Assembly: GCA_965240325.2 (NCBI GenBank)
Contig: OZ251239.1
Coordinates: 1,302,001-1,366,000, forward strand
DNA length: 64,000 nt
From: Rebecca billardiae RCC1528
Lineage: Eukaryota > Protista > Haptophyta
Direction: 5' to 3'
Part shown: positions 1 to 64,000 of the stretch, in pieces
How the letters are laid out: the number at the start of each line of letters is the position of its first letter
Numbering within the stretch: position 1 is the first letter of the stretch
Translations under genes and position numbers: made by a program
The notes under the pieces: generated by a model
The model's database searches: none
Told to the model about the DNA's origin: nothing
Seen by the model: only the letters and a program-made list of their open reading frames with translations

Positions 1-2
1 CG

Positions 3-79
3 CGGCCGAAGGAGGCGTCGTTCGACGAGGCATGGACGCTCGTCGACCCCGCGCAGCCCTCCTCCCCGCCGCGCCAGTC

Positions 80-112
<33 letters not shown>

Positions 113-2882
113 GGACGCGGACGCGCACAGCCTCGTGCGCTGTCGCATCTGCGAGGTGTTGGTCGATGCCGCGGCGATCCAGTCGCACGCGCAGCTGTGC
201 GTGCTGGTGTGCGCGCACGCGCAGGAGGCGTGCGCGGCGAACGAGCGGCTGCTCGCCGTCGACCGCCGCCTCGCCGCCTCGATCGCGCAGCGCGAGCAGC
301 TGCACGCGCTCGAGCTGCGCGACAGCGCGCCTCCGCTCCGGCCGATTTTCGCGCCGATCGTCTCGCTCGCGTCGCGCGTGCTGTGGCTGCCCTCGGCGCG
401 CGGCGGCGCGGAGCAGCGGCGCGAGGAGCCGCACGCCGCCGCGCCCCGCGCCGCGCCCGCCGCGGACGACGGCGAGCTCGCCCCCGCCTCCTCCTCCTTT
501 GAAACTGGCCGGCTGCTGCGGCTTCGGGAGATCGTGGCGGCCGCGGTGGGCGATGATGGCTCGGCCGCGGCGGCGGCGGCGGCGCAGGAGGCGCACGTGC
601 TCGCGCTCGCGCAGTCGCGCGCGTCGGACGAGGGCGACGAGGAGTCGGCGGACGGTGCCGCGGACGAGGCGAGCGCGCCAGCCGAGCCCAGCTGGGGCGC
701 GGGCGCGCTCGGCGCGGCCGGCGGCGGCGCGGCCGGCGCGGCGGGTGCGGCCGGCGGCGCGGCGGACGCGGAGGTGCCGGGCGGCGTGCCGCTGCGCGCG
801 CTCGCGGAGGAGGTGGACGGGCTGGTCCGCGCGGCGCGCTCGCAGCTCGGCGCCGCGTGCGTCGAGGCCGTCCTCGGCAGCGCCGTCCTCCGCCTCCTCC
901 GCGCGCGCGCCGAGTCCCTCTGCCGACTGCGAGTGCGCGTCGCGCGCCTGCCGCCGCGCGAGGCGCGCGAGCACGGCGCGCCGGCGGAGGCGGCGCACGC
1001 CGAGTCGGCGTCGGCGGGCGCGCAGGTGCCGTGCATCCGCGACTTTGACGTCGTGCGCGAGCTCGCCGCCGGCGGCTTCGGCCGCGTCTACCTCGCGCGC
1101 AAGCGCGTGACCGGCGACGCCTACGCGATCAAAGTGCTGCCCAAGCCGGCCGGCGGCGGCTTCGACTCGCGCGACGAGGCGGTGCGCCGGCGCGCGCTGG
1201 CGGAGCGCGAGGCGCTGGCGCGCGCGGACCACCCGTGCGTCGTGCGCCTCTTCTACTGCTTCCAGTCCGCGCGCTCGCTCTACCTCGTCATGGAGTTCCT
1301 CCCAGGTGGCGACATGCGCGCGCTGCTCCGCGCCGCGTGCCGATTGGACGAGGCGCGATCTCGGCTGTATCTCGCGGACGCGGTGCTCGGGCTGGAGTAC
1401 TTGCACGAGCAGCTGGGGATCGTGCACCGGGACCTGAAGCCGGAGAACATGCTGCTCGGCGCGGACGGGCACGTCAAGCTCGCCGACTTTGGGCTGGCGT
1501 GGGTGCGCCGCCGCGCGAAGGGCGGCGGCGCGCGCGGCGGCGCGCGCGGCGGCGCGGCGGGCGGCGCGGAGGGCGGCGGCGCGGCCGAGGCTGAGGGGGG
1601 CGCGCCGGCTGCCTACGGCGTGGCGGGCGGGCACGCCGCGCACGCGGCCGCGCCCACCGGCGTGTCGGCCGCGGAGCTCGCCGAGAGCGGCGCGTGTGTG
1701 CCGAGCCCCGCCCTCGCCGCGGAGCACGCGCCCAGCGCGGACGGCGGCGATGACGCGCGCGGCGCGGCGCCTCCCGGCAACATGGCCGCCGCGGCCGCGG
1801 CCGGCGGCGCGGCGGCGCAGCAGCAGGCGGCGGCGGCGGCGGCGGCGGCGCGCGCGGAGGGCGAGGACGAGGGGCGGTGCTTCTCCCTCGTCGGCTCGCT
1901 CCCGTACCTCGCGCCCGAGGTCGTCCTCGGCAGCGGCCACTCCTGCCCGGTCGACTGGTGGGCGGTGGGCGTTTTATTATTCGAATTTGTTTGCGGCTAT
2001 CGGCCATTTGCGGCGCCGCAGCCGGCGGCGGGCGCGGAGCCGCTGGCGCCGGCGGAGGTGGCGCGCGAGACGAAGGAGCGGATCGTCGCGGGGCGGATCA
2101 ACTGGCCCCACGCCGCGCACGACCACCTCACCGAGCCCTGCGTCGCGCTCATCGCCGCCCTCCTCACGCCGGACCCGGCGGCGCGGCTGGGCGCGGCGCG
2201 CGGCGCGGCCGAGCTGCGCGCGCATGCGTTTTTCGCCGATGTTTCGTGGGAGGCGGTGGCTCGGCAGGCGACGTTCATCCCGAGCCAGCCGGACGAGGCG
2301 GCGCGGCGGCGGGGGGGCGAAGGCGGGCGCTCGGACGCGGGCAGCTCGGCGCCCGCGCCGGCGCCCGCGCCGGCTCCGCACAGCGGCGGCGACGTCGGCG
2401 GCGCCGCGCCCGAAGCGGACTCGGCGCGGTGCGCGGCGGCCGCGGCGGCCACCGCCGCCGCCGCGGAGGGGCGCGCGCGCAGCAGCGGCAGCAGCGGCGG
2501 CAGCGTGGCTCGGCTGCCAGCGTCCGCGTCGGTGGGCGCGCGCGCGCGGAGCTCGGGCTCCGCACGGCCCGCCGCCGGCGCCAACGCCGACTCGTGGCGC
2601 GGCGGTGAGCGCGCCGCCGCGCCGCCGCGCGCGCGCGCACTCTGCAGTCTGGCGCAGGACGGCGGCGGGGGCGGCGGCGCGGCCGCGGCGGACGGCGGCG
2701 CCGGCGCGGCTGAGCGCGTCCGCACCGCCTCGCAGCGCTTCGTGTCCTCGCCCGCCGAGCTGGTGGCCGAGCTCTCGCTGCCGGCCGAGCCCGGCAGTGA
2801 GCCGAGCAGCCAGAGCAGCTTCGGCACGCCGGTGGGCTCACCCTGGCACCCGACACTCGGCAGCTTTGGGCGGAGCGGCGGC

Positions 2883-2953
<71 letters not shown>

Positions 2954-4277
2954 GCGCAACGGCGGACGCGGCGGCGGCATTGGCGGCAGCCCTCTCGGCG
3001 CGGCCGCCAGCCCGCGCAGCGCAATGCCCCCGCTCGTCACACCGACCAGCCCCCTTACCCTGCCCCGACGGCTGGACCGCCGTGAGCTGCCGCCGCCGGC
3101 AGCCGGCGCCGCCGGCGCACTTGCCGCCGCGGACGCGGAGGGCGGCGCGGCGGGTGGCGGCGGCAGCGGCGGCAAGCGCGCCCGCTCGGCTCGCGGCCGC
3201 GCGCGCGCGTCAGCCGGAGCGGGGGCGGGCGTGCGCTCCGCGGGCGGGGCGAGCAGCGCGAGTGGCAGCGGCGGCGCCGCGCTTCAACTCTCATCCGCCG
3301 CCGCCGCCGCCAGCCCTCAGCGCCGCCGCCCCTCGCCTGGCGCCGCCGCCGGCGCGCAGCAGGCATTCGCGGCCGCGCGCGGCCTGCCAGAGCGGCGCGC
3401 GCCGCTGTGCGGCTCCGAGCAGCTGCTCGACTTTGACTTTGTGAACTACTCGCGGCTGGCGGAGCTGAGCCAGTGCGAGGGGCTCATCGCCAAGTGCACG
3501 TGCGCGCAGGTGTGTCGCTGGCACGCGCGCTCGCTCTCCGCTGCTGGTTGGGTGTCCGAGGCCGACCTCCACCCGGACCGCCCGGACTTTTCGACGCTGC
3601 GGCTGCGCGTGCCGGCCGGCGGCGGCGGCGGCGGCGCGCTGGACGACGGCGGCGGCTGCGCCACCACCGAGCTGGGCTTCAAGGAGAACCTCGTGCGCTT
3701 CACGCAGCTGCCCGCGCCGCCGGCCGACGGCGCGTCGCCTGAGCAAGTCCACTTTGCTCGGCGGCACGCGGCCGCGCACCGCCCCCGCCCGCACTATGCG
3801 AGTCGCGCGCCGGCCGAGGCGGCGGCGCCCGGCGGCGGCGGCGGCGCGGCCGGCGCGGGCGCGAGTAGCTGGCTGGAGCTGTGGTTCGCCAACGAGTGCC
3901 CCGAGCACTGGGGCACGCTCTCGGCGACCAAGTGGTGGAAGGGCCTCGCCATCCGCTACGAGGAGCGACCGCGGCCGCGCGGCGGCGGGCGCAGTGCCGA
4001 GCGCGGCGGCGGCGCGCGCTCGGCGCCGGCCGCGTGCTGCTACTCGTACGCCGAGCTCGAGCACGACGCACGCGGGCCGTGCCGAGTGGTCGGGCTGTGG
4101 CGGCTGCCGGTGCAGCACGTGCCGCCGGCCGACGCGCCGCTCGAGCAGCAGCCGATGCTGCACCTCTGCCTCGCCAAGGCCAAGGCGTTCGGCATCAAGC
4201 GCGTCGTCTGGCGCGTGGCCATCCCGGTCGCCGACCTGCTCGGCAAGCGCACCTACATCACGTGGGTGGTGGACTGA
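3..4277 (+). CDS. AGC-group Ser/Thr kinase, IRE/Rim15/Greatwall(MASTL)-like; 5'-truncated by the window edge
   Basis: The frame is open from position 3 to the TGA at 4275-4277. It has a CRICE...H...C zinc-finger-like motif at ~138-200, as in plant IRE and fungal Rim15. Kinase motifs present: GGFGRV, YAIK, HRDLKPEN, DFG, a long insert between DFG and GSLPYLAPE, and DWWAVG. A hydrophobic-motif-like FDFVNYSRL lies at ~3432. Confidence 0.9.
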
Positions 4278-5276
4278 AGGCGAGTAGCACTTGATTGGTG
4301 AAGCAGCCTGCTGGACGAGCGCGCCCGATACCGACCGATATGCGCGGAGCCGCCTGGTCGCCTCCGCTCATTGAATCGAGAGACGACATCTTAGACTGGC
4401 TGACTACCCCGGGTACGGTACGTCGGTGGCAGACGCCCGCGAGACGGCGGCGCCCGTGTCCGCGACCGCGGTCACTCTGAGTCTGTCTGACGAGCGCTGA
4501 GCTCTGCATGGCGACGATGCCCAGAGTCGTAGTCGATCTCCGCGTCGGATCTGGCTGCAGTGCCGGCGTCACCGCGGGGCGGGCGTGCGTAACGGCGTGC
4601 CGCCGCGCGGCCGGCCTGCCCGGCCCGTGCCGCTGCTCGGCCGATTCCAGCTGCCCGCCGCAGTCCGCACTGCCCCCACTGTCAGGAGTCACCGCAGCTA
4701 TTAGAGTACGACACGCAGGTGGCCCTACGACTGGCGACTACTACGGACGGCGGCCTGCTGACGATGATGATATCACGGACGATGATGGGCGACCGAGTCT
4801 GACGAGCCGAGCCCGAGTCTCGTCAGTCTCGCGCCGCCGTGCGGCCATGCCGATGGGCGGCGCCCTCGGCGCGGCGACGACGATGACGCGGATGATCGGA
4901 AGCCTGATGAGACTCTCACGAGTGAGACGCGCGCGCGCACTGGCAGATAAATTAATACTACTGCTGCTACACCGCGGGCCGCCCTGATGCCGATGGCCGG
5001 AGTCACTCACACGACCCCGGACTGACGTCACCGCCATCAGGCTCAGCCCATCATATTGATGATGATCATATCCGCCGTGCTGATGGTATATATATCGAGA
5101 CGAGTCGCGATCGTCCGTGTCAGTGTGATCACGACGCGGCGACGCGCGAAGCCTCTGACTCCGAGTCGGATCCAAGCGCGGCGCGCCATCGCCAAGCTGC
5201 AAGCAGCACTCGCATCATCATTCAGCAGCGCAGCGCGTAGCTAGCAGCCAGCTCTGCCAACGCAGCTGCGCACTAC

Positions 5277-5297
5277 GAGAGAGAGCGAGAGCGAGCC

Positions 5298-5358
<61 letters not shown>
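5277..5358. repeat. (GA)n microsatellite
   Basis: Near-perfect GAGA run read directly. Confidence 0.95.
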
Positions 5359-5362
<4 letters not shown>

Positions 5363-5600
5363 GCGGAGACCGCGGAGAGATTGAATGATACGACTCGCGC
5401 CCGGCGCGCCGCGCCCAGCGCCCGTGTGTCCGGCCGCCCGGAGCCTGGGGCTCGCCGCCGCACAGGAGGATGGGGGCTCTGCAGGATGGGCCGCCGCGAC
5501 CCCTGGGGCCTGCCGGCGGCGCTGGGGCGCGAGGTCCGCTGGCGGCGGGGGCACCCCGCCGGTGCCCCGCGCGCCTGCGGCCCTCGCGACAGCCGCCGGC

Positions 5601-6161
5601 TCAGAGCATGGCCGCCGGGGAGGCGGGCAGCTGGGCGGCGCGGCGTGCGCGCGAGCGCGCCGCGACGAAGGCGGAGACGAGGATGAAGGCGGCGACGGCG
5701 GTCACGCCCGCGCGCGCGCGGTCCTGCATCAGCGCCTCCATCGCCTTCGCCTCCCCGTACGCCTGCAGCTCAGACGCGGGCGGGTAACAGAAGTCCCAGC
5801 GCGCGCTCGGGTCGTCTGTGTGCTTCGAGGCGCCGCCGCGGATCTGCCAGCCGCAGTGGCCGCCGGTGGGCTGCTCGACGAGGCACCAGGGCCGCTTCCA
5901 CGCGGGGTGGTGCGGGTCGCACCCCGCGTACGTCGCGCCGTCGAACGTCCAGACCGACTTGCACGTGCAGTGGTGCACCGTGCTCACGATCGGCGCCGGC
6001 GGCGGAGGCGGCGGCGGCGAGGAGACGACGACGGTCGGCTCGGGCGCGGCCTCGCGCACGACGCGCGAGTCGCGCGAGTTCTGCCGCAGCGCGCGTCCGC
6101 TCGGGTGCGTCGACGGCCCCGCGCCGAGCGCGGCCGCGGCGAGGAGCAGCGCGAGCAGCAT
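5601..6161 (-). CDS. Small type I membrane protein with a Cys/Trp-rich fibronectin-type-II/kringle-like module
   Basis: ATG at 6161 starts a signal peptide (MLLALLLAAAALGA), followed by a Pro-rich linker, CTCKSVWTFDGATYAGC...PWCLV...WDFC, and a C-terminal hydrophobic helix (VTAVAAFILVSAFVAA). 186 aa. Confidence 0.7.
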   Translation of the reverse strand: MLLALLLAAAALGAGPSTHPSGRALRQNSRDSRVVREAAPEPTVVVSSPPPPPPPAPIVSTVHHCTCKSVWTFDGATYAGCDPHHPAWKRPWCLVEQPTGGHCGWQIRGGASKHTDDPSARWDFCYPPASELQAYGEAKAMEALMQDRARAGVTAVAAFILVSAFVAARSRARRAAQLPASPAAML

Positions 6162-6460
6162 GTTGGTCGCCCTTTGCGGCGGGCGGATGCGCGTGACGAC
6201 GCTTGCAGCACTGCAGCCCTGCGCACACTGCAATCAACAGCGTCAGCACTGCACCGCACTGTGAGAAGGCAATGAGCAAAAGCGAACGGGCTGCCGGCGG
6301 CCGCCTCTGCTGCCGCGCGCCCGTTTGAGTTGGAACTCGGCGTCGTCAAGACCGTTCGTCACCTTGATTCGGTGATTCCCGTCTCCCCGGAGTCCCGGAC
6401 AGCCGCCACTGGTCTTCCCAAAGCTGATGACCACAGCGTGAGGTGGCGGGAGCCGGGGCG

Positions 6461-9400
6461 ATGGCCGCGCCGGAGCGCTGCGTGGTGCTCAAGGCCACCG
6501 GCCCGGCGGCGGCGCTGGGCGAGGTGGCCGCGTGCGTGGGCGCGCACGGCGGCGAGATCGTCGCGGCCGTCGCCGCCTCGCGAGGCGTCGCCGTGCGCGC
6601 GCTCTGGCCGCTCGACGACGCTGGCTGCGCGCGCGCCGTCGCCGCGGCGGCCGCGCTGCGCGCGCGGCTGCCCGCCTCGCCGCTGCCGCTGGTCTGCGCG
6701 GGCAGCGTGCGCATCGAGCGCCTCACGCCGCGCGCCGCGGGTGCAGACGACGCCGACGCGGACGCGGTCCCCACCTCGCCGGCCTTCGACGTCCTCGACG
6801 CGCTCGGCCGGCGCGCCGAGCAGCCGAGCGAGGCCGGCGGCGCGGGCGCGCGGCCGGGCGGCGTGTGGCTCGTGGGGCACGAGCTCGCGGCGTGGAGCGC
6901 GCGCCGGGAGGCGCTGGCGCGAGTGACCACGCGCGTCGAGTGCAGCGTGCCCGACGTGCACGCGCTCGAGCTCGACGCCGCCACGCCGCTCGCGCTCGCT
7001 GCTCGCTCAGAGCTGCATGCGGCGGCCGCGGCGGCCGCGGCGGCTGCGCCAAGCGCGCGCGTGGCGGCGGCTCCACCGAGCTTGGCCCGCGCGCCGTCGG
7101 CCGCCGTGCAGCACATCATCGTGCTCCTCCCGCCCGGCGGCGGCTGGCCCGCCGCAGACGCCGCCCTCTGCGCCGTGCGCGGCGCGGTGGCTCCGTACCG
7201 TGGCAGGCTTGCGGCCGCGCACGCCGACGGCTCCCTCGGGCGCGTCGAGGCGGCGGTGGCGTTCGACGGCACGGCGTCGGGCGCGTGGGCGTTCGTCGCG
7301 CTCAAGGCCGCGCTCGCGCTCTGCGACCGGCTCGCGCCGCTCCCGCGCGCCCACGCCGCCGCGTCCGCCGCCGCGGGCCCCGATCCCGTGGCGGCGAGAT
7401 CGCGATCTGAGGCCAATCCGGTGGCGGCGCGGGGCGCGGCGGCGCGCAGCTCGCCGCCGCCCGCGGTGCGCGCGCTCGCCGTCGCCGTCGCGAGCGGCGC
7501 GGTGCTCAGTGGCACGCTGTCCGGCGGCGCGCGCGTGCCCCGAGTCCGGCTGCTGGACGGCGCGGCGGCGCGGTGCGCGCGCACGCTCGCAGTGCGTGCG
7601 GCCGAGCGGCTGCAGAGCGACGGCGGCGGCGGCGCGGCGTGCGGCGTGCTCGTGCTGTGCGACGAGCGCACGCACGCGCACGCGCGCGCGCACTTCGCCT
7701 TCTCGCCCTCGCCGCCCGAGCTGCTCCCGCTGCCGGCCGATGCGGACGCGGCGGAGGCGGGCGCGGGCGCGGCGCCGGCCGGCGGCGCGGCGGCGCTCGA
7801 CGCTGCGCACGGTGTGCGCCCGGTGCAGCTGCAGGCGTTCGAGCTCGCGCTCGGCCCGGAGCGCCCGCGCTCCGCCGCGACCAGCGTGGCCGGCGCCAAC
7901 GCCGCCATGGCCGCGGTCGAGCAGCAGCCAGCCTCGCCCGCGCGCCAGCCGGCGGGCGCGGCGCACCCGCCAGATGCAATCTCGGGCGCGGCGCACGCGC
8001 CAGATGCAATCTCGGGCGCGTGTTCGCACCCGCCGCCGCCAGGTGCGAGCTCGGCCGCGCTCCCGCGGCCAGAGGCAGCCCCGCGGGAGCCTGCGCCAGG
8101 CGCGGTCTCGCTCGAGCCGGCGCGCGCCGCGGCCTCGGCAGCCACCGCGCCGAGGGCCGCGGCGGCAGTCGTCGCGTCGGGGCGTCCGCCGGCAACTGGC
8201 GGCAGCGGCGCTGAGCGCTCGCCGCTCGCGCCGCGCGCGCCGACGCAGCTGCCGCCGGCGGCGGCGGTCGCGCGCGCCGCCAGCGACACCGCCGCCGTGA
8301 GCGCCGCCGCGGCCGAGAGCAAGGCGCGCGCCGCGCCGCCGCGCTCAGCGCCGCCGCCGCCGGCGTTGGCGGTCGCGGCTCGCGGGGTCGACGCAGGCGC
8401 CACCGCGCTCGCGCCCGCCGCGCCCGTGCCCTCCTCCGGCGCGCCGCCCGCCGGCTCGGGCGCCGCGGCTGGCGCGGGCGGATGCGCGCAGCGGCCGCCC
8501 GCGTGCGCACACCCGGCGCCGAGCACGCCGCCTCCGCCCTCCTCCTCGCGCGCCGAGCGAGCGAGCTCGCCGCACCGCGCGGCCGCTGCCGAGCAGGCGC
8601 CCTCGCCGCAGCCCGTCTCATCGGCGGAGATCGAGCGGTTCCTGCGCCTGCTGCACGGCCGCTCGCCGCGGCCGTCCGCCGCTGCGGTCGCGCGCGCGCT
8701 GGGCGTCGCCGGCGCGGAGGCGGCGCGTGGCGGGGAGGGCGCGGGAGACGCGGAGGGAGCGCCGCCGAGTCCCCTGCGCGGCGCGGGGGCGCTCGACGGC
8801 GGCGGCGGCGGCGTCGGGCTGTGCGCGCGCGCGCGCGGCGCCGAGGGCGCGGCACCAAGCGCCTTCCTGGCGCGCGCGGCCGAGGGCAGCAGCGGCGGTG
8901 CTGCCGCCGCCGCGGCGGCGCCGCCCGACGGCCGAGCCACGAGCTCGGGCGCCGACACGGCCGCGTGCGCGTGCGTGGGCGCGCACGCGGCCGTGGCCGC
9001 GGCGCGCTCGGCGGTCGAGGCGGCGATGCGGCAGCACTCGCCGCTCGGCGCGGGGGCGCGCCCGCCGCCGCGCGCGTGGAGCCACCCCGCCGCGCTCGCC
9101 GCGCACGGCAGCCAGGCGTGCGCCGCCCCCTCCGACGCCGATCCCGCCGCGGCGGCGACGGCGGTCCGCGCGTACGGAGCGGACCATCTGCCCAGCCCGC
9201 TGCGAGATGCAATCTCGGAGCGAGGCGGTGCGATCTCCTCGCCACTCTCCCCGCGGGGAGATGCAATCTCGCGAGGGCCAGCGTGCAGCCCGCTGGGCGG
9301 TGCGCCCGGGGCCGCGCGTACCGCCGCCGCGACCGCGTGCGCTCAGCCGGGGCAGCCGCCGCCGCCGAGCGCCGTGCCGCCGCCGCCGAGCGCAGTGCCG

Positions 9401-11469
9401 CCTCCGCTGTGCGCGCACTCGCCGCCGCGCGCGCACTCGGCGTCCGCACTGCTGTGTAGCTGCCCCGGCCGGGGACTGATCCCGCCGACGCTGCTCGCGG
9501 CCGCGGCGGCGGATGGCGGCGCGCGACTGTCGGTCGGGAGTGCCTTCGGCGCTGGGCACGCGGCGGCGCCCACGCCCAGCGCGCGGGGCGCGAGCGCGGT
9601 GGGTGGCCCCGAGATCGGCGGCGCAGCCGCGTGGAGCGCTCCGCCGCACGCGCCGACAGCCCTGGCCTCCGCGGACGGCGGAGCGGCGTCGGCGGCCACG
9701 GCTGCGCAGCGCAGCGCCGTGCCCGCGGCGCAGCTCGGCGCCGCCGCCGCCGCGCCCGCCGCGCAGCGCCCACCGCCCACTCGGCACAAGCGCGCAAGCG
9801 CACACGCGTCGACACAAGTCGAGCCCTCCGCCTTGGCGGCGTCGGAGCAGCGGACGAGCGGAGCGGCGCCTGCCGCGGCAGTGCCGCCGCCGCCGTCGGC
9901 CGCGGCGCCGGCCGCGGCGGCGGCGGCGTCGACGACCGTCGCGCCCGCGGCAGGCATGCCAGCCGCGGCGGCGTGTGCGAGCGCCGCCGCCCCACCGGCG
10001 GCGGCCGTCTCCGCGGGCGCGTCGGCGGAGTCTCTCTCGGCTGTGCAGGAAGCATTCGCGAGGCGCCGACAGAGACTGCTGCACGGCGGCGGCGCGGGCG
10101 CGGGCGGCGGCGGCGGCGAGGACGAGGCGGGCGCGCCGGCTGACGGCGGCGCGGCCAACGGTGGCGCGGACGCCGGCGCCGATCCGCGGGCGGGCGGCGA
10201 GGGCGGCGAGGGCGGCGGGCGCCACGCCAACGGCGGCGGCGGCGCGCGGCCGCGGCGCTCGACGATGGCAGAGGCTGCGGCGAGCGCCGCGCGCGCCGCC
10301 GGCGCCGGCGGCCCGCCCGAGCTCGTCGCGGCTCTGCGCACGCTTGAAGCGTACGATGCTGAGCTGCGCGCGCGCGAGGGCAAGCTGGCCGCCCTCTTCG
10401 AGTCCTCGCTCGCCGAGCTCGACGGCCGACTCGCGACTAAGCGACAGGAGCTCGCGGCAGCGCAGCGCGCGCTCGGCACTGTGCAAGCGACAGTGAGCGA
10501 GAGAGAGGCGGCGGTGTCGAAGCGCGAGGCGCTGGTCGCCGCGCTGCTCACGGGCGCGCCGCCGTCGGACGCGCCGGCGCAGATGCGCGTGCCCATGTTT
10601 GATGACGCGCTCAGCGCCTTCCGGGCCGCGCTCGGCGCGAGGGGCGGTCCGCACGGCGCGCCGGGGCACGCGGCCGGCGGCCGGCCGGCCGGCGCGGACG
10701 CGGGCGCGGGCGCGGCCGGCGCGCAGGGGGGGGTGCCGGCCGCGCCGCCGCCGCCGCCTGGCAGCACGGCTGCTTTGGCCGACGGCAGCGCCGCCGGCGC
10801 CGCCGCCGCGTCGGCGTCTGCGCCCTCAGCGCGCGGTGGCACCGCCCTCGTCCCAGCGGGCGGCGGCGGCGGCGCGGGCGGCGGCGGCGGCGCGGGCGGC
10901 GGCGACAGCGCGGGCGGCGGCGGCGGCGCAGCGGGCGGCGGCTTGGGCCCTGCTGAGCCGTCGCTTCCTGAGCTGCTCACGCGCGTGCTGGGGGAGCTGG
11001 AGCGACTGCCCGCCACGCACGGCGGGGGGGGCGGCGGGGGCGGCGTGCACGGCAGCGGCGGCGCACTGCGCAGGCGAAGGCACGGCTCCGGCGGCGGCGG
11101 CGGCGAGGCCGGTGGTCGCGGCGGCGGTGGCAGTGGCGGCGCCGGCGCCGGCGGCGAGGACGACGCGCCTGCGCGCGCCGATGCGGACGGCGGCTCGGAC
11201 TCGGACGACGCGGCGGCCCCGCGCGCCGCGGCCCGCGGCACGCCCACCGGCCGTCGGCCCGCGGCCGCCGACTCGGCCGTCGGGCGCGCCCTGTACGAAG
11301 ACCTACAGACCCTGCAGCGATATGTGCGCATTGTGCACGCGGGCGAGCGGCTGCCCACGCACCCGACGGCCGCGGCGGCGGGTGCGGGCGGCGGCGGCGG
11401 TGGTGGCGGTGGTGCCGGCGGGGCGGCGGGCCAGGCGGCGGGCGCGAAGCCCAAGGCGCCGCCGCCGCC

Positions 11470-11500
<31 letters not shown>

Positions 11501-11551
11501 CCGCCACCGCCGCCGCCACCGCCGCCGGGCGCCAAGCCGCGCCCCCCCGGC

Positions 11552-11583
<32 letters not shown>

Positions 11584-12159
11584 CGGGGGCGCTCGGAAGG
11601 GGGCGCCCGCCCCGCCGAAGCAAAGGCTCCCCGCGGTCCCTCTGCGCGCGCTGCACTGGCGCAAGCTGCCGCCGCAGCGGCTCGCCAAGTCGGTCTGGGC
11701 CGAGCTGGGCAGCGCCGTGCGCGACGCTCGCGCGACAGATGCGCTCGCTTCTTCTCTTGAGAGCCTCTTTGCGGCGCCGCCCGAGCGCGCAAAGCAAGGC
11801 GGCGGCGGCGGCGGCGGCGGTAGTGGCGCCGCCGCGCGGGGCGCCGCCGCGCGGGACGGCGCCGAGGCTGGCGCCGCCGGCGCGCGCGCGGCCAACCCGC
11901 GCGCGCGCGGCCGCGGCCGCTCCGGCCCCGCGTGCGCCGCGCAGCGCCTCACCACGCTGCAGCGCGGCACCTCCATCGGCGTTTTCCTGCGCACGCTCAA
12001 GCGCACGCGCGGCCTCGACCGGCGCGCGCTGCGGTGCGCGCTCGTCGGCGCGGACGTATCCGTGCTGGACGCTGAGACGCTGGAGACGCTCGTCCCGCTG
12101 CTGCCCTCGGAGGCTGAGCTGAGCGAATGCGCCAAGCACCTCGCGAGCGTGCGCCGCGC

Positions 12160-12191
<32 letters not shown>

Positions 12192-13902
12192 GCGGCGGCG
12201 GGAGCGGCGGCGCGGCGCAGGGCAACGAGGGCGCGGCGGGCTCGATGGCGCGGCCGCCGCCTCCGCCGGGCTCGGGCGCGGCCGCCATGGCCGTGCCCAC
12301 CGCCGCCGAGCTGCGCGCCGCGAGCGAAGGGCTCTCTGAGTCCGACACCTTCCTCCTCGAGATGAGCGCGCTGCCGCGTGTCTCACACATGTGTGTGCGC
12401 GCGCTCGGCCGCGTCGGCGCCGGCGCGCGCTCGCTCGCGCGCACACCGCGCACACCGCGCGCCGCGGCGGGGGGCTCGCCGGCGCGCGCGAGGGAAGAAG
12501 CGCGCGCGGCGACGACGCGCGGCGGGAGGGCTGCGCTCGCGGCCGCGGCGGCCATGCGTGCAGCGCCCATCGCGCGCGCGCGCACGCCACCCGCCGCTGC
12601 GTTGCTCGCCCATGCGCGCGCCCTCGTTACCTGACAGCCGTTCCCGCGGCGGCCGCGCGACGCGCCGCGCCGCGCGCAGTGCGCAGGCGCTGCTCCACCG
12701 CGCGACGCTGCCGGACGCGCTCGGCGCCGCGCTCGACGACGCCAAGCGCATGGGCCGCGCGTGCGCCGAGGCACGCGCCTCGCCCGCGCTGCGCGCGCTG
12801 CTCAGCTCGGTGCTTCTCCACGGCAACTTCCTGAACGGCGGCTCGGCGCGCGCGGGCGCGGTCGGCGTGCGCATCGACTGTCTCGACAGGGTGCGTGCCC
12901 GCAGTACCCGCAGTACCCGCAGTACCCGCATTACCCGCATGGGCCCGCATGGCCTTCGCGCCGGGGGTGGGGCGCGCGAGGTGGGGCCGCGCGCGTGCCA
13001 GAGGCTGTGCTGTGGGGCCGCGCGCGTGCCAGAGGCTGTGGGGACGCGTGCAGCCGGGCGCGGCTCTGTGCGGCCGCATGCGCCCGCGCGCTCGGGCGGC
13101 GGCCACGCTGCTGCGGCCGCGCGCGACGGGCACGCCGCGCGTGTGCAGCCGCACGCCGCGCGCCGCGCGCCCAGCCCTCCGCACTCGACAACCGCCGCTC
13201 CCGCCCCTCCTCGCGCCGCCCCGCCCGGCGCCCGCCTCCGCGCCCCCGTGCGCACGGCGCGCCGCGCCCCCCCTCCGCCTCCGCGCGCGCGTGCGCCCGC
13301 AAGCTCAGGCGGCGCAGCTCCGCTCCAACGACCGGCAGCACACGTTCCTGCGCGTGGCCGCGGCCGCGCGCGAGCCGCTGCCGCGCGTCGTGGGCTCTCT
13401 GGAGAACGAGCTGCCCAGCCTGCTGCAGCCGCCCGCGCGCGCGTCGTCGACGAGCGAGCTGCGCGCGCACGCGAGCGCGTGCCGCGCCGCGCTCGCCGCG
13501 ATCACGCAGGAGCTCGCCCTCTGCCCTGTGCGCGGCGTCGAGGAGGAGATTGCAATCTCGGCGCAGCCGGGCGCGGAGCCCGACCTCCGGCACAGCTTCA
13601 AGGCGAGCGTCGCCGAGTTTGCGGAGTCGGCCGCCGCCGAGATGGCCGAGCTGGAGAGGCGGCTCGCTGCGCTGGAGTCGGAGCAGCACGCGCTGGCAGA
13701 GTGGCTCGGGGAGGAGCCGGCGGCGGTCGATCCCGACGAGCTGCTCGGCCAGATCCGCGCCGCGCTCGAGCATCTTCGAGCGGGCGTCGCGGCGGCGCGC
13801 ACCGAGCCGCGGAATGGCTGCGGCGGCGGCGGCGGCGGCGGCGCTGGCGGCGGCTCAAGTGCCAGCAGCAAGGCTGGGCAAGCCCGGCCGCAAGGGAGGT
13901 AG
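6461..13902 (+). CDS. Formin (poly-Pro FH1 + FH2) with long N-terminal extension
   Basis: Poly-Pro FH1 at ~11455-11590. FH2 motifs LRALHWRKL, SVW, LESLF, LLPS, VLLHGNFLNGGSAR.GAVGVRIDCL, LRSNDRQHTFL. Predicted introns 12391-12679 and 12891-13308 join the three frames in phase. Stop TAG at 13900-13902. Confidence 0.85.
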
Positions 13903-14114
13903 GCGGGTAGGCCGGCCCGGCGCGACGACGGTCACGGACACGGTCTGCCCTACGACGACTGATGATCATCCGCGGTTCCGCGCATATCAGGCGTGACTCA
14001 CGGGCCGCACGGGCTCATCTGCTCTATATATATATATTGCGCTGACTGCTGCTCGGATGGCCGGCCATATATGACCGCGTTCCGCGGTCCTTCCGTAGAA
14101 CCAACGCAGTTAGG

Positions 14115-15980
14115 GGCCCGCGGTGCACCCTCCGTCGGCTGACACTCGGCTGCTCAATGTCGTATGAAGATTTATAATGGGCCGGGCCCAGTGGCAGTGG
14201 CAGTCTGCGAGACGCGTCACGCAAGTTGGCAGTCCAGCTTGCCCGCCGCGTGCGCCGCGGCCGCGATCTCGTCGCCGTCCATGTCCTCGAACAGCTTGGC
14301 GGCGTTGGCGATGCGTCGGGACTTGGCGCGCTCGTCCGATTTGTTCATCGCACCCGCCGCCGCGGCGCCGCCCTCGTCCCGCTGCTTGCGCTTGCCGAGG
14401 CGGTTGGAGTTGCCGCGCATCGACCGCGAGCGCGCCGCGTGCGCGCATGCGCCGCCGCCCCGGTGCGCTCCGCTGCCAGCGCCTTGCGTACCTTACGGCG
14501 CCGAAAACGGATCCGGCGCTCAGCGTTGCGCAGCGCGCGTGTGTCCTGGTCGCACGCCTCGCACACGAGCAGCAGCGCCAGCGCCATCTGCGCGTCCTCG
14601 TCGACCTCGGCCGAGTGCAGCGTCACGGGCGCGCCGCCCGCGCGTGCCGCCATCTCCTCGCGCTGCAGCTGCTCTGCGATGGCGCGGTCGCTGCGCAGCT
14701 GCTCGGCCAGCGGGTCGGGCGCGGCGGAGCGCTGCTCGCGCAGGCGGAGCGCGGCGGCGGACGTACTCCTCCAGCGCGGCCTACTCGTCGTTCAGCGGCG
14801 CGCCGGGCCGGCAGCGCGCCCGTGATCGCCGACCGCGTCCGACCGAGAGCCGCGCGCGGCCATGTGTGCGCGCAGCTCCGCCGTCTCCTCCTACGAGAGC
14901 ATGCCTGCGCGGCGGCGGCGGCGGCGCGGCCGGGGTAGCGCATGCGCGAGGTGCGTCAACAGTCAGCGCCGTACGGCTGGTCGGCGCGCCACGTGCCCGT
15001 CGCGCGCGCACGCGCGCGCGCGCGCCGCGCACAGACTCCGACAGGGTCCACGCGCCACAGCGTCTTGGTGCGCGAGTCCCTCGCGCCCGGAAGCGACGCC
15101 TGCGTGGTCTGCGCGTCGGGCAGGTCGAGAAGATGCGCCTCACCATGATCAGGCTCAGCGCCTCGATCACCACCTGCTTCGCCGTGTCGATCATCTTGGC
15201 ACGCCTTGCTCGCACACGGTCGCGTGTCTCATGCCCTGACCACCTTGGTTAGCACGTGGCAGCGGCGGTCCTGGATGCGCTGATGCACCTGGCCCGAGAG
15301 CAGCGGGTTGTTGCAGCTCGGGCAGAACGCCCGCACCGCCATCTGCGGCGCCAGCACCTGCTCCTTCGCGTCGCGCAGTGTCGCAGTCGTCACGCGGCCT
15401 GCGGTCCGCGCGTGCACGCGGTCGCGGTAGAGTTTCGCCCGGTGTTGTTTCAGAACGGCCCGATGTCGTGCGTCCCCAAGCGCATCAACGCGTTCCGCAT
15501 GCCGAGCCGGTTCGCGTGCGCGTCCAGGAATCAGGATTTCTGATCTGTCTTGCGCGACAAGTGCGCGCGCGCCCGCGCCCCCGCGTTTGACTGCGGTCGA
15601 GGCGGTGACCCACTGGTCATCGCGGGGAACGATCGCCGACCGCCCAGTCCGGAGTGGATCACTGTTGTCCGGTGCTGGTGCTGGGCGGAGTCCGGCCCCG
15701 GGCATTACCATGCAATGGCGCAGATTCGTTTACTGACAATGTGACGGCCTTCGATCTTTCTTATGACTCACGTCCGGGCGCGCCTATTTCGTCAATCGCT
15801 TCTTGCGGATAGACAGCAATGTACGGCGGTGTACCCCTCGAAAATTAGCGAAAATTCACCCTCCAAAGCCCTCAAAATCGTCCCCCGTCCCCTTTTCTTT
15901 GATCAAAAGATCTTTTTGACAACGTAGTGAGGGCCCCCGGCGGGGCTCCACGCTACGCGCTCCGCCCTGCACCGCGGGCC
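14115..15980. mobile_element. Putative non-autonomous/decayed DNA transposon with 13-bp TIR GGCCCGCGGTGCA
   Basis: GGCCCGCGGTGCA at 14115-14127 and its exact reverse complement at 15968-15980. AT-rich subterminal region at 15830-15930. Encloses a frameshifted coding remnant. No clean TSD found. Confidence 0.5.
14217..15711 (-). pseudogene. Decayed multi-exon coding sequence of unknown family inside the putative TIR element
   Basis: Protein-like segments in shifting frames with in-frame stops: FLDAHANRLGMRNALMRL, AFCPSCNNPLL, KMIDTAKQVVIEALSLIM, DRAIAEQLQREE, DEDAQMALALL. GTGCGC/GTACGC intron-like donors are present. Confidence 0.55.
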
Positions 15981-16686
15981 ATAACTTATATACAGGTCTG
16001 ATCATCCGTCTTACATGACGACGATATATTAATCGGCACTCAGGCATCCGAGGGCGAGGACCGGTCCGCGGGCGGTCCGCCTCACGGGCTCCCGCTCACG
16101 GCGCGCGAATGGCTAACCCGTAACCGACTAGCCACTAGGCCGACTTGCTTAGTGTATATAATACTAATAGTGACTTGGACCCGCGTAGTCGCGGCGCCGC
16201 CGCGGCGCCGCGCTCGTCACAGACACTTCAGGCCACGGCAGTAAGAGCGTATAGTAATAGTGTCGGACGAGCAGCTAAGACCAGTTAGAGTTAGAGACGT
16301 CAGACCGGATGACAACTCGCGGACGCGATGTGATCGAGGCGCCGCCATATCATCATATCAGCATATATATACCGCGCCAGCAGATACCGCCGTAGTAGTA
16401 CTATCGTCCGCATTCATTCGGATATCCGCCGACCGCCGTGGTGACTGGTGTGACGACTGCGTCTGCTGACCGCGTGCAGAGTGTGAGCCCGGCCCGCGGG
16501 CACCGCGCGGCGCGGTCCGCGCGTCGAACTGCGAGCACGACCATACTGCAGGTCGGGCGGTTGGAAGCGCAGCAGTCGGCCCATCCGGGCCACCCGTAGG
16601 CAGCTGCGCGGGTCCACGTGCCCGCGGCCCCAGGCGCACAGCCTGGGGCCGCAGCTGCGCCGCACGGGCTGTCTGTCGCCCGCAGC

Positions 16687-17157
16687 TCACTTCTTCTTCT
16701 TCCCGGCAGACTTGGGAGTGCGCTTGCGCGCGATCGCATCGAAGAGCAGGACGGAGCCGTGGATGAGCAGCAACACCTTGTACGGGCCGACGCTCGTGCC
16801 GAGGTCGGCGAAGAGCGCGGCGTGCTTCTGAAAGCAGGCGGCGAGCAGCAGGTCGGTGAAGCCGAACACAAACATGAGGTTCCGCCGGAGGAAGGTGCCC
16901 TCGGGGTTCGTGAGCATGGTGACGGCCTTGGCGGTCGCGAGCGTGACGATGAAGACGCCGAGGCAGTTGCTGAAGAAGAGCATCTTTCGTCCCTCGAGCG
17001 ACGCCTTGTTCACGTCCTTGTACAGGCCCTCCATCATCTTGGCGTCGCCCGGGAACGGGAGTGCGACGCCCGGCGCGAAGATGTCGCGGCAGCCCGGGAT
17101 GAGGAAGAGGGCGCTCGTCACAGCGGTCACTAGCCGCACGTACGCTGGAGCCGTCAT
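16687..17157 (-). CDS. Small multi-pass membrane protein (~4 TM) with C-terminal KKKK (KKxx-type ER retrieval signal)
   Basis: ATG at 17157 (MTAPAYVRLV...), strong GC3 codon bias, four hydrophobic stretches, ends SAGKKKK*. 156 aa. Confidence 0.75.
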   Translation of the reverse strand: MTAPAYVRLVTAVTSALFLIPGCRDIFAPGVALPFPGDAKMMEGLYKDVNKASLEGRKMLFFSNCLGVFIVTLATAKAVTMLTNPEGTFLRRNLMFVFGFTDLLLAACFQKHAALFADLGTSVGPYKVLLLIHGSVLLFDAIARKRTPKSAGKKKK

Positions 17158-17327
17158 GGCGCGCGGGCTCGTCTGGGACGGTCGCCGATTGACCTGCGAG
17201 GTGGCTGGCTGGCTCGAACAGCTGGATGGCGGCTCGGCGAAGTCGGCCGAGTTTGCTTCCGGACGGAACATTACCCGCACTTATTGCAGCCGCACTAATA
17301 CTGAAGGGCCCCACCGACCCGGCGGCG

Positions 17328-17828
17328 ATGGCGGCGGCGGTGGGGGTGAGGCCAAGCAGGAGACACTGGCTGGCGTGTGCGGCCACGGGTGCGCTCGCGC
17401 TGCTCGCAGGCAGCGCCGTGGTTGCTCTCCTCGTGCACTCCTCGCTGTCCCTCGGCCGCGAGCTCGACGAGAAGTATTGGAACCCGAGCTACCAGACCAC
17501 CTCCAACTTCTATTGGTTCTTGAACCTGCCGCAGCCGCAGTACGCCCGGTCGGGCGGCGGCTGCGGGCTGTGCATGCGACAGCGATGCTCGCACAGCTCG
17601 CGCTGCGCGCGCACGTGGGGCCTCACCAACGCGCGCGACGACGCGTACGAGCACGACGCGTGCATGTGCGCGTGCTGCGGCATCCAATGCCTGATCTCGG
17701 CGAACGCGCTGTCGCCAGAGGTGGGCTTCTCGCCGTCCACGTACCCGGGGAGCGGGACCAACGGGTGCAACGTCAGTCGAACCCATGAGCACGCGCAGGG
17801 CTCCGTGCTCGACACCTCGTACATGTAG
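17328..17828 (+). CDS. Small Cys-rich signal-anchored/type II membrane protein
   Basis: ATG at 17328, N-terminal hydrophobic segment, CGLC...C...C...CMCACC...C cluster, coding-type codon usage. 166 aa. Confidence 0.65.
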   Translation: MAAAVGVRPSRRHWLACAATGALALLAGSAVVALLVHSSLSLGRELDEKYWNPSYQTTSNFYWFLNLPQPQYARSGGGCGLCMRQRCSHSSRCARTWGLTNARDDAYEHDACMCACCGIQCLISANALSPEVGFSPSTYPGSGTNGCNVSRTHEHAQGSVLDTSYM

Positions 17829-18324
17829 TCGCCGTCGTACGACGAATCCTCGTCATCTACTGTTAGCGGCGTTATCGTCGTCGTCAGTCCACTACGGTTC
17901 CGCATCGCCCCGATGGCCTAGCCCGCCCAGTGCCGCGAAGGCCTAGCAGCCTGGGACGTTTTCGCTCGAGTGCACTCTGACAGGAAGAGGCGAGGAGCTC
18001 CCACGGTGCTGCTGGCGCACGACATGCCGCGCCAGCGGGCGCGGGGCCGCGACACGAATCTGAATGCAGAATGATGCTGGGCTAATGCCGCAGCCGCCGC
18101 GCGTGCGCGGCGGATAATCCGGGACACAGTAACTATAACTGCTCATCACGGCTCACATTCGGTAGTCGGACACGGCACGGACCGCGCGCGGACGACCGGG
18201 CCGTAGGCCGCCGTCGTGCAAGGCACCGCCGGCGGACTTCGCGGCCGGAACGCCATCGGGACCGAGCCGTCCCACTACGCTCACGCCACCGCCGCATCGC
18301 CCGCGCGCACCGCGCCCCGATTCT

Positions 18325-19785
18325 TCACATCAGCAGGTCCACTCCGCATTCGCCGTCCCCCGCGCGCTCGGCGCGCGGCGCGGTGAGCGCAAACGCCGCG
18401 CAGCAGGCGGCCACGAGCGCGTAGCTGCCCAGCGCCGCCCGCATCGACAGCCGGCCGAGCAGCTGCGCGACGAGCGGCGTGACCATCGCGCCGACTCGCG
18501 AGATCGAGATGGCCCAGCCCATTCCCAGGGCGCGTATGGCCGTGGGGTAGAGCGAGGCGGTGAGCACGAAGATGACGATGAAAAGCGCGCAGGACAGCAC
18601 GCGCATCGCGAAGAGCAGCGCGGACACCGCGCCCGCCGACGTGCACGGCACCAGCGCGGCGAGGGTGAGCGCCAGGGAGAGCGCCACCCCCGCGCTGAGC
18701 GGCCCGCGGGCGACGGCGTCGATCAGCGCGAACGCGAGCAGCTCGCCCGGCAGCTCGCCAGCCGTCGCGATCAGGTTGCGCGTGTAGTCCTGCGGCGTGA
18801 GCGCGCCGCACCGCGCAAGCGCGCCGCCCTGCTCCGCAGCCGCCGCCGCCTCCGCTGCGTGGTACCCACACGGGTCCGCGGCCAGCAACTCCGTCGTGAC
18901 GATCACCGCGCCGTAGTAGCTGAAGCCGCCGCAGAACATGACTGCCCACGCGGCGAGGGTGGTGCGGCGCAGCGCCGGCGTGTCGAAGAGCGCGCGCATG
19001 TCGCCGGCGCGCCGCTTCCCGCGCGAGGCCGAGAGCAGCGGCGCCGGCGCCTCGAGCGCCCCCTCCGGCAGTCTCCTGCCCGAGGCGCGCAGCATGCGCC
19101 CCAGAGAGTCCTCTGCGGCTCGCGAGTTGTTCGCGGCGAGCTGGTAGCGAGGGGACTCGGGGACGAAGGCCAGGAGCGCGAGCACGCCCAGCGCCGGGGC
19201 GGAGGCGCACACGACCAGCCAGCGCCAGCCCAGGCTCGTCATCACCGTGCCGGCAAGCGCGGCGAGCGCGACCGCGCCCAGGGACCAGCCCACGTTCAAG
19301 CAGATGGTGAAGCGGCCGCGCAGCCGCGCCGGCGCGATCTCGACGAGCAGCGTGACGGAGACCGTGCCGCCTACGATGGAGGCGCCGGCGACCGCGCGCA
19401 TGGCGAGCAGCACGCCGAACGACGGCGCGAGGGCGCACGCGATCGAGCTGATGAGCGCCGTGATCGTCGAGAGCGTGAGCGAGCGCACGCGCCCGTACCG
19501 GTCTGCGACCCAGCCCCAGAGCACGGAGCCGCACATCATGCCGAGGAAGACGGCGGAGGAGAGCGAGGCGACCTGCGCATCCGACAGACCCCAGTCGCAG
19601 CGCAGCGCCGGCCCGATGAAGGCGAGCAGGAGGACCTCCATGCCGTCCAGCGTCCACGTGAGGGTGCATGCGAGCAGCGTGAAGAGGCGCGGGCGGTTGG
19701 ACAGCGGCACGAGCTCGAGGGCCTGGTCGATCGTGTACGTCGCCCTCTTGCCGCGCCCCGGTGATGCCGCTCCTTCATCCGCCAT
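18325..19785 (-). CDS. MFS transporter, SV2/SVOP/NiaP-like (copy A, intact frame)
   Basis: 486 aa. Motifs YTIDQALE, WTLDGMEVLLL, GWVADRYGR (MFS motif A), LVEIAP..LRG, PESPRY, SLYPTAIRALG.G. Confidence 0.92.
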   Translation of the reverse strand: MADEGAASPGRGKRATYTIDQALELVPLSNRPRLFTLLACTLTWTLDGMEVLLLAFIGPALRCDWGLSDAQVASLSSAVFLGMMCGSVLWGWVADRYGRVRSLTLSTITALISSIACALAPSFGVLLAMRAVAGASIVGGTVSVTLLVEIAPARLRGRFTICLNVGWSLGAVALAALAGTVMTSLGWRWLVVCASAPALGVLALLAFVPESPRYQLAANNSRAAEDSLGRMLRASGRRLPEGALEAPAPLLSASRGKRRAGDMRALFDTPALRRTTLAAWAVMFCGGFSYYGAVIVTTELLAADPCGYHAAEAAAAAEQGGALARCGALTPQDYTRNLIATAGELPGELLAFALIDAVARGPLSAGVALSLALTLAALVPCTSAGAVSALLFAMRVLSCALFIVIFVLTASLYPTAIRALGMGWAISISRVGAMVTPLVAQLLGRLSMRAALGSYALVAACCAAFALTAPRAERAGDGECGVDLLM

Positions 19786-20188
19786 GCGCCGAGTCGATCG
19801 ACATCACCGTCAGGCGTCAGGGGCACCGGATCGAGCCATCCGGCCGCCGGGACCACGGCCCCGGAATCAGGACGGACAGAGGACGGTTACTTTTGTCGTT
19901 GCAAGAATGCATTATGCAAGTGGCTCGCCTACTAGTCTACACTCCGCGACACTCCTTACGTTGAGGCCTACCGATATAGCGTAACCCGTAAGCCTCGGCG
20001 GGTTTGCCCAAGCACACTACTATATGTACACTACACTGTCGTCGCTCCTCGATCACGCCTTGCGCGCGCCTTGGGTTGCTTCCCGGTCTGAGCGCTTCAC
20101 GTCGCACGGGTGGCGTAAGCTGTGTGTGTGATGCAAGCAGACGTCTTCCAAGCCTGGCTTGTAGGCCCCTGATCCGGGGAAGAGCATA

Positions 20189-20697
20189 CAGGCAATCGCG
20201 GGCAATAAGAAGTCAGAGATCTCACGGCTAGCCTCGGTTTCTTAGCCGTTCGGTAGCCCGAGCGCCTACGGAGTCTCAGTTTCTTAGCTCGGTCCGCCCG
20301 CCGCGCAGGCGCGGGGGCCGGGGCGCAGGGGGGCAGAGCCCCCCGCTGAGTCTTTAGGCCCGGCTGGCGAGGCCGACGAAAACTTTGGGCCTTTTTGGAG
20401 CAAATCTGGCATGATGTTGCATGGATCTGCGGTGCACTGGCCAGGAGTCAGTCATCAGGAGAAGTCGGGACTTGGCCTGTACTCGTAGTCGGGCCGCGCG
20501 CCGCGTCCCCGACGGGCCGACTGCGCCTCGCCCCTCGGCGGACCACTCGTCAGCCGGGATGACGTAGTCCCGGTTTCTTAGTGTGACTATGCGTATAGCG
20601 AACCAGCCAATCGCTAGCCTCAGTTTCTAGGCCAGATCCGCAGATAGCAAGCCCCAGTTTCTTAATGTGATAGCTCCTTATTGCCCGCGATTGCCTG
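20189..20697 (+). mobile_element. MITE, Tc1/mariner-pogo-like, copy 1
   Basis: 21-bp TIR CAGGCAATCGCGGGCAATAAG...CTTATTGCCCGCGATTGCCTG. Flanked by TA on the left and CA (mutated TA) on the right. Internal repeated C(A/G)GTTTCT(T)A motifs. No ORF. Confidence 0.9.
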
Positions 20698-20812
20698 CAC
20701 TTCTATCGCCTAGTCAGCCACTAGTGCACTACCGGTTGACAGTAAGTAGTAACCTTCTCCCGGGCGTTCCGGACGCCTGACTCCATTCCGACTACATGCG
20801 ACCACAGCCATA

Positions 20813-21323
20813 CAGGCAATCGCGGGCAATAAGGAGCTGTCACGTTAAGAAACTGGGGCTTGCTATCTGCGGATCTGGCCTAGAAACTGAGGCTAGCGAT
20901 TGGCTGGTTCGCTATACGCATAGTCACACTAAGAAACCGGGACTACGTCGTCCCGGCTGACGAGTGGTCCGCCGAGGGGCGAGGCCGAGGCGCAGCCGGC
21001 CAGTCGGGGACGCGGCGCGCGGCCCGACTACGAGTACAGGCCAAGTCCCGACTTCTCCTGATGACTGACTCCTGGCCAGTGCACCGCAGCATCCATGCAA
21101 CATCATGCCAGATTTGCTCCAAAAAGGCCCAAAATTTTCGTCGGCCTCGCCGGCCGGGCCTAAAGACTCAGCGGGGGGCTCTGCCCCCCTGCGCCCCCCG
21201 CGCCTGCGCGGCGGGCGGACCTAGCTAAGAAACTGAGACTCCGTAGGCGCTCGGGCTACCGAACGGCTAAGAAACCGAGGCTAGCCGTGAGATCTCTGAC
21301 TTCTTATTGCCCGCGATTGCCTG
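20813..21323 (-). mobile_element. MITE, Tc1/mariner-pogo-like, copy 2 (inverted relative to copy 1)
   Basis: Same 21-bp TIRs with TA on both sides (20811-12, 21324-25). The body is the near-identical reverse complement of 20189-20697. Confidence 0.92.
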
Positions 21324-21406
21324 TACGCAGCTCGTCGGGACTTACGTCTCCCGGTTAGCTTGTCGATTTGCAAACGCCAAGGCCTGTGACACGCAGGAAG
21401 ACTGAT

Positions 21407-23649
21407 CACGGTGAACAGAATGGCGGCCAAATGTGTACTTTAGGGTGGCCGCCGCGCGACGCGGGCCGGCGGCCTAGTAAGAACCCTGAGCCGGCGCGGA
21501 CGGGCACTGACAGGTGCGCAACCACCCAATACATGCTTCAGACACCGCTCACCAGCCCCTGTCACCTCGTCTCCTCGTCTGTTACTGCCCGCGACACGCG
21601 CGAATGTCAACTCAATCGCCGTGCGTCGCGCGACCGCGCGGCCGCGCGCGCATGCGGTGCGCAGGCGTCAGATGGCGGAGGTGGAGATGCGGTGCGACGC
21701 GCATGGACGATCTCGCGCGGACGCACCTCGCTCGCAGGCCCGCTGCCACTGGATGCGCCCGGCTGCACCGTCTTGCTGCGCGCAGTCGCAGCCGGCCGTT
21801 CTTGTCGACGGTGTTGGTGCGCTTCTTCATGATCTTGCCCACGATCACCTGCTTGGCGGCCTGCTCGACGCGGCCCGCTCGCGGCATGCTCGTGCCGCGT
21901 CTGTTCGAGCTCAGCCCGCCCGGCCGGCACGTGCGGTCGCGGAACGTGTTGCCGATGATCTTGCCGTCGTGCTCAGACGCTTGTGTGCTCGCGCGGTGCA
22001 GCGCGCCGCCGAGTCGCACGATGGCGCGAAGGGCGATGGCGACGACCACGTGCGGGTAGCACGCGACCGTGCTCGTCCACCGCTTGAGCTCGCGCGCATA
22101 CGCGCACCAGGCGTTGAGCGCAGCAAGCACCATCACCTTCACCTCCGCGGCGGTCGTCGGACGCCGCCGACGAGTTCGCGCACCGCGCGTGAGCTGCGGC
22201 TGCTGCGGTGCCTGAGCAGCGTTGGCGTAGCCCTCGCACGGCACGATGGCGTCACGCGCGTGCTGCATCCTCTGCTGGGCGTGGCCCTGGCCCTGGCGGT
22301 ACCTGGCCGCACGCGGCGCGCACTACGACCTCGTCGTGTCCACTTTGCGTCTGCCGACGGCTCGGTCCATTCACTGATCGTCAGCCCTGGCCCTGGGCTC
22401 CGCGGGGCCCGTGCAGCGCCACTGCTGTGCGACGATCGCATCGATATGACTCACAGCGACTCACGCGTGCGTGTGTCGTAGTAGTATGGCAGCGTCGTCA
22501 TGCAGGGCATCAGACGACTGATGACGAGGCCTCCTGCCCGAAGCGCACGGGCCCGCGGAGGGATGAAAGTCGAAAGACATGATTGGCTCGTCCGGACGCG
22601 CGCCGATCCGATCACGCTGCTCGTCGCGCCCAGATTCCGCGCTCTGCTCGCCATGATGACGAACGAAGCACGGACTCCTGCAGGCCGAGGTGCTCAACGG
22701 CGCACTTACTGCGTCGGCGACAGGATCCTCCATCAGCTCCCGCCCCTGTCGCAGCAGGGCACGGCTGAGGGTCACACCCGCTGATGGCCCTCCCCGCCTC
22801 GAGCTGCATCCACGAGCGCACATCAGAAAGTGCGCGCTCGCGATCGCCCACATCAGAGAGCGCATCACTCCCGACGCTCACCCCGGCGGTACGATGTAGC
22901 CCGGTGGGGCGCTGATCGCTGCCATCAGCTTCGCCGCCACGCCGCTGTCCATCCTCGGGATCTGGTGCTCTGCGAGCACTGGCCAGTGTCGAGCTGCGCT
23001 GCTCACCACGCGCCCACCTCAGATTGATCCGGCGCGCAACGAAAGAGAAGAGAGAACTGCACTGCCGAGCGAACGGCGCGGCCTCGTATCGCACCTGGTA
23101 CTACTCCGGCAGCGGACTTTCACCCGCCGCGGCCTTCGGCGCCTCCTGCTGGTGCTTCAGCTTGAGTTGCGGCAACTGCACCATATCACCTCTGCGCGAG
23201 CGCGCCGGAGAGGGTGCGCAGCAGGGGACATCGCGCGAGATTGGCCGGTCGATAGCGATCGGAACTTCAAGGGAGGATGCGCGCATGTGTCGCCCTCCCA
23301 TTCGTCCCCTTTCGCGAGACATCGACCGAAGGTTTTCGGGACGCCGCGCATCTGCGCGTGCGAGGTGGCATGACAGCCGCTCACCGCGGGCATCGTCAGC
23401 AGCTTGCTGCCACGCGCGTTGTAGCGCCGCTTCGTCTTCTCGACCGAGTTCGGGGATGCAATGGGTCGTGTCACCCGCCTCGCCGTCTTGGTCTGCTCTC
23501 TCGAGATCGAGTGTGACGTCGGTCATGGACACCTGATGGGCGGGCACTGAGGGATGGCGGCGGGCCGCCGCAATCCGCCACTGTGCCCTTCGTGGCCGCT
23601 CGAGGGGTGCTTCTAAAGTAGACATTTTGAGGTCCATCTGTTCACTGTG
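21407..23649 (-). mobile_element. Decayed RAG1/Transib-(CMC)-like DNA transposon with RSS-like 37-bp TIRs
   Basis: Left TIR CACGGTG-AACAGAATGGCG-GCCAAATGT-GTACTTTAG (21407-21443). Right TIR read on the minus strand: CACAGTG-AACAGATGGACC-TCAAAATGT-CTACTTTAG (23613-23649). Contains a minus-strand transposase remnant. Flanks share only AT, with no 5-bp TSD. Confidence 0.8.
21612..23526 (-). pseudogene. Frameshifted/internally deleted DDE transposase, RAG1/Transib/Chapaev-like
   Basis: The C-terminal segment YPHVVVAIALRAIVRLGGALHRASTQASEHDGKIIGNTFRDRT resembles the RAG1-core region [34 protein letters not shown], which carries the catalytic Glu. Upstream frames are broken by stops and frameshifts. 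A tentative GSD.../C-rich segment lies at ~22800-22875. Confidence 0.6.
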
Positions 23650-23966
23650 ATTCACCATGGCATTTTCAGAATTTGTGCACTGGCAGGCTGTCTGGCACTG
23701 CGTGAAGCATTGACGTACACCAGCGCACCGATTTGACGCCGCGCATCATCACCCAGAAGGTGACCATTCTGTCGTCTCTGAGACCCGTGGCCGCCGACAA
23801 TCCGCCCGGTCCTCAGTCATCCACGGCCAATGCGGCGGGAATGGACCTCCGTCGAAATAAGGCTGAGCTAGAATCTGTAGTCAGTCAGACTGAGACAGTG
23901 AGCTGGCTCGGCCTCGGATAGTCGGCGCCAGGAGCCCGCGGCCGAGGGGCGCGCGACTTCTATAAG

Positions 23967-25917
23967 TAGGTGGGTCCCTCCCAACTGGGGCGATATTCTG
24001 GCGCACTCAGAATGACGTCCTGGATTCTGTCTCTCACCCAGAATCGACGCTATAAATGCGTCCCATCGGGGCGGAGCAAAAGTTTCGACCTCAAAACCTA
24101 CTCCGCGTGCCGTCGCGCGGCCGAGCGCGCGCGCGCCGCGCCAGTAGTGTCACATAGAGATTTTGCGAAGCGTTACTTCATGGTTATGGTGGCTAGATGG
24201 CGACATGCGATCGGAATTACTTATTGACAACCGTTGACACCCGACCGAACCATTTTATGAAGCAAAGAGTGGGGCTCTATGCTGTGCGCTGATACCTCCA
24301 ACAAACTACAGCAAGATCGAGCATATTACCCACTTCATATATAGCCACTTACCCGTATATAGTATGAGTGTTACCCACTTTATATTGACCGTGGATGCGG
24401 TTCACTATATATTCAAATTCGTTCCGATATGTGGGTACGTTTGTTGGGTCATCGAATAGGCGCCGAGCGACGCGGACACAGGCAACCCGGGCCGCAACCG
24501 GACTGCCTGCGAGTGGCAGTGTTTGTGGCGGGCTGCGTGCCGAGGAACACAACATCGCCCGCCACCGAGCATGCCACCGTCGTCACACGGGAGCCCTCCG
24601 CCGTCGAGGCTGGACTATCAGCCAACGCCACCGCCGGAGCTTGCCGCGTTCGGCGGCTTCCGTGCTCGTACTCCGCGTGTCACCGGTCGTCGTATGCCCA
24701 CCCGCGTGAGGCCGCCACCAGTCCATGACTACCGCAGCTGCAGCCCATGCCGCCGACGATGCCTCCTACCATCTTCTCGCCAGGCAGCAATACGATAGGT
24801 TCACCGACGCTGCTGCTAGGCTGAGAGCACTCAGCCAGTTGGCCGGCGAGACGTCAGATGGTTGAGCTGCTGGCCTAGCCATCACGTTGCGGCTTCCGCT
24901 CGCTCAAGTACACCCAACGTGACGACGAGAACGTGCCGGGCAATCATCAGACATGCGTCTGAGGGGTCTACTACGCCTAGCCGTAGAGTTGCTGAGTACG
25001 AGTCTTCGCAGACCACAAGCGGAACGAGTGGGACCACCCAATGGCAGGAGCAACAGCGTGGGGTGGCACCCGCGCCTGTCAACGCGACCGCGTTCTGTCA
25101 AGAATGGACCCATATCCTGCGACCACCCTCGAGCACCGCATACTATGCCCACACTCGGCATAGGGAAGGATCGCTGAGCGCCTGCTGCCGCTGTCAAAGG
25201 CCCTGCTGATCTTCCTGGCGCTGGATCGTGCACACGGATGGCAAGTCGGCGTGCTCGCCGCACATCGCGGCGGCTTCTCAGCATCCCAAGTCCTCAGTGC
25301 ACCCATCCTAGGCCTGCTGGTCGATGATTGGTACCAACCCCCACCAAACACGCCCTCTCGGAAGTCGCCAATCGCTTACATGGCTCCCCGAGAGCCCGGG
25401 GCTGGCTGTCGTGCGTTCTCACGAGCAGCTTGCGCACAGCCCAAATGTCACCTTCACGGTGTGTAGAGCTGCTCAAGACGGCGGGGACGTCAAGAACATG
25501 CCCATGCCTGATGGTGGCCCATGCCTCCCGTCACCTGACCCGCCTGTAGCGAAAAGTGGCCCTGCTCGAAGGCACGGCTCGAACACCCGCCGATCGATTC
25601 AAGTTGTCTGTACGCGTCTAGCCGGGCGAGAGTCAAACATGCGGGCACGTGCCAGGCGGGGGATGTGTGACCACGGATCCCATCCGTGAGCACGCGCAAA
25701 GCGCTGGAGCGCGCGATAGGTGTTGGCTGTGGTCTACCCGACACACGGCGGCTCGGTCGCGCTGGAGAGGCGCTCCGACATCGTCGGGAGCGTTCAGATC
25801 GGACCTCGGCCGGCGGCCCGGCGATTTTCCCGAGCCGCGCCCCGCGCGAAAGAAATCAGGCCAGAAAACCCGGTAAATGTTTAAAAGACCGCTGGAAAAT
25901 CGCCAGGGACCCACCTA
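23967..25917. mobile_element. Non-autonomous TIR element, TAGGTGGGTCCCT termini, CTATAAG direct repeat flanks
   Basis: TAGGTGGGTCCCT (23967-79) and AGGGACCCACCTA (25905-17) are exact inverted repeats. CTATAAG occurs at 23960-66 and 25918-24. A second shared block GGCGAT(A/T)TTC is present. The interior has lower GC and no convincing ORF. Confidence 0.8.
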
Positions 25918-26204
25918 CTATAAGTATAATCTGACAGGACTCGTCAGACGAGACGTCAGACTGTGAGTGAACTGTCGTCCGTCCGACCGTACTACTACGG
26001 TCACGGAGTACGGCTCGTCACCAACGGTCGGCACGGATGGTACTAGTACCGTACTCGCGCCATCATCGGTACATCCGATTAGTATATATTATTAATAATA
26101 TATCACTAATCACGTCGTCGTCATAACTAATGAATAATAATAATATTGATGATATATGGCGCCAGCCGGCGCCACGCCCCCGGGCAGGTCGCGGCTCGCT
26201 GCGC

Positions 26205-27383
26205 TCACGGCGAGGCACCCGAGCCCTGCGCGAGCGCCGCGGCCGCGGGCGCCGCGGCCGGCGCACCCGCCCCGGTCAGCGCGGGCGGCGCGTCCACCTC
26301 GACGCCCGGCCCGGACGGCAGCCGCACGAGGTCGACGACAAAGTACGCGACGTAGGTCTGGTGGATCTTGCGCACCTCGACGTTGATGTCCACCGAGCCC
26401 CGCTGAAACCCCTTCACCTCGTGCCAGTCCTGGTCCATCGACGTGAGGCAGTCGGAGAACTGCAGCTTGTGCTGCGGCGGCGGCACCTGCGGGTCGGCGG
26501 TCGGCTGCGCGGTCTCGTGGTAGATGTTCGCGCGGTTCTTCCACGTGATGTGGCAGCCGGGGTCGAAGGCGAGCGCATTGGTGTAGTCGGCGAACGCGGC
26601 GACGTGGTCGCCCCGGTCGTGGTGCAGCGAGCCCAGGTTGTTGTGCGCGTACGCGAGCAGCTGCTGCACGCGCGGGTCGCGGCCGGGCTTGACCGCGCCG
26701 ATCGCCGCGCGGTAGTCTGCCAGTGCCTTGTCCCACAGGCGCATCGCCTTGTAGCAGTTGCCGCGGTTGAGCAGCACGTACACGTCGTCCGGCCGCGCGC
26801 GGAGCGCCACGTTGTAGTCCGCCACCGCGCCCATGAAGTCCTCCTTGTCCACCAGCTCGTTGCCCCGGCAGAGGTACAGAGTCCGGTGGAGCTCGCGCTC
26901 GCCCTTGCGCGTCGACGGCCGGAGCGAGGCGGGGATGCTCGCGCCCAGCCGCTCGAGGCGCTTGCGCACGATCTGGGCGAGCTCCTCGGGCGTGGAGCGC
27001 GCGATCACCGCGGGCTTGACGATCCGGCAGTGCGGCTCGCGCGCCTCCATGTGCTTCAGGTTGCGCCGCTTCCGCAGCGCGTGCAGCTCCTTGGTCATCC
27101 GGTGCTGGTCACGCACGTCCCGCCGCGCGTCGGCGGGCGTGATGACGACGGGCGGCGGCTTGGACGGCTCGGCCTGGCTGAGCACGCCCTGTCGCGCGGC
27201 CTCGGCCTCGCTCGGCAGCTTCGAGCCGATGCCCACCCAGTCGTCCTCGAGCGCCTCGAGCTGGCGCGGGCGGCGCTCGTCGCGCTGCTTGCGGAGCGCC
27301 TCGACCTCCTCGCGGCCGCGCTCGTACGCCTTGTGCCGCTGCTGCAGCTCGAGCGGGAGCGTGTCGAAGAAGCTCACCGGCAT
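26205..27383 (-). CDS. TPR-repeat protein
   Basis: 392 aa. TPR motifs LYLCRGN...GAVADYNVAL, LLNRGNCY...ALADYRAAI, AHNNLGSL...AFADYTNAL, TWKNRANIY. Confidence 0.85.
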   Translation of the reverse strand: MPVSFFDTLPLELQQRHKAYERGREEVEALRKQRDERRPRQLEALEDDWVGIGSKLPSEAEAARQGVLSQAEPSKPPPVVITPADARRDVRDQHRMTKELHALRKRRNLKHMEAREPHCRIVKPAVIARSTPEELAQIVRKRLERLGASIPASLRPSTRKGERELHRTLYLCRGNELVDKEDFMGAVADYNVALRARPDDVYVLLNRGNCYKAMRLWDKALADYRAAIGAVKPGRDPRVQQLLAYAHNNLGSLHHDRGDHVAAFADYTNALAFDPGCHITWKNRANIYHETAQPTADPQVPPPQHKLQFSDCLTSMDQDWHEVKGFQRGSVDINVEVRKIHQTYVAYFVVDLVRLPSGPGVEVDAPPALTGAGAPAAAPAAAALAQGSGASP

Positions 27384-27603
27384 CGCGCACCGCGAAGCTC
27401 AGGGCCGCGTGCACGAGCCACTGCCCGCCGTGCGCGACTCGCAAGGCGGGACTTCCTCCCACCGCCGCGGGCGACGATGAATGGGCGATGGCAGCGACGG
27501 CAGTGGAGGCCGACTTGCAACGACTAAAGTAACCGTCCTTGATTCCGGGCCCGGGCGGCCGGCTGGCTCGATCCGGTGCCCCTGATGTCGATCCACTCGG
27601 CGC

Positions 27604-29125
27604 ATGGCGGATGAAGCGGGCGACACCGAAGACGAGGATGTCTTCGTCGACGCGGTCGGAGAGAGTGACAACGCTGGAGCGGCATCACCGGGGCGCGGCA
27701 AGAGGGCGACGTACACGATCGACCAGGCCCTCGAGCTCGTGCCGCTGTCCAACCGCCCGCGCCTCTTCACGCTGCTCGCATGCACCCTCACGTGGACGCT
27801 GGACGGCATGGAGGTCCTCCTGCTCGCCTTCATCGGGCCGGCGCTGCGCTGCGACTGGGGTCTGTCGGATGTGCAGGTCGCCTCGCTCTCCTCCGCCGTC
27901 TTCCTCGGCATGATCTGCGGCTCCGTGCTCTGGGGCTGGGTCGCAGACCGGTACGGGCGCGTGCGCTCGCTCACGCTCTCGACGATCACGGCGCTCGTCA
28001 GCTCGATCGCGTGCGCCCTCGCGCCGTCGTTCGGCGTGCTGCTCGCCATGCGCGCGGTCGCCGGCGCCTCCATCGTGGGCGGCATGGTCTCCATCACGCT
28101 GCTCGTCGAGATCGCGCCGGCGCGGCTGCGCGGCCGCTTCACACTCGCTCTGCACGTGGGCTGGTCCCTGGGCGCGCTCGCGCTCGCCGCGCTTGCCGGC
28201 ACGGTGATGACGAGCCTGGGCTGGCGCTGGCTGGTCGTGTGCGCCTCCGCCCCGGCGCTGGGCGTGCTCGCGCTCCTGGCCTTCGTCCCCGAGTCCCCTC
28301 GCTACCAGCTCGCCGCGAACAACTCGCGAGCCGCAGAGGACTCTCTGGGGCGCATGCTGCGCGCCTCTGGCAGGAGACTGCCGGAGGGGGCGGCTCGAGG
28401 CGCCGGCGCCGCTGCTCTCGGCCTCGAGCGGGAAGCGGCGCGCCGGCGACATGCGCGCGCTCTTCGACACGCCGGCGCTGCGCCGCACCACCCTCGCCGC
28501 GTGGGCAGTCATGTTCTGCGGCGGCTTCAGCTACTACGGCGCGGTGATCGTCACGACGGAGTTGCTGGCCGCGGACCCGTGTGGGTACCACGCAGCGGAG
28601 GCGGCGGCGGCTGCGGAGCAGGGCGGCGCGCTTGCGCGGTGCGGCGCGCTTACGCCGCAGGACTACACGCGCAACCTGATCGCGACGGCTGGCGAGCTGC
28701 CGGGCGAGCTGCTCGCGTTCGCGCTGATCGACGCCGTCGCCCGCGGGCCGCTCAGCGCGGGGGTGGCGCTCTCCCTGGCGCTCACCCTCGCCGCGCTGGT
28801 GCCGTGCACGTCGGCGGGCGCGGTGTCCGCGCTGCTCTTCGCGATGCGCGTGCTGTCCTGCGCGCTTTTCATCGTCATCTTCGTGCTCACCGCCTCGCTC
28901 TACCCCACGGCCATACGCGCCCTGGGAATGGGCTGGGCCATCTCGATCTCGCGAGTCGGCGCGATGGTCACGCCGCTCGTCGCGCAGCTGCTCGGCCGGC
29001 TGTCGATGCGGGCGGCGCTGGGCAGCTACGCGCTCGTGGCCGCCTGCTGCGCGGCCTTTGCGCTCACCGCGCCGCGCGCTCGCCGCGCGGGGGACGGCGA
29101 AGGCGGAGTGGACCTGCTGATGTGA
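27604..29125 (+). pseudogene. MFS transporter SV2/SVOP-like (copy B) with a +1 frameshift (pseudogene or sequencing error)
   Basis: Near-identical inverted copy of 18325-19785. It has an extra G at ~28392 (GGGGGCGGCTCGAG vs GGGGGCGCTCGAG) and a 60-nt longer acidic N-terminus (1522 = 1461+60+1 nt). Confidence 0.8.
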
Positions 29126-29334
29126 AGAATCGGGGCGCGGTGCGCGGGCGGTGCCGGTGGCGTGAGCGCGTGCTGCCGTGCGCGCCGCTCTGCTCAGACT
29201 GCTCTCTCTCGATCTCGATCTCTATCTCTACTCTACTCTCGAGCTGTCTCGCTCTCTCTGCGCGCCTGGTGATGGACTGAGGCGGCCTGGCGGGCGACTG
29301 GGCGAGCACTTGCGGCCTTGCGCCTGCGTGCTCT

Positions 29335-29441
29335 TCATATTATTGCGCGCATATTATTTTATTTAAATTAATATATGTAATATATCTATACTATTATTAT
29401 TAATATAATATAATTATAATTTAGTATATTATTATAATATA

Positions 29442-29482
<41 letters not shown>
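29335..29482. repeat. AT-rich tract ending in (TA)n
   Basis: Almost pure A/T in a very GC-rich genome. Confidence 0.9.
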
Positions 29483-29527
29483 CGATATCATCCGGTAATA
29501 CTCGTACCCCCGTGGTTAGCCGATTCG

Positions 29528-31952
29528 CACCACGACGATTCCCGGGTGGGAGGGGCGGACATTTTGGAGAAGTTCGAATCGGCGGTTTCCGTCCCGATCT
29601 CTATTTCACAAAGCTACTCGCGGTACCGTCGGAGTAATGTAAGTACGTATTTCGCGCGGGTGCAAATCATTAGTGGCACTTGATGAAGTCGTTCCTTCAA
29701 TTCCTCGAATCACCTCCGCCCGCCCTATTCACCTACCCCTCGACCTTCGCGTTCCACAAGGAGCGTCCCGGCAAAGGGCGCCCCGGCGCGAGAGCCGCTG
29801 CCAAAGCCTCGGTAGTCGGCGGGCAGTGGGCTGGGTCTCGGCGGACGGGTGCGAGTCGAGTCAGGGCCGCGCGGGGGCCGAACGGGCGGGGGAGAGACGC
29901 GGCGTCCATGGCGTATTCGCGTGCGCGCATGGATTGCTCGAACCGCCCGAGGTAGTGTGCGCCACATGTGCGTGCAGACGGCACGACGCCGCGCGAGTCA
30001 GCCAGACTGTGAGCTCGTGGTGCTCGCGCCACACGGCGCCCGCGCTGCCCAAGCAGTGTGCGCCGGAGGAGAAGAGGAAGCTGGCGTGGGTGTCAGAATG
30101 TACGCGCGAATGCACCGAGCCCAACGCACGCATCCGCGCACGCATCCCCTTGTCTGTGACTTTGTTCACTCCGGCGGCTCAGGCCGCCGATGCGTGCCAA
30201 GTGAGGTTGCCGTCGCTGCGCCCACATCGCAAGATCGTCTTGGTCCATCGTGCTCGCGACTACCCACTGCTTGGCCCGTGATGTAGCGTAGACGACTGCT
30301 CGCCGGCTCTGGCACTCGCCGGGTCCATGCGACGGCCGGGTGCGGCGCGCCACGCGGCCGAGTGGACGGCCCGGGCAGCGGGGCCACGCCGGTGGCCCGC
30401 GCAGCGCTCGCGCACACCGCGTGCGTGCCGCAGCGCCGCGTACGGGCACCACTGCGCTCGCGGCTGGGCGCAGTGCAGCTAGCGGTCTGCCTTATTCTAG
30501 CACTCGCTACACACGGCCTGCTCCCTAGACTTGATGGCATCTGAAATGGTGCTGGAAGTCGAGCGTCCACACCGGCGTGCCGGCAGACGCTCGTTGCGGT
30601 CAGGTGTTGCGCGGGCGCAAGCCGTTGGCAGCTAGAACCCAGCTGACCTCGCGGACGCCGTGTTGCTCTCGCCAGCTGCCGAGCACGTGCCCTTGCTTGA
30701 TCGCCGTGAGAGACGCGATCGCGAAGAAGTCTCAGCCGGCGCCGCAGAGCGGCAAGCGGCACATGAGATAGGAGCTCGAGCTCGCGCAGCCAACACACTG
30801 GCGGTCCTCAGCAACGAGGCCGATGGCAGTGACGTCGAGCGCGCTGGCCTCGACCTGGATATCGGTCCGCTTGGTCGCGTCCACGGCTCGGTAGTGCGCT
30901 GCGACGCGCGTGAGCAGCCTCCCGAAGATCGCCGCGTGCTGCTGCTCGCGGATGTGGGGGACGGGTCACTGGGGTTGGACGGACCACAGGATCTTGCTGT
31001 ACCGCGCGACGAGGGTGGGCACAGCCTCCGCCGGCGGGCGGTGCAGCTTCGCGCTGTGCTAGATGGCAACGATGGCAACGTGGTGATGTACTGATTAAAC
31101 TGCGAGCGCGGCAGCCCGCAGCAACGCTTGGATTCGACGCACGCCAAGCGTGTCACGCCGATGCTGCGTGGGCGTGCCGCGCGCGGCGCGCGCTGCGCCC
31201 CCGCGCCTTGCTCGGGGCAGCGGGGCTCGCGCGCCGCGCCCGGAGTTGTATATTTATGCCTGCTGACTTGGCCTCGCCCCCGCGCGCGCCACCGCCCGCG
31301 CTGTCGCGCCGTCCGGCCCAGCACGCGCGCAGGTGATGGCGACGATCGGCCTGCCGCACAACGTCCAGTTCTACAAGTCGCAGGGCACACGGTACGATGG
31401 CTTCCGCGAGGCGTTGCTAACGGGCCGCGACGTGTTCGTGCAGTACGTGATGCCGTGGGTCAGACATCCGCAGAGCTGGGTGTCGGTCGGCTGCAGCACC
31501 GTGCGCGACGTCGAGTGTGTGTGTGCTCGGGCACATCAAGGCCTGCGGTGCGCGCGCGCTGCAGCCGTGCCACCGGCCCCGCGCGCGCCCGCCATGCGGG
31601 CGGTGTGGGCGGTGTGTGCGCCTGCCCTGCGCCGCGCCGCTCGCCCCGCCGCCTTCTCTCCAACCGCCGCCTGACGTTGAGGCAGCTCCCGCCCTGATCC
31701 TCCCCTCCCTCCCCGAGCCTCCTTCCGCCGCCCGGGCCGGGGGCCCCCGGGGCGCGGCCGATCGAGAACTGGGCAGGCAGATTGAAAGGCGGCTTGTTCA
31801 AGCCGCTGGAGTTGTATCCTACCAAAGGAGCCGCCTCTTTAACAATCGGGTTGTTTAGGGTTCAGGCTGGTGCCTTTTAAATGCGGGTACGGACAGTCGT
31901 TTGAGATTCTCACGAAAATGACCGCCGTCCCCGTGGGGGAATCGTCGTGGTG
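29528..31952. mobile_element. CAC-terminated TIR element (Transib/CMC-like), non-autonomous, carrying gene fragments
   Basis: Both ends read CACCACGACGATTCCC (16 bp identical) + 10-nt variable spacer + GGCGG(A/T)CATTTT. Flanks ATTCG (29523-27) and AGTCG (31953-57) form a 5-bp TSD with one mismatch. Confidence 0.8.
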
Positions 31953-32181
31953 AGTCGCGTCAGTCACTCACTACTCAGTAGTGAGATCGTAGATTCGTAG
32001 GCATCAGTCGCGTAGCTGTCAGTGTCAGCAGTAGGCCAGTAGCATCTACACGCGTCGTCGATTACTTGATAGATTATAATAAGATTATACCGCGCCGCCG
32101 CCAGCAGTTTCCAAGTAGCAGTCATCGATCATCGATCATCACTTCAGTAATCAGTGCGGCGGCGGGTCGGGGTTGCCACGC

Positions 32182-34046
32182 TTAGGCCTGCGACTTGATG
32201 TCGCCAAAGCTCTCAACCGGCGGCGGCTTGTATGGAACGAAGGCGAAGCCAACCATGACGAGGAGGAAGAAGCCGTAGAACAGCCTGCAATGCGGCACGG
32301 ATCGGCAGGTGCGGGCGCGCCGACCGCGCGCTCAGCGCGTGCCGTGTCGGCTGCACGCATCGGCGTGTCGCGCGCGCGCGCGCGCGCGCACCAGCCGAGC
32401 ACGCCGTTCCACAGCGCCGGGTACCCGCCGTACTCGCCGGTCTCCGCGGCGCCGACCCACGCGAAGAGCTGCACGAGCAGCACGAGCGGGAACGAGATGT
32501 ACTTGACGAACACCGCCCACGTGTACGCGACCGCGTCGCTCTCCGTGCAGAGCAGCTCCTTGGCGACGCCCGCCAGCCGCGCCGGGTTGAACTCCTCGGC
32601 GATCGTCTTGGGCGGCTCGAAGCCGTCGCCGCGGAACGCCCAGCCGACGGCGAAGAGCGTCGTCGCGCCCATCAGCGCGAGGATCAGGTTGAGGTGGTAG
32701 TCCACGATGTCGAGGTAGTACAGCCCGCCCTGCGTGCAGTACCCAAACGTGGTGAACATGGAGAGGAAGCAGAGGCCGACCGCCACGTACTCGCGCTTCA
32801 GGTGCTTGGCCCACTCCATGTGCGTGAGCCGCGGCACGTTGTCGATCACGATCGCCGCGACGGTCTCGATGAGCGAGAACGCCGAGTCCAGGCCGAGCGT
32901 GAAGAGCATGACGAAGAAGACGACCTGTGGCACGGCGCGCCGCGGGGCGCCACGCGGCCGCGCGTGCGTGTGGATGGTGAGGCGCCGCGAGAGCCTTGCA
33001 TGCGCGCGCGCGCGCGGCGAGGCGAGCGCGCGCACCGAGAAGAAGGCCTGCAGGCCGACGCCGCCCGGCATCTGCGCGATCGCGTACGGGTACACGACGA
33101 ACGCGAGGCCGGGGCCGCCGGCGACCACCGCCTCGACCGGCACGCCCTGCACGTGCGCGAGGTAGCCAAACGTGCCAAACACCGCGACGCCCGCGCAGAG
33201 CGAGACGGTCGAGTTGCCGAGCGCGATGATCAGGCCGTCGCGCACGAGGGTCGTCTTGGACGCGTCGTTGTACGAGCCGTACGTCGTCATGATGCTCATG
33301 CCCAGCGAGAGCGAGAAGAAGATCTGGCCGAACGCGTCCACCCAGACGGAGAAGTCGGAGAGCGGCGTCGAGTTGGGGCCGCCGGCGACGTAGTAGAGGA
33401 GGCCGTCGCCCGCGCCGGGGAGCGTGACCGCGCGGATGATGAGGCAGAACAGGCAGACCATCGGCAGCGGCATCGTGATCATCACCACCTTCGACATGAG
33501 CGAGGCGCCCTTGAAGATGCACGCGGCGACGATCACCCAGCCGAGGCACGCGCACCCGATCACCGCGGGCACGAGCTCGCCCATCTCGTCCGGCCCGCTG
33601 GAGATCTGGAGCACGTCGTTGAAGAAGAAGCCCGCAGGGTCCTTGCTCCACGGCAGGTTGCCGGCCCCGTCCGTCGTGAACGAGTGGCCGAGGTAGACGA
33701 GCGACCACGCGAGCACGGCGAGGTAGTAGCTGTTGAGCAGCGCGCCGACGAGCGCGCCGGCGAGGCCGACGCCCTTGAAGAGCTTGTTGACGTGGGCCAT
33801 CGTGTCGTACCCGTTGAACTGGTACCGCTGGCCGATCCCGAGCTCGAGCAGCAGCAGCGGGATGCCGACCGCGAACAGCGCGATCAGGTACGGGATCAGG
33901 AAGAGGCCGCCGCCGTGGCGCGCCGCGAGGACGGGGAAGCGCCACAGGTTGCCCAGGCCGACCGCGCTGCCCATCGCGGCGAGGACGAAGCCGACGCTGC
34001 CCGTCCAGCGGTCGCGGTTACTCTCCTGATGCTCAACCTTTGGCAT
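32182..34046 (-). CDS. Sodium:neurotransmitter/amino-acid symporter (NSS/SNF, SLC6 family)
   Basis: RDRW...GSAVGLGNLWRFP, GGGLFLIPY, QIFFSLS, GPGLAFVVYP, LGLDS. ATG at 34046. Predicted introns 32925-33035 and 32285-32391. Stop TAA at 32182-32184. Confidence 0.93.
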
Positions 34047-34639
34047 GGCTGCGCGCCGCCGCCGTGCAGATGTTGCGTGCAGCGAGACGACGAGGGGTGG
34101 ACCACCCGTGTTACCGGCCGAATTTGCGCGTGATTGCGAGCGGTGGCGCGCGGTGCAAACCGTGCAATCACACTCGAAGTAGTCGGGTTCGTCGCCTCGA
34201 ACGTCGGCGAAGTTCAAATAATGATGGGTTCTGCCAAGGGTCCAGACGCGTGATGCGCTCGGCTTTTAGATCAGGACCGAACTGTCCTGAGCCTTCGGCT
34301 TTAAAATACGGAAAGGTATCGAAATAGACTGATGGTTGATTTTTTTTTAAATTCCCCTTTATAACGGGCTCCGGGTGATCAGGCTGGTTGATGAGCATCA
34401 TCAGCCGGGTGAAAGTTGAACAGTCAAGATGCCTCCGCCGCCGCATCCGTAGTATCATAGTACGGAGGAATTGGTCAGATACCGTTGTCACATCGTTAAA
34501 AAGCTGCGGGTAGAAATGCCCAGCAGATCAACTTTCGGATGATGATGACCAGAATTACCGACTACTAGTAGGTGCATCAGGGAATTTCCAAATTTCTCAG
34601 GCCGGCGAAGCGAAGCTCGACGGCCTGAAGAGCCGTCCG

Positions 34640-35005
34640 TCTGCCCACCGCAACCTGAGAAAGCTGCGGAGTCGGAGCGGAACCATGACGACGGTGATGA
34701 GGACGCCGAACTCGTCGAGCATATCCTGCGCCGTTCGGATGGGATTGCTCGTCCACATCGAGATGGCACGCGAGATCGAGAGCAGCGAGCGGCGTTGCGC
34801 CGACATCGCGGATGTCTGCTGCAGCAGCTCGGGCCCGAGGTCGCCGGGCGTCGCGCATGCGGCACATGTACTCATCATGTAGACGCGAGTGTAGTCCGAG
34901 TGGTGGTCGTCGATGAAGCTGGGCGCGTGTATGTGCGCGAGGGGGGTGCCGCCAGCCGTGTGCGGCACGGCATCGCCGCACGGGTTGAATAAGTCGAGCA
35001 AAGGC
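34640..35005 (-). mobile_element. Degenerate Ty1/copia-type integrase (rve) fragment
   Basis: LDLFNP...PHTAGG...SFIDDHHSDYTRVYMM...DMLDEFGV resembles the copia consensus D-l.GP...gg..Y...fiDd.sr..wvy. It is isolated, with no LTRs seen. Confidence 0.5.
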
Positions 35006-35710
35006 GTGGCTATCGTCACAGCGGCACCGCGTCTCCCGGCCTGCTGTCACTACTCACTCGGAGCGATGCCGCCAGGCCAGGGGTGATCGCGTCTGCCGTC
35101 AGCCCAACGATGGGCTGTGCTCTACGTTATGTGCGTTCGTCTATCCGTCTTGCCAATGCTTGCCCAAGGTCGAAAATCTGCCACGCAGGCCATACGGCCT
35201 ACACCGTGTGGCACAGAAGCCAACGCGAGGCACCGGACGTCTACACTACAACCGCGCTCGCGCGCTGGAAGCCAGGCTGGGCCCCGCTCAGCGACGTGCT
35301 GCAAACGTCCCAAGCACGAGTGCATGCGCAACCCGCACTAGTTTGCAGTTCCTGCCTTGCTTGACGACTTGGCACTAGCTCACACTCCGCCCGGGCAATC
35401 AGGTGATCTACGCCGTGTCTCGCTCCGGCAGCAGCTCCTGGTGCTGAACACAACCGCATGCCGGGCACCTGTGCTGCGTTGTATAGCAGCGCATGGCATG
35501 CTCGGCGGCCGCGTCGGGTGACCCAGCGCGACAGCTTGAGGTCGTCACGATCGGTGATCGGTCCTGCGGCCGGCGCTCAGCATTCCGCCATTCTGCATTC
35601 AGCTGAGACCGGCGTCCGGGGCCGCCGCCCGGCGCGCCTCATCTGGCGTTTCGGGACTTTCGGCAGCTCGGCCAGCCCGAGCGGGGCCCTGCACGGCAAA
35701 CCATCGAGCC

Positions 35711-38314
35711 ATGGGGTGGCGCGCGCTCTTGGCGTGGCTGCTCGCCGCGGCCGCCGCGTGCCACGCGGGTCGCACGCCGAAGGGCTCGCGGCCGCGCATG
35801 CTCAAGCCCTCGGTCACGCACATCCTCGCGCCGGCGGACAGCTACCTCACGCCGCCGCGCGCCGAGCCGCTCGGGCGGATGCACTCGCTGCGGCCGCTCC
35901 GGCAGATCTTTGCGGCCGAGGCGGAGGAGGCGGCGCGGGAGGAGCGCGCGCGCGCGTGGGCGGAGGTGGTCGGGAGCAAGGCCTCGCTCCGCGACCTCCG
36001 CACCCTCCTCGCCGCCTCGGGCTTCCGCCCGATGACCGCGCACGACGTGGAGCTGTGCGAGGCGCTCAACGCGGGGTACTTGCTCCGCCTCGCGCTCATC
36101 TCGCGCATGGACGGGTACGACCCGACGCTCGCGGACGACCTGGACGTGCCCGCCGAGTCGCGGCTCTTCGGCGGCCGCGCCGTCCTCTACGTGCGCGGCT
36201 ACGGCAGCGAGACCACCTCCGGGCTGCTGCTGCTGCAGAAAGTCGACTACCTTCAGGCGGCGCTCGTGCAGCGCGCGGCCGCGCGGCTCGGCCGCGCGTC
36301 CAACGCCGTGCGCAGGCGGCTGTCGCAGCTCGCCGTGTCGCTCTCGCGGTGGCGCACGCCGGGCGAGCGCGGCGCGCCGAACGCGACGCTGCCCGCCGCG
36401 CCGGCCGACGAGGGCGCCGACGAGCCAGACCCCGCCGAGGACGTGGGCGCGGCGGGCGCGGCGGCGGCGGCTGCGGCGGACGCGGCCGGCGCGGCCGCCG
36501 TCGCCGCGGCGGAGGCGGCGGAGGCGGCCGTCGACGCGGTGACCACGGCAGCCGCGACGGCCGCGGTGTCGGCCATCAACAACGCCGGCCGGCAGATCGC
36601 GCCGCTCGCGCGCTACGGCGCGTGGGTCTCGCCCGGCGCCGCGCGGGAGGTGCTGGAGCCCTTCCTCGCGCCCAACGGCACGGCGGGCGCCGACGGCGCG
36701 CCCGATGACTGCCGCGTGCTCGCGCGCGTGAGCATCGGCGACATTCTGGACAAGACGCGGTTCGGGCTGACGCCGCGCGGGCTGCGCTCGGTGCGCGCGC
36801 TGCTCAACCGCGCGCAGCTGCAGGAGCCCACCTTCGCCGAGCTCGTCGCAGTCTGGCGCCCGCTCTCGGACGAGCCGCCGCGCCGGCCGTGGCCGCTTGC
36901 GCCCTGGCGCTCCGTGCGGCTGCCCAAGCTCGTGTACGACGTCGCCGACCACTTCGACTTTGCGAACCGGCTGCCGCCGCGTCGGGACGGTGCCGCGGCT
37001 CCGGCGGCCCAGGCGGCGACGGCGGCGACGGCGGCCTCGGTGGCGCCGCCGAGCCAGGCAGCCGCCACCTCCGCCGCCTCTGCCGCCGCCGCTGCCGAGG
37101 AGGCGGCGGAGGCGGCGGAGGCGGCGGAGGCGGCGGAGGCGGCGAAGGCGGCGGAGGGCGAGCTTGGGGCTGAGCGGCGCAACGGCTCAGAGGCCGGCCC
37201 GCTTGGGGGCGAACGCGCCGAGGAGAAGGCCGCCGCCGCGCCCCGGCGGCCGCTCGCCGAGGTGCGCGTCTTCAGCTCGGTCCCGCTCGCCAACTTTGGC
37301 GCCGTGCTGCCCGGCAGTCGTCTCGCCTTCCGACCGTTCGACGCGCTGCGCCTCGACGTGATCTCGCTCGCCTCGCTGGTGGCGGCGTTCGTCGGCCTCA
37401 GGCTGGATGACCCGAAGTACACGCTGCTCGCGGCGGTCTCGTTTGTGCTGTGGCTGGTGCGCACGCTGCTCGCGTACCGGAACATGATCGTGCGGTATGA
37501 CCTTCTGGCAAATCGCTTCCTCACCTCGCGGCTGGCGGCGCGCGGCGCGGGCGCGCTGCGTTACGTGCGCGCCGAGGCGGCGGCGCAGCGCGCGCTCCGC
37601 GCGTCCGTCCTTCTCGAGTGGCTGCTGCACCGCGAGCACGCCGGCGGCTCGAGCGCGAGCCGGCCGGCGACGCGCAGCGCGCTGCAGGTGGAGAAGCGGC
37701 CGATGCTGCGCTGGGCGCTGCCCGCGGCTGAGCCGGCGACCAGCTTCGACTTTGCGGGCGCCATCGCCGACCTCGCGAGGCTCGGTGTTGTGTACAGCAC
37801 AGCCGAGGCGGCGCAGGGCGTGCCGGAGAGCGGCGGGCGCGCCGACGACGCCGAGCTGCCCGCGGCGCAGCAGCACGCCCCGCCCGAGCCGACGCTCACG
37901 GCCGTCGACAGCCGCCTGGTGCCGCGCGCGCTGCGCGCGCACTGGCAGCGCCTCCTGCGCGTGGGCGCGGGCGAGGATGGCACGCTCGATGCCGCCGACG
38001 GCCCGGCTGCCGAGCCGCGACCGGTGCCGACGCCATCGGCGCTGCCGGGCGAGCCGCCTGGCGAGGAGGAGCGCGCGCACGGCCGCGCGGTCTCCGATGC
38101 GCAGCGCCGCCGGCGCGGTGCGGCGGCGGCGTCGTCCTCCCTGGTGGGCAGCAGCACCGGCGGGGGCGACGATGGGGCCGGCGACGGCGCCAGCAGCGCC
38201 GCGGGAGCGGCGCCACTCCCGTCGTCGCTCGACGACTCCTCCGCCGCGTCTGCGGGCGCTGACGACGACGAGCAGCAGAGCCCGCCGTCGACGTCGTCGT
38301 CGTCGGAATCATGA
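35711..38314 (+). CDS. DUF3754-like membrane protein with N-terminal signal peptide (possibly plastid-targeted)
   Basis: 867 aa. Signal peptide MGWRALLAWLLAAAAACHA. ALNAGYLLRL, LQEPTFAELVAVW, VFSSVPLANFGAVLP...FRPFD followed by two TM helices, as I recall for DUF3754 proteins. Confidence 0.7.
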   Translation: MGWRALLAWLLAAAAACHAGRTPKGSRPRMLKPSVTHILAPADSYLTPPRAEPLGRMHSLRPLRQIFAAEAEEAAREERARAWAEVVGSKASLRDLRTLLAASGFRPMTAHDVELCEALNAGYLLRLALISRMDGYDPTLADDLDVPAESRLFGGRAVLYVRGYGSETTSGLLLLQKVDYLQAALVQRAAARLGRASNAVRRRLSQLAVSLSRWRTPGERGAPNATLPAAPADEGADEPDPAEDVGAAGAAAAAAADAAGAAAVAAAEAAEAAVDAVTTAAATAAVSAINNAGRQIAPLARYGAWVSPGAAREVLEPFLAPNGTAGADGAPDDCRVLARVSIGDILDKTRFGLTPRGLRSVRALLNRAQLQEPTFAELVAVWRPLSDEPPRRPWPLAPWRSVRLPKLVYDVADHFDFANRLPPRRDGAAAPAAQAATAATAASVAPPSQAAATSAASAAAAAEEAAEAAEAAEAAEAAKAAEGELGAERRNGSEAGPLGGERAEEKAAAAPRRPLAEVRVFSSVPLANFGAVLPGSRLAFRPFDALRLDVISLASLVAAFVGLRLDDPKYTLLAAVSFVLWLVRTLLAYRNMIVRYDLLANRFLTSRLAARGAGALRYVRAEAAAQRALRASVLLEWLLHREHAGGSSASRPATRSALQVEKRPMLRWALPAAEPATSFDFAGAIADLARLGVVYSTAEAAQGVPESGGRADDAELPAAQQHAPPEPTLTAVDSRLVPRALRAHWQRLLRVGAGEDGTLDAADGPAAEPRPVPTPSALPGEPPGEEERAHGRAVSDAQRRRRGAAAASSSLVGSSTGGGDDGAGDGASSAAGAAPLPSSLDDSSAASAGADDDEQQSPPSTSSSSES

Positions 38315-38714
38315 CCTTGACGCGACCACCAGGCCGTGCTTCTGGTGGCGCACACGATGACAGAATGCAGCAGCACTCTCACGTCATCTCTCTCAAGCTC
38401 TCTCTCTACTCCTCTCTCTCTCTCTCTCTATAAGCGTCATCATCGCGTCAGTATACTAATCAGTAGCAGTACGTACAGTGAAGTAGTCACCGTGAATGCC
38501 ACGACGACCGCGCGGCCCGCGGCTGCAGCCGGGTGCCCGAGCGCCCCGCGGCGGCGCCGGCCGTGCTGTGGCCGGGCGGTCCCACTGATCCGCGGGATGC
38601 AGCCGTCACTGCGCTGGTGCTACCAACGAGCAGTGCCCCGCGCCGCGCTCATTGGCATTGCTGGCGATGCCTGCGCCTTGATCTCACGCTCGTGCACAGC
38701 CTGCCCAGCCGAGC

Positions 38715-39068
38715 TCACAGGCTCTGCAGGCCGGCAAGCGCCTCAAAAGCTGGCTGCTGCACGCAATCAGTCAGCGAGCTGACGAGCTTGGACGTGGTCG
38801 AGGCCGGCGGGTCGCAGCCGAGCCGGGCGAAGGCGGCCGTGATACTTTCGGTCCCACACACTGCGTCCGCGCCCTTCGCGAACACCTCCCAGCTGTTCCC
38901 GTCCAGTTCGGTCGTGCAGTTGAGCGCCGACTCCGTGGCATCGCCTGTCTCCGCGCTTCCGCCGGAGGCCGTCGACGGCGAGGCGCACGAGAAGGGCGCG
39001 TTTGGGACGAAGATGGGTTGGTCGCAGAGGGAACTGGCGGATCCCATTCCGAGCTTCGGGAAGGACAT
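38715..39068 (-). CDS. Hypothetical small protein (uncertain)
   Basis: 117-aa ATG ORF with moderate coding-like codon usage. No recognisable motif. Confidence 0.3.
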   Translation of the reverse strand: MSFPKLGMGSASSLCDQPIFVPNAPFSCASPSTASGGSAETGDATESALNCTTELDGNSWEVFAKGADAVCGTESITAAFARLGCDPPASTTSKLVSSLTDCVQQPAFEALAGLQSL

Positions 39069-39454
39069 CTTGGCTGACGGCCGAAGACGAGGGGCTGGTT
39101 GAAGGTCGTCGGACCAAGGGGCTTACAAAATACCACGTCGGACGGCACGCCGCACGCGACGCGTCGGCGCGGTGTTGTCGGCGGGCGCGAGCCACCAGCA
39201 GCGGATCCCGGCGGGATCCGTCCCGGTGAGGATTTTATTTATTTATTGCGATGCGCTGAACAAGTTCCTGTCATCGTACGACAGTATTATTCATTTTTGC
39301 AAGCAGTGAAAATGGCGCGAGTGACGGTCGTCGTCATCGTCGCGTGCTCCTGCGCGCTGCTGCGAACGGCTGCCGCCCACGCCGCATCCTCGCCGGGCGC
39401 AGCGGCCCGCCCCACCGCGCGCCGCGCCGCGCCCTCCCGCCACGCCCGCGCCCC

Positions 39455-40302
39455 TCACGCCGCGCGATGCCTCGACGTGATGATCCGCGAGAAGTCGTCG
39501 TGCCCGATCTCGCCTGTGCCAGATGTGTCCGCCTCGGCGATCATCTCGAGCAGCTCCTCCTCCGAGATGGTCTCGCCGATCTGCTCGGCGATCTCCTTGA
39601 GGCGGGAGAAGGTGATCTTGCCCGTCGCGTTGTCAGCCTGCGAGAAGAGCCGGAACGCCTTCGCCACCTGCGCCCGCCGCGCCACGGCGCGCGCGCGGGG
39701 GGGGGTTCGGGCGGTTTGGTTGGTTCACAAGCCAAGCCGCCATGCCGCGCGCGCGGTCGAGATGTCGCGCCGCCCGCCGCGCCCCCCGCCACCTGAGCCT
39801 GCCGAGCCCGCGCAGGCGCGGCCCACGCGCGGCGCCGCCCGCCCCCCGCGCGCCCGCGCACCTCCTCCGCCGTCGGCCTTTCGCTCAGCTTGTCCAGCAC
39901 GATCTGCAGGTAGCCTTCAAAGTCGACCTGCCCCGTGTTGGCCGAGTCGACCTCGGAGAGAAATCGCTTGATCTCGAGCTTGGAGGGCTCGGAGCCGAGG
40001 GCGCGGAGGAGGACGACCTGCGTGGGGCACGCGTGACGGGGGCGGGGACGGCGCGGACGGGTGGGCGAGCCGCCGACTCGAGCCACGCGCGAGCGATCGC
40101 GGCGGCGCGGCGGTTTGGCGCGGCGGGCGGCGGTGGCGGCCGCGGCGGCGGCGGCGGCTGGTGCGCTCACGAGGTCCTTGGCGCCGACGGTGCCGAGGTT
40201 GTCCTGGTCGAACAGATCGAAGGAGTCGCGGATCTCGGACATCTGGCTCTCCTTCAGCTCGCGCTTCTGCCGGTGGTACCGGCCCGCATCGTGCTTCACC
40301 AT
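39455..40302 (-). CDS. Centrin/caltractin-like EF-hand protein
   Basis: Exons 40302-40171, 40017-39862 and 39667-39455 give 166 aa: EIRDSFDLFDQDNLGTV, LRALGSEPSKLEI, KAFRLF...TGKITF..LK.IA.QIGETISEEELLEMIAEAD. Confidence 0.9.
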
Positions 40303-40777
40303 GATGGCGGCGACGCCACCCTTCACCCCCAGCCCGGATGAAACGTCTGCACACGGTGGCGGCGGCCCGGCCGTGGCGGCGGTGGTGACTCCTCCTGAAT
40401 ACATAGTCTGCTCGTCGTTTCGCCGCGCGCGTGCATCAGAGTAGCACGGCGTCGTCGCTGCTCCATGCGGCCACGCCCGTCGTCTATCGATCTACTCTAC
40501 AGCGCGCCAACGAGCAAGGCGCTTCGGCCTCGCCCGACAACCGACGTCCGGCCGCCGCCGCCGTGCCCGCCGTCTGCGACGGCCCCGGCGCGGATCCGAT
40601 CTGCCGCATCCGGTCGTCAGTCCCGGCGGTGACGTGCCATCTGCTGATCTGGCTCGGCACCACCGCGGCCCGCCGGCCGCTCGTCGGCCCATCCGCCGCG
40701 TCGTGGCCGTGTGCCCGGGCAGCGCCCCCCCTCGACGGGCGTCCGCGCGCGCGGCCCTCGCCCTGCGCGGCGCTCGC

Positions 40778-43700
40778 TCACGGCTGCGGCATCCCCGCAC
40801 TTGTTCCGGGCCGAGTCGCGGGCCGAGAGGCGCCGTCCAAGAAGCCGCCGAGCGCCTCGAGGTCGGCGAGGGAGAGCGCGACCGCCTCGCGCCCCGGCAG
40901 GATCCCCGCGGGCTTGCCGCGCGCGTGCGGCGGCAGCGGCGGCGCGCGCGAGCGCGGCGGCGGGATCGGCGCGCCCAGTTCCTCTGGCGACGCGCCGGCA
41001 GCGTATCCGACGCCGAGGTCGCCGCCGATGTGCGTGAGCGAGCCCCAGGCGCGGAGCGGCGCGGGCGGCGGCGGCTCGCGCGGCGGCGCGAGCTTGGCCG
41101 GCTGCCGCCCGGGCCGCCCGCCCGGCGGCGCGCCGCCGTCGACGCCGCCGCCCGAGTGCGCGCGGCGCATCGCCGAGGCGCGAGGCGGTACACTGCCGGG
41201 CCGAGCGCTGCTAGTGCGCGGCCGCGCGCCGCCGGCGCGCGCGCCGTCGGCCGGCGCCGGCCTGTGCGCCGCGCCGCTGCTGCCCGGGTGCGTGGCGCCA
41301 GGCATGGGCTTGAGGCGGTGCAGCGGCTGCAGGTACACCGACTCGGCCTCCGCCCACGCCTCCGACTGCGTCGACGCCTCGCGCCGCGGGCTGCCGCCGG
41401 GCGCGCCGCCGCCGCCGAGCGCGCGGCCGCCCGCCGACGCGGCGGAGGCGGAGGCCAGCCGCTGAGAAGGGTCGGGCTCGTAGCCTGGGGGGCCTCCGAG
41501 GAGCGCGCTCGACGCGAGCGGCGCGAGCGGCGAGGGCGTCGCCCCGCCGGGCGAGCCCGCCGCCGCCGCCGCCTCGAGCGTGCGCGCGTGCGCGCGCGCC
41601 GCGCTGCCGCCGGTGAGCGCGCCGCGCGCGCCGGGCCTGGCCGCGCCGGGCGGCGGGCTCGGCAGCGGGCGCGCGCCGCCGCCCGCCGCGCCGCGCTCGT
41701 GCGCGCTGGGCGAGGCTCCGAGCGCGCCGCGCGGCGGCGAGAAGTCGACCGCCGCCGAGGCGGGGCGCCGCGTGCCCGGCCGCGCGCCGCGGCCGCCGCC
41801 GCCGAGCGCGCCGACCGTCTGCGGCCGAGCGGGCGCGCCGTGCGGCGCGGCGCCGCCGGGCGGCGCGGCCGCGCCCGCCGCGCCGCCGAAAGGCATGCGC
41901 AGGAGCCGCGGCATGGCGCGCGCCGCGGCCTCCTTCGCCTCTTGCGCGCGGCGCGCCTCCGCCGCCTGCGCCTTCGCCTCCGCCGCCTCGCGCGCCACCG
42001 CCGACGCCGACTGCAGCTGCAGCGCGTGCGCCTCGTCCAGCTCGCGCGCCTGCGGCGGCGCGGCGCGGCGCGGCGCGGCGCGGCGCGGCGCGTGGCGGCG
42101 CAAATGCGGAGCGGCGGGCGTCGGCGGCGCGCGGGTGGAGCGCGGCGCCTAGCTCTGCGCGCGCGCCGGGCACACGGCGCGGCGCGCGCGCGCGCGCGCG
42201 CATGCGCCCGCACCACTTGCAGCCGGCGCGCCGCCGCGCTGATCGGCGGGAAGGTGGTGGCCCGGCCGGGGCCGCCGCGCGCGCTGAGCCCGCCGCCGCC
42301 CGCGGCGCGGCGGTGCGGGTGGCGCGGCGCGGCGGCGAGCGCGCGGCGCGCGTGTTCGGAGAGGATGGCCGCCGGCAGGCGCACCGCCGCGCGCTGCGCG
42401 CTGGGCAGCTGCAGCCAGACCAGCAGCGTCGCGCGCCGCGCCGCGTAGCCCCGCCAGGCCGCCTGAGGGGTAGGGTTGGGGGTTAGGGTTGGGGGTTAGG
42501 GTTGGGGGTTAGGGTTGGGGGTTAGGGTTGGGGGTTAGGGTTGGGCGCGCGTGTGCGTGCGTGCGTGTGCGCCCCCGGCCGCGCGCGCGCGCCGGACAGC
42601 CGCCGCCCCGCAGCCAGCCACCCAGCACCGCCCGCGCGCGGCGCAGGGCGCCCCGGCCGCGCGGCCGCGCCCGCCCCCTCGCGGCTCGCACCTGGATGGC
42701 CACCGCCGCGTCCCGCCTGCGCGCGCGCAGAGCCCCGCGCGCGTCGGCCGAGTCGGTACGCGCGGCGGCCTCGGCGGCGACGCGCGGGACGAGGGCGGCG
42801 CGGTCTGCTTCGAGCTGCGCGCGCAGGGCGTGCAGCCGGCGCAGCTCGTCGTGCGGCGCGCCGCGCACCGCCGCGAGCGGCGAGCCCTGCGCCACGTACA
42901 GGTGGTCCACGCGCTTGCTGCGCACGAGATAGCCGCAGGAAACACAAGGAAACACAAGAAAACAATAAAAAGGAAAGGGAGAAAAGGAAAAGGAAAGGAA
43001 AAGAAAAGAAAAGAGCCAGCAGAAAACAAACACCGCGAGTGTTCAAACGGGCGCGCACGAGGCAAGGCACGCGGGGCGGGCGCGCGGGCAGCACGGCGAG
43101 CAGGCGCGGCGCAGGCGGCCCGGGCAGGGGCGCACGGGGGCGCACGCCGTCAGGGCCGGCAGCGCGCGCGCGCCGCCGCGCGCCGGGGCGCCGCGCTCTG
43201 CCGGCGCCGCGCCGCCGCGCGGCGCCGCACCGCATCGGCTCGTGGATGAGGCGGTGGTTGCGGATGGCGCGGAGCCGGCGCATCTCGGCGCACGCGGCGC
43301 GGCGCCGCGCGGCCGCCTGGATCCGCGTCGCCGCCGCGTGCATGCGCAGCCGCCGCTGCGCGCGCAGCTCGGAGAGCCTCAGGCGCGCGAGCCGGCGGCG
43401 CGCGCAGCGCTGCGCGGCGCGGCGCGCGAGGGCGGCGCGCGCGGCGCGGCGCGGGCGGCGCGTGAGCGCGCGGCGCGCGCGGCGCGTGAGCGCGCACGCG
43501 CGCGGCGCGCGCGGGAGGCGCACGGGACGCGCGCGGGCGCCCACCTGCATGTGCGTCGCGGCCGCGCGCCGGCGCGCGCGCTCGGCCGCGCGCCGCCGCC
43601 GCTCGAGCCGAGCGAGCCGGCGCCGCGCGGCCGCTTGGATGACGACGGCGGCTTCGGCGCGGGCGACGCCGCGGCGCGCGGCGCGCTGGATGGCGCGCGC

Positions 43701-46700
43701 GGCGGCGCGGCGGCGCGCGCGCGCGTACGTGAGCGCGCGCCGCGCCTGCCGCGCGCGCGCCGCGCGCTGCAGCGTCGTCGCCGCCGCGCGCCGCCGCGCG
43801 AGCGCGGCCGCGTGCGCGGCGCGCGCCGCGTGCGCGCGCCACGCGGCCTGCACCGCGGTGGCGGCGGCGGCGCGGCGCTCGCGCTCGGCGGCGACGGCGC
43901 GGCGCGCGGCGCGGCCGCGCCAGCGGCGCGCGAGCGTCGTCGCCGCGCGGAACCGCCGCCGCGCCTCGCGCCGCGCCTCGCGCCGCGCGACCGCCGCGCG
44001 CCGCGCGGCGGCGATGGCGGTGGCGGCGCCGCGCCGGCGCGCCGCGGTCGCGTCGCGTCGCGCGCGCGCGAGCAGGCCGCGCGCGCCCGCCTGCGCGATG
44101 GTGGCGGCGGCGGCGCGGGTGCGGCCGCGGTGCGCGGAGGCGCGGCGGCCGTTGCGCGCGCGCCACGAGCGCGCGATGTGCGTCGCCGCGCGCTCGCGCG
44201 CCGCCGCCTCCGCCGCGGCCGCCTGCCGCGCCGCGCGGCCGCGCGCCGCCGACTGCGCGCGGGTCGCCGCGGCGCTCCACGCGGCGCGGCGCGCGGCGGT
44301 GGCGGCGCGCGCCTGCGGCCCGCGCGCGAGGCGCGCCTGGATGCGCGTGGCGGCGAGGCGCTCGGCGCGCGCGCGCGCGAGCGCGCGCCGCTCCCGCCGC
44401 GCCGCCGCGCCGCGCGCGCCAGCTTGCAGCGCCGTCGCAGCGTCGCGCTCATCGCGCGCGCGCGCGAGCGCGGCGCGCCGCCGCGCGGCGGCGCGGCGGC
44501 GCGCGGCGGCCTCGATGCGCGTCGCCGCGGCCGTGTCGCGCGCGAAGCGGCGGCGGCCGGCCTCGGCGTGCGCGGCGCGGCGGCGCGCGTGCGCCTGCAG
44601 CGTCGTCGCCGCGCCGAGCGCGCGCGCGCGCGCGAGCCGCGCCGCGCGCCCGCGCGCCGCCGCGGCGATGGCAGTTTGCGCGAGCCCGCGCGCGACGGCG
44701 CGGCGCGCGGCGGCGGCGAGGCGCGTGGCGGCGGCGCGGCGGCGCAGCGCGCCGAGCCGCGCGGCGCGAAGCGCGGCGCGGCCGCGCTCGTGCGCCTGGA
44801 GCAGCGTGGCCGCGGCGTGCCGCGCGCGCGCCTCCTCGGCCGCCGCCGCGCGCGCCGCGCGCCCGCGCGCCGCCGCCTGCACCGCCGTCGCCGCCGCGTC
44901 GCGCGCCGCGGCCGCGTCGGCGGCGGCGCGGCGCGCGGCCGCGCCGCGCCACGCGGCCGCGAGCGCCGTCGCCGCGCGGCGCCGACGCGCGGCGAGCTGC
45001 GCGGCGCCGCCGCCGAGCGCGGAGCGCGCGGCGGCGGAGCGCCACGCGGCGGCGAGCCGCGTCGCCGCGCGCCGCCGCAGCTCGGCGCGCGCGCGCGCCG
45101 CCGCGCGCGCCGCGCGGCCGCGCTCGGCGGCGGCGAGCGCGGTCGCCGCGCGGCGCGCGGCGGCGCGCGGGCCGCGCGCGTACGCGGCGGCCGCCGAGCG
45201 CCCGCGCCAGCGCGCGCCGAGCACGCGCGCGGCGGCGTCGCGCGCGCGCGCGTCGGCGGCGGCGGCGGCGCGCGCGGCGCGCCCGCGCTCCGCCGCCGCG
45301 ATCGCTGTCGCCGCGCCGCGCCGCGCCGCGCGCGCGCGCAGCCCGGCGACGCGCGCCGCCGCGCGCCGCCGCGCCGCCGCCTGCAGAGCGGTGGCGGCGC
45401 GCGCGCGCGCGCGCCGCGTGCGCTCGAGGCGGGCGGCGCGGCGGCGCGCGGCGGCCTGCAGCGCGATGGCGGCGGCCTCGCGGCGGCGGCGCTCGCGCTC
45501 GGCCGCGACCGCGCGCCGCGCGAGCAGCGCGCGCGCGCCCGCCTGCGCGCGCACCGCGGCGGCGGCGCGCGCGGCGGCCGCGGCGCGGGCGCGCGCGCGC
45601 GCCGCGCGGCCGCGCTCGGCGGCGGCGAGCGCGGCGGCGGCGCGGCCGCGCGCGGCGGCGGCGGCGGCGGCGTCGGCGCGCGCGGCGTGGCCGCGCCAGC
45701 GCGCGCCGAGCGCGGTCGCCGCCGCGCGCCGCGCCGCGCCCTCCGCGCGCGCCGCCGCGCGCGCCGTGCGCCCGCGCTCGGCGGCGGCGATGGCGATGGC
45801 GGCGCGCAGCGCGGCGCGGCGCGCGCGCTCGGCGCGCGCCGCGCGCCGCGCGGCCGCGCCGCGGCCGCCCGCGGCGAGCGCGGTGGCGGCGAGGGTGCGG
45901 CGGCGCGCCTCGCGCCGCGCGCGCGCGTCGGCGCGGTCGACCATGCCGCGCGCGCCCGCCGCGAGCGCCGTCGCGCCGCGCTGCCGCCGCCGCTCCTCGC
46001 GCGCCGCGCGCGCGCGCGCGCGGTCGGCCATGCCGCGCGCGCCCGCGGCGAGCGCGCTCGCCGCGCGCTGCCGCCGCCGCGCCTCGCGCCGCGCGCGCGC
46101 GTCGGCGCGGTCGACCATCCCGCGCGCGCCCGCCGCGAGCGCCGTCGCCGCGCGCCGCCGGTTGCGCTCGCGCACGAGGATCGACGCGATCACGCGGTCG
46201 GCCTTGCCGCGCGCCACCGCCTGGATGGTCGCGGCGGCGCGCTCGCGCCGCCGCGCGTCGCGCAGCGCCGCCGCGCGCGCGCGGCCCGCGTCGCCGCGCG
46301 CGCGCGCCTGCAGGCGCGTGGCCGCGGCCTCGCGGCGGCGCGCCTCGCGCAGCGCGCCGACGGCGCGGCGCGCTCGCACGCCGCGCCACGCGCTGCTCAG
46401 CCGCGTCGCCGCGTGGTACCGCCGCCAGTACGTCGCGAGTCGCTCGCGCTCGCGCGCGCGGCGCGCGCGCTCCGCGCGCGCCGCGTGCCGCCTGTAGCAC
46501 CGCTGGATGTGCACCGACGCCGCGCGCATCGCGGCCAACTGCTCGGCGGTGCGAGCTCGCTCCTCCGCGACGCGCTGACGGGCGTACGCCTCCGCCGCCG
46601 CCTTGCGCCGCAGCTTGCCCGCGCGCTTGCGCGCCGCGCGGCAGCGCGCGGCGCACTGCAGCGTCAGCGCCGCGGTGCCGCGCGCGCGCAGCCGCCGCAC

Positions 46701-49700
46701 GCGCCGCGCGGCGAGCCGGCGGCGCGCGGCGGCCTGCAGCGCGATCGCGGCGGCGCGGCGCTCGGCGCGCCGCCGCCGCTCGCGCGCCGCGCCGCGCCGC
46801 CGCGCCGCCGCCTGCAGCGCCGTCGCCGCGTCGCGCCGCGCGGCCGCGGCCGCGGCGACGCGCCGGCCAGCGCGGCCGCGCGCGCGCCGCTGGATGGCGC
46901 GCGCGGCACCGTCGCGCCGCGCGCGCTCGGCGGCGAGCGCGGCGGCGAGCGCGCGCGCGCCGTTGCCGCGCGCGAGCGCTTGGATGGCCGTGGCCGCGCG
47001 CTCGCGCCGCCGCGCCTCGCGCAGCGCCGCCGCGCGCGCGCGCTCGGCGTTGCCGCGCGCCACCGCCTGGATCGCCGCGGCGGCGCGCTCGCGCCGCCGC
47101 GCGTCGCGCGCCGCCGCCGCGCGCGCACGGCCCGCGCCGCCGCGCGCGCGCGCCTGGATGGCTGCGGCGGCGAGGTCGAGGCGGCGCGACTCGCGCGCGC
47201 GCGCCGCCGCGCGCCGCGCGGCCATGCCGCGCGCCGCCGCCTGCATCGCCGTCGCGGCCGCGCCGACGCGGCCGCGCGCCGCCGCGCCCGGCGCGGCGCG
47301 CGCCGCGCGGCCGCGCGCGACGGCCTGCACGCGCGTCGCCGCCGCGTGCCGCGCGCGCTCGAGTGCCTCCGCCTCCTCGCGCCGCCGCTGCTCCGCCTCG
47401 AGCGCCGCGCGAGCCTCGCGCTCCGCCGCCGCCTCCGCCTGCGCCGCCGCGAGCGCCGCCTCGAGCGCGGCGATGCGCTCGGCGGTGCGCGGCGTCAGGC
47501 CGCCGCCGGTGGCGCTGGGCGGCGCGGCGGGCGCGGCGGCGGCGGGCGCGGTCGAGGGCGCGCCCGCTGCGACGAGCGCCGCGCCGCCGGCTGCCACGCC
47601 TGCCACGCCGCCCGCCGCGGCGGCGGCCGCGGCGGCCGCGTCGGCGTCGGCGGCCGCGTCGGTGTCGGCGTCGGCTGCCGCGCCGCCGCCGTCCGCCTCC
47701 GCCGCGCCGGCCGTGGCCGCGGCCGCGGCCGCCGCTTGGGCGCTCGCCGCATCGGCCGAGCCGCCGTGCGTCGCATCGCCGTCGGCGGCCGAGCCCTCGG
47801 CCGCGCCCTCGCCGCCCGCCTCGGCCGCCGCCGCCGCGGCGTCGGGCGCGACGGCCGGCGCCGCGCCGCGCTCGGCGGCCGACAAAGCGTCCGCCGCGCG
47901 CTCCGCCTCCGGAGCTGGCGGCGCCGTCGCCGCGGGCGCGGCGGCGGACGCGGCGCCGGAGTCCGATGGCGCGGCCGCGGCGTCGTCTGGCGCCTCCGCG
48001 GGGCCCGCGTCGGCCGGCTCGGCGGCCGGCGCCACGCTCGCCGCGGCGGCCGCCGGCGCGGGCGCGCCGTCGGCCGCCGCCGCCGCGCCATCGCCCGCCG
48101 CGGCGTGCGCGGGCGCGGCGCCGCCCTCAGCCTCCGCGCCCGCCGCCCCGCCCTCGCCGCCGGCACCGACACCCAGCACGCTCGCCGGCGCGGCCGCGGC
48201 CTCTGGCGCCTCCTCCGACGGCAGCACCGCCGCCGCCGCCGCCGCCCCTTCCGGCACCGCCGCCGCGTCGTCGGCGTCAGCGGCGGGCGCGGCCGGCGGC
48301 GTGTCTGCCGCGGGCGCGGCCTGCGCGGCGGCCGGCGCGGCGGCCGGCGGCGCCGCGGCAGCGTCCGCGCCGGCTGGCTGCGCGCGCGCCGCGTCGGCGG
48401 CGTCGGCGGGCGCCGGCGCGGGCTCAGCCAGCGCGGGCGCGCCGCCGCGCTCGTCGTCGGCGGCGGCGGCGGGCGGCGCGGCGCGCGCGGCGGGCGCGGG
48501 CGCTGCGGCTACGGGCGCGGCGGCGGCGGGCGGCGCGGCGGCGGCGGGCGGCGCGGCCGGGCGCTCCGGCCTGCCGCGCAGCCGCCAGCGCGCGAGCGCG
48601 CCGCGCGCCGCCGCCTCGATCCGCACCGCCGCGAGCACCAACCTCGTCGCGGGCGCCGCCTGCAGGTTCGCCTCGGCGCCGCGCGCGATCTCCGCGATGA
48701 AGGAGGAGTCGGAGAGCGCGAGCGAGCGGAGCGTCGCCGCGGCGTTCTGCGCGTGCAGGAAGGAGGCCACGTTGGTGTTCTCCGCGACGGCGGGGTCGGA
48801 GAGGCAGTTCTGCAGCGTCGCGGTCGCGTACAGCCTAGTCGCCTCGTCCTCCAGCGCGAGCAGGTGCGCGCACACCTCGAAGCCGCCGCCGTCCACCACG
48901 AGCTGCGCGCCGCCGATGTCGGCCACGTTGGCGAGCACGCACGCGCACATCGCCACCGTCTCGTCGCGCTCGAGCTCGTACGTCTCGTGGATCAGCGCGA
49001 CGACGGATGGCACGAGCTCATGCCGCTCGGCGACGCTGATGGCGGACGCGTGCAGCGGCTCGGGCAGCTCCGCCACCGCCGCGGCGAGCTTGCCCACCGC
49101 CGCCTCGCGCGCCTCGATGCGCGTCGCCTTGGGGCGCATCCGGCGCGCGAGCCGGCCGAGCGCGCGCAGCGGGTCGGGCGCGCCGCCGCCGTCGGCCGAG
49201 GCGACGGAGGCGTCGGAGGCCGAGCCGTAGCCGCCGCTGCCGCCGAGCGCGTCGGCGGACGACTGCGGCGCGAGCCGGTCGGGCGAGAGCGGCGGCGAGA
49301 GGCTCGCGCCCTCGTCCGCGTCGTCGGCGTCGGCGTCGCCGCCGTCCGCGCGCGCCGCCGGCTCGGCGGGCGGCGCGGGCGCGACCGCGCGCGCGGCGGC
49401 GGCGGGCGCGGCGCCGCGCTCCGCGCCGGAGGCGGCGGCGTGCTGCTGCTGCCGCGCCGCCGCGCCGCGCGCGCGCGCCTCGCGCGTCGACTCGCGCGCG
49501 AGGTACCCGCGCGCCCACGCCTGCAGAACCACCGCGGCGCGCAGCCAGTACGCGCCCGGCGCCATCGCGTCGTTCTGCGCCGCGCCCGCCGCCATCTCCG
49601 CGACCAGCGGGATCTCCGAGCCCTCGAGCTCGGCGAGGCGCGCCTGCGCGCCCGATCGCCACACTGCGTCGGCCACGCTGGGGTCCGCGCCGACGGCCTC

Positions 49701-51050
49701 GTCGGAGAGCGCGTTCTGCGCGAGCGCGCACGCGTACAGCTGGATCGCGACGTCGGCGGACATGAGCAGCGACAGCGCGAGCGCAAGCCCGCCACCGTCG
49801 ACGACCGCGCGCGCGCCGCCAATGCTCGCGACGTTAGCCAACACGCAGAGCACCATCGCCACCGTCGCCGCGGGCGTGGGCGCGTCCGCGCCGCCGCCGC
49901 CGCCCGCGTCCGAGTCCGCCTCCGCGCCGTGCGACGGGTTGGACAGCTCGTCCGAGCCGACGATCGCGGCGCGCGCCGACGCGGCCGCGCGCTTGGCGTC
50001 GTCCGGCGGGTCGCGCGGCACCCAGCGCACGAGTGCTGCGGTGGGCAGGCCCGAACCCTCCGTCGCCGTCAGCAGGATGGCCGCCTCGGCCGCCGAGTCC
50101 GCCGCCTCCTGCGCGGGGGGCGGGGGGCGCGGGAGGGCGCGCGGCTGAGCGGGAGCGCGGCGGTGCGCGGTGCGCGGCCGTGCGCGCGCGCGGTGCCGCG
50201 GCCGCGCCGCGCCACGCCGCGCGCGCTCAGGGCCGCACCTCGCGCGCGGTGGGCAGCAGCAGCAGCTGGCAGTGCGCTCGGCCCAGGCTGACGAGCGCGC
50301 CGATCAGGTCGGCGCGGAGGACGTCGAGCATCGTGCCGGGCTGCAGCTCGGGCGGCACCTCGGCGAGCAGCTCGGCGAGCTCGGATGCCGCCGCCGAGCC
50401 CGAGCGCCCGCCCGCGCGCACCGTCGCCGCCAGCTTCGACAGTTCGGACTCCGGTCTGAGTGCGCGCGCGCGCGCGCGGTCGGCCATGCCGCGCGCGGCG
50501 GACTGGATCGTTACGAGCCGGCCGAGCGCGTAACGGCCGAACGCGCCGTGCAGGTTCTCGAGCGCGCCCTCGGCGACGGCCGCGACGCCCGAGTCCGACG
50601 CGTCGTTGAGCAGCGGCTCGAGCAGCGCTTGCACGCCTGCGCGCACACGCACACACGCGCGCACACGCGAACGCACACACGCGCACGCACACACACACGC
50701 GCGCGCACACGCACACACGCGGACGCACACACGCACGGCGGGAGCGAGCGAGGCGGCGGGTGAGCGCCGTGCGCGCGCGCACGCGCACGCCCTGCGCGCG
50801 CGGCTTGCGCGCGCACCCAGCCGCTCCGCGTAGTCCGCCACCACCACGTCCGCCGCGAGCTCCTCGTCTGACAGCACGTTCTGCACCGCAGCGGCAGCAT
50901 ACAGCTTGACAGACGCGTCGTCCGCCTGCAGCAGGCGGACGCAGAGCTCGAAGCCGCCGCCCTCGACGACGAGCGAGGCGGAGCCCACGTCGGCGAGGTT
51001 CGCGAGCACGCACGCGCACAGCGCCACCACGTTGTCGTTCGCCTGCAGCC

Positions 51051-51081
<31 letters not shown>

Positions 51082-52369
51082 GCGCGCGCGGCGACGGCGA
51101 CGGCGGTGTGGTCAGCGGCGCGGCGCGGCGCGGCTCGGCGCGCGGCGGGGCGCTCCGGCCAGCACGCACGCGGAGGCGCGCGCGCGCGCGCACCAGCTGC
51201 CACGCCTCGTTGATCAGCGCGCACACGTGCGCCACCAGCTCGCCCTCGCGCGCCGCCTCGTGCGCCTCCGCCTCCTCCGCGGGGGAGATGTCAGCGACGA
51301 GGGCGGCGACGCGGCGCGCGGCCGCCTCGCGTGTCTCAAACGAGTTTTGCGCGGGCGCGGCGGCGGGGTCTGCGCCCTGGAAGGCGGGCGCGAGCTGGCG
51401 GCAGAGCATGCGCAGCCTCGCCGGCCGCTCCCGCCGCCGCGTCGCCAGCCCGCGCGCGTGCGCCTGCAGCCGCACTACCGCCGCCTCCTCCGCCGCCGAG
51501 CGCTCCGCCTCGTGAGCCAACCGCACAGCCAGCGCCTCGCCCAGCCGCGAGACGTCCACCTGCGCCTTGAGCCGCTCGGCGTGCGCGTCGGAGCAGGCCT
51601 GCACGTTGACCAGCGCGCCTGGTGGGTCGCGGGCGCGCGCGCGCGCGCGCGCGAGCGCGCGCGTGCGTCAGGTGGGCCGGCGCGCGCGGCGGCGCGCGGC
51701 GGCGCGCGGCGCGCGCGGGTGGAGCGCGCGCCGCACCTGTGGCGATGCGCGCAACCTCCGCGTCGTCGCCGTCCATCAGGCGCGAGAGCGCGTCGACGCC
51801 GCCGAGGTCGAAGAGCCTGTCGACGCACTCCGTGTCCGCCAGCATGTTCTGCACGCCCGCGGCTGCGCTCGGCGCACCGAGCGGGCGCGGCGGCGCGAGG
51901 CGCGCGGCGCGGCGCGGCGCGGCGGCGGTCGGTGCGCGCGTGCGGCACGGCCGCGCGAGCGCGCGCGCGCGCGCGCGGCGCGCGCACCGGCGTAGTAGTG
52001 GAGCGACGGGTTCGTCGAGTCGAGCATGCCCACGAGCAGCTCGAACGCGCCCGCGCCCTTCGCCTCCGCGTGCGCGCCAATGTCTGCCAGGTTCACGACA
52101 ATGCTGAGCCCGATGAACGCGAGGCGGAGCTGGCCGGGGTCGGTGTTCGAGTCGTGGAGCGAGCGCAGCGCGTCGACGAGCGCGGGCAGGAACGCGTGCT
52201 CCCGCACCGCCTCGAGCAGCTCGGGCACCTGCTCGTCCACCGCGCTCGCGCTGAGGCGCGCGACCGACTCGATCGCCGCCTCCGCCTCCGCGGACACGCC
52301 CGCGCGCAGCTGGCGCGCGGCCTCGGCGACGCGCCAGGAGGTGGTGGGGTTGCGTGGGGTCTCGTCCAT
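40778..52369 (-). CDS. Giant multi-exon protein with repeated ARM-like modules and dozens of IQ motifs
   Basis: ATG at 52369. Predicted in-phase introns: 51863-51987, 51619-51736, 51043-51193, 50637-50816, 50109-50238, 43410-43544, 42918-43230, 42463-42691, ~42050-42213. Repeated (L/V)xN(L/V)A(D/S)xG...GGG(F/L)...LYAxAxxQNxLSD modules and tandem AAxxIQAxARG motifs. The 3' end is uncertain. Confidence 0.75.
42467..42545. repeat. Interstitial telomere-like tandem repeat (TTAGGGTTGGGGG)~6 within an intron
   Basis: 13-nt unit read directly. It abuts the predicted acceptor at 42463-42464 on the minus strand. Confidence 0.9.
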
Positions 52370-52869
52370 GCCGTGCGGCGGCGCGGGCCCGCGCCCGCCG
52401 GGCCGATCCGCTGGCGCTCCGCGCCTGCCGCTGTGCGCGCGGCAAGCCCCGGGAGCTGTGAGGCGGCCTCGCCGCCACTTGCCTGTTGTGTTGGCAGGAT
52501 CGAGTAACAAGCGCCCGCCACGGAGAGCTCCGGACTTGGGGCAGAAGTTCAGAAGTCGACGGGACTCTCAAAGCGGGTTTGTGGGGCGCACTGATGAATA
52601 GGGGGTCATTCATCTCAGCTCATATATACAGCTCGAACAGCTTGAACAACTACATAGTAAGACCGCAGTTCGCGGTAATGGTGATGAATACAGTACTCTA
52701 CCCCCATGACCTTCGCGGCTATGTATCTAATCAAGGTACGAGCACGGTCGCACCAAGGAAGGGGCTGTCGCACAGCCTAAACCGTGTGCGTTGGTTGGCA
52801 GCCCGCCGGCATCGCCGGAGTGGCAAGGGCTCTGACGGCTGGGGGACAGTGCCGCGGCAGCCGCGCACG

Positions 52870-52870
<1 letters not shown>

Positions 52871-52917
<47 letters not shown>

Positions 52918-52984
52918 ACACACACACACACACACACACACATTCACACACACGCACGCACACACACACACACACACACACACG
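52871..52984. repeat. (CA)n microsatellite
   Basis: Interrupted CACA run. Confidence 0.95.
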
Positions 52985-54668
52985 TGTCGCACCGCGCACG
53001 GGCAGCCTGAGCATGGCCGCCATGACTCACACCATGCGCACGCGCCCGCTGGTGCCCGCGAACAGGGTTATTCGTCCGCTGCACCGAGACGGTCGTCACC
53101 GGGGCGTGGTCGGGCAATCTAGCCATGCACCCCTGCAGAGCACACGCTGCGTCACGGTCGCTGTAGGTGCGTCACTCGAGGAAGGGTAATGACGTCGGGC
53201 GGATGCACTGGTGCTTTGTTGTGGTTCGGGGCGGTGCTATCTATTGATGACGACAGCGCACAGGCTTGTGAGGCATTACTCGCGCTCCTCTCACCACCAC
53301 CGCAGTCAGTCTGCTGCAGCCAACCGACCCCCCTGTAGTCCTTTTCGCCAGGCGCAGCCCTGCGACGGCCGACGTGGCTCCTTCTCTGCCCCTGGCAGTG
53401 GGCTGTGGGCACCGTGGCACAGTGTGATGGCGTCTGCTGCGGTAGCCAGTGCTCATCAGCAACTACGTCAACAGTGTGACATACTGTCTGAAGTGCACGG
53501 TATCCTGAGAGCTCCGGCCAGGCACGGCCGGGTCTAAGCGGTGCCCAACCAATGCGTGATGATGGGCGATCTTATTGGCTTCATTCTTGCTGAGCGGTAG
53601 CAGTACAAGCGTGCAAGATACGTCGCCACTTCACTGGCGAAGTAGTATATGCCTTCTACTTCCTCCAGACAGCACGGAGTAGCACCATCCAACAGCGAGC
53701 AGACAGAGTAGTGGCCGACTGAAATCTGGCGGCGGGCGCGGCGGCGCAGCACCATCAGTCAGCATACGCCACGGACGGAGAAGATGCCCAGCAGTGCCGC
53801 TGCAGTGGTCACAATGCCGCCGCATCCATCGATATACTTTTCGACTTGTTGTTTGGTCAAGGCGTGTCTTGTGACAAGGCTGCTGCATGTCTACGATATG
53901 CTGTAGTGCGCGCCCGCTACGAGTGAGCCTTTGCACACGCCGTGCATGGCATTGCTCATGACATTCATTGCTCATGAAGTGGCCGTTCGTACAATCGTCC
54001 GGCAGGGCTATCCCTCCAAAGCCGACCAGGCAGACCGCATATTGTACAGCAGTAAGGGCAACCGCATGATGAACGAGTCCGACGACTGCACGTACAGCGG
54101 CATCCCTGGCCATCTACGACCTCCGTATGATCTGCATCGGCGACGACTCCCTCACCCGCGGCCAACGCGCTCACATTCTCCGTCTCCAACCAGTCCTTCT
54201 TAGGCACTTCTTACCCGGTACCGGTCTGTTTTGTGGCGGTGTCTTTGCGCAGTGTTGGATGGCGTCAATCACGCCTTAACCAAGTGTGCACGTTAAAACA
54301 TAGTAAACTGTACAGTATCGCCCCGCTTCGGCTTGGTTCATTCATCAGCCTGCTTTGAGACCAGATTCGCACGCTCGATGGGGCCCTTGCCAGCGGTTCG
54401 TGCAACGGCGGGAAATAAGGTCGTCCTGGCACAGCATGCAAGTTCAGTGGCCGCTGTGATGCCGGCTGATGCGCCAAGGATGAGCGCTCGATGAGCGCGC
54501 TTGATGACAGGAATCACAGGATGTGTGCTGGTTGATGCGCACCGCAGATACCTGCGCATCTCGCGTCGGCGCGAGTCACGGACGGGCCGGTGGGCACAGG
54601 ACGGCGGCAAGCCTCGGAGTGCACGGGCGCGGCAGAAGGCCGAGGGGCATCGCGATACCGGCAACGGC

Positions 54669-56228
54669 ATGCCGTCCGAACCTCCGGGCGGCTCTACTCG
54701 CAGCTGCGCCCTCGTCGCGCCGCACCGCGGCAGCGCGGAGCAACACGCTTTGCCGCGCGCCATGCGGCAGCAGCAGCCGCAGCGCGCGGAGGAGGCGGAG
54801 GAGCAGCCCAACGCCGGCGTCAAGGACGAGACGTCCGCAGTGGCGCCGCACGAGATGACCGACCTCGACGCCGCCATTGCCAAGACGACCACCTCGCTGC
54901 AGCGGCGCCCACTCGCGCGCACGCTGCACGCGCACGGCGCTCTCGACGACGTCCACGCGGCGACGGCGGCGCGCGGCCTTTTTCGCGAGGACGACGGGTG
55001 GTGTGGGCAGGCCCGGCACGGTCTCGCGCCGCGAAGCGCGCGCTGCGAAGCGCAGGCGCGTACCGTGCACGGGGAGGACCGCACGCTCGAGCCCATGCGC
55101 GGGCTCTCGGCGTCCGAGCTCCTCGCCGCGCCGGCCGCTGTGCCCCTTAGGCTCCGGCCACCAACTGTCATCACCGCCGCAGCTTCGGCCGAGTCGGAGT
55201 CGGAGCTCACGGCTGCGCTCGGCGCAGCCGACGCCGCCGAGGAGACCACGCCGACGCGCCAGGCGGCCGTGCACCACCCAAAGGACGGGCGGCCGTTCGG
55301 CACGCTGCGCGCCGTGTCAGGAGCGGCCCCCGTCGAGTGCCGCCGGCGCGCTGAGCTCGCCGCCGCTGATGATGATCGGCCGGCGGCAGGCGCGGACGAG
55401 GCGACGGCGGCGGCTCCCGGCGTCATCGTTGCCGCTACGACTCAGTGCGCGCCGGCGGCTGGCCGGCTTGGTGGGGTCGAGCCTCTCCAGCCCGACACCC
55501 CGCTCGGCGTGGACGGCGCCGCCGCTTCCAAAAGTCAGCAGCAGGCCTCCACCACCACCGGCGCCGCCGGTGCCGCCGCCGCGGCCTCGGCCGGCGCGCC
55601 GGCGGCAGCGCGCGGGCTAGGTGTAGCGCACACGCCCTTCACACCCGACTTCTCCGACGAGGCGCGTGCCATCGCGGCCGGCGTCGATGCTGCGCCAACG
55701 CCCAAGTCCGGCGTCCGTCGGCCGGTCAGCGCCCGAGGCCGCCCCCCCCTCCCACCGCGCGCGCCGCCGCCCGCCAAATCTGGCCCGCGCGCCGCCGCTA
55801 CGCCAGGCACCTCTCGCCCCCGAGGGCCGCCAAGCCCGTTGGCGCCACCGCCCGTCGTTGGCAGTGGCGGTGCCGTGGTGGCCGCCGCACCCGCCGCCGT
55901 CGGCTGCGGCTGCCGCCCGTCGTCCACGGCACCACAGCCATCGGCGGGCCCGTCGGCGCCACCGGCATCATCAGCGCCGCCGCCGCCGGCACGCCGAGGT
56001 GTGCGCATCCTTGGACCGCGCGGCTGTGGCGCCTCGGCCGTGAAGCCGGCGCCGAGCGGGCGGGCGCCGGCTGCGGCTGCGGCTGCAGCCGACGCGGCGG
56101 AGGCGGGCGGCGAGGTGATGGCGGGTGATGATGGGGGCATGCAGCAGCAGCCAGCAGCGCGCGCGCAGATCACGCCGTCATCAGCCCGGTCCGCGCCGCC
56201 GCCGTCGTATTATTCTATTAATAATTAA
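54669..56228 (+). CDS. Hypothetical low-complexity Ala/Pro-rich protein
   Basis: Long open frame from the first in-frame ATG in coding-like context (MPSEPPGG) to a stop that coincides with an AT-rich 3' tract. No domain recognised. Start uncertain. Confidence 0.5.
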   Translation: MPSEPPGGSTRSCALVAPHRGSAEQHALPRAMRQQQPQRAEEAEEQPNAGVKDETSAVAPHEMTDLDAAIAKTTTSLQRRPLARTLHAHGALDDVHAATAARGLFREDDGWCGQARHGLAPRSARCEAQARTVHGEDRTLEPMRGLSASELLAAPAAVPLRLRPPTVITAAASAESESELTAALGAADAAEETTPTRQAAVHHPKDGRPFGTLRAVSGAAPVECRRRAELAAADDDRPAAGADEATAAAPGVIVAATTQCAPAAGRLGGVEPLQPDTPLGVDGAAASKSQQQASTTTGAAGAAAAASAGAPAAARGLGVAHTPFTPDFSDEARAIAAGVDAAPTPKSGVRRPVSARGRPPLPPRAPPPAKSGPRAAATPGTSRPRGPPSPLAPPPVVGSGGAVVAAAPAAVGCGCRPSSTAPQPSAGPSAPPASSAPPPPARRGVRILGPRGCGASAVKPAPSGRAPAAAAAAADAAEAGGEVMAGDDGGMQQQPAARAQITPSSARSAPPPSYYSINN

Positions 56229-57775
56229 TAATTATATTTAGTCGGAACCTCTGCCTTCGTGGGCTCCGCGTTTGGTCCCGGCTCCGCCTGTCCTCTCACT
56301 TCTGCCGACTGGCGCGCGCGCGCGCGTCGCGGCGGCGATGTGACTCGGACCGTATATACTTATTCCGCCGGTATAACATATCACTTATTCCTGTCGCGCG
56401 ACAGTGTACCTCTGCATCAACGTCGTATAGATATATTGCCCGTACGGCTACATCCGAGTACGTTTGTACGTCCTGGATGTTCCATTTGCCAGCTACCTCT
56501 CTCCGAGGCCTCACGCGTTCGGCTGCCTACTGGGCCCTTGGCTGCCAGCTACCGGATCCGAATGAAGTCTCTTCATCTTGCGCGCGCGCGCGGCGTCGCG
56601 CGGCGCCGCCAACTCTGGTGAGAGTCCTCCGCCTGTATCCTGCCTTACTGCCGGCCTCGATCTACCGGCCGTCAGTGGCTATGTTGCCAAGGGCCGCCGA
56701 CGGTTGGCCCGACTAAGGTTCTCGTTAGACACTGTGGTCTAAGAGGGGATATATATATATATCAATATTGCGCTGCTGCTAGCTGATATATGACGATCGA
56801 TGATGACGCGACGACGATGACGATGATAATTGATATGCGCGATGAACTGATATGCATTGGTTGCGGCGCCGATATGCGTGCGCGTATATATATGTGTGAA
56901 CCCGGCCGGCCGGTAGTACCGCTGTGGCGGGCGTCAGACTGCCGTCCGGCGGCCGGGACTCCGCCGGCGAGTCCGCCGCTTGCTAGTTTCTGCGCGGGCC
57001 GGTCTCGGACTGATTATGTCATCATTATGATATGATATATACGACTACGCGTAGAGTACTCTGCTGTGCGACCGACCAGCGGACCAGACGCCGATCGGCG
57101 GCTGCGCCGCTCGGCTGAAACTCGCGATCCGGACTGCGCGCTATATGCGCTGCGCGGATTAGTAGTAGTCCGATCACTCGGCTATACTCTATGCTATACT
57201 GATGATGATGACTCGTCGGCGCACGTCCGAACATGCTGCCCGGGCACGCTCGCCGCCGCCGGTGTCGCGGGCCGGCCCCTGCGCCAGCCCGCGCGACCGG
57301 CGCAATTAGCCTCGGGGGGCCGCACGAATGCGGCAGCAGCAGCGTCGCAGAGTGATGAGTGGGCAGCTGACGCACGGCGGGCGTGCAGCACGCAATGGCG
57401 GCACTCGCGGCCGGATACAGGCCGAGCCGCTAGCGCGGCCGCTGGCGCGCTGCGGGGCCCCGTGAGCCGCGGCGCCGTCGACAATCGACGGCCGCCGTGG
57501 CGATCGAGCAGCGCGCGGCGATCTGAGCGTGGTGGCGCGCGCGCGCCGCCGGCTGCCGGCTACGTTGGACAAGCCAGCGAGCGGCTGCGCGCGCAGCTTG
57601 CAGCGCCGCGGCAGCAACGCGCGGCAGCGGGGGCCGAGGGCAGCGGCGGCGGCGGGCCGGCGCGCGAGCTTCGCTCGCGCGCCGCCACGCCGCCCGCCGC
57701 CCGCGGCGCGCCCCGCGCGCGCCATCCGCTCCACACACCCTCGCCCTGACAGGCAGCCCGGGCGGGCTCAGGAGG

Positions 57776-57970
57776 TCAGGAGGGCATCTGGTGGGAAGGG
57801 GGCGGCGGCGGCGCGCGCGGCGGTCGGCGTGTGCGTGCGGGCGGGCGCGGGGCCGCGCGCGGCGGGGGCTGGCGCGCGGCGGTGCGCACCTGGTTGTAAT
57901 TCTTCTTCTTGTCTTTTTTCTTGGCAGCCGCCGCCTTCTGAGCGCTGCGGCCCCGACACGCCGGCGCAGG

Positions 57971-58014
<44 letters not shown>

Positions 58015-58582
58015 GGGCGCGCGCGCGCGGGCGGGGCGGGCGGGGTGGCGGCGCGGCGCGTGGCTCAGCGCGCGGAGGGCGAGAGAGCGGCGGATGACTC
58101 GGCGTCGCGCTCGCGCCGCGCCGGCCGGCCCGCCTCGCCAGCCAGCCCCTCCCCCCGCCCGCCCCCCCCCCCCCCCCCCCGCGCGTTCAGTCGCACACAC
58201 GCACCGTGCCGCCGCCTCCGCTGCCGCGAGCGCGGCTGCCTTGGACTTGTCCGCTTCGCCCTTCTTGGGCTTGGCGGCGGCGGCCTTGGCGCGGAGGATT
58301 GCCTTGACATCGGCGGGCGTGGCGGCGGCGGCGGCGGCGGCGCCGTCGTCCGCGCCGTCGTTCCCGCCGTCGTCGCCGCCCGCGCCACCGCCGCCGCCGC
58401 CGCCCTGTGCGTTCTCCTTAGCGGAGGCTGCGTCTGCGCCGGGGGCGGGGGCGGCGGTGCCGTCGGCGGCGGCGGCGGCGCGCGCCTGCGCGGTGGGCAG
58501 CGGTGGGCAGCGCGCGCGCGCAGGTGGGCGCGTTTGGGCGCGGGGCGGGCGCGGTGTCAGCCGAGATGACCGCCCAGCCGGC

Positions 58583-58613
<31 letters not shown>

Positions 58614-59417
58614 GCGGCGCGGCGTAGCGCTGCTCGCGCTGGCGGTTGCACTCACCTTGTCCTTCTTGCGCTGGCGCTTGAGGGCGGCGGCGGAGACCGC
58701 GCCGTCCGCGCCGCCGCCGCCGTCGGCGCCGCCGCCGCCGGCGGCTGCGGCCGAGGCGGCGGCGGCGCCGTCGGCGGCGGCGGCGCCGTCGGCGCCGCCC
58801 TCGATCGCCGCGAGGATCGCGTCGATCTCCTCGTCCGCCTCGCCCGCCACCGCCTTGGCCTTCTTGCCGCGCTTGCCGCCGCCACCGCCGCCGCCGCCGC
58901 CGCCGCCGTCGGCCGCGCCGCCGTTGGGCGGCGGCGACGACTGCGCGGGCGGCGGCTGCCCGTTGGGTACGGGCGCGTCCTCCTCCTCCTCGTCGTCCTC
59001 GTCCTCCTCCTCGTCCGCATGTCTCTCGCCCCCCGCGCCGTCCTCGTGCTCCGAGCCCTCCTCCTCTTCCCCGTCGTCGTCGGCTGCGCGCGCGGCGGCG
59101 GCGGCGGCGCCGCCGGGCGAGCCGCCGTCGACCGCGCTGCCGCCGCCCGACGGCGCTGTGGTGAGGACGGGCGGCTTCTTGAGGAAGATGTCGTCGTCCT
59201 CGTCGCTCTCGTCGCCCCACGCCTTCCCCGACGCGATCTCGCCGGCGAATTGCTTCAGGTCGATCGCGACGCGCGGCTCAGCCGCCTCCGCCTCGGCGCG
59301 CTTCTTCTCCGCCTTCTCCTTCTTGCGCTGCTGCTTGCGCAGCTTGGCCTCGATCGCGGCGGGGTCCTCGGCGGTCATGCCCTCGAGGGCGGCGAACGCC
59401 GAGCCCTTGGGCGCCAT
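57776..59417 (-). CDS. Charged low-complexity protein with WGD-acidic motif and conserved K-rich NYNQ C-terminus
   Basis: ATG at 59417. Predicted introns 58486-58655, 57945-58204 and 57788-57889. The spliced C-terminus AAAEAAARAQKAAAAKKKDKKKNYNQMPS* resembles an uncharacterised plant family ending AAARSA..AAAKKKEKNHYNQQPVR (from memory). Confidence 0.7.
57972..58013. repeat. G homopolymer (~42 nt) in an intron
   Basis: Read directly. Confidence 0.9.
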
Positions 59418-59899
59418 GGCGCTCCGCGCGGCGCGGGGCCCGCGGCGCGCGCGGCGGCTGCGGCGCGCGGGGTGCGCGCGGCGGCGGGTGTGCGCTCGGC
59501 GCGCCGGCCGGACGCTCGGGGCGAACGGCGCGCTGCTGTGCCGGTGGCCTCGGGGGCGTGCGCCGCGCTCCGTGCGGGGCGGCGGCGCTCCCTCGCGGCG
59601 CGGCTGCTGCGGGCCCGCGCTCGCCTGTGCACGCGCACGCGTGCTCCGCCGCGCTGCGATCAGGCGACGACGATGACGCCCCAGCCAGCGGCTGTGTGCG
59701 CCAGCAGCAGCGGAGGCACTTGATGAGGGCCGCAGGCGGCGGGACACGCGCCCCCGGAATGGGCGCCACGCGTGCGGCCAAGATTGCAATCTCGGCGCTC
59801 GCGCTGCCCGCTTTCAGTCGGGGCCGCGAGATTCTCGTATTCGCGCCCGCCGCCGCCGCGTCGTCGGCGTCGAAGAAGAAAATCGTCGCCGCCGCGTGA

Positions 59900-60388
59900 A
59901 TGGCGCAAATCAGTAATAAATCACGCGCGCTCAGCGCTGACGAAAAAGCGCCGCCGCGCTCGCGGCAAGCGCCGCCGTCCGCGGGGCGAGCAATGACGAC
60001 GGCCGATCGCGCAGCACCAACGGGCACGACGGAGGGCGCGAGCGCCGGGGCGCGGCGGCGGCGGCGCAGGCCGGCGGTGCGGCTCAGGCTGACGCCGACC
60101 GCCGGCGCGCACGCCCCCGACCCGCTCGACGCCGACGCCGCCGACTCCGACGCCGCGTCCGGCGGCGCGTCGCACGGCGGCGCCGAGCCCGACGCCGCCA
60201 CGCCCTCGGTCGTCATCGGCGGGCACGAGCTCTCGCTCGCCGGGCGGGACGTGAGCCCGGAGCTGCTCCGCGCGCTCGAGCTGCGCCTCGAGGCGCAGCT
60301 CGGCCTCGGCCGCCTCCTCCTCCCACTCTCCCGCGACGAAACACGCCCGGCCCTCATCTTGGACACGGCAGCGACGCTCGCTGGCAAG

Positions 60389-60423
<35 letters not shown>

Positions 60424-63400
60424 GGCTTCGACGGCGGCGGCGGCGGCGGCGGCGGGCGGCACTGGTGCTGCGCGCAAGCACGCCGCCCCCACCGCCGAGT
60501 ACGCGCCGCGCCAGCCCGCCGCGCCCGCCCCGGCCGAGTGCGCCGCCGAGGGCGGCGCGCCCGTGTCAGGTGTGCGCGTGCGCATCCGGCTGCGCGCCGG
60601 CCAGCCCGGAGCGGCGGGGGTCCCGGACCTCGCGCCGCGCGGCGTGCGCGCCGCGCTCGGGCGGGCCTGGCGCGCGCTGCTCGGCGCGCACGCCCCGCAC
60701 GCCGCCGCCTCCGCCGCCGAGGGCGGGCGCGGCGCGTGCCGCGTCGCGTCATGGGAGCTCGCCTTTTCAGAGCCGGTGCCACTGGGCAACGTCGTGCCGG
60801 CCGTTCTGAATGTGCATGCGTTGCTGGAGGGGACGCGGCTGCAGGCGGCGGCGGGCGCGCTGAGCGCGGCGGGGCTCGGCCCGCTGCGCTGCCTCCTCGC
60901 CGCCGCGCTGCGCCTCCTCGTCCTCGCCCTCTGGGCCGCAGAGACGAGCGGCATCGTCAGAGTTCGACTCACGGCCGCGCGCGCGGCCGCGCGCTCGTGG
61001 GATGCCGCGCTCACGCCCGCCTTCTCCGGATTCGTCGAGGTGCTGTCCGGACTGGTGCTGCTGCCGTTCTGGCGCGTGCGGCTGCCGCACCTCGTCCTCC
61101 CGCCGCCGCTCGCGAGCCTCGACGCGCTGCTCAGCAACGCGCCGCTCGCCGACGGTGCGCGCGCGCCGCAACCGCCGCGCGCGCGCCGCCGCGCGCCGCC
61201 GCGCGCCTGCGGCCCTGCCCAGACCGCCCGGATCGCTCGGACCGCCCGGACTGGCCATGCTGCTGCTGCTGCCGCCGCCGCCGCCGCGCTCTACCGGCCG
61301 CCGGCGGACGGGCCACGCGTGCGCTCACTCTGCTCCGCCCATGCGCCCGCGCGCTCGCGGCCGCCGCCGCCGCCGCCTCCGTCGCGCCGCCGGCGCGCGC
61401 GCGCTCGCAGGCGCGCGCGTGCGCACCACCGCCCTCCCCACCGCCGCGCTTGCGCGCGCGCTGCACACGCTCGCGCCGCGCGCGGAGCTCAGCGTGGCAG
61501 TGACGGGCCGCGCGCCGGCGCTGGACGTGGCGTGCACGCTGGCGGACCTCACTGAGGCGCGCGCCACCGTCAGTGTGCTGCCCACCGCAGCACCGCCACC
61601 GCCACCGCCTGACGCGCCGCCGGCCGGCGCGGGCGCGGCGCCGGCCGCCGCCGAGCCGGCCGCCGGCGGTGGCCGCGCCGCCGCGGGGGCGGCGCCCGCG
61701 GACGGCGCCGCCGCGGACGAAGCCGAGGAGGAGGACGACGCGGAGGAGGACGACGAGGACGACGAGGACGACGACGTGGCGCAGGGCAGCGGTTGCTGGC
61801 GGCTGCGTGCCGCTCTGAGTGTTGAGCTGTGCCGGTCGCGCGCGCGCCTGCGTGTGCGCTCGCTGCAGCTGGGCGGCGCCCCGAGCGCCGACGCGGCGGC
61901 GGACGCGCCGAACGGCGGCGGACGCGGCGGCGGGGTCGGCGAGGGGGTCGACGCGGGCGGCGAGGCGTGGGCGGCGGGTGCGAGCGCGGAGAGCTCGGGG
62001 CTCAGTTGGCTTCACCTCAGCGGCGAGCTCAGCGCAGCGCTCGGCGCCGAGGCAGCGGGCGGCGCCGAGGCAGCGGGCGGCGCCGAGGCAGCGGGCGGCG
62101 CCGAGGCAGCGGGCGGCGCCGAGGCAGCGGGCGGCGCCGAGGCAGCGGGCGGCGCCGAGGCAGCGGGCGGCGCCGAGGCAGCGGGCGGCGGCGGCGGCGG
62201 CGGCGCGGCCGAGGGGCCGCGTGCGCCAAGCGGGCGGCCGCCCGCGCTGCTGGAGGAGCTCGGCGTGCGGCTCGGCTTGGTGCGCCCGTCGCAGCCCGCC
62301 AACCCTACCCCCAACCCTACCCCCAACCCTGCTGCCCGCGCCGGCGCGGCCGGCGCGGCCGGCGCGGCTGGCGCGGCCGAGCGCGGCGCGCCACCGCGCG
62401 CGCCGCCGTCGGCGGCGGCGTCGGCGGCGCCGACGCTCGCGCTCGCGCACGCGTGGGTGCTGCACGAGGGCTCGCGGCTCGCCGGCGTGCGCGCCGTCCT
62501 CGCGCACGGCCACCCGCTCATGGCGGGCGGCGCGCGCGTCGAGTGTGTTGCGCGGCGCGTGCGCGCACACGCGGCCGTGCGCGCGCGCGCGCGCGTGGTG
62601 CACGGGCGCATCGCGCCCGCGGACGGCGGCGGCGGCGGCGGCGCGGAGGGCGCCGCGCCGGGCGCGCCGCTCCCCGCCCTCCGCGCCGAGCTCGTCCTCC
62701 CGGACTCGCTCACGGCCGGACTCGCCGCCGCGGACGTGAGCGTGCGCGCGGGCGGGCGGCGCGGCGCGACGCTGCGCGGCGCGAGGCTACGGCTGTGGCC
62801 GGCGGCGACGGGGGCGTCGGCGAGCGTGGACGTGAGCGGTGCGCGCGGCGTGCGCGCGGGCGTGCGCCGCGACGCGTGGAGTGTGCGCGTGCACGCGCGC
62901 GCTCACCACGCACGCCGCCGCCGCTGCCCCGCCGCCGCATGCCGCCCGCTGCGCCGCCTGCGCGCGCGCGCGCAGGCGGCGCGGCGCGCGGCGTGCGCGC
63001 GCGCGTGCGCGCCGCCGCGCCTCACATGAGCCTGCGCGCGGTCTCGGCGGTCTCCGGGCTGCCCGAGCTCGGCGTGCCGGCGGGCGCGCAGGTGCGCGGC
63101 GCGCTCGCGTGCGCGGCCGCGCTCGACGCCACCTGCGTGCTCGCGCGCGCGGCCGCGCCCGGCGCGCCGCCCTCGCCGCGGCCGCGCGCGCGCGCGCCGC
63201 CGCCGCCCGCCGCGGCCACAGACGCGGACGCGGCGGTCGGCGGCGGCGACAGCGAGGAGGAGGACGACGACGCCGGCGGCCTCCTCGCGTGGGTCGAGCC
63301 GGGCTCCGGCGTGCAGCTGGCGCTCCGCGGCCCCGCCGCCGTCTCACTGTGTGGGCGCTCGCTCAGCGTGGCGCGGGCGCTGCTGGAGGTGCGCCCGCAG

Positions 63401-64000
63401 CAGGCAGCACCGGACTGGGCAGCACCGGACTGGGCAGCACCGGACTGGGCGTGGGCGTGCGTGCGTGCGCGGCATGGCGTGTGTGCGCGCGTGCACGCAC
63501 ACGCCGGCTCTCGCCTGACGCGTCCCCTGCGCCACCGGCACGTGCCCCGCGGCGCGCGCGCGCGCGCGCCCACGTGCATTGCAGGTGCGCGCGCAGACTG
63601 TGTGCGCACTAGCGCTGCGCACACGCGCGGCCGCGGGCCAAGTGTCGGTGGCGTGGGACTTTGGTCCGGCGGAGGGCGCGGGCGCGCTGCCGCCGCGCCG
63701 CGCGGGCGAGGCGGTGCGCTGGCAGCTGCCGCCGCCGCGCTCGGCCGCAGAGGTTGCAGCGCTCGCGCCGCGCGCCGGCAGCGGCGGCGGCGGCGGCGGC
63801 GGCGCGGACGGCGGCGGCGCGACGCCGCCGTCACCGCTGACGCCCCGCGCGCGCGGCGGCGACGGCGGCGGCGGTCCGGTGGGCCCCGCGCTCACGGCGC
63901 ACTCGCCCGACGGCCGCGTCGTGGGGAGCTGCGAGCTGCTGCTGCCGCAGCTGCACCGCGCGGCCGTCTCGCTCACGCTGGGCGCGGACGGGCAGCTCGG
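59900..64000 (+). CDS. Large multi-exon hypothetical protein, runs off the right edge
   Basis: Coding-like frames 59900-61153, ~61411-62838, ~62976-63389 and onward, separated by GTGCGC...GCAG intron-like segments. Start may be 59900 or 59993. Function unknown. Confidence 0.6.
62043..62189 (+). repeat. 18-bp perfect coding tandem repeat (GGCGCCGAGGCAGCGGGC)x8 encoding GAEAAG
   Basis: Read directly. Confidence 0.9.

Follow-up and report, generated by a model that had tools for sequence, protein, structure and literature searches.

An internally deleted cut-and-paste transposon copy with CACRGTG ends in a haptophyte alga, probably from an undescribed family of the CMCT clade

Results

The element and its terminal repeats

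We analyzed a stretch of 64,000 nucleotides, referred to here as the window, and all positions are counted from its first base. The features of the element that lies between positions 21407 and 23649 are as follows, with X1 denoting a related public sample whose contigs were compared with the window.

21405..21406, no strand: left copy of the target-site duplication (AT), read from the window sequence; the X1 empty site has a single AT
21407..23649, minus strand: whole element, 2243 bp, delimited by its inverted ends and by an X1 contig that skips exactly the element plus one AT
21407..21443, plus strand: left terminal inverted repeat (TIR), 37 bp, consisting of the terminal block CACGGTGAACAGA, 9 variable nt and the inner block AAATGTGTACTTTAG
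21612..22322, minus strand: open frame of 236 codons with the transposase remnant, supported by phmmer, tblastn and a four-sequence alignment
22323..23612, no strand: interior without recognizable coding content, negative by tblastn and Pfam and present in X1 contigs
23613..23649, minus strand: right TIR, 37 bp, reading on the minus strand CACAGTGAACAGA, 9 variable nt and AAATGTCTACTTTAG
23650..23651, no strand: right copy of the target-site duplication (AT), read from the window sequence; the X1 empty site has a single AT

With the transposase remnant on the minus strand, position 23649 is the 5' end of the element and position 21407 its 3' end in the sense of the gene. A preliminary description of this DNA had reported ends reading CACGGTG and CACAGTG within 37-bp TIRs that diverge mainly in a spacer, and our comparison agrees with it: the two repeats are identical at 29 of 37 positions, and the mismatches comprise one in the heptamer, six at positions 14 to 22 and one at position 29. 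Each TIR thus has a terminal block of 13 bp that starts with CACRGTG and is separated by about 9 variable bases from an inner block of 15 bp, the left 37-mer being CACGGTGAACAGA-ATGGCGGCC-AAATGTGTACTTTAG and the right one CACAGTGAACAGA-TGGACCTCA-AAATGTCTACTTTAG. The pattern of the terminal repeats had no match in viral_contigs. Within the 64-kb window the inner block AAATGTNTACTTTAG was found only at the two ends of the element when up to 3 mismatches were allowed (0.05 chance matches expected).

The same description had read the ends in the manner of an RSS, whose consensus is the heptamer CACAGTG, a spacer of 12 or 23 nt and the nonamer ACAAAAACC. In this parse the left end reads, from 21407, CACGGTG + AACAGAATGGCG + GCCAAATGT + GTACTTTAG, and the reverse complement of 23613-23649 gives the right end as CACAGTG + AACAGATGGACC + TCAAAATGT + CTACTTTAG. 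The heptamer is matched at 7/7 positions by the right end and at 6/7 by the left end, and the element scores 5/9 for the nonamer. The reported values for the right end (7/7 and 5/9) are therefore arithmetically correct; the A-rich 9-mer that lies 12 nt after the heptamer is, however, not conserved in L003, the one related terminus at hand (see below). Since the conserved terminal block is 13 nt long and the variable part about 9 nt, the division into 7, 12 and 9 nt is not a natural one.

An empty site in a related sample

Contigs of X1 were placed against positions 20900 to 24200 of the window. In one of them, which reads ...GACTGAT-TCGCCATGG..., position 21397 is linked to 23695 and AT occurs only once at the joint; this contig thus represents an empty site that lacks exactly 21407-23649 plus one AT. 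Its junction is ...GAAGACTGAT-TCGCCATGGCATTT..., compared with ...GAAGACTGAT-element-ATTCACCATGGCATTT... in the window. This contig fixes the ends of the element to the base at CAC and indicates a 2-bp AT duplication, although with one empty site such a duplication is formally indistinguishable from the case in which one AT of the two belongs to the element itself. The duplication of 2 bp instead of the 5 bp of Transib, which had been pointed out previously from the flanks, is thereby confirmed. AT may be the preferred insertion target, judging from the window locus and the one readable flank of L003.

The flanks in X1 differ from those in the window by few substitutions and small indels, indicating that X1 is another strain or a close relative rather than the same assembly. 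Pieces of the interior of the element were also present on other X1 contigs, at roughly 88 to 98% identity, and we conclude that further copies of the element exist there. Among these pieces was the stretch corresponding to 22323-23612, which shows that this region, too, is part of the repeated element.

The transposase remnant

The open frame at 21612-22322 contains, on the minus strand, the peptide YPHVVVAIALRAIVRLGGALHRASTQASEHDGKIIGNTF that had been quoted earlier, and the Y-x-H...S-T-Q-A-S-E-H-x-G-K frame proposed for the interior is indeed present; its motifs are W-T, Y-P-H and S-T-Q-A-S-E-H-D-G-K. A full HMMER (phmmer) search with the 236-residue frame against 1.84 billion representative proteins returned only three matches, namely P0001 (215 aa, E = 8.9e-13), P0002 (153 aa, E = 2.9e-10) and P0003, an environmental protein of 957 aa that was matched at its C-terminal residues 829-953 (E = 4.5e-07). 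All three matches fall on the same conserved segment. Detectable homology within the frame extends over 21771-22205 on the minus strand (about 110 to 145 residues), with a tblastn core at 21813-22142, which is also the sole match of P0003 in the window. Across the four aligned sequences (window and P0001-P0003), W-T, Y-x-H, R, L and E-H-D-G are invariant. These matches support the previous assignment of the recognizable piece to the C-terminal segment of a transposase, including its presumed catalytic Glu.

Nothing similar to the first 800 residues of P0003 or to the upstream open reading frames (ORFs) of its relatives was detected within the element by tblastn. Consistently, neither the P0003 DDE core nor the ORF1 and ORF2 products of L001 and L003 matched 22323-23612 by tblastn, and this stretch had no Pfam match. 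The DDE catalytic core has thus been lost from the window copy, and this copy is not autonomous. Within the frame, the window and X1 copies differ by 16 substitutions, of which 5 are synonymous and 11 non-synonymous, and by indels; by this pattern the window copy is diverging neutrally. At E <= 10, Pfam gave no transposase family for any ORF of the element, for P0001-P0003 or for their subregions. No usable match was obtained in the ESM Atlas with the window fragment, and a tblastn search of phage records yielded nothing.

Environmental relatives and a shared inner block

P0003 is encoded on L001, a 4-kb metagenome contig, where it follows two short ORFs; neither end of the element is reached on this contig. 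L003 carries a homologue of L001 ORF1 (blastp, 2e-12) and a short acidic ORF, followed directly by the C-terminal piece, and is a second internally deleted derivative. It ends in ...CACTGTG and then AT. Read inward from this terminus, L003 has CACAGTG, 18 nt and ATGTCAACTTTG, and the window element CACRGTG, 17 nt and ATGT(G/C)TACTTTAG; the inner block of L003, GATGTCAACTTTG, thus lies at nearly the same distance from the end as its counterpart in the window. The two have ATGT..ACTTT in common, about 17 to 18 nt after the heptamer. Since this nine-base agreement at near-equal distance persists despite a protein identity between the window element and its environmental relative of only 30 to 36%, the inner block is likely to be functional, and from its sequence conservation it would most likely be a transposase-binding site. 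In L002, CACTGTG is present from the third base, and the inner block is weak. Neither a 5' terminal-repeat partner in L003 nor a 3' terminus in L002 could be detected, indicating that these contigs are incomplete or truncated.

ORF1 (L001 157-846 and L003 218-880) is conserved upstream of the transposase and encodes about 220 to 230 aa ending in F-R-V-A...W-P-x-W-G. It belongs to no Pfam family and has no counterpart in the window copy; it could be an accessory protein or an N-terminal exon of the transposase.

Of the four family members known, three (L002, L003 and the window copy with its frame at 21612-22322) are short derivatives that have lost the core and kept the C-terminal ~150 residues open. 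The retained piece could reflect a requirement in cis for the 3' subterminal DNA, and a kept regulatory fragment is conceivable as well.

Word-index protein searches with P0003 regions 330-957, 300-690 and 330-620 returned P0003 itself or nothing. A locus scan with the C-terminal alignment recovered only the known contig from metagenome_contigs and nothing from viral_contigs or genome_contigs. The family is very rare in public data, with no sequence match to any described superfamily.

Features of the full-length transposase

In P0003 we could assign, by motif context only, two candidate catalytic Asp residues, D360 (YGADAAQ), closing a hydrophobic strand, and D448 (IIGDNPF), closing a second one. 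A CxxC pair (C455-Q-A-C458) follows 7 residues after D448, and there are additional CxxC pairs; D579xxH582 precedes a Gly/Arg-rich insert. Beyond the insert, Y-P-H860 is followed 26 residues on by the candidate E886 within S-T-Q-A-L-E-H-D-G-K, giving an overall layout of D...D-CxxC...DxxH...YxH...E. The spacing of Y-x-H...S-x-x-x-x-E-x-x-x-K appears to resemble that of the RAG1 ZnH2-to-Glu segment.

The insert itself, at residues ~700-790 (L001 ~3130-3400), is an RGG-like low-complexity region between the core and the Glu helix, and it swamped our first word-index and PDB searches.

The CMCT clade (CACTA/EnSpm-Mirage-Chapaev-Transib, with RAG1 included) is characterized by a C(2)C and an H(3-4)H motif between the second Asp and the Glu, by 5'-CA..TG-3' termini and by duplications of 2 to 5 bp (PMC12730594). 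The family analyzed here shows CA..TG ends, a 2-bp duplication and the C(2)C motif, the latter being read in P0003 and deleted from the window copy. As for H(3-4)H, all four sequences share the first His (Y-x-H), and the second position is occupied by F, A or C, or by an H at +5. The second Zn-binding His had already been noted as absent from the window peptide, and it is indeed not conserved across the alignment.

A language-model comparison of P0003 residues 200-957 in the ESM Atlas gave RAG1 domains (RAG1_RNase_H, pre-RNase_H, ZnC2 and ZnH2) as the nearest named clusters, with a score of 0.94 and 181 to 187 shared features, a lead that comes without an alignment or an E-value. RAG1 families were carried by 8 of the 10 best named matches. 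By hmmscan at E <= 10, no Pfam RAG1 family was matched by P0003, its parts or the window fragment, and neither P0003 nor the window fragment matched the EnSpm-type families Transposase_21 and Transposase_24. Searches of PDB sequences at E <= 10 (phmmer and hmmsearch) yielded no RAG1 or Transib, with low-complexity Gly-rich matches and noise only. AlphaFold2 models were too poor for a fold search, both for P0003 residues 200-957 from the single sequence (pLDDT 38) and for the four-sequence C-terminal alignment (pLDDT 58, long helices only).

The preliminary description had seen no RAG2-like gene and had suggested a search for a kelch or RAG2-like partner. Consistent with that observation, we found no such ORF in the window element, and ORF1 and ORF2 of L001 and L003 were without Pfam kelch or RAG2 matches.

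Discussion

The relic is probably an internally deleted, non-autonomous cut-and-paste copy from an undescribed family of the CMCT clade that is, strictly, neither Transib nor RAG-like. We infer both the clade placement and the Asp assignments in P0003. The element inserted at an AT dinucleotide and duplicated it. The window copy, which has kept both two-part TIRs and the last 110 to 145 transposase codons and has lost the DDE core, could be moved only if a full-length family member supplied the enzyme in trans. This enzyme would be a DDE transposase and would belong, like RAG1, to the broad CMCT clade; it may recognize the inner block, cleave the DNA at the CAC ends and insert the element with a stagger of 2 bp. 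In having kept both ends and a piece of the transposase, in lacking the core and in needing mobilization in trans, the window copy resembles Ds-type internally deleted derivatives without any essential difference, and represents an ordinary fate of such elements.

Like members of the CMCT clade, the family has CA..TG ends (here CACNGTG), a duplication in the range of 2 to 5 bp and, in P0003, a CxxC pair that directly follows the presumed second Asp, as well as a segment containing His some 26 residues ahead of the presumed catalytic Glu. It differs from them in having no detectable sequence similarity to any member and no conserved second His in H(3-4)H; in P0003, moreover, a long stretch rich in Gly and Arg separates the core from the Glu helix, and the host is a GC-rich alga. 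Mirage has 2-bp duplications, and ESTA, a fungal group that is RAG1-like by HHpred, has TA duplications. With these two the family shares a dinucleotide duplication, CAC-type ends and a RAG1-like signal that is obtained only by remote-homology methods; by their descriptions, it differs from them in its hosts and in the use of AT rather than TA at the window locus and at the one readable L003 flank.

That the locus holds no mobile element at all, being a chance inverted repeat in GC-rich intergenic DNA with an unrelated deletion at the X1 joint, has a negligible probability. Long spurious ORFs and weak inverted repeats are indeed numerous in the GC-rich DNA here, but what X1 lacks is precisely the DNA bounded by the inverted ends, together with one AT, which effectively refutes such a coincidence. 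In addition, the inner block occurs in the window at the two ends and nowhere else, interior pieces recur elsewhere in X1, and the interior codes for a segment common to proteins that lie beside CACNGTG termini at two other loci. An unlikely but weightier alternative is a cut-and-paste superfamily outside the CMCT clade, in which the CAC ends and the dinucleotide duplication would have arisen by chance and the RAG1 likeness would be due to convergence or be shared by DDE enzymes with large insertions. The enzymes of hAT, MULE, P and Kolobok elements, too, have a [C/D]xxH motif and a Glu-containing helix with a basic residue after it. The lack of a sequence-level link to any CMCT family, the incomplete H(3-4)H and the poor AlphaFold2 models (pLDDT 38 and 58) likewise leave room for this explanation. 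It has to contend, however, with RAG1 families being common to 8 of the 10 best named language-model matches, and with the fact that the CAC..GTG ends, the duplication of 2 bp and the CxxC immediately behind the second Asp, taken together, make up the published CMCT signature (PMC12730594).

It is very unlikely that the element is a genuine Transib or RAG-like (RAGL) transposon, that is, a relic with symmetric 12/12 signals of the lineage from which RAG1 and the RSS originated. The exact CACAGTG at the right end, the A-rich 9-mer 12 nt inward that matches the nonamer at 5/9 positions, the spacing of Y-x-H...E...K, which may resemble that of the RAG1 ZnH2-to-Glu segment, and the RAG1 clusters neighboring P0003 would all fit such an origin. 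RAG-like transposons also exist in a microalga: the active AanRAGL of Aureococcus makes duplications of 5 bp, has 4/13 spacers and is accompanied by a RAG2-like partner (PMC9435367). This published element also means that the occurrence of such a transposon in a lineage far from animals, as had been proposed, is not new. The elements of the Transib/RAGL group (ProtoRAG and AanRAGL among the latter) share with ours the CACNGTG heptamer and ends with two conserved blocks and a spacer, and P0003 is nearest to RAG1 in its features. They differ in having 5-bp duplications, asymmetric spacers (12/23 or 4/13) and, for RAGL, a RAG2-like partner, whereas our element has a 2-bp duplication at the X1 empty site, symmetric spacers, no partner gene that could be seen, in its relatives either, and no Pfam RAG1-domain match. 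To this have to be added the lack of a PDB match to RAG1 or Transib at E <= 10, the 13-nt conserved terminal block and the nonamer that is not conserved at the L003 terminus.

Of the original proposal of a RAG1/Transib-related relic, the transposon itself, its CACNGTG ends and the RAG1/Transib/CMC-like character of its full-length relative, as judged by motif layout and language-model features, thus remain; an assignment to Transib or RAG proper does not, given the 2-bp duplication and the absence of Pfam and PDB matches. The proposal had carried the caveat that the element might belong to a distinct CMC-type branch, and with this duplication and without a sequence match to RAG1 or Transib, the caveat has become the better reading. 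A direct RAG/Transib ancestor in this alga is not supported by the locus.

A further and more tentative possibility, which we regard as rather doubtful, is that the family represents a separate, superfamily-level algal lineage beside Transib/RAG1, with two-part RSS-like ends, symmetric spacers and AT-specific insertion. If so, the layout of heptamer, spacer and second block would predate the Transib/RAG branch and extend beyond it, and the length of the stagger would have shifted between 2 and 5 bp while the fold stayed the same.

Taken alone, the locus is an ordinary dead transposon copy, and its value lies in the support that it lends to the description of a rare family. Its empty site establishes the 2-bp (AT) duplication to the base, its comparison with the environmental relative shows the two conserved blocks in the ends, and it ties the family to its only three public relatives, one of which is full length. 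It may thereby help to define a new algal branch of the RAG1-containing clade, with a bearing on the evolution of RSS-like ends and of cut geometry.

Other repeats in the window

A near-perfect inverted repeat is located at 20518-20992, 400 bp upstream of the element, with arms of 180 nt that are 97% complementary and separated by a gap of 115 nt. Further short repeats of a ...TAAGAAAC(C/T)GAG... motif continue up to position 21330. This structure looks like a foldback or MITE-like element.

A second CAC-ended element occupies 29523-31957 and adjoins a (TA)n run at 29446-29480. Its termini are different, both reading CACCACGACGATTCCC... and containing an inner ...GGCGG(A/T)CATTTT block, and tblastn revealed no protein similarity to P0003 in it. 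Finally, the G+C content at 44001-48000 reaches 0.87 to 0.91 in 2-kb bins, compared with 0.60 to 0.65 around the transposon.
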